Assembly (NCBI GenBank): GCA_031391665.1 | Contig: JANMUN010000153.1 | DNA length: 64,000 bases | Strand: one strand, 5' to 3' | Source: Ferruginibacter sp. | GTDB lineage: Bacteria; Bacteroidota; Bacteroidia; Chitinophagales; Chitinophagaceae | Shown here: piece by piece, positions 1-64,000 of the stretch | Numbering within the stretch: position 1 is the stretch's first letter | Layout of the letters: each line of letters opens with the position of its first letter | Position numbers and translations under genes: made by a program | Notes under the pieces: generated by a model | Database searches by the model: none | Seen by the model: the letters and a program-made list of their open reading frames with translations, nothing else | Told to the model about the DNA's origin: nothing

Positions 1-1
1 T

Positions 2-304
2 GAGAATATCACTTTTGACACCAAAGAAGATAAGAAAGAAGACCTGGTTGATGAACAAACTTTGCAGTTACGTAAAGTATTAAAGACACCATTGGAAGAC
101 CTGGATCTTTCTGTACGTGCCTTTAACTGCTTAAAAGCTGCCAAGATCAATTCATTAAGTGAGTTGGTACAGTATGAGCAGGAAGACCTGATGAAATTCA
201 GAAACTTTGGCCAGAAATCTTTAAGTGAAATTGAGCAGGTACTGCATGAAAGAGGATTGAGCTTTGGAATGGATTTGAGCAAGTTGAAATTGGATGATGA
301 GTAA
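2..304 (+). CDS. rpoA: DNA-directed RNA polymerase alpha subunit, C-terminal fragment (5' end outside window)
   Basis: The frame is open from the window edge. LDLSVRAFNCLKAAKI...FRNFGQKSLSEI is the alpha-CTD helix-hairpin-helix signature, and rplQ follows as in the conserved operon. Confidence 0.9.
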   Translation, partial: ENITFDTKEDKKEDLVDEQTLQLRKVLKTPLEDLDLSVRAFNCLKAAKINSLSELVQYEQEDLMKFRNFGQKSLSEIEQVLHERGLSFGMDLSKLKLDDE

Positions 305-306
305 AC

Positions 307-378
307 CCCTCCGCCCCTAAAGGGGAACTGGAGCTTTTATAACTGAAGTACTCTGCAAATCCTGACACGGTGCAGAGG
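307..378. repeat. Short intergenic repeat family, copy 1 (cccctccgcccc-taaa-gggg...tttataa)
   Basis: About 55 nt align by eye with 39493-39550. Both copies lie just downstream of a plus-strand stop codon. Confidence 0.6.
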
Positions 379-398
379 AAATTCTAAAACAAAATGTC

Positions 399-905
399 AT
401 GCGTCACGGAAACAAAAACAATAACCTTAGCAGAACGGCTTCTCACAGAAAAGCGTTGCTGATGAACTTAGGTTGCCAGTTAATTATCAATAAAAGAATT
501 ACTACTACTTTAGCAAAAGCAAAAGTTTTACGTACTTATATTGAGCCGTTAATTACTAAAACAAAAAACACATCAAGCAAAGAAGCTATTATGCACAATC
601 ACCGTATTGTGTTCAGCTACTTAAATGATAAAGATGCTGTAAAAGAATTATTTACTGTTGTTGCACCAAAAGTTGCAAGCCGCCCAGGTGGTTATACCCG
701 TATTATTAAACTGGGTGCAAGGGTTGGTGATAATGCAGAAATTGCAATGATTGAATTAGTTGACTTTAACGAAGTTTACGGTAAAGGAATTAGTGCAGCT
801 GCTGAACCTGCTAAAAAAACACGTAGGGCCGGTGGTGCAAAAAAGAAAGCAACTGAAGAGGCTGCTGAAACAACTACTGATACAGCTACAGAAGAAAAAG
901 CATAA
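399..905 (+). CDS. rplQ: 50S ribosomal protein L17 with Ala/Lys/Glu-rich C-terminal extension
   Basis: [24 protein letters not shown] and [23 protein letters not shown] are L17 signatures. The gene sits directly downstream of rpoA. Confidence 0.95.
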
Positions 906-928
906 TTTGAAACTAACTGTCTATAAAA

Positions 929-958
929 ACTCTGATATTATTATCGGAGTTTTTTTTT
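929..958 (+). terminator. Rho-independent terminator after rplQ
   Basis: The stem actctgat/atcggagt (one G:T wobble) has a 6-nt loop and is followed by a run of 9 T. Confidence 0.7.
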
Positions 959-963
959 GATAT

Positions 964-1004
964 ATTTATGCGTCAGACGGTTTAAAACCGTCTGACGCAT
1001 AAAT
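964..1004. repeat. Perfect 41-bp palindrome (20-bp arms)
   Basis: atttatgcgtcagacggttt-a-aaaccgtctgacgcataaat; every position 964+n pairs with 1004-n. Confidence 0.9.
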
Positions 1005-1074
1005 CAACATAATGTGAAAAATTTTATTTGTTCATTACGCAATTGAATTGCTTTCTTTGCAAAACTTTTAAAAC

Positions 1075-2187
1075 ATGTCGACCACCCACACCAAACCTGC
1101 AATTTTAATTTTAGAAGACGGGAATATTTTTTACGGAAAAGCTTTTGGCAAAATTGGTACTGCCACAGGCGAAGTATGTTTTAATACCGGGATGACGGGT
1201 TACCAGGAAGTATTTACCGACCCCAGTTATTACGGGCAGGTTTTAATAATGAACAGTGTGCATATTGGCAACTATGGTGTAAAGGCTGCAGATGTGGAAA
1301 GCGACAGTGTAAAAGTAAAAGCAGTGATAGGCCGCAACCTGGAAGATAAATACAGCCGCTTTATGGCCGATGCATCGCTGCAGGAATATTTTGAGGCTCA
1401 AAATGTAGTAGCTATTGATGGTATCGATACGAGGGCTTTAGTGGCGCATATACGCACACAGGGCGCTATGAATTGTATCATATCTTCTGAGATATTAGAT
1501 ACAGAACAATTAAAGGCCGAATTAAAAAAAGTGCCTTCGATGGATGGATTAGAGCTGGCATCTGCTGTGAGCACCAATGAAGAATATTTTTTGGGAGATG
1601 AAAAAAGTAATTTGAGGGTTGCAGTATTGGATTTTGGCATTAAGAAAAATATTTTAAACTGTTTGGTGGAAAGAGGTGCTTATGTAAAAGTGCATCCTGC
1701 AAAAACAAGTTTTGAAAAATTAGAAGCGTTTAAGCCTAATGGCTATTTTATCAGCAACGGCCCCGGCGACCCTGCCCCAATGGATTATGCTATTGCCACA
1801 GTAAAACAAATTTTAGCTGCTAAAAAACCGTTATTTGGTATTTGTCTCGGCCATCAATTATTGGCACTTGCCAATGACATTCCTACTTTTAAAATGCATC
1901 ACGGGCACCGTGGATTAAACCATCCGGTAAAAAATATTATTAGCGGCAAAAGTGAGATTACTACACAAAACCATGGTTTTGGTGTGGACCCTAAGGCTGT
2001 AAAAGCAAATGCCAATGTGGAGATAACGCATGTTAATTTGAATGATGAAAGCATTGAAGGCATCCGCCTGAAAGATAAGCCTGCATTTTCTGTTCAGTAT
2101 CATCCAGAAGCTACTCCCGGGCCACATGACAGCAGGTATTTATTTGATGATTTTATTGAACTGATAAATGCTCCCTCTGCCCGCTAA
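1075..2187 (+). CDS. carA: Carbamoyl-phosphate synthase small (glutamine amidotransferase) subunit
   Basis: N-terminal CPSase small-chain motifs (GEVCFNTGMTGYQEVFTDPSY) are present, together with the class-I GATase triad region (GICLGHQ, HGHRG, QYHPE). Confidence 0.95.
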   Translation: MSTTHTKPAILILEDGNIFYGKAFGKIGTATGEVCFNTGMTGYQEVFTDPSYYGQVLIMNSVHIGNYGVKAADVESDSVKVKAVIGRNLEDKYSRFMADASLQEYFEAQNVVAIDGIDTRALVAHIRTQGAMNCIISSEILDTEQLKAELKKVPSMDGLELASAVSTNEEYFLGDEKSNLRVAVLDFGIKKNILNCLVERGAYVKVHPAKTSFEKLEAFKPNGYFISNGPGDPAPMDYAIATVKQILAAKKPLFGICLGHQLLALANDIPTFKMHHGHRGLNHPVKNIISGKSEITTQNHGFGVDPKAVKANANVEITHVNLNDESIEGIRLKDKPAFSVQYHPEATPGPHDSRYLFDDFIELINAPSAR

Positions 2188-2279
2188 GTAGGAATGTTGA
2201 AATCTATTAATCAAAACTCTTACTTAATTTGCATAAAGCAATTTTTGTAAACATTAAATACCCGTTTAGGGATTGAGCG

Positions 2280-2702
2280 ATGAAAATAGCAATTATAAAC
2301 GGGCCAAACTTAAACCTGCTTGGTACAAGAGAAGTAGATGTTTATGGCGGAGAAAATTTCGATACTTTTTTTGAAGAGCTAAAAACAAAATTTCCGACAG
2401 CGGAGTTTAGTTTTTTTCAAAGTAATGTAGAGGGGGAATTGATAAATGAATTGCAACGGGTTGGTTATACCGATGAAGGTATTGTTTTTAATCCCGGTGG
2501 TTATACCCACACTTCTGTAGCCATTGGCGATGCCATAGCTGCAATAATAACGCCTGTTATTGAAGTGCATATTTCCAATATTCTTGGAAGAGAAGAATTC
2601 AGGAAAATATCTCATGTGTCTGCAAAAGCAAAAGGGGTTATCAGTGGTTTAGGATTAAAAGGGTATGAGCTGGCGGTAGAATGGTTAATGACCAGCAAAT
2701 AA
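2280..2702 (+). CDS. aroQ: Type II 3-dehydroquinate dehydratase
   Basis: INGPNLNLLGTRE, NPGGYTHTSVAI and EVHISNI motifs; size of 140 aa. Confidence 0.95.
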   Translation: MKIAIINGPNLNLLGTREVDVYGGENFDTFFEELKTKFPTAEFSFFQSNVEGELINELQRVGYTDEGIVFNPGGYTHTSVAIGDAIAAIITPVIEVHISNILGREEFRKISHVSAKAKGVISGLGLKGYELAVEWLMTSK

Positions 2703-2826
2703 ATTTTCTTCAACAAGGTTTGATTTGTCATTCTGATAAATCAATTTCACCATAATTTTAAAATACCCACAGCAGGGTATAGCTGCAATTTTCTTTACAC
2801 TTACATTTAGGGTATAAAATAATTGT

Positions 2827-3441
2827 ATGAAAAAAATATTTCTCGCCGGCTGGTTTTGTTTAATGGTATTTTTTTTCGGTGCTGCACAACCTGCAGGCAC
2901 AACTGAAAAGCTGGAAGTAAAAGTTGGTAACGAACTGACTTACCATGTTAAAAGCAAAGGCAAGGAATACGATTTTATTGTTACTATTAAGGAGTTAAGT
3001 GCTTTAAATGAAAATGCAATTGTATTCGACTGGCAAATGACTGGCCCTGTGAATAAGAAAGGCACAATTACCATTGGCCACTATGCTGCTACCAATTCGA
3101 AAGCTTTTTACAACTGGTTTGCAGAGGGAGAAAAAAAACTGGATAAAGAAACCTCGGTGTTTATTGGCTTTATGCTGAATATAGAATTAGTGATGGCAGA
3201 AAATGGCGATGAGGTAAAGATAAAAGTAGATGGCGCTTCGGCGGAGGAAGAAACTTTTACAATGATAGATAATAATCACCCTTTTACTTTTACTGAAAAC
3301 GGGAAAGCAAAAACTATAAAAACTTTATTGCTTAAGAATAAAACCAATGGAAAAACACTTACTATCTACAATGAATCTACCAATTCATTTATCGTAGCGA
3401 TGAGTGTTGAGTTTGATATTACTTTACAATCCGTTAAGTGA
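2827..3441 (+). CDS. Hypothetical secreted protein
   Basis: N-terminal signal peptide (MKKIFLAGWFCLMVFFFGAAQ). No motif was recognised. Confidence 0.55.
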   Translation: MKKIFLAGWFCLMVFFFGAAQPAGTTEKLEVKVGNELTYHVKSKGKEYDFIVTIKELSALNENAIVFDWQMTGPVNKKGTITIGHYAATNSKAFYNWFAEGEKKLDKETSVFIGFMLNIELVMAENGDEVKIKVDGASAEEETFTMIDNNHPFTFTENGKAKTIKTLLLKNKTNGKTLTIYNESTNSFIVAMSVEFDITLQSVK

Positions 3442-3523
3442 TTTTAGCTGATGAATATAACTCCTGGAGGGTTATAAACCCTCGGGAGTTTGCGAAGGAA
3501 GTTAATTATAAAATTTTTTTGAT

Positions 3524-4153
3524 CTATAAAATTACCCGTAACATCAACGCATAGCCCACATCTTTTTTAGGGTTGTCGGTAATTTTTACAATGTGCAGGC
3601 CGGCTGCTGTCCACACGGTAAATATTTCTCCTTTTTTATGTTTAGATACGGCTTCATCTAATTGCTGCAGCATAACGCCACGAACAAACCAGCCTAAATC
3701 GCCGCCTTTAACAGCTGAAGAATAATCGGCACTGTAAGTGCTTGCCATTGATGCAAAACTTTCCCTGCCTGATTGTATTTTTTCTATAATAGTATCTGCC
3801 AATGAAGAGGCAAACCTAAAACTGTAAGTGGAAGTATCTAACACAATATGACTGACATGATAAAATGTATTGGGCGCTTTGTATAAAATCTTCACCAAAA
3901 TATTTTCGCCTTTAAACGGGCCATACACTTTGCCTACTTTTCCTTTGTAAGCAAGACTGTCTGCTTTGCCCATAAAATTACTGGTGGTAACCACGGCCAC
4001 CGTATCAATAAAATATTTTTTCTTCAATACATATTTTACAAAACCAATGGGATTACTGGTAGTATCCAATACCTTTTTTATTTGTGCAAGGGTTTGGCTT
4101 TTTGCGGCAAATACAATACTTGTGAACAGTAAGCTAAAAAGAAGTTTTTTCAT
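3524..4153 (-). CDS. Parvulin-type peptidyl-prolyl cis-trans isomerase, secreted
   Basis: Signal peptide, and C-terminal PpiC/parvulin core (GGDLGWF..G.M...LDEAV...GEIF.V.T..G.HIVKI). Confidence 0.8.
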   Translation of the reverse strand: MKKLLFSLLFTSIVFAAKSQTLAQIKKVLDTTSNPIGFVKYVLKKKYFIDTVAVVTTSNFMGKADSLAYKGKVGKVYGPFKGENILVKILYKAPNTFYHVSHIVLDTSTYSFRFASSLADTIIEKIQSGRESFASMASTYSADYSSAVKGGDLGWFVRGVMLQQLDEAVSKHKKGEIFTVWTAAGLHIVKITDNPKKDVGYALMLRVIL

Positions 4154-4239
4154 TTTTAAATTTGAGCAGCAAATATAAGTTTTAATTAAGAAGACAGCCT
4201 TTGTAAGACTGTCTTCAATAAAATATTAACTAAATTTAT

Positions 4240-4986
4240 TTACTTTAAAGCGTACAATACTTTTACTTCAAAACGCAATTTAATTTTTCTGTAATCAATT
4301 CCACCTTCGGCTATACCACCATAAGAATCAATTCTTGATTTTTCCATTAGTGAGTTAGCAGTCAAATTAGATTTATATCTTCCAGAAAGTACATCAGAAC
4401 TTGACGATTCTTCCGGCTCAACAATTGTAATGGCTTCACCTACTTTTTCATTTACAGATTCGGATAAATACACTGCTTTTTCTTTAGCAGCTTTTACAGC
4501 CATAATTTTTAACTGCTTTCTAAATTCTATTATTTTACTGTGAGAAGTTCTGGTAATACTAAAATTGCTGGTGGCTTCATCATCAAGGCGGTTAACCAGT
4601 TCGTCAATTAATTTTGTGTTGCTGAATTTTAATTGATAAGTGATAGAAGCCAATAGATCCGGATCTTTTTTTCTGCGTCTCCAAATTGATGACAGGTTAT
4701 AACCATCGTAGGATGCCACAGCAATATTGCTGTCGGCAATACCAACTGCTTTGCAGTTGGCTAAAAAGTCAATTTTGATTTTGTCGAGCTCCTTTTTTTC
4801 TTCTCCTTTTTTCTTGTATTCTCTTAAATCTACCTGCACATAAATTTCATCGGGAATAACTTCCATTTCGGCACTGCCTGTAACTGAAATTGTTTTTGGA
4901 AAAGGGAAACAACCGAGCTGGGTATTTTGTGCATTAAGCAAACCGATTACTGTAACTGCAATAATGACCAATGATATTTTTTTCAT
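4240..4986 (-). CDS. SIMPL (DUF541) domain periplasmic protein
   Basis: ISVTGSAEMEVIPDEIYVQVDL is the typical SIMPL N-terminus. The start was moved to the ATG at 4986 (MKKISLVIIAV signal peptide). Confidence 0.8.
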   Translation of the reverse strand: MKKISLVIIAVTVIGLLNAQNTQLGCFPFPKTISVTGSAEMEVIPDEIYVQVDLREYKKKGEEKKELDKIKIDFLANCKAVGIADSNIAVASYDGYNLSSIWRRRKKDPDLLASITYQLKFSNTKLIDELVNRLDDEATSNFSITRTSHSKIIEFRKQLKIMAVKAAKEKAVYLSESVNEKVGEAITIVEPEESSSSDVLSGRYKSNLTANSLMEKSRIDSYGGIAEGGIDYRKIKLRFEVKVLYALK

Positions 4987-5034
4987 GTTATAATTTTTAT
5001 AAGGGATGAAATGGATGCAGCAATTACACAAACA

Positions 5035-7152
5035 TTACAACTTTAATTTTCTGGCAACCGCCTTCACCAATTTCTTCATTTCTTCCAGCTCACCCAATTG
5101 CTGTTGTATAAAACTATTGTCTTCTAATCTTCCTACAACTTTGTTCATTTCTTCATTGGTATCGTACACCATTTTTTTAAAGGGGTTGCTGTAATCTTTA
5201 GCACGGCTGTTAAAAATCCCTTTGCACATCCATTCTTTGGTATCTAATGCCTGTTGCAGTAATTGTTTAAAAAGTGCAGGTGTAAATTGTTTTGGGGTAC
5301 TGTTTAATATTTCTAATAACGAAGTATAACCATGATTTAATTTATCGGCAGTATAAGCTTCTCCCTGCTGGCGGTAAAAATTATGCATATCATCCCAACT
5401 TTTTACTTTACCCGATTTTATATTTCGTCTTAAGTTTTCAACAGCAGTTTTTTGTATCAATTGTCCGCCAATATTTAACCACTGGCTTCTTTGTATTTTA
5501 GCAGAGAGGGATTTTTTTAAAGTTTCAAAATCGGCAAATTTATTTTTTTGTAAATGATTTAATATTTCCATGGTGCCGTAATACTGAATCACTTCTTTGA
5601 ATATCGCCATCGACTGCGGCACTTTTAAAATTTTTGTAGTGCGGTCAGTATTTTCCCAGCCTGTAATTGTTGCAGTGCCTTCTGCATCGGGCTTTAATTT
5701 TTGTAAAATTTGTAAGCCATCAAAAATTTCATTCACCGTATCAGGTGCTAAAAAATCATATTCCAGGTGCTGAATTTTTTCTGTTCTTCGGTCACGGTCA
5801 AAATACTTGTGTGCATTACGTGCCAGTGCATACATGTTGTACATAAACCAGTAAGCAGGCATTACCACTAACATATCGTTACTTACATCATTGCTCACTA
5901 AACTAAAAGGTACCCGAATATTTAACTCTGCCGGAAAATCGCCTTTAGCAATTATTGTAAACGCAGCAAATTTTGAATTGTGTTTTAAACTTACACAAAG
6001 CCCCGGCCAAAAACCACGGCCTGCAACTATTTCACCATCTGCAGCTCGGCTGTTATGATTGCTGCCAATGGTGGCACCTGCTGCAATATTACTTTGCCCC
6101 ATCACAACTGCTGCACATAAAAAAGAATTATTATGATGTTGCTCGTGTGCCGGAAAAATTAAGGAGTTTAACACTTCGCAACAGGAAATAGTGGAGTTGT
6201 TACCGAGATAAGAATTGATTAGCCTGGCGCCATATTTCAACTGGCAATGCGATGCCATAATAAAACGTACTGCTTTTGCACCGTAAAATATCCTGCAGCC
6301 ATAACCCACAATACCATTTACCAATTCGCAGCCTTCACCAATTTGAGAAGTGCGTTCTTCATCACTGTTAACCGTAAGGTTTTTTAATTTGTTGGCACCT
6401 TTAAAATAAGCATCGGTACCCACCCACACATCTTTTATAATTTTACAATTTTTTATAACTGTGCGGTCACCAATTTTTCCATAGTAGCCTCTTAGTTTAT
6501 CAAAGCGGTTTTCAGTAAATTCTTTAAATTTATTCAGCAGTGCATCATCATCCCTGTATTTGCTCCATAAGTAAGCATCGCCGGGTAACATGCCGTTAAA
6601 AGGCAACACACTTCTGCCACCGTTCTCGTTACACAATTCCAACCACACCCTTACTTTTTCATCTTCGCCTTCTTTAATAATACCGTTACCAAATTTAGCA
6701 TTATCGGTACAGGCCAGTTCGTTTACATTGGCTATCATTACTTCGTTGCCAATAATATAATGCCCTAAATAGTTAACATTATCTATGCAAACATTATCGC
6801 CAAAATCGCAACTGATGATGGTGCTGTTGTATAAACCTACAGCCATTCTTAAATTATGAAACTCGAGGTAATACGGTTCTAATTTTCCAATACGTACTAA
6901 ACCAAAAAACTTACAGTTCTTTACTAATTCGGCATTAAAAAATGAGGAGACTAAAATATTATTCCAATCATCGGAGGTGTTGCGGTTACGCACCAGCACT
7001 TCAATTTCCAGTGCCGATAATTTTCGGTAACTGATACCATTACGGTTTTGTTTATTACGAAGATGGTATTCATTTTTTCCTTTGGGAAGATATTGCGGGG
7101 CTACAAAATTGTAGCCGAGGTTATTAACCGGATGTTTTTGAATGATGTTCAT
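5035..7152 (-). CDS. DUF4954-family protein with left-handed beta-helix (hexapeptide-like) repeats
   Basis: 705 aa, with repeated [IV]G.n motifs through the middle. The family assignment is from memory of Bacteroidota DUF4954 proteins and is unverified. Confidence 0.6.
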   Translation of the reverse strand: MNIIQKHPVNNLGYNFVAPQYLPKGKNEYHLRNKQNRNGISYRKLSALEIEVLVRNRNTSDDWNNILVSSFFNAELVKNCKFFGLVRIGKLEPYYLEFHNLRMAVGLYNSTIISCDFGDNVCIDNVNYLGHYIIGNEVMIANVNELACTDNAKFGNGIIKEGEDEKVRVWLELCNENGGRSVLPFNGMLPGDAYLWSKYRDDDALLNKFKEFTENRFDKLRGYYGKIGDRTVIKNCKIIKDVWVGTDAYFKGANKLKNLTVNSDEERTSQIGEGCELVNGIVGYGCRIFYGAKAVRFIMASHCQLKYGARLINSYLGNNSTISCCEVLNSLIFPAHEQHHNNSFLCAAVVMGQSNIAAGATIGSNHNSRAADGEIVAGRGFWPGLCVSLKHNSKFAAFTIIAKGDFPAELNIRVPFSLVSNDVSNDMLVVMPAYWFMYNMYALARNAHKYFDRDRRTEKIQHLEYDFLAPDTVNEIFDGLQILQKLKPDAEGTATITGWENTDRTTKILKVPQSMAIFKEVIQYYGTMEILNHLQKNKFADFETLKKSLSAKIQRSQWLNIGGQLIQKTAVENLRRNIKSGKVKSWDDMHNFYRQQGEAYTADKLNHGYTSLLEILNSTPKQFTPALFKQLLQQALDTKEWMCKGIFNSRAKDYSNPFKKMVYDTNEEMNKVVGRLEDNSFIQQQLGELEEMKKLVKAVARKLKL

Positions 7153-7323
7153 GAAGGGAATGAATAATTAATAATGGATAATTAATAATTTGTTCAATTT
7201 GCTACTCAATTAGAAATTACTGGTTAAAATAAAATTTGATGTTTCAAGTTAAGCATATCCCGGCAAAACAAAAAGAGCTAACTAATTTGAAACATTATTC
7301 ATTATAAATTACAGCATTATCAA

Positions 7324-9159
7324 TTATTCAACGGTTACACTCTTTGCCAAATTCCTCGGCTTATCTACGTCTACTCCTTTTGCAATACCTACATAATAAC
7401 TTAATAACTGCAATGGAATAGTACTGAGCATTGGCGCAATAATTTCGTCGGCGGCAGGTACATAAAAAATATCATCGGCAAGGCCGGGTATTACATCATC
7501 ACCTTCGGTAATGATGGCAATTATTTTTCCTTTACGGGCTTTTATTTCCTGCATGTTGCTCACAATTTTTTCGTGATAGCTGTCTTTGGTAGCCACAAAA
7601 ATTACGGGCAGATTTTCATCTACCAAAGCAATGGGGCCATGTTTCATTTCGGCAGCAGGGTAACCCTCGGCGTGAATGTAACTGATTTCTTTAAGTTTTA
7701 AAGCACCTTCAAGTGCAATAGGGAAATTATATCCTCTTCCTAAAAATAAGGCATCCCCTGCGCCTTTATATTTTTCGGCAATCGCTTTTAAAAGATCAGC
7801 GCTTTTTAAAATGGCATCCACTTTTTCCGGCACAGCATCTAATTCCATCAATAAATTATTATAGCGTTCATCGCTGATAGTACCTTTTTCTTTTGCAATT
7901 TTTAATGCCATCATCATAATTACGGCAAGCTGCCCGGTAAAAGCTTTAGTAGAAGCAACACCAATTTCGGGGCCGGCATGTGTATATGCACCGCCATCAC
8001 TTATCCGTGCAATGGAAGAACCCACTACATTTACAATTCCAAAAATGATGGCGCCATTTTCTTTTGCTCTTTCAATAGCCACTAAGGTATCGGCAGTTTC
8101 GCCACTCTGGCTAATGGCAATAATAATATCGCCTTTATTTACTATCGGGTTACGGTAGCGGAACTCACTGGCATATTCCACTTCTACAGAAATACGGCAG
8201 AGCTCTTCAATAACATATTCAGCTAACAGTCCGGCGTGCCAGCTGGTACCGCAGGCAACAATTATTATACGTTGTGCATTTTTAAAATGTTCAATATTAT
8301 TCATAACACCGCTCATGGTAATGGTGCCGGCTGTTGCATCTAACCTGCCACGCAAACAATCATGAATGGTACTGGGCTGTTCAAAAATTTCTTTCAGCAT
8401 AAAATGGTCGTAGCCGCCTTTTTCAATTGCTGCCAGTTCCATATCCAGCTTGGTAATAAACGGAGTAATTTTTTCGTTACCCAAATTTTTCAATATCAAT
8501 TCATCGGGCCTCACAATGGCCAGCTCGTAATCATTTACATACACTACTTCTTTGGTATATTCTAACATGGGACTTGCATCGCTTCCTAAAAAATGTTCGC
8601 CTTTGCCCACGCCAATTACCAACGGGCTGCCTTTACGTGCCGCAATAATAGTTTGCGGATCATCTTCATCAATTAATAAAATACAATACGCCCCGGTAAT
8701 TCTTTTCAGCGCCACTCTTACCGCTTCTTCTAAATTACAGTCGTTATTTTTTTTAATGTCTTCAATAAAATTTAATAAAACTTCTGTATCGGTATCGCTG
8801 GTAAAAGCATACCCTTTGTTTACTAATTCTTTTTTTATTTGGGCATAGTTTTCAATAATGCCGTTGTGTATCATGGCCAGCTTGCCGCTTTTTGAAGTGT
8901 GCGGATGGGCATTTCTGTCGCTGGGTTCGCCATGCGTAGCCCAACGGGTATGGCCAATGCCAATGTTAGAATGTAAATCTTTGCCAATAATGCTTTCTTC
9001 CAGGTCGGCCACACGGCCTTTCTTTTTATAAACTTTTAAGCCACCGTTTAAAAGTGCCACGCCGGTACTGTCGTAGCCACGGTATTCTAAACGTTTTAAA
9101 CCAGTAATTACTATCGGATATGCCTCACGTGGGCCGGTGTAACCTACAATTCCACACAT
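7324..9159 (-). CDS. glmS: Glutamine--fructose-6-phosphate aminotransferase
   Basis: MCGIVGY N-terminal nucleophile, two SIS domains and C-terminal ...LAKSVTVE. The start was placed at the ATG giving Met-Cys (9159). Confidence 0.97.
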   Translation of the reverse strand: MCGIVGYTGPREAYPIVITGLKRLEYRGYDSTGVALLNGGLKVYKKKGRVADLEESIIGKDLHSNIGIGHTRWATHGEPSDRNAHPHTSKSGKLAMIHNGIIENYAQIKKELVNKGYAFTSDTDTEVLLNFIEDIKKNNDCNLEEAVRVALKRITGAYCILLIDEDDPQTIIAARKGSPLVIGVGKGEHFLGSDASPMLEYTKEVVYVNDYELAIVRPDELILKNLGNEKITPFITKLDMELAAIEKGGYDHFMLKEIFEQPSTIHDCLRGRLDATAGTITMSGVMNNIEHFKNAQRIIIVACGTSWHAGLLAEYVIEELCRISVEVEYASEFRYRNPIVNKGDIIIAISQSGETADTLVAIERAKENGAIIFGIVNVVGSSIARISDGGAYTHAGPEIGVASTKAFTGQLAVIMMMALKIAKEKGTISDERYNNLLMELDAVPEKVDAILKSADLLKAIAEKYKGAGDALFLGRGYNFPIALEGALKLKEISYIHAEGYPAAEMKHGPIALVDENLPVIFVATKDSYHEKIVSNMQEIKARKGKIIAIITEGDDVIPGLADDIFYVPAADEIIAPMLSTIPLQLLSYYVGIAKGVDVDKPRNLAKSVTVE

Positions 9160-9376
9160 ATTTTTTATTTTTTTTGAACCCGGCCAAAGAACAAAGCCAA
9201 TCTTCATTGGCGTCGCACTCTTGTACAGTATAACTTTATTCAGCTTTTACCGCAGCGTATGGGCTTTATTAATTTTGGGTGCAAATTAGCAAATTTGCAG
9301 CATTAACGGCACATGGTAAAGGGCTATTGTGTGTATTACAATTAATTGGCTTAAATTAGATATTCAATTGTTTATT

Positions 9377-9940
9377 ATGAAAATTTTTCTCCCTTTTTTG
9401 TTGCTGGTATTTTTTATACATACCGCTGCTGCACAAATACCTGCGGGTGTATCTGCAAAAACCAATTTATACTTTGTACGCCATGCTGAAAAAGAAGCCG
9501 GTACCGACCCGGTGCTAACCACCAACGGTAATAAAAGAGCAGGCGATTTAATGCGAACCTTAAAAAATAAAAACATAAAACGTATTTATGTTACTCAGTT
9601 TAAACGCACCCAAATGACGGCTGACAGTATGCGTTTGCAATTGGGTATTGATACCGTACATTACAACGCTGATGAAAATGGTATAGATCTTTTTAATAAA
9701 ATTGCAGCGCATGGCGATTTTAATAAAACCATATTAATTGTAGGGCATAGTAACACTGTACCGGATTATATTAAAAAAGCTGGCGTAACCAATTATCCGC
9801 AGGCAAATATTTTAGATACGGAGTTTGATAATTTGTTTAAAGTTTGTTACACCCGGCGGTTTGTGGTTGGTGCATGGAGGGCTCATGTAAAGCAGAGAAA
9901 GTATGGGGTAGCATCGGCGGCGAATAATGCAATGCAATAG
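9377..9940 (+). CDS. Histidine phosphatase (SixA/PGAM-like) family protein, secreted
   Basis: RHAEK catalytic-His motif and VGHSNT second-His motif. Signal peptide from the ATG at 9377. Confidence 0.75.
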   Translation: MKIFLPFLLLVFFIHTAAAQIPAGVSAKTNLYFVRHAEKEAGTDPVLTTNGNKRAGDLMRTLKNKNIKRIYVTQFKRTQMTADSMRLQLGIDTVHYNADENGIDLFNKIAAHGDFNKTILIVGHSNTVPDYIKKAGVTNYPQANILDTEFDNLFKVCYTRRFVVGAWRAHVKQRKYGVASAANNAMQ

Positions 9941-10122
9941 CTAAAATAGCTTGATGGAAATTATCAATAAAGTTGCTTAGTAAATCTATTGCCTTCTTGG
10001 TAAATCCTTTTGGATATTTAGAGAGAGATAATTTTAAAAAATGTAACTAGACTCAAATACTGGAATATTCAAAATAGATATTTTTAGTAAAAAATTTAAC
10101 TACAACATTCAAACATAGTCGT

Positions 10123-11232
10123 ATGCCTATTTATATGGACCGTCACGATGTTTCCGAAACTGTTACAGCCGAAAATGTAGCTCAACTGCACCAGGAAGAT
10201 TTAAAAATACAAGAGCAATTTGGTTGCAGGGGGTTAACGTATTGGTTTGATGAAAAAAGAAAAACTGCTTTCTGCTTAATTGAAGCACCAGATGCGGCTG
10301 CAATTAAAAAAATGCATAATCATGCTCACGGCCAGGTTCCGCACAGGGTAATAGAAGTTGATGCCAGTATAGTTGAATCTTTTTTAGGAAGAATTGAAGA
10401 TCCGGAAAAAGCACAAAACACAGCACTAAACATTATTAACGACCCTGCTTTCAGAACAATTATGGCAATAGTGGTAAAAGAATTATTGTTTGTACAAAAT
10501 GATGCTGCTCAATTAAAACCTTCATTACTAAATTACAATAATGCTATACTTAACCTGTTGAATGTTTATGAGGGGCTGCCGGTTAAAAAAAATGAAACCC
10601 ATTTTTTAGTGTCTTTTAAATCCGTTACTAATGCCGTGCTGGCTGCTTTTGAAATACAATTGCTGTTGAGGCAATTTCAGCATGACATCAATAACGATAA
10701 AATTCTTTTAAAAATAGGGTTAACTGCCGGGGTTCCAGTAACTGAAAAGGAATTAATTTTTGAGGATACTATAAAACTAGCTGAACGGATGTGTAAGGTT
10801 ATTAAAGGCCAAATTATAGTATCATCTGAAGTTAAAGAATTATACAGTAGTGAAAATTCAGGTACTTTAAACGAAAGTGAAAGTGTATTGTATCTTTCCC
10901 AATCTGATGAGAAATTTCTTACACTTTTAATGGATTACACAGAATCTGTCTGGAGCAATATTAATTTAAAAGTAGATGATTTTTGTAAAACTTTAGGTTG
11001 TGGAAAATCTCAATTGTGCCGTAAAATGATTTTACTCACCGGCAAATCCCCCAACACTTTTATTAACGACTATCGTCTAAATGAGGCTTTAACCTTATTG
11101 AAAAAAAACAGGAACAACATTTCAGAAATTGCATTTGAAACAGGCTTTAGCAGCCCGTCTTATTTTTCCAAATGTTTTCAAAAAAAATATGGACATGCAC
11201 CTTCTCATTTTTTAACTGCTAAAACAGGATGA
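10123..11232 (+). CDS. AraC-family transcriptional regulator with N-terminal DUF4242 (SCO4226-like) domain and degenerate cyclase-homology-like middle domain
   Basis: The N-terminus MPIYMDRHDV...YWFDEKRKTAFCLIEAP...AHG...EV matches DUF4242. The middle has LLKIGLTAGVPV...IKLAERMCKVIKGQIIVSSEV (class III cyclase-like, catalytic residues not evident). The C-terminus carries the AraC HTH (ISEIAFETGFSSPSYFSKCFQKKYG). Confidence 0.8.
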   Translation: MPIYMDRHDVSETVTAENVAQLHQEDLKIQEQFGCRGLTYWFDEKRKTAFCLIEAPDAAAIKKMHNHAHGQVPHRVIEVDASIVESFLGRIEDPEKAQNTALNIINDPAFRTIMAIVVKELLFVQNDAAQLKPSLLNYNNAILNLLNVYEGLPVKKNETHFLVSFKSVTNAVLAAFEIQLLLRQFQHDINNDKILLKIGLTAGVPVTEKELIFEDTIKLAERMCKVIKGQIIVSSEVKELYSSENSGTLNESESVLYLSQSDEKFLTLLMDYTESVWSNINLKVDDFCKTLGCGKSQLCRKMILLTGKSPNTFINDYRLNEALTLLKKNRNNISEIAFETGFSSPSYFSKCFQKKYGHAPSHFLTAKTG

Positions 11233-11388
11233 TATTTGCCGGGTTTGTATTTTTAATGGATTTGAATTAAAACTACAAGTATTTGAACTAAATGTTCTAG
11301 TCTTCAAATTTATCGGTGTGTATCTTTAGCACAAATAATCATTCAGGGCAAAATATTTTTATTATAATCCATTTTAAAAAAAATCATT

Positions 11389-11763
11389 ATGACTAAAATT
11401 CTTTTTGAACGACTTGGCGGCACTGCAGGAATTACTAAAATTGTTGACGATGTTGTTGAGGCACACATGAGCAATGTGGCAATCAGTTCAAGGTTTTTGC
11501 CTCTTCAAGAACAGCCTGAAAAACTAGCTGTAATAAAGCAACACACTATTAATTTTTTTAGTGCTGGCAGTGGTGGTCCTGTAACCTACTCCGGCAGAGA
11601 TATGCCTGCCACCCATAAAGGGATGAATATAAACCCAACTGAATACATGCATGTTGTTGATGACATATTGAAGGTGCTGGATAAACATAAAACTGATGAT
11701 GAATCTAAAAAAGACGTGCTGGCTATACTTTGGTCATTAAAAGATATGATAATTGCTAAATAA
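11389..11763 (+). CDS. glbN: Group I truncated hemoglobin
   Basis: 124 aa, with FERLGG...I..VVD.. at the N-terminus and M...H.GMNI..TEY motifs typical of trHbN. Confidence 0.85.
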   Translation: MTKILFERLGGTAGITKIVDDVVEAHMSNVAISSRFLPLQEQPEKLAVIKQHTINFFSAGSGGPVTYSGRDMPATHKGMNINPTEYMHVVDDILKVLDKHKTDDESKKDVLAILWSLKDMIIAK

Positions 11764-12017
11764 ATAACTGGTTATACAAAAGCTGATTGATTACAAAACA
11801 ATACTCCTGTATTTTTATTATGCTATCAAATCTTTCATTACAATAGGAAAGAAACAGTAAACACATGACACTACATAGATAAAGAATAGCAAATGAAAAC
11901 AGTATTTTAACATTCGGGTTTAAATTTTACAATGTGCAGGTCACCAGATTGTATTTATAAATATTGCTTCACATACAAAAGAGCCGGATATAACTATTTT
12001 CTCACTGGAACGAAAGT

Positions 12018-13406
12018 TTACAACATTATCCCCTGCAAAAACAAATACGCTACCGAAAAATAAATCAGCAACCCGGTTACATCTACCAATGTAGCAATAA
12101 ATGGGGTAGAAGAAGTTGCAGGATCGGCGCCTAATTTTTTTAATAACAGTGGTAACATCGAACCCATCATGGTGCCCCACAATACCACACCAATTATTGC
12201 AATACCAATGGCAAAACCAATTCGTATATAATGGATACCAAATAAATCAAACAAATGATAGCCGCCAAAAACTATAAAAAACCCCATTATACCCAGCGTA
12301 ACCCCCATTAATATACCCGAAATAATTTCTCTTTTTGCAATATGCCACCAGTCGGCGATTGTTATTTCGCCCAATGCCAATGCCTGTATAATTAATGTGG
12401 CAGCCTGCGAACCGCTGTTGCCCCCACTTGAAATTATCAAAGGAATAAATGTAGAAAGTACCAGCAATTGCTCCAGCGTTTTTTGAAACCCCGACATGGC
12501 AGCGATGGTCAAAGTTTCACCCACAAAAAGTATCAGCAGCCAGATAATTCTTTTTTTGTATAATTTTAAAAGTGGTACATCTAAATACGGTTCATCCAAT
12601 GCCTGTGTACCACCAATCTTTTGTATATCCTCACTGTATTCTTCTTCTGCCACCCAAAGTACATCATCAATAGTAATAATCCCCAACAATTTATTACTCT
12701 TACTAACCACCGGCAGGGCTACACGGTTATTCATTTTAAAAACTTCGCTGGCCACTTCCTGGTCGTCTTCTGCATGTAAAGAAATAAAGCGGCCATCCAT
12801 TAAGTCGCTCACTTTTTTTTCCGGCGCAGCCATAATAAAATCCTTAATTCTTATATCATCTAATAATTCGCCTTTATCATTTAATACATACAACACATCA
12901 ATGGTTTCGCTGCTTTTTGCATAGCGGCGTATGGTGTTAAAAACATCTTCCACACTGTCGTGCTCATATACATACACATAATCGGGTGTCATTAAACGGC
13001 CCACACTATTTTCGGGATAACCCAAAAGCGACAATGTTATTTTTCTTTCATCGGGGTTTAGTGTTTTAATTAATTCTCTTACAGCGCTTCCCGGTAACTC
13101 ACTTAAAAAAGAAGTGCGGTCATCAGGAGGCAATTCATTTAAAAGTTCGGCAGTTTTAAAAGCTGGTAAATCGTGTATTATCCTTTTTTGCGTGGGCAGT
13201 TCTAGAATTTTAAAAACACTTACAGCCCGGTGTATAGAAAGGTGGGAGATAATTTGATTTTCAAAATCTTCATTAGCATAAATCAACTCAGCCACATCGC
13301 TGATGTTCTGATGATTTAAAAAATCCTGAATCTGCAATTTATTTTCGGATGCAATTACTTCATCAAATTTTTGTTGCAGTGATATTTCTTCCAATTCCAT
13401 TGCCAT
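12018..13406 (-). CDS. mgtE: Magnesium transporter MgtE
   Basis: MgtE N-domain, tandem CBS pair and C-terminal TM domain with GGNSGSQ and PFIATLVDVTGLLIYF motifs. The start is set at an internal ATG (13406) to avoid the divergent neighbour. Confidence 0.93.
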   Translation of the reverse strand: MAMELEEISLQQKFDEVIASENKLQIQDFLNHQNISDVAELIYANEDFENQIISHLSIHRAVSVFKILELPTQKRIIHDLPAFKTAELLNELPPDDRTSFLSELPGSAVRELIKTLNPDERKITLSLLGYPENSVGRLMTPDYVYVYEHDSVEDVFNTIRRYAKSSETIDVLYVLNDKGELLDDIRIKDFIMAAPEKKVSDLMDGRFISLHAEDDQEVASEVFKMNNRVALPVVSKSNKLLGIITIDDVLWVAEEEYSEDIQKIGGTQALDEPYLDVPLLKLYKKRIIWLLILFVGETLTIAAMSGFQKTLEQLLVLSTFIPLIISSGGNSGSQAATLIIQALALGEITIADWWHIAKREIISGILMGVTLGIMGFFIVFGGYHLFDLFGIHYIRIGFAIGIAIIGVVLWGTMMGSMLPLLLKKLGADPATSSTPFIATLVDVTGLLIYFSVAYLFLQGIML

Positions 13407-13474
13407 CGGTACTTTGTTATAAATTCGCAATATTAATTGTTCGCAATTTACCTTTTTAATGCTAATCAAAAATT

Positions 13475-13858
13475 ATGCGGAAACCATATTTATATATTGA
13501 TACCACCAGCCATGCCGGAAGGGGCGTTTTTACAAAAGAAAAAATTTCGGCTGAAATAATAATTGAAATTTCGCCGGTTATTGTAATGAGTAATGAAGAC
13601 CGGCAGCATTTAGATAAAACCAAATTACACGACTATATTTTTGAGTGGGGAAAGGAGAAAGATAAATGTTGTATGGCATTAGGATTAATACCGATGTATA
13701 ACCACAGTTACAAAAGCAATTGCGAATATATAATGGATTATGAAGATGATGTAATTATAGTGCAAACTGTAAGGATTATTGAAAAAGGCGAAGAGCTTAC
13801 TATAAATTATAATGGCGACTGGAATGATGAGAATAAAATTTGGTTTGATGCAAAATAA
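13475..13858 (+). CDS. SET-domain protein (putative lysine methyltransferase)
   Basis: GRGVFT near the N-terminus, NHS..N-type motif (MYNHSYKSNC) and ELTINY C-terminal SET motif. Confidence 0.8.
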   Translation: MRKPYLYIDTTSHAGRGVFTKEKISAEIIIEISPVIVMSNEDRQHLDKTKLHDYIFEWGKEKDKCCMALGLIPMYNHSYKSNCEYIMDYEDDVIIVQTVRIIEKGEELTINYNGDWNDENKIWFDAK

Positions 13859-13887
13859 AAAGTGCAGCAAAATTTTGCTGCACTTTT
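13856..13887. terminator. Bidirectional terminator hairpin between convergent genes
   Basis: aaaaagtgcagcaaaattttgctgcactttt, with A-run and T-run on either side. Confidence 0.7.
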
Positions 13888-13907
13888 ATTCTCATGTGTT
13901 TTTCATG

Positions 13908-15470
13908 TTAATTTGTAAAGCCGTGGCCTGCTGCTATCCAGTTTAATATTTTTTGTTTATCAGTTGCAGATAATTGCGGGTTTGGAGCCGGTGGCATTGA
14001 AGTTGGCGCATCAACTGCTCTAGCTTTTATGCGATCCCAACTGTTAACGATGGTACAATCAACCGTAAAATCTAATCCGCCTGTTGGGCTGGAGCCGCTA
14101 TGGCAACCGCTAAGTGCACAGTTGGTTTGCAATACTGCTTTTACCGCAGTAAAATTTGTGCCTGCAGCAGCAGCAGCTACAGATGCGGTGCCGGTTTTAA
14201 TACAACCGTCTGCATCTTTTGCAGCAATATTATAAGTGTTTACTGCAAGGCCCGTAAAAATATTTGAAGCCTGAAAAGTTCCTGTGTTGAGTTGATAAGT
14301 AAAACCTGAACCGCCGCCAGCAGTAATTGTAATGGTGCCTGTACCTGTTGGTGCACATTTATCGGAGCCTGTGGTAACTGCACTTATGGTTAAAGTTTTA
14401 CCAAGGCAGGGGTCTGCTGTTACAATAAAACTTTGTGTTTTTAAACAACCATCTACATCTTTTGCAGTAACATTATAAGTTGCTGCTGCTAACGAATTAA
14501 ATGTACCGGAGGCCTGGAATGCACCAGTGTTTAATTGATAAGTAAAACCTGTGCTGCCACTTGCAGTTGCAGCAATTGATCCATTAGTTGCACCTGCAGC
14601 CGGGCCTGCACTTGTAATAGTTGCCGTAACAGTTATTGTTTTAGCTGTACAAATATCATTCACTGTAAAGCTTTGTGTTTTTAAACAACCATCTAAATCT
14701 TTTGCAGTAACATTATAACTACCTACCGCTAACCCGGTAAATGTACCCGAAGCCTGAAATGCGCCACTGTTTAATTGGTAGGTAAAGCCAGTGCTGCCAC
14801 TTGCTGTTGCTGCAATTGATCCGTTAGATAAACCGGTGCCTGCATTTACAATGGTTGCTGTTATAGTAATTGTTTTTGCCGCACAAATGTCATTTACTGT
14901 AAAGCTTTGTGTTTTTAAACAACCATCTACATCTTTTGCAGTAATATTATAAGTGCCCACAGCTAAACCTGTAAATGCACCCGAAGCCTGAAATGCGCCG
15001 GTATTTAACTGGTAAGTAAAACCTGTACTGTTTGTCGCAGTTGCGGTTATTGATCCGTTAGATAAACCCACACCTGCATTTACAATAGTTGCGGTAACAG
15101 TTATATTTTTTGCAGCGCATGGGTCAGTAACAGTAAATGTATTTGAACCTGTACAACCATCAGCATCTTTTGCTGTAACGGTGTACGTGCCTGCGGCCAA
15201 ACCTGTAAAACTTGCACCAGCCTGAAATGCTCCGGTGTTAAGCTGATAAGTAAAACCAGTGCTGCCTGCGCCGGTTACAGTTATGGAGCCATTGGAGACG
15301 CCGGTTGTAGTATTTACAACAGTACCTGTTACCGTAATGGTTTTACTGGCACAAGGATTTGGGGCAGGAGGTGGGGTGCCGCCGCCTTTATCGCCACAGC
15401 CATTTATAATTAATAATGAGGTTAGCAAAAAAAATGCAAGAATAGAAGTGATTTTTTTAAATGAGTTCAT
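13908..15470 (-). CDS. Lipoprotein with five tandem SprB-type repeats and a C-terminal cytochrome-c-like (CX4CH) domain
   Basis: Signal peptide with lipobox (LLIINGC). There are five 78-81-aa units (C..K.IT.T....NGSI...A..STGFTYQLNTGAFQ...F.GLA.G.Y...AKD.DGC). The C-terminal segment NCALSGCHSG...GGLDF resembles PSCyt-type domains. Confidence 0.75.
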   Translation of the reverse strand: MNSFKKITSILAFFLLTSLLIINGCGDKGGGTPPPAPNPCASKTITVTGTVVNTTTGVSNGSITVTGAGSTGFTYQLNTGAFQAGASFTGLAAGTYTVTAKDADGCTGSNTFTVTDPCAAKNITVTATIVNAGVGLSNGSITATATNSTGFTYQLNTGAFQASGAFTGLAVGTYNITAKDVDGCLKTQSFTVNDICAAKTITITATIVNAGTGLSNGSIAATASGSTGFTYQLNSGAFQASGTFTGLAVGSYNVTAKDLDGCLKTQSFTVNDICTAKTITVTATITSAGPAAGATNGSIAATASGSTGFTYQLNTGAFQASGTFNSLAAATYNVTAKDVDGCLKTQSFIVTADPCLGKTLTISAVTTGSDKCAPTGTGTITITAGGGSGFTYQLNTGTFQASNIFTGLAVNTYNIAAKDADGCIKTGTASVAAAAAGTNFTAVKAVLQTNCALSGCHSGSSPTGGLDFTVDCTIVNSWDRIKARAVDAPTSMPPAPNPQLSATDKQKILNWIAAGHGFTN

Positions 15471-15646
15471 AAATGCAGGTAGTTTTTGGTTATGGTTAAA
15501 ATGCCGGTTAATAAGAAAAATTAATACCAAGTCTTTCTGAGCATTTCTCTTATTTATAGCTCAAACGAAGCTTTTATAAAACTGGTTGCCTGATAAAAAT
15601 TAAATAATAATTTTCAGCAGGTAAGAAGGCGAAATTTGATTGCTAT

Positions 15647-16687
15647 TTATACCAAAGGCTCCTGCTGGCTCATGCAGTGAAAACTGCCCAGCCCCCAAAT
15701 AATTTCTGTAGAATCTATGCCCACTACTTTTCTTTCGGGAAAACAGGATTGTATTATTTGCAAAGCCCTGTCATCTTTAGCACAATTAAATATGGGTACA
15801 ATTACTGCATGATTAGCAATATAAAAATTGGCGTACGATGCCGGTAATCTTTGCTCATCATAAATAACGGCATCGGGCATGGGTAACTCCACAATATTTA
15901 ATTGCTTACCATTTAGTAAACGCATTTTTTTTAACTGCTGTAAATTATCCTGTAACAATTTATAGTTTTCATCATTTTTATTTTCTTCTACCACAGTTAA
16001 TACAGTGTCTTCGTTTGTAAAGCGAACCGTATCGTCAATGTGCCCATCGGTATCATCACCCACAATGCCATCGTTTACCCAAAGTATTTGTTCGGCACCA
16101 TAATAATCGCATAAATATTTTTCTATCTGCTGCTGGTTTAAATGCGGATTACGGTTAGGGTTTAATAAACATGCAGTGGAAGTTAATATCGTACCCTTAC
16201 CATTAAATTCTACCGAGCCACCTTCCATTACAATTTTAGGATAATAAACCGGTATGTTATAATGTTTGCCAATCAGCGTGGGGATAACATCATCCAAATC
16301 GTATGGCGGATATTTATTTCCCCAGGCATTATAATCCCAATCAACAATTATTTTTTTATTTTCTGTTGCATCAGGATTTATTAAAAATGCAGGGCCATGG
16401 TCACGGCACCAGGCATCGTTAGTTGGATGAATAAAAAATTCCACTTTAGAAAGATCAACACCAACATTTTGTAAATGGCTAACAGCAAAATTTTTCATCG
16501 CTTCATCATTTACATTGATGCAAACTTTTTCTCCTTTAGTAAGTTCTTTTATAAACTGACTGTAATAAGGAAAGATGGTATGTATTTTACCCGGCCACGA
16601 TGCTTCTTTATGCGGCCAGCTTAACCATGTTGCGGAATGCGGAGCAAATTCTGCAGGGAAGTAGTAGCCTAATTCTTTTGGAGTCAT
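15647..16687 (-). CDS. aguA: Agmatine deiminase
   Basis: Porphyromonas-type peptidylarginine deiminase family: MPAEFAPH-like N-terminus (YFPAEFAPHSATWLSWPH), AWCRDHGP, GGS.E.NG.GT, and C-terminal GSFHCMSQQ catalytic Cys. Confidence 0.9.
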   Translation of the reverse strand: MTPKELGYYFPAEFAPHSATWLSWPHKEASWPGKIHTIFPYYSQFIKELTKGEKVCINVNDEAMKNFAVSHLQNVGVDLSKVEFFIHPTNDAWCRDHGPAFLINPDATENKKIIVDWDYNAWGNKYPPYDLDDVIPTLIGKHYNIPVYYPKIVMEGGSVEFNGKGTILTSTACLLNPNRNPHLNQQQIEKYLCDYYGAEQILWVNDGIVGDDTDGHIDDTVRFTNEDTVLTVVEENKNDENYKLLQDNLQQLKKMRLLNGKQLNIVELPMPDAVIYDEQRLPASYANFYIANHAVIVPIFNCAKDDRALQIIQSCFPERKVVGIDSTEIIWGLGSFHCMSQQEPLV

Positions 16688-16706
16688 AATTCATTATTTA
16701 GTATTG

Positions 16707-17096
16707 CTACATTATTGGGCGGCCGCCATTGGAGAAATATGTCATGTCGTAATATTCAAATTGATCGCCACGAACTTTTGCATTGAGTACAATCGAAATA
16801 TCTATCATTTTTCTTATCAGCTCATCATCAGGAAATTTTGCACTTATACTACCGCATCCATAATCAAGCCATGGTAAACTTCCATCTTCAAACGGCGGAC
16901 GTGTTATCCATTCGCAAAATCCCGGACTTTCCTGCCATGTTCCTGCTGATCCGGGAAAGTTTAATCTGTAACCATTTGTAAGATTTAATTCTTTATCAGT
17001 TGCAACATAATCTTTCCACTCTTCTAATGAGATGTTACTTTCCTCTTCTTCATTTTCATAATCTGCTTGTCTAACAATGTGTAATTCGTAACCCAT
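16707..17096 (-). CDS. Hypothetical protein between aguA and aguB
   Basis: 129-aa ORF, tightly packed in the operon. No motif was recognised. Confidence 0.55.
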   Translation of the reverse strand: MGYELHIVRQADYENEEEESNISLEEWKDYVATDKELNLTNGYRLNFPGSAGTWQESPGFCEWITRPPFEDGSLPWLDYGCGSISAKFPDDELIRKMIDISIVLNAKVRGDQFEYYDMTYFSNGGRPIM

Positions 17097-17140
17097 GATT
17101 TTTTTTAATTAGAATAAAAATAAAACTTACAATATTTTCT

Positions 17141-18016
17141 CTACATGTCATCTATATATCTTTTCGTAATAGGCTGATAAGAATCAATTCTTCTGTCTCT
17201 TAAAAAAGGCCAGTGTGTTCTGTAGCGGTCGGTTTGTTTCAGATCCAGTTCCATTATTTTTATTTCTTCTTCTTCATGCGATGCTTTGTATAAAATGGTG
17301 CCGAAAGGATTTGAGACAAATGATCCACCCCAAAATTTCATAGCGCCATCCTGCTCCAACCCCACACGGTTTACACTTACTACATGCACACCGTTTGCAA
17401 TAGCATGACTGCGTTGCATGGTTTGCCAGGCATTGTATTGTTCGGTATTGGTGGCTTCATCCTGCGATGTGGCCCAGCCAATAGCAGTAGGATAAAATAA
17501 AATTTCAGCACCCATCAAGGCAGTTATTCTTGCAGCCTCGGGGTACCATTGATCCCAGCAAATTAGAATGCCAATGGTGGCGAATTTTGTTTTAAAAACT
17601 TTATACCCTAAATCACCAGGGGTAAAATAAAATTTTTCGTAGTATGCAGGATCATCAGGGATATGCATTTTTCTGTACTTGCCAATGTAAGTTCCATCAG
17701 CATCTAAAACTGCTGTTGTGTTATGGTATAAACCTTCTGCTCTTTTTTCAAATAAAGATGCAATGATTACTACGCCTAACTCTTTGGCTAAAGCGCTTAA
17801 GGTATTCGTTGCCGGGCCGGGTATGCTTTCTGCCAGTTTAAAATTTTCATAATCTTCCACATCGCAGAAATATAAAGAGGTAAATAATTCCTGCAGGCAA
17901 ACAATTTGTGCACCTGCTGCTGCAGCTTCTTTTATTTTTTGTATTGCTTTATTAATATTTTGCTGTTTATCTGCAACACAACTCATTTGCACCAACGCTG
18001 TTTTTACTTTTGCCAT
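17141..18016 (-). CDS. aguB: N-carbamoylputrescine amidase (nitrilase superfamily)
   Basis: CN-hydrolase Glu-Lys-Cys triad context (CLQELF, YRKMHIP, ILICWDQWYPE). Adjacent to aguA. Confidence 0.9.
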   Translation of the reverse strand: MAKVKTALVQMSCVADKQQNINKAIQKIKEAAAAGAQIVCLQELFTSLYFCDVEDYENFKLAESIPGPATNTLSALAKELGVVIIASLFEKRAEGLYHNTTAVLDADGTYIGKYRKMHIPDDPAYYEKFYFTPGDLGYKVFKTKFATIGILICWDQWYPEAARITALMGAEILFYPTAIGWATSQDEATNTEQYNAWQTMQRSHAIANGVHVVSVNRVGLEQDGAMKFWGGSFVSNPFGTILYKASHEEEEIKIMELDLKQTDRYRTHWPFLRDRRIDSYQPITKRYIDDM

Positions 18017-18051
18017 ATTTTTTATTTAAGAGCTTCAAAGATAAAATAGAA

Positions 18052-18930
18052 TTACAACAGTTCGTTTACATGTTTTTGAATATTGTCACACATTTTATCC
18101 ATAGGTAAATCGTTGCTGTCGGTACCAAAAGGGTCTTCAATTTCTTCTGCCACCAGTTCTAAACTTGCCAGCACATAAAAAATAAATCCAACCACGGGAA
18201 TTACCAAATAATCCAAATTAAAAACATAACCCCATGGCAGTGTCATTACATAAAAGAAAATAAATTTTTTAAGAAAGGCACTGTAAGAAAATGGGATAGG
18301 GGTATTTTTAATCCGTTCGCAGGCGCCACATATTTCTGTAAAAGATTGTAATTCGCCATTGATAATAATCAGTTGCTCGCCTTTTATTTTTCCAGCTTCA
18401 AATAAACTGTTTACTTTTTTAAAAAGTAAACCTGCTAATTGATTAGGTACATGTTTATCGTGATCTATATCCAACAGTTCCGGATGTTCGGCTTCATCAA
18501 GTGCCAGCCTTGTAGATTCCTGCCGTAAATAATTTTTTAATGCCACTGCATATTGTGGAATGGCCTCTTTAAAAAAAGCCCGGCTTTGTGCATCGTTTTT
18601 GGGGAGAAATGCATTTAGTTTTAGTGCCATATTGCGGCTGTTATTTACTAATGCACCCCAAAGTTTTCGGCCTTCCCACCAGCGGTCGTAAGCGGTGTTG
18701 GTTCTAAACACCAGTAATAATGAAATTACAAAACCAAGCAGGCTGTGCATCAGCACAATGTTTTTTACTTTATTTTTTTCACTCCATTTCCAGTGCTCTA
18801 CTTCAAAATATGCAATAGCACCAGAGTAGGCGCAGATCAGCAAAATCATTGGCCATAGTTTTATAAATGTATCCGATTTATGAAAACGGAAAATAAAACT
18901 CAGCCAGTCTTTAGGGTTATATTGTATCAT
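18052..18930 (-). CDS. Bestrophin-family (UPF0187/YneE) anion channel
   Basis: FRTN.AYDRWWEGRK.WG and I..PIPF.Y motifs; four predicted TM segments. Confidence 0.85.
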   Translation of the reverse strand: MIQYNPKDWLSFIFRFHKSDTFIKLWPMILLICAYSGAIAYFEVEHWKWSEKNKVKNIVLMHSLLGFVISLLLVFRTNTAYDRWWEGRKLWGALVNNSRNMALKLNAFLPKNDAQSRAFFKEAIPQYAVALKNYLRQESTRLALDEAEHPELLDIDHDKHVPNQLAGLLFKKVNSLFEAGKIKGEQLIIINGELQSFTEICGACERIKNTPIPFSYSAFLKKFIFFYVMTLPWGYVFNLDYLVIPVVGFIFYVLASLELVAEEIEDPFGTDSNDLPMDKMCDNIQKHVNELL

Positions 18931-18999
18931 ATTTTTTTATTGATATGCAAATGTAGTTACAGTTAATTAGTTTTACTTTCATTGTATAAAATAATAATT

Positions 19000-19881
19000 A
19001 TGCTTTTTGTAATAGTGGCGGCGCTTATCTTTTTTGGTATTTATCTTGCAAAACCAAAATTTAAAAATAATGCAACACCTGCCGGCGATGATGTTTTTGT
19101 AAACGATATCATACTCTACGATAATATTGCATTTTTCCGGGCATTGGATAAAAAAGAAAAGCAACAGTTTGAAGCAGAAGTAACTGAATTTTTAAGCAAC
19201 GTAAAAATTACCGGAGTAGATACCACTGTGGAGAATCTTGACAGGATACTGGTTGCCGCAAGTGCAGTAATACCGGTGTTTGCTTTTCCCGAATGGAAGT
19301 ATTATAATTTAAAAGAGGTGTTATTATATTCGGATACTTTCAATAATAATTTTCAAACAGAAGGAGAAGACAGGAGCATTATGGGAATGGTAGGCAGTGG
19401 CTATATGGAAGGTAAAATGTTATTGTCGAAACATGCTTTGCAACAGGGGTTTAAAAACGATTCGGATAAAAACAATACTGCTATACATGAATTTGTTCAT
19501 CTTATAGATAAAGCAGATGGGGATACCGACGGTATTCCAAAACAATTGTTATCTAAGCAATACACAATTCCATGGCTGGATATGACCTATAAAAAAATGC
19601 AGGAGCTAATAGACAATGATTCTGATATCAATCCCTATGGCACCACCAGCAAAGCAGAATTTTTTGCTGTAGCAGCGGAATATTTTTTTGAGCGGCCCGA
19701 TTTGCTGCAGCAAAAACATCCTGAATTATATAAATTATTACAACAAATATTTCAGCAAGACCCCGAAGTACAATTGCAAAAATTAAAAAACAAAATTGGC
19801 CGCAATGATCTGTGTTATTGCGGCAGTGGATTAAAATATAAAGATTGCCATTTAAAAGCAGATAGTGAAAGTCGTCAGTAG
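19000..19881 (+). CDS. MtfA-like zinc peptidase (M90 family) with N-terminal TM helix and C-terminal SEC-C motif
   Basis: HEFVH (HExxH), EFFAVAAEYFFERP, and terminal CYCGSGLKYKDCH. The ATG at 19000 is preferred over the TTG at 18982. Confidence 0.75.
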   Translation: MLFVIVAALIFFGIYLAKPKFKNNATPAGDDVFVNDIILYDNIAFFRALDKKEKQQFEAEVTEFLSNVKITGVDTTVENLDRILVAASAVIPVFAFPEWKYYNLKEVLLYSDTFNNNFQTEGEDRSIMGMVGSGYMEGKMLLSKHALQQGFKNDSDKNNTAIHEFVHLIDKADGDTDGIPKQLLSKQYTIPWLDMTYKKMQELIDNDSDINPYGTTSKAEFFAVAAEYFFERPDLLQQKHPELYKLLQQIFQQDPEVQLQKLKNKIGRNDLCYCGSGLKYKDCHLKADSESRQ

Positions 19882-19960
19882 CGAATATTGAATCGTGAAA
19901 GATACGCTGCGATTATTCAATCTTTCATATTCACAACTGACGATTCACCATTCACGTCTC

Positions 19961-20497
19961 TTATTGTTGCTCTATCAATTGTATTTCGCAATTAATTTTT
20001 ACTTCATCGCTAACTACTACACCGCCGGCTTCTGTTACAGCACTCCAGGTTAAGCCATAGTCTTTACGGTTTATTTTACCGTTAATAGTAAAGCCTGCCT
20101 TGGTATTGCCGTACGGGTCTTTAACTACGCCACCAAACTCCACTGCAAGTTTAATGGGCTTGGTAATATCTTTTATGGTAAGGTTGCCATACAATTCGTA
20201 CGAGCCATCGTTATCTACCGACTCATATTTAGTGGCTGTAAATTTTAATTGGGGAAATTTTTCCGCATCAAAAAAATCGGCGCTTTTAAGGTGGCCGTCT
20301 CTTTGTTCATTTCCTGTATTTACCGAGGCTGTTTCTGCAGTAAAAGAAATTTTCGCTTTTGTAAAATCTTCATCCTCTGTTTGGGCATCTACAGTAAAAG
20401 TATTAAAACTGCCGGTTACATTGGTAATCATAAGGTGTTTTACCTTAAATTGTATTTCGCTGTGGGTAGGGTCCACAACCCATTTTTTTGTTGCCAT
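19961..20497 (-). CDS. YceI-family polyisoprenoid-binding protein
   Basis: W..D..HS.I.F.VKH....V.G.F and R..HL.S.DFFD motifs. Confidence 0.9.
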   Translation of the reverse strand: MATKKWVVDPTHSEIQFKVKHLMITNVTGSFNTFTVDAQTEDEDFTKAKISFTAETASVNTGNEQRDGHLKSADFFDAEKFPQLKFTATKYESVDNDGSYELYGNLTIKDITKPIKLAVEFGGVVKDPYGNTKAGFTINGKINRKDYGLTWSAVTEAGGVVVSDEVKINCEIQLIEQQ

Positions 20498-20714
20498 ATT
20501 TGTAATTTTAATGCAAGGTAGTATAATTTAATGTTTAAACATCAAATATTTTTTTATTAACAATAAATTTATAGATGATTTAAAATTGGTGCGGTTGCTA
20601 AATAATTATAATTTCAAACAATTAAAATGCCAATTATACGTTTTCAGCTATTAACATTACCTTAAACTGCAATGCATGAACTTTACCTGCGCTTTTAACA
20701 ACTGCTTTAAAAAT

Positions 20715-22661
20715 ATGCAACACAAAACAATCAAAAATGTTATTGCATTAGGCATTTTAGGTTTCTCCCTTTCTTTTTCATTACAGGCAACCGCACAAAA
20801 TGATAATGATATAAGCACCGCCGAAACCTATGCCAAAAAATATAAAGAGGATGATATTTTATGTACCTCATCCTACCACTTTTTTACTTTTGATAAAGGC
20901 AAAAATGCCTTAAACGATAAAGTAGTGGAGATCCAGGAAGATGCGGAATACGAATTTCTTTCTCTAAAGAAATTTTCCAGCATGACCTACCCTGAATTTT
21001 ACAATAAATTTATTCAGTTAAAAACTTTTAAAAGGGCTTTTAAATACGGCAACAAATATATTACATCCGACAGGGGCGGTATAGATCGTTCGGTAACCGA
21101 CGACGGTATTTTTTTTGATGACAGCCGTGTGCAGTTTTATCCTTTACGTTTTAATCAAAAGGGCGATATGGCCAGGATTACAGTGAAAAAAACTTTTACC
21201 GATGGCAAATATTTAACCCGTTTATTTTTTAATTCACCTTACCCAATTAAAGAACAGGTTATAGAATTTAAAGTGCCCGAATGGTTAACCGTAGATTTTA
21301 AAAGAATGAATTTTGACGGCAGCAAAATTGAAGTTAAAGAAACTACAAAAGGGGGTTATACCAATTATGTTTTTATAATGAAAGATGTGCCGGCATACAA
21401 ATCGGAATACCGGCGTATAGGCAAGGCCTTTACCGACCCTCATATAATTGTGCAGATAAAATCTTTTGAAAGTAAGGGTGAAGTGTTAAAAGGCTTTGAT
21501 AAAGTTGATGACGTATATAACTGGAACAACCGTTTGTATTTAATGGCGGGCAACGAAAAGGAAAAACTAACTGCACAGCTTTCGAAAATTACAGCAGGTA
21601 AAACAACCGATGTAGAAAAAATTAAAGCCATTTATTACTGGGTGCAGGATAATGTTAGATACATCGCTTACGAAGATGGTTACTCAGGGTATATTCCTTC
21701 ATCTGCACAGGATGTGCTTGCAAAAAAATATGGCGATTGTAAAGGCATGGCAAATTTACTAACGGAGATGATGAAACTTTCTGGCTACGATGCACACTTT
21801 ACATGGATTGGTACAAGGCATATCCCATATCCGCAAAGTACGCCTGCATTATGTGTAAATAATCATGCTATTTGCACTTTAAATTATGGTGGTAAATCTT
21901 ATTACTTAGATGGAACAGAAAGTTATGTACCCTTCGGAGAAAATGCATTTCGTATTCAGGGCAAAGAAGTAATGATTGCCAACGGCGATAAGTTTGAAAT
22001 TAAAACTGTGCCGCCTACCACAGCAAATGATAATAAAATTTACACCAAGGCAGATTTTGTTTTAGCCAATGAAAGTTTAAATGGCAAAGTGAAAGTTACT
22101 ATAACCGGAAACGAACGCACCGATTTTCATCAGTCGTACCAGGATTTGCCGACCTCATCGCAAAAAGATTATTTAAATGATTATTTAGAATTTGGTAACG
22201 ATAACATGGTTGCCACAAATGTAAAAACCAGCGATCTTAAAAACAGGGATTTGCCTGTAGTTATAGAAGGCGATGTTGATTTATCCAATACGGTAAATAC
22301 AATTAGCGGCGATAAATATGTAGGGGTAGATTTCTTCCCTAAAACATTAGATAAATTTATACCTGACGAAAAAAGAGTTGGAGGTTACGATTTAGATGTG
22401 CTGGTAAAATTTGAAGATGAAATTGGATTAACCATACCTGCCGATAAAAAATTTATTGATAAGCCGGATAATTTAGAATTGAAATTTGATGGCTATGAGT
22501 TTAAAGGAGAATACACCATTACCGGTAATAAAATGGTTTTAAAGAAAGAGCTTTCTATAAAAAACAGTATCATTAAAAAAACAGATTTTCCTAACTGGAT
22601 AAAATTTATTGAGTCAATAAAAGAATTCAATAAATATTTTTTAAGCATTACCAAAAAATAA
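20715..22661 (+). CDS. Secreted DUF3857 / transglutaminase-like domain protein
   Basis: Signal peptide from the ATG at 20715. The transglutaminase core Cys motif YGDCKGMANL is followed by a His/Asp region (NHAIC...DGTE). Confidence 0.75.
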   Translation: MQHKTIKNVIALGILGFSLSFSLQATAQNDNDISTAETYAKKYKEDDILCTSSYHFFTFDKGKNALNDKVVEIQEDAEYEFLSLKKFSSMTYPEFYNKFIQLKTFKRAFKYGNKYITSDRGGIDRSVTDDGIFFDDSRVQFYPLRFNQKGDMARITVKKTFTDGKYLTRLFFNSPYPIKEQVIEFKVPEWLTVDFKRMNFDGSKIEVKETTKGGYTNYVFIMKDVPAYKSEYRRIGKAFTDPHIIVQIKSFESKGEVLKGFDKVDDVYNWNNRLYLMAGNEKEKLTAQLSKITAGKTTDVEKIKAIYYWVQDNVRYIAYEDGYSGYIPSSAQDVLAKKYGDCKGMANLLTEMMKLSGYDAHFTWIGTRHIPYPQSTPALCVNNHAICTLNYGGKSYYLDGTESYVPFGENAFRIQGKEVMIANGDKFEIKTVPPTTANDNKIYTKADFVLANESLNGKVKVTITGNERTDFHQSYQDLPTSSQKDYLNDYLEFGNDNMVATNVKTSDLKNRDLPVVIEGDVDLSNTVNTISGDKYVGVDFFPKTLDKFIPDEKRVGGYDLDVLVKFEDEIGLTIPADKKFIDKPDNLELKFDGYEFKGEYTITGNKMVLKKELSIKNSIIKKTDFPNWIKFIESIKEFNKYFLSITKK

Positions 22662-22675
22662 ACCCTGCAACAGCA

Positions 22676-24886
22676 ATGAAAATTCAATTTAAAAATATAC
22701 TTGTTTTATCAGTAATGCTTTTTATAAGCAGTGCTGTTTCTTTTGCTCAAAATGTTATTGACGAAGATTTTTTAGATAATATTGAAGGCAATGCAAAAAT
22801 ATTGTGGAGCGAAAACATACCGGCATTTGCAAACAATACTGTGCCGGATAAATATAAAGATGAATCGGCTGTAGTGTTTGGTTTTAAACGCAGCGTAACC
22901 ATTGATAAAAAATCAAGAAGTGGTTTTTTATCGAAAGGTGAAAGAAGTTTACTTTTTTTTGAGAATGTTCGCTTTAAAATAAAACTCAACGACAGAAACT
23001 CGGTAAAATCTTTTACAGAAGTTTATTTTCGTTACAGCGATAAAACAGACGGCTTTAGTGCAAAAATTACAAAGACCGATGGCAGTGTAAAGGCGGTTTC
23101 TTTAAATGATGCGGTAGGTGTGGAGTCGGTTTCCAATGTGCCGGAGTTTTTTAAAAGTTTTTTCGATCAGCAAAGTGGCAGTCAACGCAGGTATTATAAA
23201 GTAGCGGTACCCGATTTAGAGCCGGGGGATATTTTAGAATATGTAACCATAACAAAAAGTAAGTTAGATGTAATGGGTACAGGCTACATAGAGTTTTCGC
23301 CGCAATACGAAGTATGCAATAAAGCGTACCCGGTTTTGTATAATCAGATAATTATGGAAACGGATGATAAATCTTTTTTTAAATCTTTATCCATAAACGG
23401 GGCACCTGATTTTAAAAAAGAAGCGGCAAGCGATGCTGATTTTTACCGCTATGTTTTTACAGATGCCGACAGGGGAGTGGAAAAAGATGTAAACTTTATT
23501 AATTCCTACCAGGTTTACCCGCTAACAAAATTTCAGGTAATATATGCCAACTACGAAAAAGTGAAAGGCGCTTTAATAGGAGAAAAAGGAGAAATAAAAA
23601 GTGGGTTTACTAAAGAAGAGCTGGCAAAAAAAGCGTGGGAAGATTATGAACAAACTGGCCGCTCTTATTTTGGTAATTACATGACGGTGCAAAATTTAGT
23701 TGACGCCACATGGGCACAGTTAAAAAAACAAGGTGCAAAAGACTGGACAGAAAAAGAATACATCAATAATGTATTTTATAAATTAAGGAACATTGTAGTA
23801 AACAGAGACACTTATTTAAGTGATAAAACTGCAGCTTTTATTTTTGGTTCTTTATTGTACCAGCGTGATATTAAATCAGAACTGGTAATTAGTATTTCTA
23901 ACTCAACCGGTAAATTAAAAGATGTTTTGTTTGACCAGGAAATAAGGTATGTGTGTAAAGTAGGAAAAGATTTTTATTTTAACTGCACCGATCACAGCAA
24001 CCCCGGCGATTTAGTAGAAGCATTAGTAGCCAGTGAAGCTTATATTATTGCAGAACCTGTAAAAAACAGCGGGCAGGATATTAAACCAATTACTTTGCCT
24101 GATGCAGCTTATACCGATAATGTTTCTGACTATACCATTAATGCTTCTTTAAGTACAGATATGAATACGCTGATAGTATCAAGAATAAATTCTTTTGTTG
24201 GCATAAGCAAAACTAGAAATATTATTACGGCATTAAAGTTTACCCCGTATATGCTGGATGATTACAAATATTATGGCGGCGCCGATCCCACACAAAAAAT
24301 GAAAAGTGCCCAGGAAGATGAATATAATAAATCGGTAAAAGCTTTGAAGGAAGAATATAAAGAAGCTAAAACAGAATTGGTAAAAACGGAGTTGCAAAAC
24401 GATTACCAGCAAAAAGTAAAGTACAAAAATTTTGCTATCACCAGCGATGGACGTTCGGCTAAACAAAAAACACTGGTGTTTACCGAAGACTTTGAATTGT
24501 CGGGCATGATGCGTAAAGCGGGAAAAAAATATTTAGTTAATGTAGCAGGTTTAGTTGGCTCTCAACTGCAAATAAAAAAAGAAGAACGCACCCGTAAATA
24601 TGATATTAATGTGGGCTATGCCCGTACGCTAAACTGGGTAATTAATTTTAAAATACCCGATGGCTATACAGTAGAAGGCGTTAAAGAATTAAACACCAAC
24701 GTGGATAATGAAACCGGAACTTATACTGCTACCGCTGAAGAGCAGAATGGTACAGTAGTTTTAAAAATTAAAAAAGTGTATAAAAAAGCCAATAACACCA
24801 AAGATAAATGGCCATCGATGCTTGCTTTTATTGATGCTGCTTACAATGGCTCATTCAAATATCTTTTATTAAAACCTAAAAGCTAA
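22676..24886 (+). CDS. Secreted DUF3857/DUF3858-type protein (architectural paralog of the upstream gene, no TGase Cys motif seen)
   Basis: Signal peptide, similar size and repeat organisation, and translationally close to the upstream gene. The family call is tentative. Confidence 0.55.
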   Translation: MKIQFKNILVLSVMLFISSAVSFAQNVIDEDFLDNIEGNAKILWSENIPAFANNTVPDKYKDESAVVFGFKRSVTIDKKSRSGFLSKGERSLLFFENVRFKIKLNDRNSVKSFTEVYFRYSDKTDGFSAKITKTDGSVKAVSLNDAVGVESVSNVPEFFKSFFDQQSGSQRRYYKVAVPDLEPGDILEYVTITKSKLDVMGTGYIEFSPQYEVCNKAYPVLYNQIIMETDDKSFFKSLSINGAPDFKKEAASDADFYRYVFTDADRGVEKDVNFINSYQVYPLTKFQVIYANYEKVKGALIGEKGEIKSGFTKEELAKKAWEDYEQTGRSYFGNYMTVQNLVDATWAQLKKQGAKDWTEKEYINNVFYKLRNIVVNRDTYLSDKTAAFIFGSLLYQRDIKSELVISISNSTGKLKDVLFDQEIRYVCKVGKDFYFNCTDHSNPGDLVEALVASEAYIIAEPVKNSGQDIKPITLPDAAYTDNVSDYTINASLSTDMNTLIVSRINSFVGISKTRNIITALKFTPYMLDDYKYYGGADPTQKMKSAQEDEYNKSVKALKEEYKEAKTELVKTELQNDYQQKVKYKNFAITSDGRSAKQKTLVFTEDFELSGMMRKAGKKYLVNVAGLVGSQLQIKKEERTRKYDINVGYARTLNWVINFKIPDGYTVEGVKELNTNVDNETGTYTATAEEQNGTVVLKIKKVYKKANNTKDKWPSMLAFIDAAYNGSFKYLLLKPKS

Positions 24887-24887
24887 T

Positions 24888-25289
24888 TTATTTTAAAGCG
24901 TCGGTAGGTTCTATAAAGTCCCAGAGATTTCCATAGAGGTCTTCAAAAACAGCTACGGTTCCGTAAAGTTCTTTAACAGGCTGGCGTACAAAATTTATTT
25001 TCTTTTCAATCATGGTATTATAATCTCTCCAAAAATCATCCGTATATAAAAATAAAAAAACTCTTCCGCCGGTTTGGTTACCCACCCGGCTTTTTTGTTC
25101 TTCGGTTGCAGCCTGTGCTAATAACAGACAACATTGTCCATTGCCCGGAGGCGCAACTTTTACCCAGCGTTTTGTTTCGCTGAGTTTGGTATCTTCTACA
25201 AGAACAAAATTTAATTTTTCCGTATAAAATTTTATGGCTTCATCGTAGTCGGCAACTACTAAAGCTATGTGGGCTATGTGCTGGTTCAT
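24888..25289 (-). CDS. VOC (glyoxalase/bleomycin-resistance) family protein
   Basis: H.A..V.D.D.A..FY...L.F N-terminus and ...GT.A.F.DLYGN.W C-terminus. Confidence 0.85.
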   Translation of the reverse strand: MNQHIAHIALVVADYDEAIKFYTEKLNFVLVEDTKLSETKRWVKVAPPGNGQCCLLLAQAATEEQKSRVGNQTGGRVFLFLYTDDFWRDYNTMIEKKINFVRQPVKELYGTVAVFEDLYGNLWDFIEPTDALK

Positions 25290-25390
25290 TTTTTATACAA
25301 AATAAAGCAGAAACAATTAGTTTAATAAAATTATTATAGGGCAGTAGATTAATTGAAGAATTAGAACGCAGAATATGTTTTCACAGTGTA

Positions 25391-25585
25391 TTATGTAGCC
25401 TTATCTTTTGTATTGCTTATTAAAGTAATGCCTGCAAAAAAGAAAATAGCACCAAGCACTCCGGTAAAAATAATGGTCTTTACATTTTTAATGCCCGAGC
25501 CACCATTCATAAAACTTACGCCTGCATAAATTAGGCCTACAATACCTAAAACGGATAATATTATTCCTAATAAACGTTTTTCCAT
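25391..25585 (-). CDS. Small two-TM membrane protein
   Basis: 64 aa with two clear hydrophobic helices. No family was recognised. Confidence 0.45.
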   Translation of the reverse strand: MEKRLLGIILSVLGIVGLIYAGVSFMNGGSGIKNVKTIIFTGVLGAIFFFAGITLISNTKDKAT

Positions 25586-25699
25586 AGCTTGTTTTTTTAC
25601 AAGATAAGATGATAAAATTAGTATTGAGAAAGTACCAGCTTTAATGTGTGAATGATGTAATAAATAATTACAATTGTGTAAATTGTAGTATAGGAAAGC

Positions 25700-25734
25700 A
25701 AAAAGCCATCTGTTAAAAAACAGGTGGCTTTTTT
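25700..25734 (-). terminator. Terminator hairpin downstream of the DEAD-box helicase gene
   Basis: On the minus strand, gccacctgtt-tttt-aacagatggc is followed by a T-run. Confidence 0.65.
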
Positions 25735-25750
25735 ATAAAAGATATTTTAT

Positions 25751-27004
25751 TTAATTGCGGTGAGCCCCATAACTCCTTCTTCCATTTCTATCCTGCGAAT
25801 TGGAGTTATTACCACGGCTTTTAAAATTACTCCGCTGGTGTGGCTTTGGCGCACTTGCCTGCGGCTGTGCATTAGGAGATAACAGGTACGGATGGCCGGC
25901 AATCTGTGGTATTGTTTTACCAATAAGTTTTTGAATATCCCTCAGCTCTAGTTTTTCATCTGCATCGCAAAAAGACAATGCAATACCTGTATTGCCTGCT
26001 CTTCCAGTACGGCCAATGCGGTGTACATAAGTTTCAGGCACTTCGGGCAATTCAAAATTTATTACATGGCTCAGGTCATCGATATCAATTCCTCTTGCGG
26101 CAATATCCGTAGCTACAAGCACACGTAATTTTCCATTTTTAAAATTGCTTAATGCATTTTGCCTGGCGTTTTGCGATTTGTTGCCGTGTATGGCAGCAGC
26201 AGTAATATTTTCGTGATGTAAAACTTTTACCACTTTATCAGCGCCATGCTTGGTACGTGTAAATACTAAGGCAGTTACAATTTCGTCATTCTTTAATAAG
26301 TGCAGCAACAGTTTATTTTTATCCTGCTTATCTACATAATATAAACTTTGTTCAATAGCATCCACTGTAGATGATACAGGTGTTACTTCTACTTTTGCCG
26401 GCTTGGTTAAAAGTACATTCGCTAATTTTTGAATTTCCGGCGGCATAGTGGCCGAGAAAAAAAGTGTTTGCTTTTTTTCGGGCAGGCGTACAATAACTTT
26501 TTTTACATCATGTATAAAACCCATGTCAAGCATGCGATCGGCTTCATCCAAAACAAAAATTTGTAAATGGCGCAGGTTAATAAAACCCTGGCTCATTAAA
26601 TCTAATAATCTGCCTGGTGTAGCAATTAAAACATCTACCCCTTTTTTTAATGCAACGGTTTGATGTAATTGAGATACGCCGCCAAATATTACCGTGTGTG
26701 TAATACCGGTATATTCGCCGTATGCCGCAAAGCTTTCATTTATTTGTATTGCAAGTTCACGTGTAGGGGTAAGTATTAAAACTTTAATGCCGGGCACATG
26801 TTGCTTTTGCTGATACAATAATTGTAAAATAGGAATGGCAAATGCTGCTGTTTTACCAGTACCTGTTTGTGCACAACCTAGTAAATCCTGTTGCTTTAAC
26901 ACAATGGGTATGGCCTGCTGCTGAATAGGGGTTGGGTTGCTGTAACCCTGTTGGGATAAAGCTTTAAGGATGGGTTCAATTAACCCTAAATTGTTAAAAT
27001 CCAT
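25751..27004 (-). CDS. DEAD-box ATP-dependent RNA helicase (RhlE-like) with basic C-terminal tail
   Basis: Q motif (F..LGL...I..A....GY..PTPIQ), [31 protein letters not shown]. The start is set at MDFNNLGL (27004). Confidence 0.9.
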
Positions 27005-27155
27005 TAATAATGGTTTATGATGTATGGCTGAAAGGACGTTGTATTTTCTGAAATCAGCGAAGGAAATTTGTTTGTACCACCGGCTTACAACCTGCCGTAA
27101 TTTTTGTGTGGAGAACGGCGAAGATAGGGGATTATTATTTAGTGGGTTTTTGAGG

Positions 27156-27308
27156 GTGCATTTCAAATTGTCAAAATATTTTTTTCAACGCTGAGAAAAT
27201 GAGATGGCAGAATTTACGCTGAAAACCTCTGCGATAACTCCTTTTCTCATTTTCTCAGCGTTGAAATTTGCTGCCGCCCTGATGCTTTAGAGACAATTTG
27301 AAATGCAC
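27156..27308. repeat. MITE-like nested-hairpin element, copy A
   Basis: Outer inverted repeat gtgcatttcaaattgtc / gacaatttgaaatgcac; inner perfect 19-bp stem 27186-27204 / 27245-27263. A second copy lies at 49670-49821. Confidence 0.85.
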
Positions 27309-27380
27309 TCGCTTTTGATAACACTTTCAAACTAAAAAGGAAAACATTAATTTGCTTTATTAAAATGATTTGAAAATAGT

Positions 27381-28625
27381 ATGATACAACATTGTGCCAT
27401 TGATATTGCACCCGACTGTAATTATTTTTTAGTAATTGAAAATTTGCTGAATGGAAGTTTATTGCAAAATTATATTGTGTTCCCAAATGGGGAAGGCGCA
27501 TTATATTCCCACATTAGCATAAATAAAATTATTGAAGATGAAATGCTGCATGATAATTTTGAAATTACAACTGCTGCTAACAGCAGCCTTAAAAGTATGA
27601 GCAGTGGCGAACAGAAAAAAGCTTTGTTGCAATACATCCTTACTAAAAAACCGGGCTTTATTGTTGCCGATAATATTTTTGATAATCTTGATGCTGGGGC
27701 AAAGGAAAATATTACAACTGCTTTACTTCAAATAGCGGCACATACTTTAATCATACAAATTATCAACAGAAAAAAAGATATACTGCCTTTTATTGAAACG
27801 GTATTTTCTATAAGAGAGAATATTGTTTTTAAAAAAGAAACTATAGCAGATTATTTAAGAGAAAATAGTACAGCTACTGAAAATTATTTTGTAGAACCAG
27901 TTCCACCTGCTTTACATAATTATAAATTATTTGATGGCCCGCTGGTACAAATGAATGATGTATCGGTGAGTTATGACGGCAGGCAAATATTAAATAACAT
28001 CAACTGGACAATTAATGCCGGAGAATTTTGGCAATTGGCCGGGCCCAATGGCAGCGGCAAAAGCACCATACTGAGTTTGATAACAGGTGATAATCCAAAA
28101 GGGTACGGACAAAATATTTTTCTTTTTGGAAAAATAAAAGGTAGCGGCGAATCGGTTTGGGATATTAAACAAAACATCGGCTATCTAACACCAACTATGG
28201 CGCAATTTTTTCCAAGATTAGATTCCATTGAAAAAATGATACTCTCTGGTTTTTTTGATTCAGTAGGGTTATACAGCATACCCAATGAAACACAAATAAA
28301 AACCGCACAAAGCTGGTTAAAACTTATTGGTTTGTATAACGATAGAAACAAACCTTTTTGTTTTTTGCCATTGGGCCAGCAACGAATGGTACTGGTCGCA
28401 AGGGCAATGGTAAAACATCCGCCATTGTTAATATTAGATGAACCAACAGTTGGTGTTGATGATAAAAATACAGCGGTATTTATTGCACTAATAAATAAAA
28501 TTGCTGCAGAAAGTACAACGGCAATATTATATGTATCTCACAGGGAGGAACAAGGCCTTAACCCTCAGCATATGTTTGAACTGATACCTGCAAATAATGG
28601 TTCATCAGGAGAAATAAGATATTAG
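27381..28625 (+). CDS. modF: ModF-like ABC ATPase (degenerate N-terminal NBD plus intact C-terminal NBD)
   Basis: The C-terminal half is close to E. coli ModF from memory (GPNGSGKSTILSLITGD.P.GY, GSGES.WDIK..IGY, LILDEP). The N-terminal half retains MSSGEQKK, but Walker A is degenerate (ENLLNGSL) and Walker B is altered. Confidence 0.8.
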   Translation: MIQHCAIDIAPDCNYFLVIENLLNGSLLQNYIVFPNGEGALYSHISINKIIEDEMLHDNFEITTAANSSLKSMSSGEQKKALLQYILTKKPGFIVADNIFDNLDAGAKENITTALLQIAAHTLIIQIINRKKDILPFIETVFSIRENIVFKKETIADYLRENSTATENYFVEPVPPALHNYKLFDGPLVQMNDVSVSYDGRQILNNINWTINAGEFWQLAGPNGSGKSTILSLITGDNPKGYGQNIFLFGKIKGSGESVWDIKQNIGYLTPTMAQFFPRLDSIEKMILSGFFDSVGLYSIPNETQIKTAQSWLKLIGLYNDRNKPFCFLPLGQQRMVLVARAMVKHPPLLILDEPTVGVDDKNTAVFIALINKIAAESTTAILYVSHREEQGLNPQHMFELIPANNGSSGEIRY

Positions 28626-28719
28626 CTCCAAAAATTTTTCAAATCATAGGGGTAACTGATATTTATCATGGGTAAGCAAAAAGCCGTTTTATAGTTTTGT
28701 ATTACAAAAACTACTAACG

Positions 28720-29544
28720 ATGAAAAAAATAATTGCCCCGGTTGATTTTTCTGATGCAGCAGCTAATGCAGCAATATTTGCCGGCAGCCTGGCAGATTTT
28801 TATGGCGCAGATTTATGGCTGTATTACAGTTACGAAATGGTAATTCCTGCAATGGAGTATGGTTATTCTTATGTGAGTGTTACCGAAATGCAGCAGGCTG
28901 CAGAGCATGAACTGGAAGAATTTAAAAAAAGGGTGCAGGCTGCTTTGCGGTGTAAAGTAAATATTACCACAAGGGCCGAAAATGCAACATTAACAGATGG
29001 CCTTGCCGCATTGTGTGATGAAATAAAACCTGATGTTGTAGTAATGGGCTTATCAGGAAAAAATGCATTAGCAAGATTGGTGGTAGGCAGTAATACTATC
29101 CGGGTTATTCATCATCTCACTTATCCCGTACTGGTAGTGCCATCAAAAGCCACATTTATGCCGGTAAGAAAAATTGGCTTTGCATGCGATTATACTAAAG
29201 TGGCTGAAACCACACCGCTTGAGTTGTTAAAAAAAATAGCTAAGGATTTTAATGCAGAGTTACATGTCTTGAACGTAGAGTATAACCACTCCGGTGCCAC
29301 AGAAGAGAAAATTGCAGAAAGCAGGTATGTGGGTGAGCTGCTTAAAGATTTAAAACCATCTTACGAAACCATTTTATCTGCGGATACTGTACATGGTATT
29401 AATTGGTTTGCCGAAAAAGAAAAAATAGACTGGGTAGTTGTAATTCCTAAAAAACATAATTTAATGGAGAAAATGTTTAGCAGGAGCCATACAAAAGAAT
29501 TACTGTATCATACACATGTGCCTGTACTTTGTATGCATGAGTAA
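28720..29544 (+). CDS. Tandem universal stress protein (UspA) family protein
   Basis: Two Usp domains. The first ends in a degenerate G..G.......GS-like motif (GLSGKNALARLVVGSNT); the C-terminal ...SHTKELLYHTHVPVL matches the Usp C-terminus. Confidence 0.85.
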   Translation: MKKIIAPVDFSDAAANAAIFAGSLADFYGADLWLYYSYEMVIPAMEYGYSYVSVTEMQQAAEHELEEFKKRVQAALRCKVNITTRAENATLTDGLAALCDEIKPDVVVMGLSGKNALARLVVGSNTIRVIHHLTYPVLVVPSKATFMPVRKIGFACDYTKVAETTPLELLKKIAKDFNAELHVLNVEYNHSGATEEKIAESRYVGELLKDLKPSYETILSADTVHGINWFAEKEKIDWVVVIPKKHNLMEKMFSRSHTKELLYHTHVPVLCMHE

Positions 29545-29569
29545 TAACAATTGCACATTAAAATCATAC

Positions 29570-29637
29570 TGTCAGCCTGAGCTTGTCGAAGGCGGCGGGT
29601 TGACCATTGCACCAGTTTCGACAAGCTCAACCTGACA
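29570..29637. repeat. Palindromic REP-like element (gtcagcctgagcttgtcgaa family)
   Basis: 21-nt arms tgtcagcctgagcttgtcgaa / ttcgacaagctcaacctgaca (2 mismatches) around a 26-nt loop. Confidence 0.75.
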
Positions 29638-29707
29638 TTTTTAATCGTTTAGATTCAATGTCTAACTGGTCTAACCAGTCGTAAAAAAAGAAAAATATTT
29701 ATCCAAT

Positions 29708-29740
29708 AAAAAACCGCCTCAATTTTTGAGGCGGTTTTAA
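29708..29740. terminator. Bidirectional terminator hairpin
   Basis: aaaaccgcctca-attttt-gaggcggtttt lies between the Usp gene (+) and the large T9SS gene (-). Confidence 0.7.
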
Positions 29741-29756
29741 TTTTTAAAAAATACTT

Positions 29757-32700
29757 TTAATTTTTAATGATCTTGTCTGTGTACAATACTTTACCATCAG
29801 TAGAGGTGATTTTTACAAAATACACACCAGCTGTTAGCCTTTGTAAATCTAAAGTTGTAAACATGTCAGTAATCTGCTGGCTGTAAACAGTTTTACCACT
29901 AGCATCATACATCATTAAATTTTTCTGGCTGTTATCTCCAACCATATAAATACTTAACTTTTCCGTAACAGGGTTAGGGAAAAGTTTTACTTTAATGTCA
30001 GGCTGAGCAGCAGGTAATTCCTGTATGCTGGCAGTACCTAACTGTACTTTTAAAGTATAACAGGTTGTTGCACTCTTAGCACCATTGTAACCATACACAT
30101 GCACATAGTAAGTGCCTGCAGTATAAGTTCTGCTAATAGTTTCGCTTGTAGTGCCACCGGCTTGCGAAATAGCTAACTGTGTTGTACCATTACTGCTGTA
30201 CAGTTTAACATCATAATCAAAAGGCAGTGTGGTTAAAGTAATAGTAGCAGTGCCGCCTGTTGTAATTACAAATTTGTAATAATCATTATCGCCTGTTGGG
30301 CTAATTAATCCTTTAGTATCTGTATTAAAAGGAATAGTTGCCGCTCCGGCAGCAGTGCCATTTGTACTAACATCTAGCGGTCCGGGGCAGGTGTTTACTG
30401 CGCCTGTTGTAAACTGTGCCTGAGTATAAGCACTGGTTAATCCGACAGCAGTACAATTTGCCCTAACCCTCAAGTCGTATAAGGAAGATGCAGTTAAACC
30501 GCTTAATGCGACAGAAGTTGAAGCGGTTGCAGTGGCCGCATTTGTCCATGTGCCTGATGAGTTTAATTTATAATCTACATCATAATTTGCGGCGCCGCTA
30601 ACAGCAGTCCAGCTAACAGTAGCACTGCTTGATGTTATTGCACTGGAAGTTAAACCAGCTGGTGCATTACAGGAAGGTGGAGCCGAAGTTGTAAACTGAA
30701 CTTGTGAGTAAGTACTGTTTAATCCTATAGCTGTACAATTTGCCCTAACCCTCCAGTCGTATAAAGTTGATGCAGTTAAACCACTTAAAGCAACTGATAA
30801 GTTTGTTGTTGCAGTAGCAGCATTTGTCCAAGTGCCTGATGAATTTAATTTATAATCCACATCATAATCAGCGGCACCACTAACAGCAGTCCAGCTAACG
30901 GTAGCACTGGTAGATGTTATTGCACTTGTTGCCAAACCCGTTGGTGCAGTACAGGTGGGTGCAGATGCTGTGGTAAATTGCGCCTGTGCATATGCACCTG
31001 TTGCGCCTGTACAGTTTGCCCTAACCCTGTAATCGTATAACGAAGCTGCAGTTAAACTACTTAATGCAACTGATAAGTTTGTGGTTGCCGTAGCAGCATT
31101 AATCCATGTACCGGAAGAATTTAATTTATAATCAACATCATAATTTAAAGCACCGCTTAATGCTGTCCAGCTAACCGTTGCACTGGTTGTTGTAATTGAC
31201 GACGCAGCTAAACCGGTAACTGTACCGCAAGATGGTGCTGCACCAATAATTGTGGTAAATACTCCTCTGCCATGTGTTGCGGCAGAAAGTAAACCATCAC
31301 TCGCCCTGTATTGCAACATATCGGTACGCACATTAGGAAAACCCGTTTCAGGGTTCCATGCAGTTGAGGCACCATTAATTAAATCTGTTTGCCAAATACC
31401 TGTTTCGGTAGCAATAATTGCTTTTGTATTACTGCCGGGGTAAAACATTGCCCAGCGTACAGGCATATCCGGTAAATTGCCATCAATTGCTGTCCATGTG
31501 GTACCGCCGTTACTGGTTACCCAAACATTATTAACACCGTAGTTAGAATACACTACAATAATATTTTGTTCATCACTGCCCAATTCAATACACGAAATTC
31601 TTGCACTTGCAGTGGTCATTCCTGCTCCAATAATATTAGTAAACACCGGAGTAGCATTAGCAGCAGTGGCTTTAATTATTGAAGGTGTAATACCGCTTCC
31701 GCCGCCGCCAAAATACACCGTATGATTGGTATAAGGCGAAACTTTTAGGGCAGTTACTTTTCCGGAACTTAACCCACTCATTGTTACAGCAGTAAATGTG
31801 CTGCCTGTTTGAGGATTGCTCCAGCGAACAAACGTGTTGGCATTACCACTGCAGTACATAATATTATTTACGTCATCATAATCAGTAGGATTAATAAACT
31901 GGCCTGCTGTAGAAGAATAATTTACCGACGTCCACGTAGAGCCACTGTTAGTACTTCTTCTGTATTGATTGTAAACATAAGAACCCCATTGGTATTGTCC
32001 CTGGTTTTGATCAATATGTACAAAAGCACCATCGCCACCGGTAACTTCTACCGAAGCTCCCATGCCAGCTGTATTTAATTGATGTACGCCATTATCCTGT
32101 GCGCCTGCTAAAAAATAATTGGTTGACGTAGGGTGATTAGCTATTGCATAAAATTGTTTGATACGTAAACCCTGGTTGCGGTCAGTAATAGTTGTACCAC
32201 CATTTGCTGAATAATGCACACCGCCATCGCAACCAAATAATACCTGGTTGTTGCTGCGCCATGTAATTATTTGCTGATCGGCATGTACATACTGGCCTGT
32301 TGTGCCCACCCATTCACTTATTTTTGTCCATGAAGTACCGCCGTTTGTTGTTTTATAACAGTCAAGGCTGCCCACAATTACATTATTGGCATTGTTAGGG
32401 TCAACTGCAACTGCCATACAATACCATGCCTGTCCGCTGGTAAATGCAGGTGTTGCGCCGGTTGCTGCCCAGTTAGCACCACCATTTGTAGATTTATAAA
32501 TAGTTGTAACACCAAATGCTGAGTTGGAGGGTAAAGCATATAAAGTATTTCCATTGCTGGCAAGATCAACATTATATTGTACTGGTGAAAATGAAACAGC
32601 AGCAGATGTCCAGGTTCCGCTGGTAACAGTTGAGGGGTTGTCAGTATAACGGTAACCTGCACTGCCTGCTGCTGTATTATAATATCCGCAGGTGACATGC

Positions 32701-33509
32701 AGTCTTCCAGTGGTGCTAAGTTCAATATCTGGTACTCTTGGGTCAAGGCCCGATGGTGTAATATTCGTCCAGGTGGCAGTAGCTTTTGTGTAACGCTGCA
32801 AACCCGATGTGTTAGAAATAGAATTACAACCAACATATAAATTACCGCTGGCATCGCAAATCACTTTACTTACATTCCAAAAATTTGCCGTGCCGGGCAT
32901 TACACTCCAGTTAACACCATGGTCGGTACTCATCCAAATGCCTGCGCCTCTTACTGCATCGGCATTAATGGCTTTTTCGCCTGTACCAAAATACATAATG
33001 TTTACATTGGTAGGGTCCTGGCAAATACTTGCAACAGCAAGGTTTCCAAAAAAATCATTAATAGGTGTCCATGTTGCAGGGTTAAGTGTGATGTCATTTG
33101 TCTTCCAAAGGCCGCCATCAATACCACCAACCCAAACGGTTTTACCGGTAGCATCACCCAGGTCTTCCCAAATGGCTCTTACCCTGCCTGATGTTTTACC
33201 ATTGCCTGGCCTGGTGTTACCATTACTTGCGCCAACAGCATCACTGTTAGGGCCACGTTCCTGCCATGTAAATGGCGCCATAATATTTAAGGCATTAATT
33301 CTGTCCACCCTGCTCTTTCTAATTTGATAGGCATCAACTAATCTGTCTTTGGGTACATAGCCCAGCCTGGGGTCTTTTGTAATGTCTATTTCGTATTGTA
33401 ATCTTTGAGAAATACCCGCCTGATTTTCTGTAACCTGCTCCACCTGTGTAAATGCAGTTGCAGCAAAAAAAGTGAGTAAGAAAGAAAAAATAATTTTCAG
33501 TTTAGTCAT
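29757..33509 (-). CDS. Large secreted T9SS cargo: BNR/Asp-box beta-propeller(s), 3x fibronectin type III, PPC-like domain, T9SS C-terminal sorting domain
   Basis: Signal peptide. Multiple Asp-boxes (STDHGVNW, STNGGANW, TTNGGTSW, STNSGSTW, TSNGGTTW). Three ~94-aa FN3 units (SATVSWTAVSGA.NYDVDYK...YD.RVRANC). The C-terminus LFPNPVTEKLSI...GVYFVKITSTDGKV is a type A sorting domain. Confidence 0.85.
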   Translation of the reverse strand: MTKLKIIFSFLLTFFAATAFTQVEQVTENQAGISQRLQYEIDITKDPRLGYVPKDRLVDAYQIRKSRVDRINALNIMAPFTWQERGPNSDAVGASNGNTRPGNGKTSGRVRAIWEDLGDATGKTVWVGGIDGGLWKTNDITLNPATWTPINDFFGNLAVASICQDPTNVNIMYFGTGEKAINADAVRGAGIWMSTDHGVNWSVMPGTANFWNVSKVICDASGNLYVGCNSISNTSGLQRYTKATATWTNITPSGLDPRVPDIELSTTGRLHVTCGYYNTAAGSAGYRYTDNPSTVTSGTWTSAAVSFSPVQYNVDLASNGNTLYALPSNSAFGVTTIYKSTNGGANWAATGATPAFTSGQAWYCMAVAVDPNNANNVIVGSLDCYKTTNGGTSWTKISEWVGTTGQYVHADQQIITWRSNNQVLFGCDGGVHYSANGGTTITDRNQGLRIKQFYAIANHPTSTNYFLAGAQDNGVHQLNTAGMGASVEVTGGDGAFVHIDQNQGQYQWGSYVYNQYRRSTNSGSTWTSVNYSSTAGQFINPTDYDDVNNIMYCSGNANTFVRWSNPQTGSTFTAVTMSGLSSGKVTALKVSPYTNHTVYFGGGGSGITPSIIKATAANATPVFTNIIGAGMTTASARISCIELGSDEQNIIVVYSNYGVNNVWVTSNGGTTWTAIDGNLPDMPVRWAMFYPGSNTKAIIATETGIWQTDLINGASTAWNPETGFPNVRTDMLQYRASDGLLSAATHGRGVFTTIIGAAPSCGTVTGLAASSITTTSATVSWTALSGALNYDVDYKLNSSGTWINAATATTNLSVALSSLTAASLYDYRVRANCTGATGAYAQAQFTTASAPTCTAPTGLATSAITSTSATVSWTAVSGAADYDVDYKLNSSGTWTNAATATTNLSVALSGLTASTLYDWRVRANCTAIGLNSTYSQVQFTTSAPPSCNAPAGLTSSAITSSSATVSWTAVSGAANYDVDYKLNSSGTWTNAATATASTSVALSGLTASSLYDLRVRANCTAVGLTSAYTQAQFTTGAVNTCPGPLDVSTNGTAAGAATIPFNTDTKGLISPTGDNDYYKFVITTGGTATITLTTLPFDYDVKLYSSNGTTQLAISQAGGTTSETISRTYTAGTYYVHVYGYNGAKSATTCYTLKVQLGTASIQELPAAQPDIKVKLFPNPVTEKLSIYMVGDNSQKNLMMYDASGKTVYSQQITDMFTTLDLQRLTAGVYFVKITSTDGKVLYTDKIIKN

Positions 33510-33833
33510 AACAATAGTTTTAGTGTAGTAAATAGCAAAATCAAATATAATTTTTTTGATTCAAATTAAAAAGGGTAACCTACGCAGTATTTTAACGATG
33601 TGTACAACTAAGCATTGAGTAAAAAATAAAAATCCCACAGCAAGGGCTATGGGAAAAGGATAAGAGTTAGTGGTTAATAGTTACTAACGGTTTATTGCTG
33701 GAGTAGAAATATGATCAGTAATTTCAAATTTAAAAAAATGGGGGCTGGATGGAAATCCTGCCCCGTTTAAAATCCAATATCCTATGAAAAACCGATGTAA
33801 ATATCGGTAAGCCTGTATAACTGTAGAGGGCAA

Positions 33834-33885
33834 AGTAGATAAACCATGGCTTTTAGTAGATAAATGAAGGTTGTGAGTAGATAAA
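33834..33885 (+). promoter_or_regulatory. Three exact AGTAGATAAA direct repeats at 21-bp periodicity (putative LytTR operator)
   Basis: The 10-mers start at 33834, 33855 and 33876. The last ends 42 bp before the ATG of the LytTR response regulator. Confidence 0.55.
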
Positions 33886-33927
33886 CGTTTAAAATCAAGC
33901 TAAAAAGGATTAATTTTAAACCTGAAT

Positions 33928-34671
33928 ATGTCTCTTATACTTACCTACATACTTGCCGACGACGACGAGATTTACAGGGAATATACCCTGCAGCAATTAA
34001 ACAGCGTACCCGGCCTGCAATGCCTTTCGGTTTGCGAAAATGCTTTAATAACAAGGGAGCAATTGCAACATCATCAACCCGATTTATTAGTGCTGGATGT
34101 GGAGATGCCGGACCTTACAGGCATACAGCTTGCTAAAAGTATTAAGCAACTGCCCTTTACAATATTTATCACCTCTCACCCAAATTATGCAGCCGATGCT
34201 TTTGAACTGGATGCAGTAGATTATTTGGTAAAGCCAGTGCAAACAGAAAGGTTGCTTAGGGCTATTGATAAAGTAAGAGTGCTTGCCGGCATAAAAGCAA
34301 ACACATCTGCTGCCGAAGCTTTTCAGCAAAAAGATGAAGAATCTTTTTTTATAAAAGATAAAAATGCTTTTTTAAGAATTGCATATACCGATGTGCTGTA
34401 TGCAGAATCACTGGGCGATTTTGTAAATATTTTTTTACAAAATGGCGAAAAGAAAATTGCATTGGTAAGTATGAAAAATTTAGAACAGCAATTGCCACAG
34501 CAAATTTTTATACGTATTAGCCGCACTCATTTAATTAACAGACAAAAAGTTACCGCAGTAGAAAATGATTTTGTCCATATTGGAAAAATGCAATTGCCCA
34601 TTGGTAAAACTTATGCCGAAACTATTATAAATAGTATTGTGGGCAATCAGGCAATTAAACGTTTTATTTAA
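33928..34671 (+). CDS. LytR/AlgR-family response regulator (REC + LytTR DNA-binding domain)
   Basis: REC acidic pocket (DDDE...DLLVLDVEMPD, ...VDYLVKP). The C-terminal LytTR has I.Y.ES.G....I......K......L..LE..LP...F.RI.R..LIN. Confidence 0.9.
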   Translation: MSLILTYILADDDEIYREYTLQQLNSVPGLQCLSVCENALITREQLQHHQPDLLVLDVEMPDLTGIQLAKSIKQLPFTIFITSHPNYAADAFELDAVDYLVKPVQTERLLRAIDKVRVLAGIKANTSAAEAFQQKDEESFFIKDKNAFLRIAYTDVLYAESLGDFVNIFLQNGEKKIALVSMKNLEQQLPQQIFIRISRTHLINRQKVTAVENDFVHIGKMQLPIGKTYAETIINSIVGNQAIKRFI

Positions 34672-34691
34672 CCCTTTCTTTTTTTATTAAG

Positions 34692-36569
34692 ATGAAAAAT
34701 ATCTTTCTTTTTTTATCATTATTGTTTTGTACAACTTTATTTAGCCAGGTAAACAAAGAAGTGGACAGCCTGCTCAAAGCATTAGATACCGAAATACAGG
34801 ACAGCAATAAATTACGAACACTAAACCGTATTGGCAATTATTATATTGATAACAATCCTTCAAAAGCGCTGGAATATTTTGAACGTTCGGCAGCACTTGC
34901 AAAAAAAAACAATAATACTTTACGGTTGGGCAATGCTTATTATGATATAGGCTTTTGTTATTTACTTAAAAATGATTTTGATAAATCGTTAGATCGCTAT
35001 CAGCAAAGCGCAAAAATTTATGAGCAGTTAAAAGATAACCGGCGTTTAACCAATGCGTATATGTCTATCGGAAATGTTTTTTTTCAAAGTAAAACACTTA
35101 ATAAGGCAAATGAATATTATGATAAAGCCGAGCAGATTGTAGAACAATCGAAAGACAGCGGGCAGCTTGCATCGCTTTATGCACAAAGAGGTACAATGTA
35201 TGATCAAACACAACAGTACGACTCTGCATTATTGTATTTGCAAAAAAGTATGGCTATAGCAAAACTTATTAATGATGATTATATGGTTACCACCGGCCTT
35301 AGTAATATGGGGCTTACTTACAAACATAAAAAAAATACTGCCCTTGCCTTGCAATATTTTGATACAGTATTAAAAAAATATGCGGCAATGGCTGAGCCGC
35401 CAATTGATAACCTTGCTGTAATCTATAATAATATTGGTGCCACACAATCGCAGGCAGGTAATTATACAAAAGCAATTGAAGCTTTTAATAAAAGTATTGC
35501 TTATTGTTTGCAGGAAGGCCTTACAGGTATTACAATGGAAAATTACCGCAACATGGCAGACATGTATGCCGGTATGAAAGATTACCGGCAGCAAAGTATT
35601 TATCTTGAAAAATATTATCATCTTAAAGACAGCATTTTTAGCAACGATAATAAAAATCAGTTAACGCAGTTAGAAACCGATTACCAGTTAGAGAAAAAAA
35701 ATATCAGTTTGGTAAAGGAACAATCAGAAACGGCAAAGCAAAAAAATCAGCGCAATATTTTTATCATTGTTGCCATTGGTGCTGCAGTATTGCTTGCAGC
35801 ACTGGCTTTTTTTTTCCTCCGTATAAAACAAAATAATATTTTACTGCAGGATAAAAATACCCAGATTAATAAACAGAAAGATGAACTACAAACATTGAAT
35901 CATGTAAAAGACAGGTTGTTTTCTGTAATAAGCCACGATTTTCGTAACCCGCTGGTAACACTTAAAAGTTATCTTTCGCTGGCGGATAGCCCCAATTTAA
36001 CAGCTGAGAAAAAAGATAAATTTAAAAGTCAAACGGTGCAGGCTGTTAGCCAAACCAGCGATATGCTCGATAATTTATTGGTATGGGCCAATATGCAAAT
36101 TAAAAATACCAGGCCGGCCATAACTAATGTGAATGTAGAAGATTGTATTGATGATGCCATTGGTGCAGCAACGGCGCAGGCAATGCAAAAAAATATTCAA
36201 ATCAAAAAAGATATTCAAATAACCAGCGCTGCAGCCGACAGTAATATTGTAGAAATAGCGCTTAGAAATATTATTACCAATGCTGTAAAATACAGCCATG
36301 CCAACAGCGAAATTTTAGTGAGCACAGCTGCTCACGAACAGCAAATTTATATTACCGTAAAAGATGAAGGCATTGGTATGAGTAAAGAGCAGATAGAAGA
36401 TTTACTGCAAAACGATGCCGAAAGTACAGCCGGTACGCAAGGTGAAAAAGGCAGCGGCCTTGGATTATTTTTGGTAAAAGAATTATTACAAAAAATAAAT
36501 GCTGTATTGGTAATTGAAAGCGAAGAAGGAAAAGGGAGCAGTTTTATAATTAAGCTTGATCAGCAGTAA
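34692..36569 (+). CDS. TPR-repeat sensor histidine kinase
   Basis: Signal/TM helix, about 7 TPR-like repeats, a TM helix (IFIIVAIGAAVLLAALAFFFL), H-box FSVISHDFRNPL, N-box NAVKYS, and G-boxes DEGIGM and GSGLGL. Confidence 0.85.
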   Translation: MKNIFLFLSLLFCTTLFSQVNKEVDSLLKALDTEIQDSNKLRTLNRIGNYYIDNNPSKALEYFERSAALAKKNNNTLRLGNAYYDIGFCYLLKNDFDKSLDRYQQSAKIYEQLKDNRRLTNAYMSIGNVFFQSKTLNKANEYYDKAEQIVEQSKDSGQLASLYAQRGTMYDQTQQYDSALLYLQKSMAIAKLINDDYMVTTGLSNMGLTYKHKKNTALALQYFDTVLKKYAAMAEPPIDNLAVIYNNIGATQSQAGNYTKAIEAFNKSIAYCLQEGLTGITMENYRNMADMYAGMKDYRQQSIYLEKYYHLKDSIFSNDNKNQLTQLETDYQLEKKNISLVKEQSETAKQKNQRNIFIIVAIGAAVLLAALAFFFLRIKQNNILLQDKNTQINKQKDELQTLNHVKDRLFSVISHDFRNPLVTLKSYLSLADSPNLTAEKKDKFKSQTVQAVSQTSDMLDNLLVWANMQIKNTRPAITNVNVEDCIDDAIGAATAQAMQKNIQIKKDIQITSAAADSNIVEIALRNIITNAVKYSHANSEILVSTAAHEQQIYITVKDEGIGMSKEQIEDLLQNDAESTAGTQGEKGSGLGLFLVKELLQKINAVLVIESEEGKGSSFIIKLDQQ

Positions 36570-36884
36570 TAAAAATAAATTTATTGTATAAATAAAAAAG
36601 GGACCAGGATAAAAATCCAGCCCCTTTAAATTCACTTTCCTAAAAAAACCTTTTCCCTTTGAAACCGCTGTAAAGATAATACCCACTTTTAATTTATGTG
36701 TTACATCATTTCGGCTTTAATTTATATAATTCACACTTTTTTTATTAAACTTTTTTAAAAAGATTATTTATTGCAAAATAAATATTGAGGTAATGGAATT
36801 GAATACTCTTAGTTAATAAAATAGAAAAAATATTTTTTTGCATATTGTTTTTATTTAGACAATCAGTTGGGTATTTAAATAAGT

Positions 36885-37568
36885 TTATGCTTTTTTTGCT
36901 CCAGCAAGAATGTCTTTTACTTCAAGAATATTCTTTTCATAACCTTTTAGGGTAACGTTAATCATTGCGTGCCCCAGCTCTTTTAAACTGCAAATATATT
37001 TTGGTGCAGTAAATTTTATTACTGGCAATAACCAACCTAAATAGTTATAAAATTTCAACGTGTTTTTTAAACCTTTAGTTGGTTGTAAAATACCCGGCCT
37101 GAAATTATATACTTTTTTAAAAGGCAGTTTCAGTAGATCATTTTCTGTTTTGCCTTTAATCCTTGCCCACATTTGTCTGCCTTTTTCCGTACTGTCGGTT
37201 CCTGCTCCTGAAATATAACAAAAAGTCATTTGCGGATTTAGGTTGCTCAATACTTTTGCCACATACATTGTTAAGGTGTACGTTTTTTCAAAAAATTCCG
37301 GTTCTTTCATACCAACAGATGAAACACCTAAACAAAACAAGCAGGCATTATAATTTATCAACTCATTTTTTACAGGCGATAAGTTGGTAAAATCGGCATG
37401 AATAATCTCTTTTAATTTTTGGTGTGTTACGCCACAGGGCTTTCTGTTAATCACTAAAACCTTTTCTACTGCATCATTTTGTAAAGCCTCGTGCAGTACA
37501 CCTTCACCCACCATGCCGGTGGCGCCGGTAAGTATCAGCTGTAATTTTTGTGTAGGTTGATCTTGCAT
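36885..37568 (-). CDS. NAD(P)H-binding atypical SDR (TIP30/HTATIP2-like oxidoreductase)
   Basis: N-terminal Rossmann motif LTGATGMVGEGVL; about 227 aa. Confidence 0.7.
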   Translation of the reverse strand: MQDQPTQKLQLILTGATGMVGEGVLHEALQNDAVEKVLVINRKPCGVTHQKLKEIIHADFTNLSPVKNELINYNACLFCLGVSSVGMKEPEFFEKTYTLTMYVAKVLSNLNPQMTFCYISGAGTDSTEKGRQMWARIKGKTENDLLKLPFKKVYNFRPGILQPTKGLKNTLKFYNYLGWLLPVIKFTAPKYICSLKELGHAMINVTLKGYEKNILEVKDILAGAKKA

Positions 37569-37592
37569 AAGTTGTAAAATTATAAGTAAATA

Positions 37593-38585
37593 CTATTGCT
37601 GCAAATACCCCAACCGTTCCACTAACTCTTTTGGTAAAACCGGCAACTGCCTTCTGTCAATTAAAAAACTATTTAGTTGTGTAAGCTCTTTAAAAATATA
37701 ATGTTTATCCATAGCAGCTTTTAAATAACCGGCTCCGCTGCTGCCACCAGTTCCAATACGTGTACCAATCATTCGTCTTACCATATTAATGTGGCGGTTG
37801 CGCCAGTTGCCTAACTGGTTATCAATTTCTAAAAGGGTATCTAATAATTGAAAAGGTAATTCCAGCATGGGGTAACCATGATACATCATAATAAATAATG
37901 CGGCACGGCAGGCTTTGGGTGATAAATTTCTTTCAGCATTACTGTCATTAAAAACGGTGGTGAAAAATTCAGCATTATTTTTTTCTGCTTCGGCCAAACT
38001 GTTCACATACACTTGCTGATAATTATTCCAGAATTCATTTGTAATAAAAGGCATCCTTTCTAACCAGGCATTAATTAATTCTAAAACCGATTGCCCATTT
38101 TCTGCATCTTTAATAACAGCAATATCTTTTTCTTTTAATTGAGAAGTATAATAATTTTGTCCGTGCCGCTGTTCAAATTTTAAACCCAGCTTTGCTTCAA
38201 CAATTTTAAACTGGTAACTCTGAAAGCCGGATGCAGGCCGTAACATATCCCTGAAATCTAAAAAATCCATTGGCGTCATCGTTTCCATAATATCAATCTG
38301 CTGCACCAGTACTTTTAAAATAGTAGTAACTCTTTTTAAACGGTGTACTACCGTTTGCATTTCGGGAGAATTATCATTCAGTGCAGGTTTACTCATAATA
38401 CCAATAACAGAATTTACTTCAAACAAAATTTGTTTAAACCATAATTCATACGCCTGGTGAATAATGATGAAAAGCATTTCATCATGTGCTGCAATTTTCC
38501 CTTCTTTAAAACTTTCGGGTTTTTGTGCCTCAATTATTTTATCTAATTGCAAATATTCACTGTAGTAAACTGTTTTATTTTCCAT
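37593..38585 (-). CDS. kynA: Tryptophan 2,3-dioxygenase
   Basis: YSEYLQLDKII.AQ, HDEMLFIIIHQAYELWFKQILFE, F..FR and GTGGSSG..YL motifs of TDO. Confidence 0.85.
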   Translation of the reverse strand: MENKTVYYSEYLQLDKIIEAQKPESFKEGKIAAHDEMLFIIIHQAYELWFKQILFEVNSVIGIMSKPALNDNSPEMQTVVHRLKRVTTILKVLVQQIDIMETMTPMDFLDFRDMLRPASGFQSYQFKIVEAKLGLKFEQRHGQNYYTSQLKEKDIAVIKDAENGQSVLELINAWLERMPFITNEFWNNYQQVYVNSLAEAEKNNAEFFTTVFNDSNAERNLSPKACRAALFIMMYHGYPMLELPFQLLDTLLEIDNQLGNWRNRHINMVRRMIGTRIGTGGSSGAGYLKAAMDKHYIFKELTQLNSFLIDRRQLPVLPKELVERLGYLQQ

Positions 38586-38774
38586 AACAATTTTTTTAAC
38601 TCAACAAACTTACATAAATGTACAGCGGTAAAAAATGTTTTTTAAAAAACAGCTTTTGTTAACGGCTGGTGAACAGAAATTTGCTTTAACGTTTTCTTAT
38701 CTAAACAAAAAAAATCTGGCACACTATTCAGTTACAGTATTGCAAGCAGCCACTTAAAACACTGCCCCCACAAC

Positions 38775-39440
38775 ATGAAAAAAAATTTTACTCTTGCTGT
38801 TTTCAGTTTAATAATTATCAGCAGCGCAAAAGCACAAATCAGTTACGGTGTACAAGCTGGTGTAAACATTGCCAACTGGCAGGGAGATGCACTTAACAGT
38901 CTTAACAATGTAGTTGATCTTACCAATGGGTTTATCAGCACCAAAAGCAGAACTGGGTTTAACATTGGCGGCTATGCCAGCATTCCTTTAAGTGAAAAAA
39001 TTTCTTTTGAGCCCGGTGTAATGTATTCGCAAAAAGGGTATGCCATGCAGGGAGATTTAAAAATTGATGCCCTTAAATTTTTAGGTGTTAATGCCAGTGC
39101 AAAAGTAGAATCGCATTACATTGATGTACCATTAGTTTTAAAAGCCGAAGTGGCAAAAGGGTTAAGTATTTATGCAGGCCCGCAAATTTCTTACCTGGCA
39201 AAAACTAACCTTCATATTAATACAAGTGTATTAGGCATTTCTTTGTACAATAAAAAATTAGACCTTACCGATAATTTTAACCGTGTTGATTTAGGCCTTG
39301 CCGGTGGTGTTGGTTATGCATTTGGTAATGGCTTAAACATTAAAGCCGGTTACGATTACGGACTTTCAAAATTAGATAAGAACGATAATTTTAAAGCTTA
39401 TAACCGTGTGGTAAAAGTTTCTCTTGGCTATACCTTTTAA
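38775..39440 (+). CDS. Outer-membrane beta-barrel (porin/PorT-like) protein
   Basis: Signal peptide, alternating beta-strand pattern, and C-terminal ...VKVSLGYTF aromatic terminus. Confidence 0.8.
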   Translation: MKKNFTLAVFSLIIISSAKAQISYGVQAGVNIANWQGDALNSLNNVVDLTNGFISTKSRTGFNIGGYASIPLSEKISFEPGVMYSQKGYAMQGDLKIDALKFLGVNASAKVESHYIDVPLVLKAEVAKGLSIYAGPQISYLAKTNLHINTSVLGISLYNKKLDLTDNFNRVDLGLAGGVGYAFGNGLNIKAGYDYGLSKLDKNDNFKAYNRVVKVSLGYTF

Positions 39441-39492
39441 GTGGCTATACTTTAGGTTTAAGCGGCACCTGTAAATGGGTGTCGCTTTTTTG

Positions 39493-39550
39493 CCCCCTCC
39501 GCCCCCTGAAGGGGGAACTCAGCGTCTTTATAATTGGTACTTCCTGCACT
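39493..39550. repeat. Short intergenic repeat family, copy 2
   Basis: ccccctccgccccctgaagggggaactcagcgtctttataattggtactt aligns with 307-360. Confidence 0.6.
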
Positions 39551-39676
39551 TTAAATAACTAATCTTCCCTTACATTTTTGTGCGGAATGTTTAAGCAATG
39601 ATTTTCCTTAAATTTGCATCCCGAATAACTGATTAACTAACCAACCAATAAACCAGTTAACCAATCAACCAAGCTC

Positions 39677-40387
39677 ATGGGAAGAATATTTGAAGTTAGA
39701 AAAAGCAGCATGTTTGCCCGCTGGGATAAGATGGCAAAAAACTTTACCCGTATTGGAAAAGAAATTGCCATTGCTGTAAAAGCCAGCGGCCCCGACCCTA
39801 ATAACAACCCGGCCTTAAGAAGGTGCTACATTAATGCAAAAGCATGTGGTATGCCCAAAGACCGTGTAGAAGCGGCTATTAAAAGGGCCATGGGTAAAGA
39901 TACCAGCAACTACGAAGAGATTACTTACGAAGGTCATGCACCGCATGGCATTGCCATTTTGGTAGAAACTGCAACCGATAACTCTACCAGAACGGTGGCT
40001 AATGTAAGGATGCATTTTACAAAATGCAACGGCTCCTTAGGTACCAGCGGCAGTGTGGCATTTGGTTTTACCCGTTTGGGAGAATTTAAAATAAAAAATA
40101 CCGGCCAAAATTTAGAAGAGCTGGAACTGGAGTTAATTGATTACGGCCTGGAAGAAATTGGCGAAGACAGCGAAGGCAATATCATCATCCGCACGGCATT
40201 TACAGAGTTTGGCCACATGGCAAAAGCATTGGACGAAAAGAAAATAGAAGTAGTAACTGCCGAACTTACCCGTATCCCCACTACCACAATGGAGCTGGAT
40301 GAAGAAGCCGCTAATGATGTATTGAAATTAGTAGATAAGCTGGAGCAGGATGAAGATGTGCAGAAGGTGTATCATAATTTGAAATAA
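39677..40387 (+). CDS. YebC/PmpR-family DNA-binding transcriptional regulator
   Basis: MGRIFEVRK.....RW.KMAK.F.R..KEI..A.K.GGPDP..NP.LR is the family N-terminus; 236 aa. Confidence 0.95.
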
Positions 40388-40404
40388 GAAATAAAGTTTT
40401 ATAA

Positions 40405-40435
40405 AATAAAGCTGCTTTTTTTTGGCAGCTTTATT
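40405..40435 (+). terminator. Terminator-like hairpin after the yebC-family gene
   Basis: 11-bp stem aataaagctgc / gcagctttatt with a T-rich loop. Confidence 0.5.
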
Positions 40436-40472
40436 ATTTATGCAAACCGCCCCTATACTGCCCCTTAAAATT

Positions 40473-40536
40473 AAAAAAGCCCTGAAAGCTAATGCTGTCA
40501 AGGCTTCTATTTTTAAGCTGTACTCGGGATGGGAGT
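40473..40536. repeat. attL: orphan copy of the tRNA-Leu 3' end plus its downstream hairpin
   Basis: The 17-nt core gtactcgggatgggagt (40520-40536) is identical to 47878-47894. 40473-40511 aligns with 47830-47868 with 4 mismatches by eye. Confidence 0.8.
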
Positions 40537-40654
40537 ACTTTATACTTTGCTTCATTTAGTCTATCTTTCCCTGTTTAATCTTTTATAAGCCTTACCTGTA
40601 TTGCATTTCAAGGCATAGGGAGAATAATTTTAAAAAAGTGAGAATAAATTATTT

Positions 40655-40677
40655 CGCCCACTGTACCGCCCACTGTA
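40655..40677 (+). promoter_or_regulatory. Tandem CGCCCACTGTA repeats (candidate integrase arm-type sites), left end
   Basis: cgcccactgta-c-cgcccactgta. The same 19-mer cgcccactgtaccgcccac recurs at 47803-47821 in the same orientation. Confidence 0.45.
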
Positions 40678-40713
40678 AACAATTGCACTAACTTAGCGCA
40701 AAACTAAAAATGT

Positions 40714-41937
40714 ATGGGAAGCGTAAAATTTCAACTAAAAGAACCAAAGAGTAAAGACGAAACATTGCTTGTTATGGTATTTAGTTATAACAGTAAAAGG
40801 GTGAAGTATTCTACTGGAATTTTCCTAAACAAAAAACATTGGAATCATAAAGCACAACAAGCAAGAGATACAAAAGACTTTACAGAAGCCGCCGAAATCA
40901 ATTCTACACTAAAAAATATAAGCACACACATCCATAATGTTTACAGAAAACTGGGCAATGATGGGATTGTACCCACAAATGAAAAATTAAAAGCAGGATT
41001 AGGCGAAGCTTTATTAAAACCCGATATATTGAATAAGAAGGATTTTATAGGCTTTATTGATGCCATTATAAAATCTTCTGCTAAACGACCTAATACAATA
41101 AAGCATTATGGTCAAACATTACGAGTATTGACCGCATTTAAAGCCATTTCTAAGCGAGAACTGACCTTTGCTAACATTGACCTTACTTTCTATGAAGAAT
41201 TTACGAAGTACTGTTTAAAGAAAGATTATGGCGTTAATACGATAGGAGGGTTTATTAAACACGTAAAAGTTTTTATGAATGAAGCTTTTGATAGAAAGAT
41301 TACAACCAACTTGGAATATAAAAACAGAAAATTTAAGACTATTGAAGAAGATACCGAACACATATATTTAACTGACAGCGAAATTGAAATGTTATACAAA
41401 CTTGATTTAAGTGAAAATTCAAAACTAGATAAAGTGAGGGATATGTTTGTACTTAGTTGTTATACTGGATTACGTTACTCGGATTTGATAAAACTAACTG
41501 ACGAAAACTTGATTGATAATAATTCTAAATTGAAAATAAAAACAGAAAAGACAGGCGAATTAGTTATTATTCCATTAAATAAATACATTAAAAAAATTCT
41601 TGTAAAATATAATGGGTTGCCTGACTACGCAATTACTAATCAAAAGATGAATGAGTATCTTAAAGAGTTAGGAGAAAAAGCCGAGTTAAATGAAAATGTT
41701 TTACATTCATTTACTAAAGGCGGCACAAAAAAAAGTGAAAGCTTTCAGAAGTTCCAATTGATAACGGTTCACACTGCAAGGCGTTCTTTTGCAACTAATG
41801 CGTATTTAGCAGATGTACCAAGCATTTCAATCATGAAAATTACCGGACATAAAACGGAAAAAGCATTTTTAAAATATATCAAAATTAGCCAACACGATAA
41901 CGCAAATAAATTAATTAATCACCCTTTTTTCAAATAG
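40714..41937 (+). CDS. Tyrosine-type site-specific integrase (phage integrase family, Bacteroidota Arm/SAM-like N-domains)
   Basis: C-terminal catalytic region: ...TGLRYSDL (Arg I), ...HTARRSFAT (H-x-x-R), ITGHKT.KAFLKYI (His/Tyr). Confidence 0.9.
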   Translation: MGSVKFQLKEPKSKDETLLVMVFSYNSKRVKYSTGIFLNKKHWNHKAQQARDTKDFTEAAEINSTLKNISTHIHNVYRKLGNDGIVPTNEKLKAGLGEALLKPDILNKKDFIGFIDAIIKSSAKRPNTIKHYGQTLRVLTAFKAISKRELTFANIDLTFYEEFTKYCLKKDYGVNTIGGFIKHVKVFMNEAFDRKITTNLEYKNRKFKTIEEDTEHIYLTDSEIEMLYKLDLSENSKLDKVRDMFVLSCYTGLRYSDLIKLTDENLIDNNSKLKIKTEKTGELVIIPLNKYIKKILVKYNGLPDYAITNQKMNEYLKELGEKAELNENVLHSFTKGGTKKSESFQKFQLITVHTARRSFATNAYLADVPSISIMKITGHKTEKAFLKYIKISQHDNANKLINHPFFK

Positions 41938-41938
41938 T

Positions 41939-42862
41939 ATGCAAACTCCGTTTTCAGAAGAAGAGAAAGTAAAATTGTTGGAAGAATTTAAAAAACTTCA
42001 AACAATTGAAGAAAAATTCCTGTTTTGGGAAAATTCTCTTAATTCCAAATACATAACATTTCTTATAGCAACAAGTAATGCATCTCATAGAAACCCCACA
42101 AAACCTTTTTTTGATGCTCTGTATGAATTTAGGATAGTTCCAAAATCACATGAATATCTCGTTTACAATAATCTTGTCTTAGATAGATATAGGAACCAAA
42201 TTCAGATCATGTCAAACAATAACAAATTATTGAACCTTGATGATTTCAAAGAAGATTTCGAAAAACATTTTAAAGAAGTTTCAAACAAAAAAGAATTCAT
42301 TGAGTTAGAAATAAAAAGGGTAAATGATATTGTTGAGAGGAGGAGTAGCCCTAACCCAGACAATTTTGATAATTCCAACACTTTTTTTTCTTATTCATTT
42401 AATGCTGATTATCTAAACAATCAGCCTTTAGATTTAAGTAAGCAACCTTATTATGACATAGAAAATATATTAGCCTATGTCAATGGCGAAGTTGTATCCC
42501 AGTATCTCAAATTTGTTAAGGCTACTTTGGAAAATCTTGAATCGAAACCGACAAAAAAGACTGAAACTTTAAGCCTCGAAGAACAAATTTTAGTACTGGA
42601 TTATTTGGGCTTGTATGGTAAGACCAGCAGGTGCAATTCGGTCGGTAAAAGGGCAAAGCTAATAGGCTTAATTGTCAATAAAGATGAGTTCAATATCCGA
42701 GGCATAATTCCACGCTTTACCGATTTAACTTATTCAAAAATTGGTGTTGAGAAGAAGAAAATAAAGCAAAGACTAGCTAAAATTTCCAATTTATTTGAAG
42801 AGGTCGGTTTAAATGCACTCTCAAAAAAGGTTTCTGCCGATTTAAAAAAGGTAGACAAGTAA
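41939..42862 (+). CDS. Hypothetical island protein
   Basis: 307-aa ORF that starts 2 nt after the integrase stop. No motif was recognised. Confidence 0.55.
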   Translation: MQTPFSEEEKVKLLEEFKKLQTIEEKFLFWENSLNSKYITFLIATSNASHRNPTKPFFDALYEFRIVPKSHEYLVYNNLVLDRYRNQIQIMSNNNKLLNLDDFKEDFEKHFKEVSNKKEFIELEIKRVNDIVERRSSPNPDNFDNSNTFFSYSFNADYLNNQPLDLSKQPYYDIENILAYVNGEVVSQYLKFVKATLENLESKPTKKTETLSLEEQILVLDYLGLYGKTSRCNSVGKRAKLIGLIVNKDEFNIRGIIPRFTDLTYSKIGVEKKKIKQRLAKISNLFEEVGLNALSKKVSADLKKVDK

Positions 42863-42946
42863 AGGGTTTCAGTAGTTTGTAGTACTATATTTCATAACTA
42901 CGTTTCTGTAACACATGCACTTTTGCCCTGTCGATAAAAAAACGAC

Positions 42947-43261
42947 ATGACAAATATGCAAATTCTGCTAAATGGGATTAAAGTCAATGAACTGTTACAA
43001 AAGATTGGTCAGTTAATTGACGAAAAGATTGGGAATATCCAACATCCAACACAAAAAAATCAATCAAATCTAATTTCAAGAAAAGAAGTTTCCCGACTTC
43101 TAAAAATTTCACTTCCAACCTTACACGATTGGACTAAGTCAGGCTTGCTCACGTCTTACAGGATAGGGTCACGCATTCTCTACAAATTGGCAGAAGTAGA
43201 AGAATCAATTACACAAAGAGACTTTAAAAAGTTTCAAAGAGGAGGGTTTAATCATGCATAA
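42947..43261 (+). CDS. Excisionase/AlpA/MerR-like helix-turn-helix DNA-binding protein
   Basis: LISRKEVSRLLKISLPTLHDWTKSGLLTSYRIGSRILYKLAEVE matches the HTH_17/excisionase pattern. Confidence 0.7.
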   Translation: MTNMQILLNGIKVNELLQKIGQLIDEKIGNIQHPTQKNQSNLISRKEVSRLLKISLPTLHDWTKSGLLTSYRIGSRILYKLAEVEESITQRDFKKFQRGGFNHA

Positions 43262-43595
43262 AAATGATTATACCGTAATAGCGTTTTATAAAGATGCTAA
43301 GCCAAAAAAATGGCAGTTTGTACATGGGCTATCAAAGTTTGTTTCATTCATAAACGAAAAGCATCCCAATTGGCTGTACATAAATGTTTATGAACGCAGA
43401 ACGGGTAAATATCTAAAAAGATTTTATCCCAATAACATTATCCCTTACTTTCTAACCTTATTGCCCTTCGCAATAATCCTTTATTTTTTTTTAACCTTTA
43501 ATAAAAATCCGCATCAATCAACCTTTACTAATGATTTTAATAATACCGCAACGATTACGACGCTTAAATCAAAAGGAGGATTGTCATGTATTTAG
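43254..43595 (+). CDS. Hypothetical island protein with one TM helix
   Basis: Overlaps both neighbours by 8-10 nt; hydrophobic segment YFLTLLPFAIILYFFL. Confidence 0.45.
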   Translation: MHKNDYTVIAFYKDAKPKKWQFVHGLSKFVSFINEKHPNWLYINVYERRTGKYLKRFYPNNIIPYFLTLLPFAIILYFFLTFNKNPHQSTFTNDFNNTATITTLKSKGGLSCI

Positions 43596-44491
43596 TAAAA
43601 AACACTTACGGAATCAGTTCCGTGATACATCCAAAAGTGGCAAATCTTTCTTCTATGGGAAAGCTTGCAGGTTCTTCAATGGATAGAAAGAAATACACAA
43701 AGAAGTATAAAGATGAATTAGAACAACTCATTTCTAAGCCATTAGATTTTGAAGAAACAAAAAAGGATGAAGTAAAAAAACTTCGTTCTATGTCAAGGCG
43801 TACAAAATCAAAGATAAGGGTAAAAATAATTGCTTTTTCAAGAGTACATAAAAATCTTTCCTTTCTAACACTAACATTTGTAAATAAGGTGGAAGATTCA
43901 CTTGCCGTAAAAGTGCTTCATAAATTCCTTGATAATTGTGTTAAGCGAAGCAAAGATTTTCAATACTTATGGGTAGCTGAAAAACAAACCCAAAATGAAG
44001 CATTTAAAGACAACATCCACTTTCACATTATCAATAACAAGTTTTGGAAGATTGATAAATGGTGGCCGTACTGGATTCAATTACAAGCAAAGTTTGGAAT
44101 AGTTCCGAGGGATGCAAGTTTTAAACCTACATCAGCTTTCAATGTAAAGCATGTTAGTTCCAACAATGTAAAAGGAATTATCAATTACCTAACAAGCTAC
44201 GTTACAAAAAATGAAAGTGAGTTTGGCTGCCAGGTGTGGAACTGCTCAAAGAAAATCTCCAGGCTCTACACTGGTCATTATTCGGGCTTGGAATTCATAC
44301 ACCAGTTTGAACGATTAGAAGCTGCAGGCCAATTAGGCGGCACAATTAAAACTTACAAACAAGATTATGCAAACGTAAATGTAATACCCTTAAACAGGGT
44401 TACAATCAATTTTTACAGTAAAGTAGATAATAAGAATAAACAGTTTTGGAATAATCCAGAATCATCAGAAAAAATAAAAGAAACATTATGA
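43586..44491 (+). CDS. Putative rolling-circle replication initiator (HUH endonuclease, two-tyrosine phiX174/VP4-like)
   Basis: Motif I SFLTLTF, motif II NIHFHIIN (HUH), and motif III INYLTSYVTK (Y-x3-Y-x2-K), in canonical order and spacing. Confidence 0.6.
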   Translation: MYLVKNTYGISSVIHPKVANLSSMGKLAGSSMDRKKYTKKYKDELEQLISKPLDFEETKKDEVKKLRSMSRRTKSKIRVKIIAFSRVHKNLSFLTLTFVNKVEDSLAVKVLHKFLDNCVKRSKDFQYLWVAEKQTQNEAFKDNIHFHIINNKFWKIDKWWPYWIQLQAKFGIVPRDASFKPTSAFNVKHVSSNNVKGIINYLTSYVTKNESEFGCQVWNCSKKISRLYTGHYSGLEFIHQFERLEAAGQLGGTIKTYKQDYANVNVIPLNRVTINFYSKVDNKNKQFWNNPESSEKIKETL

Positions 44492-44841
44492 GTTTATTTA
44501 ACAGAGTAAGAATGTCCATTATTGAAATGGATGACATACATAAAGAAACACTTTTACAGGAATTAAAAAATGCGCCTACTTTTTTTACTGTCTATACTGA
44601 TAAACAAAAAGTAAGTAAAATTCATCATAGCGGATTGACAGAAGATTTATTTGGTACCCTGTTAGTAATGCTATCAAGGCATATTGGCTTTTTCGACTTC
44701 ATGAAACTATTAATTCTAAATACCGAATTATATAGAAAAGATGGGGGTGTGGAAGGCTTCAATTTTACCCCGAAAGCTTTAGAATATATCGAATGGAAGA
44801 AACGCAATTTTAATCAATCCAAAACCAATGATTTACTATGA
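44488..44841 (+). CDS. Hypothetical island protein
   Basis: ATGA start/stop overlap with the Rep gene. No motif was recognised. Confidence 0.5.
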   Translation: MSLFNRVRMSIIEMDDIHKETLLQELKNAPTFFTVYTDKQKVSKIHHSGLTEDLFGTLLVMLSRHIGFFDFMKLLILNTELYRKDGGVEGFNFTPKALEYIEWKKRNFNQSKTNDLL

Positions 44842-45023
44842 ATGCAATAAAAGCACTAAACGAACAATGCAGGGTTTGCGAACCATGCCGGCTGAACGCA
44901 AAGATTATAGAGTTTGAACAATTGCCGGAAAATGAAAAATTTAACTTTCACTGGTATGAAAAAGATAAACATTTTTTAATTTACTGTGAACCTTGCAAGG
45001 TTTACAAATTGCTTGGAGATTAG
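44838..45023 (+). CDS. Small Cys-rich (zinc-ribbon-like) island protein
   Basis: CRVCEPC ... CEPC pattern in 61 aa; ATGA overlap with the upstream ORF. Confidence 0.45.
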   Translation: MNAIKALNEQCRVCEPCRLNAKIIEFEQLPENEKFNFHWYEKDKHFLIYCEPCKVYKLLGD

Positions 45024-45047
45024 AAGAGAGGCGTAAGCCTCTTTTTT
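45024..45047 (+). terminator. Rho-independent terminator ending the island plus-strand operon
   Basis: gaggc-gtaa-gcctc stem extended by A:T pairs, followed by tttttt. Confidence 0.7.
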
Positions 45048-45152
45048 AGATATAAAGATTACATTAACAACTTTGTAGTTTTAATCGCTTAGAATGAAAA
45101 TATTATCAACTAGAGATTTAATTTTATTGTTCTCTATAATGACAATTTCAGC

Positions 45153-46040
45153 CTAAGATTTTGATGCTACAATACATTTTAAATAAAAACTATGTCCAGC
45201 TTCTGTAAATTTAACCCGCCCCATATCGTCACTCTCAATTAACCTATACTTCATTAGTTTATTAATCCCTTCTCTATTGAAAATAGCTGAAGAAATATTT
45301 CTAGCTAACGATGCTCCATTTGTAATCATGAAATCCAATAAATTAATTTTCTTTTGAGAAATTTCAATACCTTCTTCTTTTAACAGGCCTTCAAGTTGGC
45401 TAAAAGATAATCCTGCATAAAGAGAATTAGAATTCGTTTCAGGGTTACTTAATTTACTTGTCAATTCAAAATTTTCTTTTGTTAGTCTTGCTATTTGTTC
45501 AGCAAGAATTGTTGTATCTACTGAATTATCCCCTCTTATCCACCCTATCAATTCCTTTCTATAACCAAACTCAGACAATGTCTCATGAATTGCTATCTTA
45601 ATATCTTTTGTATCGTCCCAAAATTTTACAAGATTTTTTAACACACTACTTCTAAATAATTCTAATGCTTTTGGATTATGCTGCTCGATTGCAACTAATC
45701 CCATTTTCTTTACTCTTTCCTCTATTATACTGTTATTTATTACCACGGAAAATAAAGGTTTATTTTTTTCCATAGCATACTCATATTCTAATTGGGTATA
45801 GCTCTTCCCTGTTTTAATATCGATACTACCGTATCTTCCTCCAAGAATCAATAGATATATATCCGATTCATCAATCCATCTTTCTATAACTGTCATTTGC
45901 GATTCATCTCCTGCTGAAAATAACTCCATACCTGCAGGTATGTTCCCTGACGACAGAATGGCTTCTACAGCTGCCTGACGTTCTTTTATTAAATCAGTAT
46001 AAGTAGAAGAAACGAATACTTGCAACTTTTTATCCTTCAT
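45153..46040 (-). CDS. DUF4062 (TIR/deoxyribosyltransferase-like fold) domain protein with helical C-terminal half
   Basis: The N-terminus LQVFVSSTYTDLIKERQAAVEAILSSGNIPAGMELFSAGDESQMTVIERWIDESDIYLLILGGRYGS matches my memory of the DUF4062 consensus (VF.SST..DL..ER......I......GME.F.A......CL..I..CD.Y..I.G.RYG). Confidence 0.7.
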   Translation of the reverse strand: MKDKKLQVFVSSTYTDLIKERQAAVEAILSSGNIPAGMELFSAGDESQMTVIERWIDESDIYLLILGGRYGSIDIKTGKSYTQLEYEYAMEKNKPLFSVVINNSIIEERVKKMGLVAIEQHNPKALELFRSSVLKNLVKFWDDTKDIKIAIHETLSEFGYRKELIGWIRGDNSVDTTILAEQIARLTKENFELTSKLSNPETNSNSLYAGLSFSQLEGLLKEEGIEISQKKINLLDFMITNGASLARNISSAIFNREGINKLMKYRLIESDDMGRVKFTEAGHSFYLKCIVASKS

Positions 46041-46170
46041 AGCAATTTTATAGTTTAATGACTTTTAATAAAAAAAGACTTAGGATATCCTCGTCAACTA
46101 AGAAGTGTATTAAGTATGAAGATGGATTTATCATTGAAAAATTCAACATTATAAACTAAGGTTATTGAGT

Positions 46171-46935
46171 TTATATTTCTACCAGATTATTTGATTGTAT
46201 TTCAAGTATGCCCAATCTTGTTATATTAAACTTATCCTTTTGTTTTACAATTAAATCTTTTTCATGCTCCATTCTCAAAAGTGTAGCTTTTAGATTTTTT
46301 CTTTGCAGCGGTTTAACCCATAAAGATAATTGTTCAATTGCAGCACCATTTGAGCCGCAATGATATAATAATAGTAAAATTATTTCTGAAACTTTTAATT
46401 TAGGATTTAAAGTCTTTAAAAAACCATTAAAGTCCTCAACAACAGGGATTGCGTTTATAGTAATTGCTTTAATTAGTTCATAAGCCTTGTCTGCTGTAAT
46501 CCCTCCTGACAATCGAATAAATTCGGCTAAGACCCAATCTAGAGAAGCAAACACAAAACTTGAATCTTGCAAATTTGGGTCAATACCATCTGCTAAATGT
46601 GCCGCATCTCTCTTATTTCTTATATCATAAACAACCCTCAAAGTACGAGGTATATGTATTCGTAAAGAGTCAGGAAATGTGGTTGCTAACCCTTGCAATT
46701 TTCTTATCAAGCCATCAGTATCAAGTTGTTTTCCAATTTGGGTAATACTAAACCCTGCAAGATGTTCGCACATTCGAAAGGCTGCTTCTGAAAACCTACC
46801 GCCTTCAACCTCTGTAGGTCTATGATTGCCTAAGAAATAATTTCTTTTTTGCTCTTGATAGCAATCAAGTAATTCATCAACAAGTTGGGATGGGAATCGA
46901 GAGATTAAAACAGTTTTAATAATATTTAGACTCAC
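46171..46935 (-). CDS. Hypothetical protein with HEPN-like R-x6-H motif and C-terminal winged-helix-like segment
   Basis: The motif IRNKRDAAH (codons at 46597-46620) sits in a predicted helical N-domain. The C-terminal ~70 aa look wHTH-like. ATGA overlap with the upstream ORF. Confidence 0.5.
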   Translation of the reverse strand: MSLNIIKTVLISRFPSQLVDELLDCYQEQKRNYFLGNHRPTEVEGGRFSEAAFRMCEHLAGFSITQIGKQLDTDGLIRKLQGLATTFPDSLRIHIPRTLRVVYDIRNKRDAAHLADGIDPNLQDSSFVFASLDWVLAEFIRLSGGITADKAYELIKAITINAIPVVEDFNGFLKTLNPKLKVSEIILLLLYHCGSNGAAIEQLSLWVKPLQRKNLKATLLRMEHEKDLIVKQKDKFNITRLGILEIQSNNLVEI

Positions 46936-47519
46936 TATTTAGCCTTTTTCTTTTTAGTTGATTTTTTTGCAGTCTTTTTTTTGCTTGCATGCTCTGCTAA
47001 TGCTTTACTTACAGCTTCTCTTTCTGGTAGGGCATTAACAATAGCTTCCCCTTTAGCAGATAGTGCTTTTTTACTGCCACCAATAGAGGTTAAAAAATGT
47101 TGTCTACTTATAGCATGATTTATAAAGACAGATGCATTTGAAAAGGAAGGTTGCCTTCCATCTTTATTTCCTTGTATTATATCCATATTTTTAACTCCAT
47201 CTAAACCTTGAACCTTTTCTAAAAAATAAACAATACATGCAATTTTTTCAGCGTTATCGTGTGGCTTTTTCTGAACCAAAAAATCTTTTATTGAAGTAGT
47301 AACCGGTATTCCAGAAGTATTACTCCCGGTGATGTTTGCCCCCAAAGGATTAGCACTTCCTAAATTTGGGGAAGTTGCAGATTGTATATTTGTTGTACTT
47401 TGAATCTTATATTTCAAAACAATCCAATCAAAAACCCTCTGTCTTTCTTCTGTAGATAGTCCTCCAAAAAAATCATCTATTCCTCTTAACGCATCGTGTT
47501 CGGTAATTTTCTTATTCAT
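46935..47519 (-). CDS. Hypothetical protein: short N-domain, Ser/Thr/Asn/Gly-rich linker, globular C-domain, Lys-rich tail
   Basis: 194-aa ORF, first gene of the minus-strand module. The tail SKKKTAKKSTKKKKAK suggests nucleic-acid binding. Confidence 0.5.
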   Translation of the reverse strand: MNKKITEHDALRGIDDFFGGLSTEERQRVFDWIVLKYKIQSTTNIQSATSPNLGSANPLGANITGSNTSGIPVTTSIKDFLVQKKPHDNAEKIACIVYFLEKVQGLDGVKNMDIIQGNKDGRQPSFSNASVFINHAISRQHFLTSIGGSKKALSAKGEAIVNALPEREAVSKALAEHASKKKTAKKSTKKKKAK

Positions 47520-47802
47520 ATTTATGTTTTTAAACCAATGTGCATTTAAGACACATCAGTAAATATACAAATATTCATTATGAATTAACAACAATTTGAA
47601 TATAGTACATTTAAATTAGTCTAATGAAAAAGATTGAAAGCGTATTAAATCCCACCTTCGATTTTTTAAAAAAAATCTCACCTAAAATGTCCCCCAATGA
47701 AATAAAACAGCCCTGCAAGTCTATAACATAAAGTCTTTTAAGTTATGGCAAGTGCCCAGAACAGGATTAGAACTGTAGGACACATTTTAAATTAATCTAA
47801 AA

Positions 47803-47821
47803 CGCCCACTGTACCGCCCAC
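47803..47821 (+). promoter_or_regulatory. CGCCCACTGTA-type repeat, right end of island
   Basis: cgcccactgtaccgcccac is identical to 40655-40673. Confidence 0.45.
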
Positions 47822-47829
47822 CAAAAAAC

Positions 47830-47894
47830 AAAAAAGCCCTGAAAGTCAATACTGTCAAGGCTTTTATTGGTTGTTAAGTACTCGGGATGGGAGT
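47830..47894. repeat. attR: element-borne hairpin plus core that completes the tRNA-Leu 3' end
   Basis: See attL. The core at 47878-47894 overlaps the last 16 nt of the tRNA. Confidence 0.8.
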
Positions 47895-47964
47895 TGAACC
47901 CACACTTACATTACTGTAAACAGGATTTTAAGTCCTGCGTGTCTACCAGTTCCACCACCCGAGT
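47879..47964 (-). tRNA. tRNA-Leu (anticodon UAA), long variable arm
   Basis: The minus strand reads actcgggtggtggaactggtagacacgcaggacttaaaatcctgt...gtgggttcaactcccatcccgagta. It has a 7-bp acceptor stem, anticodon loop cttaaaa and T-loop ttcaact. Confidence 0.85.
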
Positions 47965-48037
47965 GTATTTATTCTCTAAAAAAAGAGAATCTGGTATAGA
48001 AAAAAAATCCCAACAAAAATGTCAGGATAATTTTTTG

Positions 48038-48110
<73 letters not shown>

Positions 48111-48238
48111 TTGTATCTGAAAGCTCCAGCTTCCATGTTAAGAACTTTTTTACTTTTGTTTTGAAGCTGGAGCTTCAAAGTACAGTACCGTTTTTTCGGA
48201 CGGCAAAAATAAGGGTTGTATTGCTACAACAAAAATTT

Positions 48239-48442
48239 TTATTTGTATTTAGGATTGTACAGGGTATTTTCCGGCACCTTTACCTCCGGTTTTCCTTTGT
48301 AACGGTGGGTGTATAAATTATAACAACCTCCCAAAACCAAAGCCACCACTAAAAAAACCTGGCAAAACCAGATAAAACGTGACGAAGACACCCAGTTATG
48401 CGTAAAATCCTTATCAGAGTTGTCAATAATTTCGTGTGCCAT
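48239..48442 (-). CDS. Small single-TM protein downstream of the glycosyltransferase gene
   Basis: 67 aa with one clear TM helix (FIWFCQVFLVVALVLGGC), co-directional with the GT2 gene. Weak call. Confidence 0.4.
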   Translation of the reverse strand: MAHEIIDNSDKDFTHNWVSSSRFIWFCQVFLVVALVLGGCYNLYTHRYKGKPEVKVPENTLYNPKYK

Positions 48443-48490
48443 GTATTAAAAATTTGCAGTGCAAAAATAAGGCGTAACTGTTAAAAAAAC

Positions 48491-49516
48491 TTATTTATTA
48501 TTAACAATTTCTAAAAACGTTTTTTTCTTTTTTATAAAATATTGCCACACCACCGATCCATTGTAACATCCACTCAATTGCACATCTTTTTTTGCAGGTA
48601 AAGTCCGTTGTTTTTTTATTACAAACAACCATTTAAAAAAATCAATATGTGCTTTTAAAATAGCAATATAATAGCCGCCATCGCCGCCTAATAAACTTTT
48701 CCATGCGGCCACAGCATCCAATGCCATTCTAAAAGGAATTTTCCATAATGCTGCTGCCAAAGAAAAATTTTTAGCCAGCATAATTAAATTATTTCTAAAG
48801 TTGAGGTAAGTTTTTCTACTGTTGCCTTTTGGTAAAGTACCACCACCCACATGATACACTACCGATGCCGGCTGCACATAAACTTTATAGCCCGCCCTTT
48901 GCAGCCGCCAGCAAAAATCAATTTCTTCCTGGTGTGCAAAAAAATATTCATCCAGTCCGCCCATTGCATGATAAATTTTTGATTTAACAAATAATGCAGC
49001 ACCACTTGCCCAAAAACATTGTTGGGGTTCATCATATTGGCCGTTATCAGTTTCGCAAACATCAAACACACGGCCCCTCGTAAATGGGTAACCAAATTCA
49101 TCTATCCATCCACCGCTTGCACCGGCATATTCAAATTTATTTTTATCGTGGTACGCTAATAATTTGGGCTGGCAGGCAGCAATAGCGGCATCGCTTTCCA
49201 TTAAATCAATAACAGGGTTTATCCAATTGGGAGAAACTTCTACATCGCTGTTTAATAAAACATAATAATCGCTTTGCACTTTTTTTAATGCAGTGTTATA
49301 TCCTTTTGCAAAACCTTCGTTGCTGCTGTTTTGTAAAATTTCTATTTGCGGATACTGCTGCTGTAAAAAAATAACCGAATCATCTGTTGATGCATTATCA
49401 GCCACAATAATTTTTTTATTATCATACACCGATGCCATCACCGAAGGAAGAAATTGTTCTAAAAATTTTCTTCCGTTCCAGTTTAAAATAACAATTGCTA
49501 CAGATGGGGTTTGCAT
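48491..49516 (-). CDS. Family 2 glycosyltransferase
   Basis: VAIVILNWNG...DNASTDDS...N.GFA.G.N, DxD-like NSD, and F.A.QEEIDFCWR motifs. Confidence 0.9.
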   Translation of the reverse strand: MQTPSVAIVILNWNGRKFLEQFLPSVMASVYDNKKIIVADNASTDDSVIFLQQQYPQIEILQNSSNEGFAKGYNTALKKVQSDYYVLLNSDVEVSPNWINPVIDLMESDAAIAACQPKLLAYHDKNKFEYAGASGGWIDEFGYPFTRGRVFDVCETDNGQYDEPQQCFWASGAALFVKSKIYHAMGGLDEYFFAHQEEIDFCWRLQRAGYKVYVQPASVVYHVGGGTLPKGNSRKTYLNFRNNLIMLAKNFSLAAALWKIPFRMALDAVAAWKSLLGGDGGYYIAILKAHIDFFKWLFVIKKQRTLPAKKDVQLSGCYNGSVVWQYFIKKKKTFLEIVNNK

Positions 49517-49669
49517 TTTTTATACCAGCTTAGATTTTCCATGGCATCATCGTTGCGTCGCAATCCTTTCAACCGCATACCATTGGTGAACTTTAATTAT
49601 GTTTTGCACAAACATAATACATTTTCATAGCTAATACTTCACACCTAATACCAAACCTGCCTGTCTGGG

Positions 49670-49821
49670 GCATTTCAAATTGTCGCAATATTTTTTTTAA
49701 CGCAGAGAAAATGAGATGCCAGAGTTTGCGCTGAGAATCTCTGCGATAACTCCTTTTCTCATTTTCTCTGCGTTAAAATTTGCTGCCAGGCTTGATGCTT
49801 TAGCTACAATTTGAAATGCAC
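49670..49821. repeat. MITE-like nested-hairpin element, copy B
   Basis: Same architecture as 27156-27308. The inner 19-bp stem taacgcagagaaaatgaga / tctcattttctctgcgtta is perfect. Confidence 0.85.
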
Positions 49822-49871
49822 CCTGCTTGCCTGCAGACAAATTCCTAATTCCTAATTCCTTATTTTTACTT

Positions 49872-51032
49872 ATGCTTTCACAATTTATAAACTGGCGTAC
49901 TGCATTGGCCATAATTGCCATTGCAATTGTTAGTGGCACGGTATTCTATTCCAATTATTTGTCTAAAAAAATTGCTGCCGACGAAAGAAAAAAAGTAAAT
50001 GTGTGGGTGCAGGCTTTAAAAACAAGGGGCAACAGTACCGAACCATCAGCAATAGAACTTACCAACACCATCACAGCAGAAAATACAGCAATACCTATTA
50101 TTGGCACCAACGAAAAAGATATTCCTCTCGGGCCAAACGATTATTCCAATTTAGATTCCAACAAAGTAAAATCGGATAGCAATTATTTAAAAAATAAAAT
50201 TGAAGAATTTAAAAACCAGCACGAGCCGATAACTGTAGAGATAAGTAAAGATCCTTTATACATCAACAAATATTATTATGGTGATTCTGCTTTATTAAAA
50301 GAAGTGCGTTACTATCCTATTGTACAACTTATCATTGTTGCATTGTTTATCATCATTACTTTAATAACTGTATCTACCCGAAATAAATCTACACAAAACC
50401 AGGTGTGGGCCGGTATGGCAAAAGAAACAGCACATCAATTGGGTACGCCACTTTCATCTTTGCAGGGTTGGGTAGAAATGCTGAAAGATAATCCGCAAAG
50501 CGAAAAAATTGCCAATGAAATGGCTAAAGATGTGGACCGCCTTAAATTGGTAAGCGACCGCTTTGGCAAAATTGGCAGCACACCACAGTTAGAAGAAAAA
50601 AATATTGTAATTCAAATTGAAGATATGGTGGCGTATATAAAACGCAGGGCTACCGACAAAGTAAATTTCAGCATCAACAGTTTTAACGAAACGGAAATTA
50701 TTGCCATGATAAACGCCCCGTTATTTGACTGGGTAATTGAAAATTTATTAAAAAATGCATTAGATGCCATGGATGGAAAAGGCAGTATTGGCATCAATAT
50801 AAAAAACGAAGCAGCCAACATAATAATTGACGTAAAAGACAGTGGCAAAGGCATCAGTTCTCAAAATATAGCTAAAGTTTTTAAACCGGGCTTTACCACA
50901 AAAAAACGTGGCTGGGGTTTAGGATTAAGTTTATCTAAAAGAATTATTGAGCAATACCACAAAGGCGAATTGTTTGTAAAAAATAGTGAGCCTGGTAAAG
51001 GAACCACGTTTAGAATTGTTCTAAAAAAATAA
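49872..51032 (+). CDS. Membrane sensor histidine kinase
   Basis: Two TM helices, H-box MAKETAHQLGTPL, N-box NLLKNALDAM, and G-boxes DSGKGI and GWGLGLSL. The ATG at 49872 is preferred because the upstream codons lie in the repeat element. Confidence 0.85.
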   Translation: MLSQFINWRTALAIIAIAIVSGTVFYSNYLSKKIAADERKKVNVWVQALKTRGNSTEPSAIELTNTITAENTAIPIIGTNEKDIPLGPNDYSNLDSNKVKSDSNYLKNKIEEFKNQHEPITVEISKDPLYINKYYYGDSALLKEVRYYPIVQLIIVALFIIITLITVSTRNKSTQNQVWAGMAKETAHQLGTPLSSLQGWVEMLKDNPQSEKIANEMAKDVDRLKLVSDRFGKIGSTPQLEEKNIVIQIEDMVAYIKRRATDKVNFSINSFNETEIIAMINAPLFDWVIENLLKNALDAMDGKGSIGINIKNEAANIIIDVKDSGKGISSQNIAKVFKPGFTTKKRGWGLGLSLSKRIIEQYHKGELFVKNSEPGKGTTFRIVLKK

Positions 51033-51170
51033 CTGGGACACAGGTTATACTAATTTCACAAATTAATTCACTTATTTGCTAAAGAGTTTTTTTAGTCTGA
51101 ATAATTAAATGATTTTGATTAAGCTTTGCCAGTTATAAACTTTACAGTTAAATTTGCAATCCCTAAATCT

Positions 51171-51254
51171 GGCCGGGTGGCGAAATTGGTAGACGCACCA
51201 CCTTGAGGTGGTGGCGCTGGAAACGGCGTGCTGGTTCGAATCCAGTCTCGGTCA
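51171..51254 (+). tRNA. tRNA-Leu (anticodon GAG), long variable arm
   Basis: ggccgggtggcgaaattggtagacgcaccaccttgaggtggtggcgctggaaacggcgtgctggttcgaatccagtctcggtca, with anticodon stem ccacc/ggtgg and loop ttgaggt. Confidence 0.85.
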
Positions 51255-51263
51255 CTTTTATAG

Positions 51264-51289
51264 AGCGAAGTTTTTTACTTCGCTTTTTT
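51264..51289 (+). terminator. Terminator after tRNA-Leu(GAG)
   Basis: agcgaagt-ttttt-acttcgct followed by ttttt. Confidence 0.7.
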
Positions 51290-51359
51290 ATTAATAAAAA
51301 AAGGGATTGCAAATACAATTTATAAAATCTGTAATGCAATCCCTTTTATGTTTTACTGG

Positions 51360-53480
51360 TTATTCTTTTATTATTTTAAGCGTTTGCTTAACCTCGCCAT
51401 CTTTAATAATTTTTACAAAATACATTCCTGCGCCAAGCCCCTTACCATTAAAGGTTTCGGTATAGCTTCCTGCAGGTTGTTTTTTATTAACCAATACTTT
51501 TACCTCTTTACCCTGTGCATCATACACTGCAACTGTTACCTGTGCAGTGGTTTTTAATTGGTATTGTATGGTAGTATTCTCCACAAAAGGGTTAGGCGAT
51601 GTTTTTGCCACCATATCAGGAGCGGCTAACAACGAACTAAAACCTTTGTTGAAATTAGGTTGATTGTAAATACTGTTTTGTACAGGTCTGCTGGTAGTTG
51701 TTGCTGCTGTTTTGCAATCACAATTACGGGTACCAGCCCAGGGTGTTTGTACAAATGGAAATGAGCGCCTGAAAACAGTATCATTGGCCTCAACATTTGT
51801 TGTGTAGCCCAACACATTTAAAAGCTTCGGGGTAACAGGGCTTCCTCCTGGTTGATAATCATCGTACCACAAACCAATGGCTGCTAATACCACACCGCTA
51901 ACAGCCTGCAGTTCTATTCTTGTTACATCATCTTCCAGCCTTCTTCCATTAGGGAACCCATCCATGTTTGGAATAAACTGTATGTCTTTATTAGTATTAT
52001 ACCTCGGATCAAGCAATCCTAACACTGCCGCCTGAACTAAACCTTCCGAACTAAAATCAGGTGAGTCACGTTCGGTAGCCGGTACCGCCATATTCAGGCG
52101 CAGCATATCGCCTCCATTAGGAAGAAAATTACTGATAAAAGGTTTACCAACTGCAAGAGGGTTGCCTCCCGCTTTACCTGTTGCCAGTTGATAAGGCGCT
52201 AAATTAGGAACGCCAGTATGAAATATGGGCCACAAATCAACCGAACGTGGTTTGTTGGCACCTGGTAATAATAAGCCGCCAAAATTAGCTTCGCTTAAAG
52301 CGGTACCATTTAATGCAGGATTACCTTTTAATCCAAATAAACCATTTTGTCCGTTACCAAAACCAAACTGCCCTAAAGAATTTTTTTGAACTCTTAATTG
52401 ACTAAAGGCAGGTACAGCAGGTCCAAATTGTGCTTCATCCATATACAATGCCAGCTCGGGATTATAAAAATAATTGCCGAATTTATTTAACCGGGAAAGA
52501 TCCTGGTAGGGCGTTAACCTGTTCCAAAGATTTTTATCGCCAATAGGGATAACCGCTTCGTTGGTTAATGGCATTCCCAATCTTGAAACCTGTATCCAGG
52601 GTCCGTCATATGTTACATAACGGTTATCACCCTCACCAGTATTATCAGGATTTTGAGAAATTTCCCTTAATGTGGTAAATTTTTGCCTGCTTGCAGAAGC
52701 CCATACACCAATAACAAAATTTGGATCAAGAATATTTTTTGCCTGCCTTACTGATTTACGATCCTTTTGTAATGTACTTACATCCACTTCCAGAACAATG
52801 GAAGAAACATTAATACATTTCAAGCCGTCTTCCGATTTTGTAGGCCCAAGGCGTGGGGCATCGCCTAAATCAAAAATGCCACCTAAATCCACAAAGAACG
52901 GATCATCAACGGGACCACAATAAACTTTTTCGCCGGTGCTTGCTGTTTTAATGGCATTATTCAACAGTGTTTCATAACCCCCAGCATTTAATCCAACACT
53001 TGTACTGATTGACCTTTCGCCAATGTTGGGCGGAGGCACAGTTCCGTTTGTTATTATCTTACTGAAGCTCCCCCCTCCATTCATACTCCTTTCAAGTGTA
53101 TAAGTAGTTTTAACATTTTCTTTACCTAAACGGATATTAAAAAATGTAGTGGGATCTTCATTTTTCCGGCTAAATGTAAAACGATAAATAATATCATCGC
53201 CGCTTGTGGCAATGTTATTATCTATATGAATTTCGTAGCGCACATTTTCGCCAAAGTGATAGAAGTTCGGGCCGCCCTGGGGCAACTGAAAAGGAATGTA
53301 ATTGGCAATAAGGATAATTTTGTTTGGGTTATCCGGACTTTTAAAGGCATACACATCTGTGTTATCTGCCAATGGATCATCGGCAATTAAGGGAGCTTCT
53401 CTGTGGCTGGATGCCCATACGGGAAAGGTGTTTACAAGCATGGCCAGCAGCATAACTGCTGCGTAAATTTTCCGTTTCAT
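51360..53480 (-). CDS. DUF4331-domain secreted protein with T9SS C-terminal sorting domain
   Basis: The mature N-terminus SSHREAPLIADDPLADNTDVYAF is the DUF4331 signature. The C-terminus SPNPFVENTTIQYQL...GMYFVKIIKDGEV is a type A sorting domain. Confidence 0.85.
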   Translation of the reverse strand: MKRKIYAAVMLLAMLVNTFPVWASSHREAPLIADDPLADNTDVYAFKSPDNPNKIILIANYIPFQLPQGGPNFYHFGENVRYEIHIDNNIATSGDDIIYRFTFSRKNEDPTTFFNIRLGKENVKTTYTLERSMNGGGSFSKIITNGTVPPPNIGERSISTSVGLNAGGYETLLNNAIKTASTGEKVYCGPVDDPFFVDLGGIFDLGDAPRLGPTKSEDGLKCINVSSIVLEVDVSTLQKDRKSVRQAKNILDPNFVIGVWASASRQKFTTLREISQNPDNTGEGDNRYVTYDGPWIQVSRLGMPLTNEAVIPIGDKNLWNRLTPYQDLSRLNKFGNYFYNPELALYMDEAQFGPAVPAFSQLRVQKNSLGQFGFGNGQNGLFGLKGNPALNGTALSEANFGGLLLPGANKPRSVDLWPIFHTGVPNLAPYQLATGKAGGNPLAVGKPFISNFLPNGGDMLRLNMAVPATERDSPDFSSEGLVQAAVLGLLDPRYNTNKDIQFIPNMDGFPNGRRLEDDVTRIELQAVSGVVLAAIGLWYDDYQPGGSPVTPKLLNVLGYTTNVEANDTVFRRSFPFVQTPWAGTRNCDCKTAATTTSRPVQNSIYNQPNFNKGFSSLLAAPDMVAKTSPNPFVENTTIQYQLKTTAQVTVAVYDAQGKEVKVLVNKKQPAGSYTETFNGKGLGAGMYFVKIIKDGEVKQTLKIIKE

Positions 53481-53727
53481 AAATTTTAAAATTTTGAATT
53501 GTGTAAAATTTTCCTTTGGAAGTTGAAAGGGGAAAAAAGCGATTAGCTTTTACAGGGGGAGAATTAGCATGCGTAACAATTACGACAGAAAGGTTTGGCT
53601 TGGATTTAACTTTTTAAAAAAAACTTTTTATTTTTTATTAGTCTTCTAAATTTTGGGAAACAGCGGCTAAAACTCAATTGTGTTGCCCTGTTTTGCAACA
53701 ACTTCTTATCTTGTAAAAAAATAATTA

Positions 53728-54879
53728 ATGGCAACCGAAGTAAAATGCCCCAATTGCGGCCACCAGTTTGAATTAAATGAAAGCCTTAAGAACGAGGTAG
53801 AGAAAGAACTACGTGGTAAAATGATTGACTGGCAAAAAAAGAAAGAAGAAGAATTTGATAAACAAAAAACTGTACTGGTAAATGATGCAATTAAAAAGGC
53901 AGGTGAAGAAATTGCGGCAAAATTAAAATCGCTGGAAGAAGAAGCCCGGATAAAAACACAACAGCTGCAGGATCTGCAAAAGAAAGAACTGGATTTATTA
54001 AGAGATAAAAATGCACTGGAAGAAAAACAGAAGAATTTAGAAGTGGAAATTGAAAAACGTTTTTTAGAAAAGCGGAAAGAGATTGAAGAAAGCACCATTA
54101 AAAGAGAGCAGGAATTGTTTGATCTTAAAACAAAAGAGTATAAGCTGCAAATGGAACAGCAGCAAAAATTAATAGAAGAAATGAAACGTAAGATAGAACA
54201 GGGGAGTATGCAACTGCAGGGCGAAAGCCAGGAAACTTTATTGGAACAAATATTAAAAGAAAATTTCCCTTTTGATATTATTGAAGAAGTGGGCAAAGGT
54301 GTAGAAGGTGCCGATTGCATACAATTGGTACGCAATAACAGCGGCGTGGTTTGCGGCAGAATTATTTATGAAAGTAAACGTACCAAAGCATGGAGCAACA
54401 GCTGGATAGATAAATTAAAAACAGATAAACGTACCAGTGGCAGCGATGTGGCTATTTTGGTGTCGCAGGTTTTTCCTAAGGATATGGATAAATTTGGCGA
54501 AAAAGATGGTGTTTGGGTATGCAATTTTAGTGAAGTAAGCAGCGTTTCATATTTATTACGCTCTGGAATAATAAAGGTGTTTGAAACACAAAAAGCCCAG
54601 GAGGGTAAAGGCGATAAAATGAAGATGCTGTACGATTATTTAACCGGCAACGAATTCAGGGGGCAAATGGAAGCCATTGTAGAAGGGTTTATGGCAATGA
54701 AACAAAGCATAATGAAAGAACGCATACAGATGGAAAAACTTTGGAAGGAAAGAGAAAAACAATTAGAAAAAGTTTTAATAAGCACCAGTGGAATGTACGG
54801 CAGTGTAAAAGGAATTGCAGGTGCTTCTGTCAGCGATATTCCTTTGCTTGATGGTGATTACGACGATAAGGAAGATTAA
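53728..54879 (+). CDS. DUF2130-family protein: CxxC N-terminus, long Glu/Lys coiled coil, PD-(D/E)xK-like C-domain
   Basis: KCPNCGHQF, about 170 aa of coiled coil, then GADCIQLV...IIYESKRTK (D...ExK pattern). Confidence 0.75.
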   Translation: MATEVKCPNCGHQFELNESLKNEVEKELRGKMIDWQKKKEEEFDKQKTVLVNDAIKKAGEEIAAKLKSLEEEARIKTQQLQDLQKKELDLLRDKNALEEKQKNLEVEIEKRFLEKRKEIEESTIKREQELFDLKTKEYKLQMEQQQKLIEEMKRKIEQGSMQLQGESQETLLEQILKENFPFDIIEEVGKGVEGADCIQLVRNNSGVVCGRIIYESKRTKAWSNSWIDKLKTDKRTSGSDVAILVSQVFPKDMDKFGEKDGVWVCNFSEVSSVSYLLRSGIIKVFETQKAQEGKGDKMKMLYDYLTGNEFRGQMEAIVEGFMAMKQSIMKERIQMEKLWKEREKQLEKVLISTSGMYGSVKGIAGASVSDIPLLDGDYDDKED

Positions 54880-54887
54880 TTTTTTTT

Positions 54888-55961
54888 ATGCCCTTTGATA
54901 CAACGTACCATATTCCGCCTAATGAAAAAAATACCATTGTTACTTATAAAGTACCGGGAGGAAAGGATATTGATATTTATTTAAAGAAAAACGAATTGCC
55001 TCCAGGGATAGATAGCTTTCCTGATGTAAAAGAACTTTTAAAAACCGCAGACCGGGTAATCAATAATCAACCTGAAAAAGAAGAGCATTATACACCGGAT
55101 GTAACAATGGTCATTGCATTTATTGCTATTTTTATTTTTGTTTTAATCCGCATCAAAAGAAATATCAGCAATGGAGATGAAAATGAATCTGATGATTTTT
55201 CTACAGCTGACTTACCGAAAAGTTATTCCAAAAAAGGCGCTGCTCATTTAACCTATTATGGCGATGAATTAAATTTTACCGGTAAAGAATTAACCGCAAT
55301 ACTTACCAAGCGCTTCGCTTATTTTAATGATCTTTCTGCAATACAAAAAACAAGATTTATTGAACGGGTGCAAAATTTTATTGCACATAAAGTTTTTAAA
55401 ATTCACGATAATAAAGGCTATAAAGAAATGCCGGTATTAATAAGTGCTGCTGCAATACAGCTTACGTTTGGTTTAAAAAAATACCTGTTGCCTAATTTTG
55501 AATTTATTCATGTATATCCACGGGAGTTTATGAGAGTGCAAAACAGTATTTGTTTTTTAGAGGGTAATGTTTCTGGCCACGCCATTAATTTATCGTGGAA
55601 ACATTTTTTAGAAGGTTATGCTATACCCGATGATGGCCAAAATGTTGGTCTGCACGAACTTGCCCATGCATTATATTATCAAACATTTGTGGTGGAAGAA
55701 AATGCAGATAAAAATTTCAGGAATTTATACAATGGTTTTATAAGCGATGGTAATAAAGCTTATCACACAGAAAAAACTGTTGAAGGCGGATTGTATTCTG
55801 AATATGCCGTAAAAAATTTCCAGGAGTTTTGGGCAGAGAGTGTGGAGATATTTTTTGAAAAGCCGGCTGCTATGAAATCGCATTACCCACAGTTGTACGA
55901 AACACTAAAATTTTTGCTTAACCAGGACCCTGCAAATAAAATTGCCTCAGTGATCACTTAA
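54888..55961 (+). CDS. MtfA-like zinc peptidase (M90 family) with a TM helix
   Basis: GLHELAHAL (HExxH) and EFWAESVEIFFEKP. Second paralog of this family in the window. Confidence 0.75.
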   Translation: MPFDTTYHIPPNEKNTIVTYKVPGGKDIDIYLKKNELPPGIDSFPDVKELLKTADRVINNQPEKEEHYTPDVTMVIAFIAIFIFVLIRIKRNISNGDENESDDFSTADLPKSYSKKGAAHLTYYGDELNFTGKELTAILTKRFAYFNDLSAIQKTRFIERVQNFIAHKVFKIHDNKGYKEMPVLISAAAIQLTFGLKKYLLPNFEFIHVYPREFMRVQNSICFLEGNVSGHAINLSWKHFLEGYAIPDDGQNVGLHELAHALYYQTFVVEENADKNFRNLYNGFISDGNKAYHTEKTVEGGLYSEYAVKNFQEFWAESVEIFFEKPAAMKSHYPQLYETLKFLLNQDPANKIASVIT

Positions 55962-56561
55962 CACCCAGGTTAAAAAATTATTACTAAAAAAAAGATAATG
56001 CACCTGCAATTTGGTTTGATTTTTAAATACGCAATGCACCACACCTTCTTCTAAATTACCGGTGAATTTTTCTATACGGATATGTTTTTTAAAATCTGTT
56101 CCACCAGTGCCCTGCCACTTGTACACACTTTCTTTTACACTCCAAAAAAGGGTAGCCGTTTTTTTTATTTCTCCTTCGGGAAATAAAAAACATTCTTCTG
56201 CAGTTAAAAATTTAGGGATGATGCGGTCAATTTTTTCATTCACCATTTCTATATCTACACCTGCCCTTAATTCTTTACTTATTAAAACTGCTGCATAATC
56301 TCTGCAATGCGATATGGAAAAATGATAAGCTTCATCTTCTAAAAATGGTTTACGGGTATCGGCAATTTTTATTAAGGATAAAGGAAAATCAGGATACAAA
56401 TCTTTTAATAAAAACCGGCCGGCCAAATGCTGTAATCGTTTGTGCGGATGTGTAATTTCTTTTTGCAATGGCACGGTTTTAAAAAAATCTTCTGTTTCGG
56501 CAATATGCCAAACACCCATTTTAGTTACTGCGTTAATATTTTGTTGATAAACCAACGGCAT
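55947..56561 (-). CDS. 4'-phosphopantetheinyl transferase (Sfp-type)
   Basis: FSISH, GVDIE and WSVKESVYK motifs. Confidence 0.85.
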   Translation of the reverse strand: MPLVYQQNINAVTKMGVWHIAETEDFFKTVPLQKEITHPHKRLQHLAGRFLLKDLYPDFPLSLIKIADTRKPFLEDEAYHFSISHCRDYAAVLISKELRAGVDIEMVNEKIDRIIPKFLTAEECFLFPEGEIKKTATLFWSVKESVYKWQGTGGTDFKKHIRIEKFTGNLEEGVVHCVFKNQTKLQVHYLFFSNNFLTWVLSDH

Positions 56562-56666
56562 AAAACGATTTTAGATTTTTGATTGCAGATTTTTGATTGA
56601 ATATTTGCGAAAGAAATAATTTTCGGCACAAATTAACCAATAAACGAATTAACCAATCAACCATTT

Positions 56667-57203
56667 ATGATTTTAAGCGATACCAGGATTTTAGAAGAAA
56701 TAGAGAAAGGCACTATTAAAATTGTGCCTTATAACAGGGGAGATTTGGGGAGTAACAGTTATGATGTGCATTTAGGAAAAGACCTGGCCCGTTATATTGA
56801 TAAAGAATTAGATGCAAAAAAACATAACAGGATCGAACATTTTGAAATTCCTGATGAAGGTTATGTGCTGCAACCACACGAATTTTATTTGGGTGTTACC
56901 GAAGAATATACCGAAACACATGCCCATGTTCCTTTTTTAGAAGGTAAGTCAAGCACCGGCCGTTTGGGTATTGACATACATGCCACTGCAGGTAAAGGTG
57001 ATGTGGGTTTTTGCGGCAACTGGACTTTAGAAATTTCGGTAAAGCAACCCGTAAGAGTGTATAAGGGAATGCCGATTGGCCAGTTAATTTATTTTCCGGT
57101 GGATGGTGAAATTGAAGTAAAATACAACGAAAAGAAAAACGCAAAATACAGCGGCCAAATTAATAAACCAGTGGAGAGTATGATGTGGAAGAATAAATTT
57201 TAG
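56667..57203 (+). CDS. dcd: dCTP deaminase
   Basis: MILSD..I......G.I.I.P, GKSS.GRLGI and GQLIFF-like motifs; 178 aa. Confidence 0.93.
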   Translation: MILSDTRILEEIEKGTIKIVPYNRGDLGSNSYDVHLGKDLARYIDKELDAKKHNRIEHFEIPDEGYVLQPHEFYLGVTEEYTETHAHVPFLEGKSSTGRLGIDIHATAGKGDVGFCGNWTLEISVKQPVRVYKGMPIGQLIYFPVDGEIEVKYNEKKNAKYSGQINKPVESMMWKNKF

Positions 57204-57243
57204 CCGTCAGACTACGGACGAGTGACCACAGATGACTAAATTG

Positions 57244-57702
57244 CTAATTCAATTTCCAAATAGCATAGTTCAATACCGAAGCAAAACTTACCCAACAAAT
57301 ATAAGGCACCAAAAGCCACGCTGCAGTTGATGAGATTTTTCCGAACCAAATAATGGTTAGTAAAATCATTAACCACATAGCAATAATTTCTGCAAAGGCC
57401 CAGCCTGGTTGCTGCATTTTAAAAAATATAAGCGACCAAAAAAAGTTTATTGTTAATTGTACTGCAAATAAAATGATAGCTGTTTGCTTTACTGTTTTAT
57501 CTGCGTCGCTTTTCCAAACTAAAAATAATGCAATACCCATCATGATGTAAAGGGTTGTCCATACCGGTGCAAAAATCCAGTTGGGTGGATTAAACCAGGG
57601 TTTGTTGGCAACAGCATACCAGCCATCTACTCCCGAAGCTGTAAAAAAACCTGCAGTACCGCCAACTAAAAGTGGAATTAGTATTGCTATAAATAATTTC
57701 AT
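57244..57702 (-). CDS. tspO: TspO/MBR tryptophan-rich sensory protein
   Basis: Five TM helices; W..L.KP.F.PP.W.F..VWT.LY and Trp-rich C-terminal helices. Confidence 0.9.
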   Translation of the reverse strand: MKLFIAILIPLLVGGTAGFFTASGVDGWYAVANKPWFNPPNWIFAPVWTTLYIMMGIALFLVWKSDADKTVKQTAIILFAVQLTINFFWSLIFFKMQQPGWAFAEIIAMWLMILLTIIWFGKISSTAAWLLVPYICWVSFASVLNYAIWKLN

Positions 57703-57745
57703 TTTTTTACAACAGTATAAATAAAAATAAGTTTAACAGTCTGGT

Positions 57746-58840
57746 TTAAATTGTACCAAATTTTTTATAATAAGCAATTAAAAAACCTGTTACATCATCG
57801 TAAGATTGCATGCCTTTTGGCTGGTTATTATTTTTAAGATAAAAGCCATAGCCTTTTCTTACCAGCGGTCCAAAGGGATTACGATGCTTTTGGAAAAAGG
57901 CCCTCATTTCTTTTATGTCGGCTTTTACTTCGGGTATCAGCAGCAATGAAAATTGTTTAGGGGTTACAGTATCCTTCCGCAAAAAAGATTGAATAAACAA
58001 TTGCCTGCTGGTATAATTGTACAGATCAAAATAAGTGGAATATAAAAGCAAACTGTCGCCGGAATTTAGTGCCGCTAAATATCCTACACTATTGGCTTCA
58101 TCTTCTTTTGCATAACCTAATTGATGAGCAACTTCGTGGCAGGTAACAAAGGGCTGTAAAAATTTTGGTACGCTTGTATTAACCTGTGCTTCGCCGGTAA
58201 ACGGATTGTAATAACCTGTAAAGCCTGTGTAATTTCCCAGCCATCCCCACATAGAAGATTTAACAGAAACATGGTTGTAATCTAAAAAAGAAAATTGTTG
58301 TTTTGATTTAGCATAAGCGTTTTCAACTTTTTTAAATAAATCTTTATTGGAAGGATAGCTGATTTTATTATTAAGCAGATATTTTTTTGAAGCATTCAGT
58401 TTTTCAATAAGCAAATTGGTAACTTCTTTAAGGTCGTCAAAACTAACCGAATCTTTTTTTAAATTCAACTGTATGGCAATGCCCTGCCGGTTATAATTAA
58501 TGCCCCAAAAAATATTGAACGTAACATAAATGGTTAAAACGATCAGCACCATTTTTTTTAATCCGTTTAAAAAGCTTTGTGTTGTTACTCTTTTTTTTAC
58601 CAGGGCCTTTATACCTCTTACCAATTTTATTATAACCCAAAGTACAGCTGCACCGTATAAAAAATCGCCAATGCTAAAAGGCAGCCAGCCAAAAATTATC
58701 CGGAAAAACGAGGCAATCGCAGGGTAAAACCCCAAGGCATAATTATGCTCTACCCAGTAATCATTGGTGCTGTACACTTTAATAAAAATGGCCAATGCCA
58801 TCAAAATAACCAGGCTTATCCAAAATTTTTTTCTGCTCAT
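57746..58840 (-). CDS. DUF3810-family membrane zinc-metallopeptidase-like protein
   Basis: N-terminal TM helices and the HEVAHQLGYAKEDEAN motif. Confidence 0.8.
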   Translation of the reverse strand: MSRKKFWISLVILMALAIFIKVYSTNDYWVEHNYALGFYPAIASFFRIIFGWLPFSIGDFLYGAAVLWVIIKLVRGIKALVKKRVTTQSFLNGLKKMVLIVLTIYVTFNIFWGINYNRQGIAIQLNLKKDSVSFDDLKEVTNLLIEKLNASKKYLLNNKISYPSNKDLFKKVENAYAKSKQQFSFLDYNHVSVKSSMWGWLGNYTGFTGYYNPFTGEAQVNTSVPKFLQPFVTCHEVAHQLGYAKEDEANSVGYLAALNSGDSLLLYSTYFDLYNYTSRQLFIQSFLRKDTVTPKQFSLLLIPEVKADIKEMRAFFQKHRNPFGPLVRKGYGFYLKNNNQPKGMQSYDDVTGFLIAYYKKFGTI

Positions 58841-59020
58841 ACAGCGTTAAAATTAGTTTTTCGCCAACATATTTAAAGAATTAGCTCCAATTTTACAGGA
58901 GATTTCTGGCAAAAGCTGCATTAAAGGGCTTAAACGTAGAATTTTGAGTAATAAATCTCTAATCGACTATCAAAAATCATAAATTTTACCCTACCTTTGC
59001 CGTCCTTTAAACCATCCGTA

Positions 59021-59581
59021 ATGGCTAATAAACGGGCATTTGAGATAGCTTTTGTGGGATTGAAACCCGGGATTCATGAGTTTGATTACGAAGTGGATGA
59101 TAAGTTCTTTGCTGAAAAAGGAGTTACAGATTTTACCAACTGCAACGCCAACATCAAACTTAGTTTAGATAAAAAAAGCAGCTTTATGCTGCTGAAGTTT
59201 GAAATTGGCGGTAAAGCAAATGTTACCTGCGACCGATGCGGAAACGCACTGCCAATGGATATTTGGGACGAATTTAATATGCTGGTAAAACTGGTAGAAA
59301 ACCCGGAGGAGATGAATGGACAGGAAGAAGACCCTGACGTTTTTTACATTTCCAAAACAGAAAGCCATATTGATGTGGGCAACTGGATATACGAATTTGT
59401 GCTGCTGAGTTTTCCAATACAAAAAACCTGCAGCGAAGAAGAAAAAGGCGGGCCGCTTTGTAACAAAGAAGTGCTGGAAAAACTGAGGCTGATGGAAGTA
59501 AAGCAGCAGGAAGAAAACAGTAACCAGATATGGAAAGGATTAGAACAGTTTAAAGTAAGTAAGAAGAGAAAAAGTAATTAG
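59021..59581 (+). CDS. yceD: YceD/DUF177 family protein (23S rRNA accumulation protein)
   Basis: CDRC...P motif (VTCDRCGNALP) and position directly upstream of rpmF-plsX. ATG at 59021. Confidence 0.8.
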   Translation: MANKRAFEIAFVGLKPGIHEFDYEVDDKFFAEKGVTDFTNCNANIKLSLDKKSSFMLLKFEIGGKANVTCDRCGNALPMDIWDEFNMLVKLVENPEEMNGQEEDPDVFYISKTESHIDVGNWIYEFVLLSFPIQKTCSEEEKGGPLCNKEVLEKLRLMEVKQQEENSNQIWKGLEQFKVSKKRKSN

Positions 59582-59669
59582 GGGTTTGGAAGTAGTTCAT
59601 TTGCCTCAAACAGCAAAATGAACAACGGCCAACCACCTGCAATCAACATAAAAATAAAAATTATACATC

Positions 59670-59864
59670 ATGCCAAATCCAAAAAGGCGCCATAGTCAGC
59701 AACGCAGTGCAAAAAGAAGAACGCATTACAAAGCGGTAGAAACTACTTTAAGTGTTGATAAAACAACCGGCGAAACACATGTACGTCATCGTGCTCATGT
59801 AAGTGAAGGAAAATTATTTTATAAAGGAAAGTTAGTAGCTGAGAAAGCGCCGCTAAAAGCCTAA
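59670..59864 (+). CDS. rpmF: 50S ribosomal protein L32
   Basis: MPNPKRRHSQQRSAKRRTHYK N-terminus; 64 aa. Confidence 0.95.
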   Translation: MPNPKRRHSQQRSAKRRTHYKAVETTLSVDKTTGETHVRHRAHVSEGKLFYKGKLVAEKAPLKA

Positions 59865-60013
59865 TTATATTTTCAACTTTGCATTCTAAACTCTACATTC
59901 GTTTACGGATTTGGTGTTTAGAATTTTTATTTAAAGGAACCTATTGTTTTTCTGTAAAGTCATAAGTACAATCTTGGCTTGCAGAAGAACACCTTACCAT
60001 AAAAGCAATTGAA

Positions 60014-60955
60014 ATGAATATAGCACTTGATATGATGGGTGGCGACTTTGCGCCACTGGAAGCTGTAAAAGGAGTTGCAGAATTTTTAGCCGCTGATACT
60101 GTCGGTGTTCAACTTACATTAATTGGCGACGAAGCACAAATTAAAACGCATATCACTGCACATCCCATTGCTGCAGATAAATATACCATCGTTCATACCA
60201 GCCAGGTAATTGAAATGAACGAACACCCCACCAAAGCTTTAAAAGAAAAAAAAGATTCTTCCATTGCCGTAGGTTTTCAATTGCTGGCAACAGGTAAAAC
60301 AGATGCATTCATAAGTGCTGGCAATACCGGTGCAATGATGGTGGGATCACTGTTTAGCATTAAAGCCATTGAAGGTGTATTGCGGCCTACCATTGGCGCC
60401 TACATACCACGTGAGGATGGTAGCTTGGGTTTATTGGTAGATGTAGGATTAAACGCCGATTGCAAACCCGAAAACTTAAACCAGTTTGCCGTGCTGGGTT
60501 CTTTATTTGCACAGCACATTTTAAATTTTAGTAACCCTAAAGTTGGCTTGATAAATTTGGGTGAAGAAGAAGGAAAGGGTAATCTTTTAGCACAAGCCAC
60601 TTATCCATTATTAAAAGAAAACAAACAACTGAATTTTATTGGCAATATTGAAGGCCGTGATATTTTGCTCAACAAAGCCGATGTATTGGTTTGTGAAGGC
60701 TTTACCGGAAACGTAGTGCTGAAATTAGCAGAAAGTATTTATGATATTGTACAACGCCGCAACATACACGACGAACATTTTGACCGTTTTAATTTTGAAC
60801 AGTACGGCGGCGTACCCGTACTTGGCGTTGCCAAACCTGTAATTATTGGCCACGGCATTTCTCACGCCACGGCATTTAAGAATATGATACGCATTGCACA
60901 GCGCATGATTGAAACTGATTTGCTTGCAAAGATGAAGGACAGTTTTATTGCGTAG
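60014..60955 (+). CDS. plsX: Phosphate acyltransferase PlsX
   Basis: IALDMMGGD.AP, SAGNTGA and GFTGNV.LK motifs; conserved rpmF-plsX order. Confidence 0.95.
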   Translation: MNIALDMMGGDFAPLEAVKGVAEFLAADTVGVQLTLIGDEAQIKTHITAHPIAADKYTIVHTSQVIEMNEHPTKALKEKKDSSIAVGFQLLATGKTDAFISAGNTGAMMVGSLFSIKAIEGVLRPTIGAYIPREDGSLGLLVDVGLNADCKPENLNQFAVLGSLFAQHILNFSNPKVGLINLGEEEGKGNLLAQATYPLLKENKQLNFIGNIEGRDILLNKADVLVCEGFTGNVVLKLAESIYDIVQRRNIHDEHFDRFNFEQYGGVPVLGVAKPVIIGHGISHATAFKNMIRIAQRMIETDLLAKMKDSFIA

Positions 60956-61008
60956 GAACACGCCTTGCGGCATGTTCTTACAGAATTCGCCGCAAGGCGA
61001 ATTCCTAC
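60952..61008. repeat. REP hairpin doublet downstream of the RAYT gene
   Basis: gtaggaacacgcc-ttgc-ggcatgttcttac followed by gaattcgcc-gcaa-ggcgaattc. It overlaps the plsX stop and the RAYT 3' end. Confidence 0.8.
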
Positions 61009-61552
61009 GCCAAATCATCATCACCCCAATTTAATACATTGGTTTCAATATATTTTGCTATCCGTTCATACTCGCCGCTATTCCTGATTACCCTGTCGTG
61101 AAACCTGCTTTGCCAGTTAAAATCCGGGAAATTATTTTCATTGCACCACTTCTTTATATTGCCTTTAAAATGATTGGCGAAGGAGCTTAGCGAACCTTTT
61201 GATAAGGGGATAATCCTGTAATAGTGGTGTATTCTTTAACTTCTTTATTAATGATTTCAATAATTAAATGAATGTGATTGGGTAAAATACTCCATTTAGT
61301 AATACCAATAACAGAGCTGGTGTTATTTATAAAAAGCGGATTGTTTTGATAAGGGTTATCTAAAATTTCATCCGCATAAAATTTTAAGATATTGTTTTTT
61401 GCATATTCGCCAATAGGAGTATAAATCATTTGCCGGTTGACAATTTCGCCAAAAAAATGTTCCCTGTCTTTAGTAACAATGGTTATAAAATAATAGCCAT
61501 CCTGCGAATAATCGAAATTAAAAAGGCGGTATTGTTTATGCTTTTTATACAT
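61005..61552 (-). pseudogene. REP-associated tyrosine transposase (RAYT, IS200-like Y1/HUH), interrupted by a 1-nt frameshift near 61187
   Basis: The N-part has YFITIVTKDREHFFG and the HUH motif LPNHIHLII and stops at 61187-61189. A shifted frame continues SSFANHFKG...WQSRFHDRVIRNSGEYERIAKYIETNVLNW, which is the conserved RAYT C-terminus with the catalytic Tyr region. Confidence 0.8.
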
Positions 61553-61637
61553 CAAAGAATTTTGCTGGAGCTGATTCAAAAATAAAAAAATAATAGATAG
61601 CATACCAGGGAAAACGAAATAATTTTACCGCCTAAAT

Positions 61638-61708
61638 GTAGGAACACGCCTGTGTAGGAACATGCCTGTGGCATGTTCTCATGGAATTCGCCACAGGCGA
61701 ATTCCTAC
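61638..61708. repeat. REP hairpin doublet (plus partial extra unit) upstream of the RAYT gene
   Basis: gaacatgcc-tgt-ggcatgttc and ggaattcgcc-aca-ggcgaattcc are perfect hairpins, in the same order and orientation as the 60952-61008 copy. Confidence 0.8.
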
Positions 61709-61851
61709 AACGAATCATTATTCCCACGCAAATCATCCCATTTCCTACTCACACTTTAATTTATGGGCATCATTTTCCACAAAATTTTAGCAGCACAGCT
61801 ATAAAAATTAATGGCATGTTTTTTTGTCTCTTTTATTAAAATTAAAAAGAC

Positions 61852-62319
61852 ATGAATAACAACGAAAAACTTACCGAAACATTGAATGATCTTATTAAGA
61901 TTAACAATGACAGAGTTACAGGATACGAAAAAGCAGCGGACGAAACTAATACTGCAGATATTGATTTAAGAGCCATTTTTTTAAAAATGGCAAACGAAAG
62001 CCGTGATTACGTAAAAGAGTTGAGTGATACAATTATTCAGCTCGGCGGAACTGTAGCAACCGACACTACTTTATCAGGTAAAGTGTACCGGGTTTGGATG
62101 GATGTAAAAAATACTTTCACCGGTTCCGACAGGCAATCCATTTTAGAATCTTGCGAATTTGGCGAAGATGCAGCACAAAAAGCCTATAACGATGCATTAC
62201 ATACCGATGCAGAAATTGATGCTGAAACAAGGCAGCTTATCATGGATCAAAAAGACAGTTTAAAAACTTCGCATGATGTAATAAAAAAATTCAGAGATAT
62301 ACATGAAAGTGTAAAGTGA
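61852..62319 (+). CDS. DUF2383 / PA2169-family ferritin-like four-helix-bundle protein
   Basis: LNDLIKINNDRVTGYEKA and E.GED.A...Y motifs. Confidence 0.8.
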   Translation: MNNNEKLTETLNDLIKINNDRVTGYEKAADETNTADIDLRAIFLKMANESRDYVKELSDTIIQLGGTVATDTTLSGKVYRVWMDVKNTFTGSDRQSILESCEFGEDAAQKAYNDALHTDAEIDAETRQLIMDQKDSLKTSHDVIKKFRDIHESVK

Positions 62320-62554
62320 TTTTTAGCTGGCAGGCACCTGGCGCATTTCTACTGCAAAATAAAGAGGCGGTTTTAAAATTTTGTTTTAAGATCGCCTCTT
62401 TAAAAATTTGCCACAAGGCTAATTTCTGCATAATTGCCCAGGCATTTTTTTGTTACCAGCATTTGTTTACTATGGTCCCGTACATACGGGATTGCCACGC
62501 TCGGTTCAACCGCATACCATTGGGGAACTTTTACCACAGCGTAGACTGGATTTA

Positions 62555-63706
62555 CTATTGATCGTTCGCAGGTATGTTGAGTTTGGTAAGAGATAATAAA
62601 TATTTGCAACAGTCTCTGAAATCTTTATCTTCCGGTGAGGTTCTTACAATGAAATGATATTTGTTTTTGAAAAAGCCCTCCAGGATCCATTCAGCACCAT
62701 CATTTGGCTTTGGGAAAGGATCGTTTGGCACAGTTTCCCAAAAGTTTAGATATTTTATTTTACTTTTAAATTTTTCCCATTCTTCAAAAGTCATTTCTTC
62801 TTCCGTATTTACTTTAATTTCTTGAGGAATGTAACCTCGGTAATCTAATAATTCTTTTGTGAATAGTATATAGGTATTATTGTGTTTTTGAAATCTTATT
62901 GCAACAGGATTATGAAAAGATCTTAGCCATGTAAAACGATAGATCTCATCATCGCCTTTGAAAGTGTAGATATTGGGCTCTTTCATATCCAGTAAATCTT
63001 TCGAATACCATTTGTTGAGTGACGTATCTAATGAATTAAAGTTTGTAATTGAATTCTGCCCTTTTCTGTTTAAGGGAAAATACAAATTATTAGATGGCAT
63101 CAGTTTATATTGGTACTGACTTCCATTCTCGTCAACCTTTAAACCCATAAATTTAAAACTGCCATTATTTTTAATGAATTCAAAACTGTGGCTTCTATAG
63201 ACGGTGTAATTTTTTATAATTTCTTTGGTACGAAAGTATAGAGAATAACTTTCTACTTCTTTATTGTTTTGAAAATCAATATTTACTATTTCTGTGCTAT
63301 CTAATTTGCCTGCAAAAACTACTGGAGTGTCTTTGTTTAAGTAAGATGTAAATGCAGTAATATAATTATCCCTGTACGGCGCATTTAAGAAAAAATAGAG
63401 CGGTACTAATTTGTTATCACGGTAGTAATTAAAATTGTTTTGATAAACAGGGCAATAAACATTTTTTAATGATAACTTAATGATTTCATTCGTGTCATTC
63501 TTTATAAGAAGTTCACGAAACCGGTTCCAGAAATTTAATAACCTGATAGAATCTTTAATGGCTATTGGGGGTTCTTTTTTCAGTTCTGCCATTTGTGTAT
63601 CAACCACATCAATTACATTTTTGTTTACTGCTTCCTTTTGATTGTTACAGGCAATAAGCATTATTAAATGGAACGAACTGATAAGCATTGATCTCATAAG
63701 TTGCAA
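62555..63706 (-). CDS. Hypothetical lipoprotein
   Basis: Signal peptide with lipobox (LIMLIAC). No motif was recognised. Confidence 0.55.
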   Translation of the reverse strand: MQLMRSMLISSFHLIMLIACNNQKEAVNKNVIDVVDTQMAELKKEPPIAIKDSIRLLNFWNRFRELLIKNDTNEIIKLSLKNVYCPVYQNNFNYYRDNKLVPLYFFLNAPYRDNYITAFTSYLNKDTPVVFAGKLDSTEIVNIDFQNNKEVESYSLYFRTKEIIKNYTVYRSHSFEFIKNNGSFKFMGLKVDENGSQYQYKLMPSNNLYFPLNRKGQNSITNFNSLDTSLNKWYSKDLLDMKEPNIYTFKGDDEIYRFTWLRSFHNPVAIRFQKHNNTYILFTKELLDYRGYIPQEIKVNTEEEMTFEEWEKFKSKIKYLNFWETVPNDPFPKPNDGAEWILEGFFKNKYHFIVRTSPEDKDFRDCCKYLLSLTKLNIPANDQ

Positions 63707-63806
63707 TTTATCTCTAAGATGCAGGATTGTTTAAATTCAACAAACCTATTAATAAATATGAAAACTCTGTACTTGATACGTCGTTGCTTAAAAAGCAAAC
63801 GGCAAA

Positions 63807-63954
63807 AATGCCACCCCTTCGGGGTTTTGCTAACTGCTGCTGTTTCACTTCTATATTAATGTCAGCCTTTCAGGCTTAAAAATCCCAAAGGGATGGTATT
63901 ACTATAGAAAAATTATTGAAAGATAAAATTGCAAAACCCCGAAAGGGTGACATT
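63807..63954. repeat. MITE-like element with 24-bp terminal inverted repeats
   Basis: aatgccaccccttcggggttttgc (63807-63830) pairs with gcaaaaccccgaaagggtgacatt (63931-63954), 22/24 complementary. The interior holds small hairpins (agcctttcaggct, atcccaaagggat). Confidence 0.75.
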
Positions 63955-64000
63955 AGATTTTTAGGCAACAATTTATTTTGTTACACTACATACGTTGCTG

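What the first reader, a model, noticed from the sequence alone, without database searches (positions are those of the whole stretch)
40473..47894. 7.36-kb integrative element in the 3' end of tRNA-Leu(UAA) with reconstructable attL/attR
- A 17-nt sequence gtactcgggatgggagt occurs at 40520-40536 and 47878-47894. The right copy is the 3' terminus of an intact tRNA-Leu(UAA) (47879-47964, minus strand). The left copy is an orphan fragment next to the yebC-family gene.
- Homology extends imperfectly for about 39 more nt on the tRNA-downstream side (40473-40511 vs 47830-47868, 4 mismatches by eye). This stretch includes a terminator-like hairpin (agccctgaaagc/gctgtcaaggct), so the element carries its own copy of the tRNA 3' flank.
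- A tyrosine integrase starts 178 nt inside attL. It is followed by tightly overlapping ORFs that include an Xis-like HTH and a HUH Rep.
- The element is visibly more AT-rich than its flanks, though I did not compute this.
- No capsid, terminase, relaxase or type IV secretion genes are visible. It is therefore neither an obvious prophage nor an ICE, and looks like a minimal integrative replicon.
Basis: partly seen in the sequence, partly recalled or inferred. Interest (0 to 1): 0.7.

Follow-up and report, generated by a model that had tools for sequence, protein, structure and literature searches.

The report
Small tRNA-integrating rolling-circle defence element
A 7.4-kb mobile element sits in the end of a leucine tRNA gene; it belongs to a widespread family in Bacteroidota, for which I found no published description, that carries its own integrase, its own rolling-circle replication origin and a swappable slot of anti-phage genes.

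Summary
A 17-nt repeat (40520-40536 and 47878-47894) equals the 3' end of an intact tRNA-Leu(UAA) and brackets a 7.36-kb block of distinct composition.

The block encodes a tyrosine integrase, an excisionase-type HTH, a Rep-class HUH replication protein and three cargo genes. No capsid, terminase, relaxase or type IV secretion genes were detected.

About 80 related loci in Bacteroidota show that this is a family of 5.3-8.9 kb elements. They insert at the 3' ends of at least ten tRNA species and share one layout:
- paired 'arm' repeats on both sides of the core;
- an element-borne terminator hairpin for the rebuilt tRNA;
- a conserved 22-nt candidate origin with iterons just upstream of Rep;
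- a variable slot dominated by restriction and defence genes.

In this element the slot holds a DUF4062 (Swarozyc/Evangelion-like) gene and a conserved two-gene module of unknown function.

It is the leftover arm of an earlier sibling element. A second, decayed arm with a tRNA-Leu(CAA)-type core lies inside the right end.

Excision, replication and the route of cell-to-cell transfer are inferred, not shown.

The parts
40446..40519 (.). Relic right arm of an earlier sibling element, lying outside the current element. It comprises a degenerate double repeat (CCGCCCCTATACTGCCCC, 40447-40464), an A-run and a terminator hairpin (40467-40511).
   Evidence: It aligns end to end with the right arms of siblings inserted at four different tRNAs. 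Its repeat starts 74 nt before the core, in register with the family value of 74-77 nt. The hairpin folds at -22.7 kcal/mol.
40520..40536 (.). attL core: a displaced copy of the last 17 nt of tRNA-Leu(UAA).
   Evidence: Exact 17-mer with only two copies in the window and 0 expected by chance.
40655..40673 (+). Left-arm double repeat (2x CGCCCAC, 12-nt period). Candidate arm-type integrase binding sites, 59 nt before the int ATG.
   Evidence: 19/19 identical to 47803-47821. An equivalent double repeat lies 47-65 nt before int in 39 siblings, and sequence variants co-vary between the two arms.
40714..41937 (+). Tyrosine integrase (407 aa) with an N-terminal arm-DNA-binding domain.
   Evidence: PF17293, PF13102 and PF00589 all score above their cut-offs; phrog_1 integrase 3e-29. 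Read directly from the translation: the motifs TGLRYSD, HTARR, GH and LKY are present.
41939..42862 (+). 307-aa protein of unknown function. The position is conserved in the family, but sequence and length are poorly conserved (139-307 aa).
   Evidence: No significant family hit. Homologs at 24-28% identity in 18 loci.
42947..43261 (+). Excisionase-type HTH protein (104 aa); candidate recombination directionality factor or regulator.
   Evidence: PF12728 HTH_17 8.5e-10. TIGR01764 'excise' scores 30.2 bits against a cut-off of 28.8. Present in 70 related loci.
43254..43595 (+). 113-aa ORF. Only its N-terminal ~65 aa (a beta-beta-alpha-beta-beta domain) is a conserved protein. The C-terminal half reads through the replication origin.
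   Evidence: Flavobacterial homologs end at about 70 aa. AlphaFold pLDDT is about 90 for residues 1-60 and below 50 for 86-113. No informative fold match.
43480..43556 (+). Candidate double-strand origin. It holds AACCTTTA iterons at 43493-43500 and 43520-43527 and the conserved 22-mer TTTTAATAATACCGCAACGATT at 43535-43556, 30 nt before the Rep ATG.
   Evidence: The 22-mer consensus TTTTAATWAWWNTRCAACGATT lies 4-38 nt upstream of Rep in 69 of 75 loci, and in the other 6 with one mismatch. It is there whether or not the region is coding. One to four iterons lie upstream in most loci.
43586..44491 (+). HUH rolling-circle replication initiator (301 aa), Rep-class topology.
   Evidence: PF23343 4.6e-10; phrog_3584 and phrog_3419. 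Invariant in 27 homologs: FLTLTF (residues 93-98), HFH (145-147), Y201 and Y205.
44488..45023 (+). Two small ORFs of 117 aa and 61 aa (the latter Cys-rich, CxxCxxC...CxxC). They are conserved only among closer relatives.
   Evidence: Homologs in 6-7 loci at 30-75% identity. No family hits.
45153..46040 (-). Cargo gene 1: DUF4062 (TIR-like) protein of 295 aa, Swarozyc/Evangelion-type defence candidate.
   Evidence: PF13271 2.7e-29. Matches the PDB KpSwz chains at 9e-27 over residues 2-201. Papers consulted. Absent from all sibling elements.
46171..47519 (-). Cargo genes 2 and 3: an overlapping pair, p194 (46935-47519) then p254 (46171-46935). p254 has an all-alpha putative nuclease-like domain plus a C-terminal winged helix.
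   Evidence: p254 has 1661 homologs at about 60% identity across phyla. In the six contigs examined (about three distinct loci) it is preceded by an adjacent gene of ~180-190 aa. Model pLDDT 83. Weak HEPN-like fold hits and weak Cas3_HD profile hits.
47676..47773 (.). Internal relic of a second right arm plus core. It comprises a degenerate double repeat (47676-47695), a decayed hairpin (47698-47742) and a 22-nt tRNA-Leu(CAA)-like 3' end (47752-47773).
   Evidence: Third member of repeat family D1. The repeat-to-core distance is 76 nt, as in the family. The core resembles the tRNA-Leu(CAA) target of sibling L054. The hairpin no longer folds (z +1.9).
47803..47877 (.). Functional right arm: double repeat (47803-47821), A-run, terminator hairpin for the rebuilt tRNA (47824-47868) and a 9-nt spacer.
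   Evidence: Conserved arm architecture in 39 siblings; 38 of 39 have a hairpin of -10 kcal/mol or stronger.
47878..47964 (-). Intact tRNA-Leu(UAA). Its last 17 nt (47878-47894) form the attR core.
   Evidence: ARAGORN; 17-mer.

Best explanation
The block 40537-47877 is an intact member of a widespread Bacteroidota family of small elements (5.3-8.9 kb) that integrate at tRNA genes and replicate by rolling circle. It has a 17-nt core repeat at each end.

Shown by sequence and comparison:
- The element sits in the 3' end of tRNA-Leu(UAA), and the gene is rebuilt intact.
- It carries a tyrosine integrase with an arm-binding domain.
- Identical double repeats lie on both arms.
- The right arm carries the element's own hairpin-plus-U-run terminator just downstream of the rebuilt tRNA.
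- It encodes an excisionase-type HTH protein.
- It encodes a Rep-class HUH protein, preceded by a family-wide conserved 22-mer and iterons.
- It has a variable slot that, across the family, mostly holds restriction and defence genes.

Inferred mechanism:
- The integrase binds the arm repeats and the core. It recombines the circular element's attP with the tRNA 3' end.
- The HTH protein biases the reaction toward excision.
- The excised circle is nicked by Rep in the conserved 22-mer and amplified by rolling-circle replication.
- The cargo (a DUF4062 NADase-type gene plus a conserved two-gene module) protects the host against phage, which favours retention of the element.
- Because the element has no transfer or packaging genes, spread between cells must use a helper (a conjugative element, phage capsids or vesicles). 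Which one is unknown.

Inferred history:
- The stretch outside the left repeat is the leftover arm of an earlier sibling at the same tRNA.
- The integration module (arms, core and int, which are contiguous in the circular form) was swapped in from another lineage, leaving a decayed tRNA-Leu(CAA)-type arm and core inside the right end.
For: **Boundaries and composition**
-.

**Gene functions**
-.

**Family evidence**
- Rep has 272 homologs, all PF23343.
- There are 79 loci in named Bacteroidota genomes.
- About 48 elements are bracketed by a minus-strand tRNA and a 13-22 nt repeat of its 3' end, usually ~180-190 nt upstream of int.
- Targets are Met-CAT, Asp-GTC, Leu-TAA, Leu-CAA, Leu-GAG, Arg-TCT, Arg-CCT, Glu-TTC, Ser-GGA and Phe-GAA.

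**Arm architecture**
- The layout is conserved, and repeat variants co-vary between the two arms of the same element: window CGCCCAC, L057/L065 CCGCCCC, L004 TGTCCCC, L076 CCTCCCC.
- The hairpin is homologous between elements that use different tRNAs.
- The hairpin is stable in 38 of 39 elements, median -19.7 kcal/mol.

**Origin**
- The 22-mer is found in 75 of 75 loci allowing one mismatch, and is independent of coding status.

**Cargo**
- The window's three cargo genes are absent from all siblings.
- Sibling slots hold GmrSD, type II R-M, Mrr, McrBC, HNH, AAA_21/AAA_15, KAP NTPase and similar genes.
- The window's DUF4062 gene matches KpSwz.

**Module swap**
- L003, L004 and L008 have Rep at 74-77% and p113 at 72-76% identity to the window, but Int at only 48-49%.
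- The best Int match (59%, L019) has Rep at 54%.

**Context differs in relatives**
- L001 (95% DNA identity over yebC) diverges 3 nt after the stop codon.
- L103 (78% identity in flanking genes) joins an L-type arm directly to the tRNA.
Against: - There is no direct evidence that this copy excises. No circular junction and no clean empty site were recovered.
- None of 13 element-sized contigs had terminal overlaps that would indicate circles.
- The only other contig carrying this element is in the same integrated state.
- L103 ends 60 nt beyond the arm, so it may itself carry an element.
- No free plasmid or virus form of the family was found: no hit in INPHARED, none in IMG/VR by protein pattern or origin motif, and only a 28% match to a Vagococcus plasmid in PLSDB.
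- The role of the 22-mer as a nick site is inferred from conservation and position only.
- The residue aligned with the catalytic Glu of KpSwz is Gln in the window protein.
- The transfer route is unknown.
Confidence: 0.85

Rival explanations
1. It is an integrative mobilizable element. After excision, the HUH protein acts as a non-canonical relaxase at the conserved 22-mer (which would then be an oriT), and single-stranded DNA is exported through the mating pore of a co-resident conjugative element.
For: The element has integration and excision genes but no transfer genes. Rep-related proteins serve as relaxases in streptococcal IMEs (PMC5704250, PMC7563843, listed). The family spans four orders of Bacteroidota, which implies efficient horizontal spread.
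Against: No relaxase, coupling-protein or Mob family hit was found. The protein has Rep-class motif order, with HUH before the tyrosines; canonical relaxases have the reverse order (established knowledge of the HUH superfamily). It belongs to PF23343, the family of ssDNA-phage initiators. No helper was identified.
Confidence: 0.3
2. It is a phage satellite of the capsid-less type (like marine VEIMEs). It is induced by a helper phage, amplified by rolling-circle replication and packaged in the helper's capsids.
For: Its size, integrase, autonomous replication, lack of capsid genes and defence hotspot match VEIMEs (<5-16.8 kb, no capsid genes, packaged as concatemers; PMC9618062). They also match tycheposons.
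Against: The family is absent from 2.9 million IMG/VR contigs by two independent scans. This is weak evidence, because IMG/VR selects on viral hallmark genes. No terminase small subunit, packaging or capsid-redirecting genes were found. HUH initiators normally yield unit-length single-stranded circles rather than double-stranded concatemers (established knowledge).
Confidence: 0.25
3. It is a degraded or defective provirus of a single-stranded DNA phage (microvirus- or inovirus-like) that has lost its structural genes.
For: The Rep belongs to PF23343 (ORF2/G2P of ssDNA phages) and hits PHROG replication-initiator families.
Against: No capsid, coat or morphogenesis ATPase gene is found here or in any of about 47 delimited siblings. 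The same gene set is conserved intact across four orders, which argues for a functional design rather than decay. tblastn found no similarity to any deposited phage.
Confidence: 0.07
4. It is a fixed, no longer mobile genomic island whose repeats are historical leftovers.
For: No excision product or empty site was recovered. Relic arms show that members of this family do decay in place.
Against: All ten ORFs are open. The core repeats are 17/17 identical and the arm repeats 19/19 identical, whereas the relic arms nearby are clearly degraded. Composition is still foreign.
Confidence: 0.1

Closest known systems
Tycheposons (Prochlorococcus and other marine bacteria; bioRxiv 10.1101/2020.12.28.424599)
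   Same: Both are cargo-carrying elements with site-specific tyrosine recombinases. Both insert at tRNA genes, are flanked by a partial tRNA copy, and carry their own replication genes but no capsid or conjugation genes. Successive integrations at one tRNA leave tandem elements and degraded remnants, as seen here with the two relic arms.
   Different: Tycheposons replicate with primase, helicase or polymerase modules, not an HUH initiator. They are typically larger, their integrases form their own clade (not tested here), and their hosts are different. The arm, terminator and origin architecture described here was not among the passages of that paper I retrieved.
Virion-encapsidated integrative mobile elements, VEIMEs (PMC9618062)
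   Same: Both have small size, an integrase, replication genes, no major capsid gene, and defence or interference genes.
   Different: VEIMEs are defined by being found as concatemers inside virus particles. This family was not found in IMG/VR, and packaging has not been tested.
int-xis-rep module of actinomycete integrative and conjugative elements such as pSAM2, SLP1 and pMEA300 (PMC2440964)
   Same: Both integrate at tRNA genes and combine an integrase, an excisionase and a rolling-circle Rep that amplifies the excised circle (abstract seen; module details from my own knowledge).
   Different: AICEs carry an FtsK-like Tra protein for double-stranded DNA conjugation and live in Actinobacteria. 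No such gene is present here.
Integrative mobilizable elements, including Bacteroides NBU1, which also targets the 3' end of a tRNA-Leu (NBU1 recalled from memory, not checked here; IME review PMC5704250)
   Same: Both are small, integrase-bearing elements that depend on a helper. Both use the tRNA 3' end as the target.
   Different: IMEs are defined by an oriT and usually a relaxase or Mob protein. None is detectable here, and the HUH protein has Rep-class rather than relaxase-class motif order.
phiX174 gene A-type (two-tyrosine) HUH initiators and small rolling-circle plasmids
   Same: Both have motif I (FLTLTF), an HUH motif (HFH) and a Y-x3-Y motif (YLTSYVTKN). Both have an origin placed next to the rep gene, with iterons. 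The resemblance to the phiX174 YVAKYVNK motif is from memory.
   Different: The initiator here is coupled to a tyrosine integrase and a chromosomal tRNA site. No solved structure or deposited phage is detectably related by sequence.

Membership tests
tRNA-targeting tyrosine-recombinase integrative element | Tyrosine recombinase with catalytic residues | tested here: met
   PF00589, PF13102 and PF17293 score above their cut-offs. The R (TGLRYSD), HxxR (HTARR), H (GH) and Y (LKY) motifs were read directly from the translation.
tRNA-targeting tyrosine-recombinase integrative element | Direct repeats equal to the tRNA 3' end, with an intact tRNA at one end | tested here: met
   The same arrangement is seen in about 48 siblings.
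tRNA-targeting tyrosine-recombinase integrative element | Unoccupied site in relatives | tested here: inconclusive
   L103 joins an L-type arm directly to tRNA-Leu, with 90% identity over 70 nt to 40467-40536, but its contig ends 60 nt further on. L001 lacks the element downstream of a 95%-identical yebC.
tRNA-targeting tyrosine-recombinase integrative element | Excised circular form (attP junction) | not testable with these tools
   Raw reads were not available. No circular contigs were found.
Integrative and conjugative element (ICE) | Type IV secretion system, coupling protein and relaxase | tested here: not met
   No such Pfam, NCBIfam or PHROG hit in any of the ten ORFs.
Integrative mobilizable element (IME) | Relaxase or Mob protein and an oriT | tested here: not met
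   No relaxase family hit. The HUH protein has Rep-class motif order. Use of the Rep as a relaxase cannot be excluded.
Prophage of Microviridae or Inoviridae | Major capsid or coat protein and, for inoviruses, a morphogenesis ATPase | tested here: not met
   There are no such hits here. None appeared among the 25 most frequent of 49 Pfam families in the cargo of 47 siblings; the other 24 were not displayed. Only the Rep family (PF23343) is shared.
Phage satellite (PICI, P4-like, VEIME) | Packaging or capsid-redirecting genes, or presence in virions | tested here: inconclusive
   No terS, capsid or redirecting gene was found. The family is absent from IMG/VR, but IMG/VR selects for viral hallmark genes.
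Actinomycete integrative and conjugative element (AICE) | FtsK/SpoIIIE-type Tra protein | tested here: not met
   No such domain was found. The int-xis-rep part is matched.
Tycheposon | Membership of the tycheposon tyrosine-recombinase clade | not tested
   No tycheposon integrase sequences were at hand.
HUH endonuclease superfamily, Rep class | Motif I, an HUH motif, then the catalytic Tyr motif C-terminal to it | tested here: met
   FLTLTF (93-98), HFH (145-147) and Y201/Y205 are invariant in 27 homologs. PF23343 scores above its cut-off.
Swarozyc / Evangelion DUF4062 defence genes | N-terminal DUF4062 (TIR-like) domain followed by a variable auxiliary region | tested here: met
   PF13271 2.7e-29. 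KpSwz match at 9e-27 over residues 2-201. In homologs the N-terminal ~200 aa are conserved and the C-termini vary.
Swarozyc / Evangelion DUF4062 defence genes | Catalytic glutamate (E97 of KpSwz) | tested here: inconclusive
   The aligned residue is Gln83. This subfamily has an invariant Glu85 two residues downstream. Whether Glu85 substitutes is unknown.

The most novel reading that the evidence does not exclude
This is one copy of an undescribed, Bacteroidota-wide class of ~6-kb helper-dependent 'defence shuttles'. Three claims make up this reading:
- The elements combine a tRNA-specific integrase with a phiX-type rolling-circle initiator and use the resulting single-stranded or multimeric DNA to hitch a ride in phage capsids, vesicles or mating pores.
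- Their integration cassette (arm, core, arm, int) is exchanged as a unit between lineages, retargeting them to new tRNAs and leaving fossil att sites.
- Their variable slot is a rich source of new defence systems, including the conserved p194-p254 pair.
Probability: 0.35. Interest if true: 0.7.

Novelty: new variant of a known kind. Interest (0 to 1): 0.55.

Why it matters
- **A defined family.** The finding turns one island in one window into a sharply delimited family: about 80 loci and at least ten tRNA targets, with explicit att cores, arm sites, terminator, origin and cargo slot.
- **Defence-gene discovery in Bacteroidota.** This phylum has few characterised small mobile elements. The family offers a compact map for finding new anti-phage genes, because the slot is already dominated by restriction and abortive-infection genes. 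In this window it holds a DUF4062 gene of a type shown to be defensive only in 2026 preprints, plus an uncharacterised two-gene module spread across phyla.
- **Att-site switching.** The family is a natural experiment in how integrases change tRNA targets.
- **Genetic tools.** It provides candidate parts (integrase plus attP, and a small origin plus Rep) for genetic tools in Flavobacteriia, Chitinophagia and related classes.

Tried and rejected
- **Exact-protein look-ups for other strains.**
  - YebC gave only a 1.2-kb contig with a different downstream sequence.
  - The flanking glycosyltransferase and p194 gave nothing.
  - Rep gave one contig identical to the window.
- **Search for circular forms.** None of 13 element-sized contigs had terminal overlaps.
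- **Junction-pattern scan of JGI metagenomes.** One hit (L103). It was informative but is not a clean empty site. The window's own contig is evidently not in that collection, so the absence of attP and attB there says nothing.
- **Virus link.**
  - Rep against INPHARED gave no hit.
  - IMG/VR protein-pattern scan gave no relative.
  - The IMG/VR origin-motif scan gave 7 hits, none of which encodes any element protein, so I take them to be unrelated matches.
- **Plasmid link.** The only hit was a 28% match to a 3.4-kb Vagococcus plasmid.
- **Function of the conserved small protein p113.** No significant PDB match. The BFVD matches are small uncharacterised phage proteins.
- **Rep profile against PDB sequences.** No hit.
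- **My automated test for a U-run after the hairpin.** It failed because the A-run pairs with the U-run in the folds. For the U-run I rely on the sequences listed and the folds.
- **Simple terminator scan.** It misses the arm hairpins because their loops exceed its limit.
- **Extra 2.45 kb next to tRNA-Leu(GAG).** Considered as a second element and rejected: it is a single gene for a 706-aa protein with no integrase.
- **'Charybdis' elements as the same family.** Considered and rejected: they lack a Rep and have a structural module.

Full report
**1. The observation**

- The 17-mer GTACTCGGGATGGGAGT occurs only at 40520-40536 and 47878-47894, with none expected by chance.
- ARAGORN finds an intact tRNA-Leu(taa) at 47878-47964 on the minus strand. 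The right copy is therefore the tRNA's last 17 nt, and the left copy is an orphan.
- The adjoining homology is real. 40467-40511 and 47824-47868 are 87% identical. Both copies fold, on the tRNA strand, into a hairpin followed by a U-run.
- The block between the repeats has GC 0.319 against 0.366 elsewhere. No other window of the same size is as low, and its tetranucleotide usage is the most deviant in the window.
No capsid, terminase, relaxase or secretion gene was detected.

**2. New features in the window**

- A 19-nt exact repeat, CGCCCACTGTACCGCCCAC, is made of two CGCCCAC units 12 nt apart. It lies 59 nt before the integrase ATG (40655-40673) and again 57 nt before the right core (47803-47821).
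- A third, decayed copy of the 'double repeat, A-run, hairpin, tRNA-like end' module lies just inside the right end at 47676-47773.

**3. It is one of a family**

- The Rep has 272 homologs, all PF23343, mostly from Chitinophagaceae and other Bacteroidota.
- A scan of one genome per species returned 79 loci in Chitinophagales, Flavobacteriales, Cytophagales, Sphingobacteriales and Paludibacter.
- In about 48 loci the Rep region is bracketed by a tRNA gene on the opposite strand and a 13-22 nt repeat of that tRNA's 3' end, usually ~180-190 nt upstream of an integrase gene. Element sizes are 5.3-8.9 kb.
- The targets are Met-CAT (most Flavobacteriaceae), Asp-GTC, Leu-TAA, Leu-CAA, Leu-GAG, Arg-TCT, Arg-CCT, Glu-TTC, Ser-GGA and Phe-GAA. 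Flanking genes are unrelated between loci.
- Integrase, HTH, the small protein p113 and Rep are found in 65-85 loci. The window's three minus-strand genes are found in none.

**4. Shared architecture**

- On the tRNA-proximal side every element has a double repeat (consensus about CGTCCCCT, 12-nt period) starting 74-77 nt before the core. An A-run and a GC-rich hairpin follow.
- On the other side the same double repeat lies 47-65 nt before the integrase ATG.
- Repeat variants change together on both arms of the same element: CGCCCAC here, CCGCCCC in L057 and L065, TGTCCCC in L004, CCTCCCC in L076. This is what arm-type sites read by a co-evolving integrase domain would look like (inference).
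- The hairpin is stable in 38 of 39 elements, with median -19.7 kcal/mol and median z -4.5.
- On the tRNA strand the hairpin is followed by a U-run. The element therefore brings a replacement terminator for the tRNA whose native 3' flank it displaces.

**5.

- The hairpin of a sibling that targets tRNA-Arg (L004) is homologous to the window's right-arm hairpin. The hairpin therefore belongs to the element, not to the tRNA-Leu locus.
- In most siblings the sequence outside the left core is an unrelated native terminator.
- In the window, the outside-left stretch (40446-40519) instead aligns end to end with sibling right arms, including its degenerate double repeat at the family distance of 74 nt.
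- It is therefore best read as the leftover right arm of an earlier sibling that sat at this tRNA before the present element arrived. Similar outside relics occur in L054 and probably L017.

**6. The inner relic and module exchange**

- The inner module ends in GTGCCCAGAACAGGATTAGAAC. This resembles the tRNA-Leu(CAA) 3' end used by sibling L054 (GTGCCCGGAACAGGA) more than it resembles tRNA-Leu(UAA).
- Its hairpin no longer folds. Its repeat-to-core distance of 76 nt is still in register with the family.
- The present integrase's own arm repeat matches the outer right arm 19/19, so the outer arm is the working one.
- The loci with the closest Rep (74-77%) and p113 (72-76%) have the most distant integrases (48-49%). 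The closest integrase (59%) comes with a 54% Rep.
- In the circular form, right arm, core, left arm and int are contiguous. I infer that this cassette was exchanged between lineages and that the inner relic is the scar of the previous cassette. A nested or tandem insertion followed by deletion is the alternative.

**7. Replication module**

- The Rep has invariant FLTLTF, HFH and Y201/Y205 (YLTSYVTKN) in that order. This is the Rep-class arrangement of HUH enzymes. The order rule is established knowledge of the superfamily.
- Just upstream of Rep, the 22-mer TTTTAATWAWWNTRCAACGATT is present in 69 of 75 loci and, with one mismatch, in the other six. It lies 4-38 nt before the ATG and is preceded by one to four AACCTT[TC]A iterons.
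- In the window the 22-mer is at 43535-43556 and the iterons are at 43493-43500 and 43520-43527.
- The motif is conserved whether or not it is inside an ORF. In Flavobacteriia the p113 homolog stops at about 70 aa before this region. In Chitinophagales the ORF reads through it, and that part of the model has pLDDT below 50.
- I take this region to be the double-strand origin. That is an inference from conservation and position.

**8. Cargo**

- Across 47 delimited siblings the variable slot (1.5-4.6 kb) is dominated by GmrSD, type II restriction-modification, Mrr, McrBC, HNH, AAA_21/AAA_15, KAP NTPase, type ISP enzymes and Fic.
- In the window the slot holds a 295-aa DUF4062 protein. It matches the solved KpSwz structure sequences at E 9e-27.
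- Two 2026 preprints describe DUF4062 proteins as single-gene, NAD-depleting anti-phage systems named Swarozyc and Evangelion.
- The position of the KpSwz catalytic Glu is Gln in the window protein. Its subfamily has an invariant Glu two residues on, so enzymatic equivalence is open.
- The other two genes form an overlapping pair. p254 has 1661 homologs at about 60% identity in distant phyla. In the six contigs examined (about three distinct loci) it is preceded by a ~180-190 aa gene.
- The p254 model (pLDDT 83) is an all-alpha domain plus a winged helix. It gives weak HEPN-like fold matches and weak Cas3_HD profile matches. Given where it sits, it is a candidate defence or toxin-antitoxin module. 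This is guilt by association only.

**9. What is not shown**

- No excised circle or clean empty site was found.
- L103 is a relative with about 78% DNA identity in the flanking genes and the same tRNA-Leu, tRNA-Gly, glycosyltransferase synteny. Its tRNA is joined directly to an arm whose hairpin and spacer are of the window's left type (90% over 70 nt), and it has one CGCCCACC repeat. This is the junction predicted for the site before the present insertion, but the contig ends 60 nt further on.
- L001 is 95% identical over yebC and diverges 3 nt after the stop codon. The yebC-element adjacency is therefore not conserved.
- No phage, virome or plasmid form of the family was found.
- How the elements move between cells is therefore unknown. 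Mobilisation by conjugative elements, capsid or vesicle hitch-hiking, and transformation all remain possible.

**10. Comparison and verdict**

- Functionally the element combines the int-xis-rep logic of actinomycete AICEs, the tRNA-seeded accretion and remnants of tycheposons, and the defence hotspot of phage satellites and VEIMEs.
- It fails the defining tests for an ICE, an AICE, a canonical IME and an ssDNA prophage (see the membership table).
- I found no description of this family in the searchable literature. That library lacks most papers from subscription journals, so an earlier description may have been missed.
- The kind of thing is known. The family and its anatomy appear to be new.
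- I rate the finding a real, correctly read feature of moderate interest. Most of that interest comes from the family-level picture rather than from this single copy.

Noticed in passing
window 51256-53706: Compared with the related contig L103, the window has an extra ~2.45 kb immediately 3' of tRNA-Leu(GAG) (51171-51255, + strand). It holds a single minus-strand gene for a 706-aa protein with a hydrophobic, signal-like N-terminus. There is no integrase and no repeat.
   Followed up: partly
L001 770-1204 versus window 40391 onward: A metagenome contig with a YebC identical in protein and 95% identical in DNA diverges completely 3 nt after the stop codon. Its 434 nt of downstream sequence occurs nowhere in the window. 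A rearrangement or deletion boundary therefore sits right at the end of yebC.
   Followed up: partly
L103 40-136: The arm next to tRNA-Leu(UAA) in this relative is chimeric. Its repeat is of the window's rare CGCCCAC type (one copy only), while its hairpin and spacer are of the window's outside-left type. This suggests recombination or gene conversion between the arms of successive elements.
   Followed up: no
L090 5700-5880; L054 7320-7447: Extra degenerate copies of the right-arm module also occur in other family members. In L090 the copy is inside the right end. In L054 it is outside the left core. Relic arms are therefore recurrent in this family.
   Followed up: partly
L098 608-2908: In this family member an IS21-type pair (IstB and a transposase with rve / Mu-transposase domains) occupies the place of the integrase, upstream of the HTH gene. 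This copy is probably disabled.
   Followed up: no
L056, L031, L035, L048, L082, L069: In these loci the tRNA-end repeat lies 0.4-7 kb upstream of the integrase rather than ~185 nt. This implies extra inserted DNA or tandem elements between the core and int.
   Followed up: no
L016 (JAUZPL010000083.1): A family Rep (57% identity) sits on a contig binned as 'Bacillota bacterium', the only non-Bacteroidota label among 79 loci. This is either a binning error or a wider host range.
   Followed up: no
L104-L109: The p194-p254 pair recurs in Acidobacteria (Terracidiphilus), where a third small gene lies upstream. It also recurs in a Chitinophagaceae genome, next to RelA_SpoT-domain and ParA-like genes.
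   Followed up: partly
window 43535-43556: The conserved origin 22-mer (…TGrTTTTAATAATACTGC…) loosely resembles the phiX174 origin core (…TTGATATTAATAACACT…) as I recall it. This is AT-rich sequence compared from memory only, so treat it as a lead, not evidence.
   Followed up: no

Follow-up and report, generated by a model that had tools for sequence, protein, structure and literature searches.

The small integrative element carried by this contig of Ferruginibacter sp. raises the question of whether three neighbouring genes of its cargo (g1, g2 and g3) make up a single undescribed defence or addiction system, as proposed in a preliminary description of the locus made from the nucleotide sequence, or whether they are separate units. 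All positions given here refer to the window, i.e. the whole stretch of 64,000 nucleotides that was analysed. The tRNA-Leu island of that description is real: the cargo-bearing element measures ~7.4 kb, is integrated at tRNA-Leu, and is flanked by a 17-nt direct repeat whose second copy is the 3' end of tRNA-Leu(taa) (Table 1), which supports the three genes being cargo of a small integrative element. The three open reading frames lie exactly where they had been placed, all on the minus strand and with the announced 130-nt gap between g2 and g3; they are indeed antisense to the int/xis/rep operon, and converge with it on a terminator. An ATGA overlap had been invoked for the translational coupling of g1 and g2. 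The junction reads instead ...AAA TAG TG AGT..., the TAG stop of g1 sharing one base with the GTG start of g2, but the coupling inference stands, because ATGA-type 4-nt overlaps (gap = -4) occur in many homologous loci.

Concerning expression, scans for sigma-70 promoters, terminators and the Bacteroidetes -7 motif (TAnnTTTG) did not define any transcription units, with zero matches on the minus strand at 46041-46170 and 47520-47877. A search of Rfam over positions 44900-48200 returned two tRNAs and nothing else, and it therefore provides no candidate for an RNA antitoxin.

Table 1. Features of the three-gene cargo and of its surroundings, in window coordinates.
Feature	Position	Strand	Evidence
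tRNA-Leu(taa)	47878..47964	-	3' 17 nt (47878-47894) repeated at 40520-40536, giving the att sites
Gene 1 (g1), 194 aa, partner of the g1-g2 pair, type pA	46935..47519	-	ORF and homologues upstream of g2
g1 N-terminal helical hairpin, residues 7-37	47409..47501	-	AF2, alignments, hhalign
g1 disordered Ser/Thr/Asn/Gly linker, residues 41-72	47304..47399	-	pLDDT < 50; length and sequence variable
g1 winged-helix domain, residues 77-176	46992..47291	-	pLDDT about 90, Foldseek
g1 Lys-rich tail SKKKTAKKSTKKKKAK, residues 179-194	46938..46985	-	Translation
Gene 2 (g2), 254 aa, conserved core of the pair	46171..46935	-	GTG start overlaps g1 stop by 1 nt
g2 all-helical N-domain, HEPN-like, about residues 1-160	46456..46935	-	AF2 pLDDT 83, Foldseek, weak Abi_C
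g2 motif R106-N-K-R-D-A-A-H113 (R-x6-H)	46597..46620	-	Conservation in 63 members
g2 C-terminal winged helix, about residues 180-250	46186..46398	-	MarR profile match and Foldseek
g2/g3 spacer, 130 nt, boundary of two independent modules	46041..46170	.	Sequence
Gene 3 (g3), 295 aa, single-gene DUF4062 TIR-like NADase-type defence protein (predicted)	45153..46040	-	PF13271, KpSwz, phrog_15411
g3 DUF4062 core and helical stalk, residues 3-202	45435..46034	-	Aligns to KpSwz chain residues 3-197
g3 E85 codon, equivalent of KpSwz catalytic E97, E-Y motif	45786..45788	-	KpSwz alignment
g3 C-terminal auxiliary (AUX) region, residues 203-295, putative sensor	45156..45434	-	No KpSwz alignment, low conservation
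Hairpin terminator where the rep operon and g3 converge	45021..45048	+	Strong, z = -4.45

We surveyed 80 loci from reference genomes that contain a homologue of g2, and in essentially all of them a partner gene lies directly upstream, in the same orientation and mostly at a distance of -4 to +30 nt. The partner belongs to the type of g1 (pA) in about 60 loci by HMM and in 72 of the 80 by BLAST clustering. In some loci, two or three partner-type genes precede g2, including a small type, pC, which hhalign finds unrelated to either pA or a further partner type, pB; nor are the partners related to g2 by the same method. The C-terminal regions of pC look wHTH-like by eye, and no profile supports a wHTH there.

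Homologues of g2 form 1661 clusters at 90% identity and 831 at 50%, and the pair ranges over many bacterial phyla (among them Acidobacteriota of soil, Actinomycetota including Streptomyces, and CPR lineages) and some archaea. This distribution is patchy, with cross-phylum similarities of 44-66% identity and with two copies in some genomes. Across 1675 locus pairs, g2 is the more conserved of the two genes in 98.7%. The flanks of g2 loci are heterogeneous, with some defence genes, one further integrase context, and many housekeeping genes among the neighbours. By tblastn, g2 had no match in a phage collection, and one weak partial match, to a Natronomonas megaplasmid, in a plasmid collection. 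Neither g1 nor g2 matches any Pfam, NCBIfam, PADLOC or PHROG family. A PADLOC check of the island had been advised, and it returned no system model at E <= 1 for g1, g2 or g3 in PADLOC-DB v2, a release that predates the DUF4062 defence systems. Literature searches likewise yielded no described two-gene system combining HEPN and wHTH; DARNA and the retron IX effector were considered as equivalents of g1-g2 and rejected, their architecture being different.

The motif IRNKRDAAH reported in g2 is present at the codons indicated, and belongs to a family pattern I-R-N-x-R-x-x-A-H. Across 63 members with identities as low as 25%, R106 never varies, conservation of R109 and H113 is 90% or more, and N107 is the majority residue. 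The R-N-x-R-x-x-A-H segment of the helical domain is in fact the best-conserved block of the protein, rather than the DNA-reading helix. The winged helix that had been suspected at the C-terminus is borne out by a match of the family profile to the MarR protein 5ffx in the PDB (E = 0.002, residues 183-249), and Foldseek also aligns the g2 model to HucR (5dd8).

The assignment of the N-terminal domain to HEPN is more delicate. Part of the original claim holds, since the helical domain with the conserved R-N-x5-H does have HEPN proteins as its closest structural matches, but no test reached significance. Much of the Foldseek top 50 for the AF2 model consists of HEPN proteins (2hsb, Csm6 6tug, 1ufb, 1o3u, 1wol, AbiV, sacsin, 4nqf and 7bxo), with probabilities up to 0.96 and TM scores normalised to target of 0.5-0.6; these matches are weak, the best having E = 0.25 and all E > 0.1. 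The model puts the motif at the end of a helix and in a loop of low confidence (residues 110-115, pLDDT < 50). Abi_C is the most recurrent weak Pfam match and is centred on the motif, at only E = 0.021-0.095 and in five of the 63 members plus the consensus. Searching PDB sequences with the g2 family profile recovered wHTH matches at the C-terminus alone and no HEPN, no curated HEPN family in Pfam, NCBIfam or PADLOC matched g2 itself significantly, and Foldseek against a viral structure library gave no match. The N-terminal domain most likely represents a new clade of putative HEPN-type RNases.

For g1, the AF2 model agrees with the layout that had been read from the sequence, i.e. a short helical N-terminal part, a low-complexity linker, a globular C-terminal domain (the confident part of the model, residues 77-176) and a basic tail, which is disordered. 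The hairpin holds a conserved 'E..ER.RV' segment common to the pB partner type (hhalign pA versus pB, E = 9e-5), and the tail is retained in close homologues and in the pA consensus (77 sequences). The top Foldseek match of the winged helix is the DNA-binding domain of Rok (5zuz, prob 0.98, E = 0.037), with MarR and PadR proteins next in the ranking. At the level of structural models, at which the folds of both g1 and g2 are described, this supports the suggestion that g1 may be a nucleic-acid-binding partner.

Most likely, the g1-g2 pair would function as a toxin-antitoxin or abortive-infection module. We tentatively propose that it may represent an unrecognised and very widespread abortive-infection or addiction system, in which a HEPN-winged-helix RNase of a new clade would be kept in check on DNA by a Rok-like, Lys-tailed partner, so that invasion or perturbation of DNA might be read out as RNA cleavage. 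In the toxin-antitoxin or abortive-infection reading, g2 would be the conserved effector, with the R-N-x-R-x-x-A-H helical domain and a terminal MarR-like winged helix, and g1 the faster-evolving partner, in which hairpin, linker, winged helix and Lys tail may correspond to the layout of a nucleoid-associated DNA-binder. Sitting on DNA, g1 might keep g2 inactive, as an antitoxin, a sensor or both; were it lost or displaced, when phages infect or when the element disappears, the RNase would be released and growth would cease.

Alternatively, g1 and g2 may be a non-toxic regulatory or nucleoid pair that silences or regulates horizontally acquired DNA, with g2 as a MarR-like transcription factor bearing a helical sensor or dimerisation domain and g1 as a Rok/H-NS-like DNA coat. 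The occurrence of a wHTH in both proteins would fit such a pair, as would the oligomeriser-linker-DNA-binding domain layout of g1 with Rok as its best structural match, the extra small pC genes upstream in some loci (wHTH-like by eye, without profile support), the housekeeping genes among many neighbours, the lack of any matching PADLOC model, and HEPN evidence for g2 that stays below threshold (best Pfam E = 0.02-0.05). We nevertheless regard it as rather unlikely: conservation in g2 peaks in the motif segment and not in the DNA-reading helix, an effector more conserved than its partner is typical of toxin-antitoxin and defence modules, and so is the mobility of a tight two-gene unit over phyla, archaea and CPR, with multi-copy genomes.

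The third gene is of a different kind. Its identification as a DUF4062 TIR-like protein is supported by Pfam PF13271 (E = 2.7e-29, residues 7-89, 101.6 bits against a gathering cut-off of 24.7), and it matches phrog_15411 (E = 8e-66) and, by phmmer, the KpSwz structures 10wc, 11cq and 11cv (E = 7.4e-27). It can no longer be called undescribed, as Swarozyc (KpSwz) and Evangelion (Eva01), both published in 2026, are single-gene defence systems based on DUF4062 TIR-like NADases, with NADase and abortive-infection function published for the same core/AUX architecture, a catalytic Glu in an E-Y motif (E97 in KpSwz, E87 in Eva01), and an AUX region that in KpSwz binds the phage portal (bioRxiv 10.64898/2026.05.01.722283; 10.64898/2026.06.25.731849). 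From its sequence, g3 is a new member of this family.

The pair E85-Y86 of g3 aligns with position 84 of the KpSwz E97A chain, using a chain-to-residue offset of 13 that we checked against the residues R18, D16, D71 and W176 named in the paper. Among 120 homologues of g3, F9, E39, Q48, E85-Y86 and W167 are invariant. The Glu of GMELF (E39), put forward earlier as a target for mutagenesis, is thus conserved, but the Glu whose catalytic role in the family has been demonstrated by experiment corresponds to E85. Conservation is lowest in the AUX region (column identity 0.28-0.54 in the same 120 homologues), which is unaligned in most relatives from viral contigs. We could not find any homology in g3 to the portal-binding AUX of KpSwz, the phmmer alignment extending no further than g3 residue 202 and chain residue 197.

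In g3, a predicted TIR-like NADase core would be joined to a helical stalk and to a C-terminal sensor specific to its lineage. Following the example of KpSwz and Eva01, the protein should remain an auto-inhibited oligomer until its AUX region detects a phage-derived cue, upon which NAD+ hydrolysis at the E85 active site would abort the infection. It is improbable that g3 merely resembles Swarozyc and Evangelion, being a degenerate DUF4062 protein or one outside defence, such as an enzyme of nucleotide metabolism. The unrelated AUX region would agree with this, as would the Q-M-T found in its Bacteroidota subfamily in place of the Q-W-E motif of Eva01 and the failure of one tested lineage, Eva02, to give protection; against it, the catalytic E-Y pair, F9 and W167 are all invariant, the similarity to KpSwz runs on through the stalk, and g3 is located on a mobile element and has relatives in 71 proviral contigs.

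Do the pair and g3 belong together? The preliminary description had recommended examining whether homologues of the three genes co-occur, and we found the g1-g2 pair together and g3 apart. A DUF4062 gene adjoins the g2 homologue in none of the 80 loci (0/80), and further g2 loci examined individually have the coupled upstream partner and no DUF4062. Reciprocally, none of the 71 viral-contig loci with g3 relatives has g1, g2, pA, pB or pC nearby (0/71), and the genomic g3 loci L007-L009 contain neither g1 nor g2. Relatives of g3 occur in varied contexts, one Flavobacterium locus carrying a second DUF4062 gene alongside. These observations contradict the three-gene system: g1, g2 and g3 are two unrelated units. 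That a HEPN RNase and a DUF4062 NADase would be joint effectors of one defence or addiction system, with g1 as their nucleic-acid-binding partner, is accordingly very improbable, even if the genes are close, co-directional and on one small mobile element; besides the counts above, a 130-nt spacer separates g2 from g3, and DUF4062 proteins built like g3 function as single genes. Least credible is that the genes are the element's own replication, excision or transfer machinery, since, despite their position inside the att-bounded element next to int/xis/rep and one g2 relative that likewise adjoins an integrase of the same type, the flanks of the 80 loci show no recurring integrase or Rep family (the sole integrase-type family among the recurrent ones being rve_3, with two of 134 neighbours) and g3 relatives are found in unrelated contexts.

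The explanation that we retain, as somewhat probable in its entirety, is therefore that of two independent modules, in which g3 would be an NADase of the Swarozyc/Evangelion kind, and g1-g2 an HEPN-type RNase with a DNA-binding partner. A plausible "three-gene system" is hereby corrected to two units. On one side, g3 takes the newly described DUF4062 NADase defence family into integrative elements of Bacteroidota, and its differing sensor domain may be useful for asking what DUF4062 sensors recognise. On the other, g1-g2 is a large family, unannotated in Pfam, NCBIfam, PADLOC and PHROG models; should it prove to be an HEPN toxin with a nucleoid-protein-like partner, it would represent a new regulatory logic for HEPN systems and a new entry in the catalogues of defence and toxin-antitoxin systems.

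Compared with known systems, g3 shares with Swarozyc and Evangelion the E-Y pair, an aromatic residue in the N-terminal part (F9) and the tryptophan of the stalk (W167, corresponding to KpSwz W176), as well as the organisation into a core and a variable AUX, encoded stand-alone on a mobile element. Its homology to KpSwz is significant through residue 202; however, the AUX region (203-295) is unalignable and the trigger is probably different, and Eva01 differs by its Q-W-E.

With HEPN toxins and effectors (we considered HepT/MntA, AbiJ (Abi_C), AbiV, ApeA, DARNA (PD-T7-3) and the HEPN effector of type IX retrons), g2 shares a predicted all-helical domain at the N-terminus, some 150 residues long, that contains an R-[N]-x(5)-H motif. 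As in DARNA, the putative HEPN-type domain of g2 precedes a predicted nucleic-acid-binding domain at the C-terminus, and Csm6 (6tug), among the best structural neighbours of g2, is also the closest match reported for DARNA. A partner encoded by a gene of its own, potentially keeping the effector inactive, is a further feature in common with the retron IX effector and HepT. In contrast to these systems, g2 has no significant match to an HEPN family of Pfam or PADLOC, its motif is spaced R-x6-H and includes another conserved Arg (R109), its C-terminal domain is a wHTH where that of DARNA is Pds5-like, and neither an MNT nucleotidyltransferase nor a KH-HTH protein nor an RNA serves as its partner.

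The g1-g2 operon also recalls type II toxin-antitoxin systems by its stop/start overlap, the predicted DNA-binding protein coming first, the faster evolution of this upstream gene, the high mobility of the pair and the multi-copy genomes, but the putative toxin g2 has a wHTH of its own, and some loci have two or three upstream partner-type genes. Finally, Rok and its functional equivalents H-NS, Lsr2 and MvaT are nucleoid-associated xenogeneic silencers. The predicted arrangement of g1, in which a flexible linker joins a helical segment at the N-terminus to a winged-helix DNA-binding domain at the C-terminus, resembles theirs, and its top structural match is to Rok itself, although g1 has no sequence similarity to these proteins and adds a Lys-rich tail. 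As g1 is always encoded beside g2, it would be a dedicated partner rather than a global regulator.

The three cargo genes of the tRNA-Leu island lie exactly where the preliminary description placed them (see table). The junction between gene 1 and gene 2 reads AAA-TAG-TG-AGT instead of the ATGA overlap described there, so that the TAG stop of gene 1 and the GTG start of gene 2 overlap by one base. All three are enclosed in an element of ~7.4 kb, marked by a 17-nt direct repeat that corresponds to the 3′ end of tRNA-Leu(taa). Besides a tyrosine integrase (Arm-DNA-bind_5, SAM_5 and Phage_integrase domains) and an excisionase-like HTH_17 protein, this element encodes a rolling-circle Rep; with this Rep, the excised element may be able to replicate as a small circle, or an ssDNA phage or plasmid may be its origin. 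The rep operon and gene 3 converge on a strong hairpin. Just within each island end lies a perfect 19-nt direct repeat, CGCCCACTGTACCGCCCAC, a candidate arm-type integrase site or other recombination site. The terminator-like segment 3′ of tRNA-Leu occurs at both island ends (87% identity), with a third, degenerate copy (62%) inside the island. On the strand opposite tRNA-Leu and tRNA-Gly, a 149-aa ORF that overlaps both is almost certainly spurious.

Features of the island and its ends (positions in the window)
Feature	Position	Strand	Length	Basis
Gene 1	46935-47519	minus	194 aa	
Gene 2	46171-46935	minus	254 aa	
Gene 2 R106-H113 codons	46597-46620			
Gene 3	45153-46040	minus	295 aa	
Rolling-circle Rep	43586-44491			PF23343 REP_ORF2-G2P, phrog_3584, phrog_3419
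Hairpin	45021-45048			
Direct repeat	40520-40536, 47878-47894		17 nt	
Direct repeat	40655-40673, 47803-47821		19 nt	
Terminator-like segments, ends	40467-40511, 47824-47868			
Terminator-like segment, internal	47698-47742			
ORF, almost certainly spurious	47867-48316	plus	149 aa	

Genes 1, 2 and 3 do not form one system, as had been proposed. In a sample of 80 reference-genome loci with gene 2 homologues (44-66% identity), covering Bacteroidota, Acidobacteriota, Verrucomicrobiota, Planctomycetota, Nitrospirota, Actinomycetota, Proteobacteria, CPR lineages and archaea, a same-strand gene 1-type gene lies directly 5′ of gene 2 in most cases (~60 loci by HMM, 72 by BLAST clustering), whereas a DUF4062 gene adjoins gene 2 solely in the window. 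Conversely, neither gene 1, gene 2 nor any partner type occurs on the 71 viral or proviral contigs with gene 3 relatives, and genes 1 and 2 are absent from the genomic gene 3-relative loci examined. The nearest gene 2 relatives (68-76% identity) retain the pair without DUF4062; the neighbours are hut genes and an HNH gene in one case and, in another, a split integrase of the window's type. Flanks are otherwise heterogeneous, with housekeeping genes and scattered defence genes (MADS, PbeA, BrxH, Dpd, R-M methyltransferases), and no conserved gene follows gene 2 among the 80 loci.

Gene 3 matches phrog_15411 (E = 8e-66), and its N-terminal domain is indeed DUF4062 (PF13271, E = 2.7e-29), a TIR-like NADase domain found with a C-terminal auxiliary (AUX) region in single-protein anti-phage systems (bioRxiv 10.64898/2026.05.01.722283, 10.64898/2026.06.25.731849). 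According to these 2026 preprints, the phage portal activates Swarozyc (KpSwz), whose catalytic residue is E97 and which causes NAD+ depletion and abortive infection, and Evangelion (Eva01) needs F11, E87-Y88, W162 and the AUX region. Residues 3-202 of gene 3 match the core and stalk of the solved KpSwz chain, deposited as the E97A mutant (E = 7.4e-27). An offset of 13 from chain to residue numbering recovers the published R18, D16, D71 and W176, and E97 is therefore chain position 84, aligned with E85 of gene 3; this residue, rather than the previously suggested Glu of GMELF, is the one to mutate. Across 120 homologues F9, E39, Q48, E85-Y86 and W167 are invariant, whereas residues 203-295 are the least conserved and do not align to KpSwz. 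Together, these features place gene 3 by sequence in the known DUF4062 defence family and point to a different putative sensor. Gene 3 is already accounted for by the 2026 literature and not part of an undescribed system. By homology, it would be an auto-inhibited oligomer switched on through AUX by some phage cue, whose NAD+ hydrolysis would lead to abortive infection. In contrast to the lone gene of the window, a gene 3 homologue in Flavobacterium (L007/L008, 6001-6915) shows translational coupling to another DUF4062 protein (6912-7934), which also carries an EC042_2821 domain.

The gene 2 family comprises 1661 clusters at 90% identity and 831 at 50%, nearly all members being ~255 aa long. 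Over 1675 locus pairs, gene 2 is the more conserved partner in 98.7% (mean identity 54.7% versus 39.1% for gene 1), and gene 1 is thus the faster-evolving. An alternative partner, pB, remotely related to gene 1 (hhalign E = 9e-5), occurs in 12 of the 80 loci, and one or two additional small upstream genes (pC) in 11. The pC proteins (~120-140 aa) have a beta-rich N-terminus, a basic linker and a C-terminus that is wHTH-like by eye; six loci (L017, L022, L024, L037, L040, L041) carry two to three of their genes upstream of the gene 1-type gene, so that the module can grow to three or four genes. Two copies are present on one Longimicrobiales contig (L060/L061) and in one Acidobacteriaceae MAG (L046/L059). 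In a Terriglobales locus (L001), a short gene 1-like gene (6947-7402) precedes pB (7433-7999) and gene 2 (8001-8771); the terminase gene of a prophage remnant is nearby, as is an AAA_15/AAA_21 ATPase with a 193-aa partner. In a Chitinophagaceae locus (L004), a cluster of three genes (4148-6515) close upstream of the pair may be a further toxin or defence unit; it encodes a ParA/CbiA-like ATPase, a RelA_SpoT protein of 254 aa and another protein of 187 aa. In L011 the pair is directly preceded by a gene (4252-5169) for a fusion of an NYN-domain RNase with a cold-shock domain, and a 1608-aa ORF lies downstream.

We read gene 2 as HEPN-like. The proposed R106-H113 motif is present, and among 63 members (identity down to 25%) the invariant residues are E50, R106, D124 and W134, conservation is at least 90% at R109, H113, E138 and R141, and the resulting motif is I-R-N-x-R-x-[VA]-A-H. 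No curated model in Pfam, NCBIfam, PADLOC v2 or PHROGs matches gene 2 or covers the pair, and the family profile matches no HEPN sequence in the PDB. Abi_C, the AbiJ-type HEPN domain, is the most recurrent weak Pfam match (5 of the 63), and on the consensus covers residues 101-136, right over the motif (E = 0.046). The fold is suggestive: the AF2 model (mean pLDDT 83) combines a helical N-domain (16-34, 43-60, 73-81, 89-107, 120-142, 148-156) with a winged helix at the C-terminus, and its top PDB matches, every one at E > 0.1, are mostly HEPN proteins (AF_0298 2hsb, prob 0.96; Csm6 6tug; TT1696; TM0613; ST0689; AbiV; sacsin; 4nqf; HEPN toxin 7bxo). MarR-type structures cover the C-terminus, where the family profile matches MarR 5ffx (E = 0.002, residues 183-249).

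The main rival reading is that genes 1 and 2 form a non-toxic regulatory or nucleoid pair. In agreement with the linker, globular C-domain and Lys tail described previously, the AF2 model of gene 1 begins with a helical hairpin at residues 7-37 and a linker (41-72) that is disordered, as is the Lys tail; between these two, a winged-helix domain (77-176) is modelled with confidence. This winged helix is structurally closest to the Rok DNA-binding domain (prob 0.98), with MarR and PadR proteins next, and the overall layout resembles Rok/H-NS-type nucleoid proteins. On the other side stand the conserved motif and suggestive fold of gene 2, and the pair, for which we found no published description, is best regarded as a putative, undescribed variation on the HEPN-type toxin/effector theme. 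As a toxin/effector pair, gene 2 would be the conserved effector, a putative RNase with a wHTH, and gene 1, bound to DNA, an antitoxin or sensor; once released, gene 2 would cleave RNA and arrest growth, serving either phage exclusion or element stabilisation. Such an arrangement would find functional analogues, though no kin, in DARNA, which joins an N-terminal HEPN domain to a C-terminal ssDNA sensor and has as its closest structural match Csm6 6tug, also among the matches of gene 2, and in type IX retrons, where a KH-HTH partner masks a HEPN effector.
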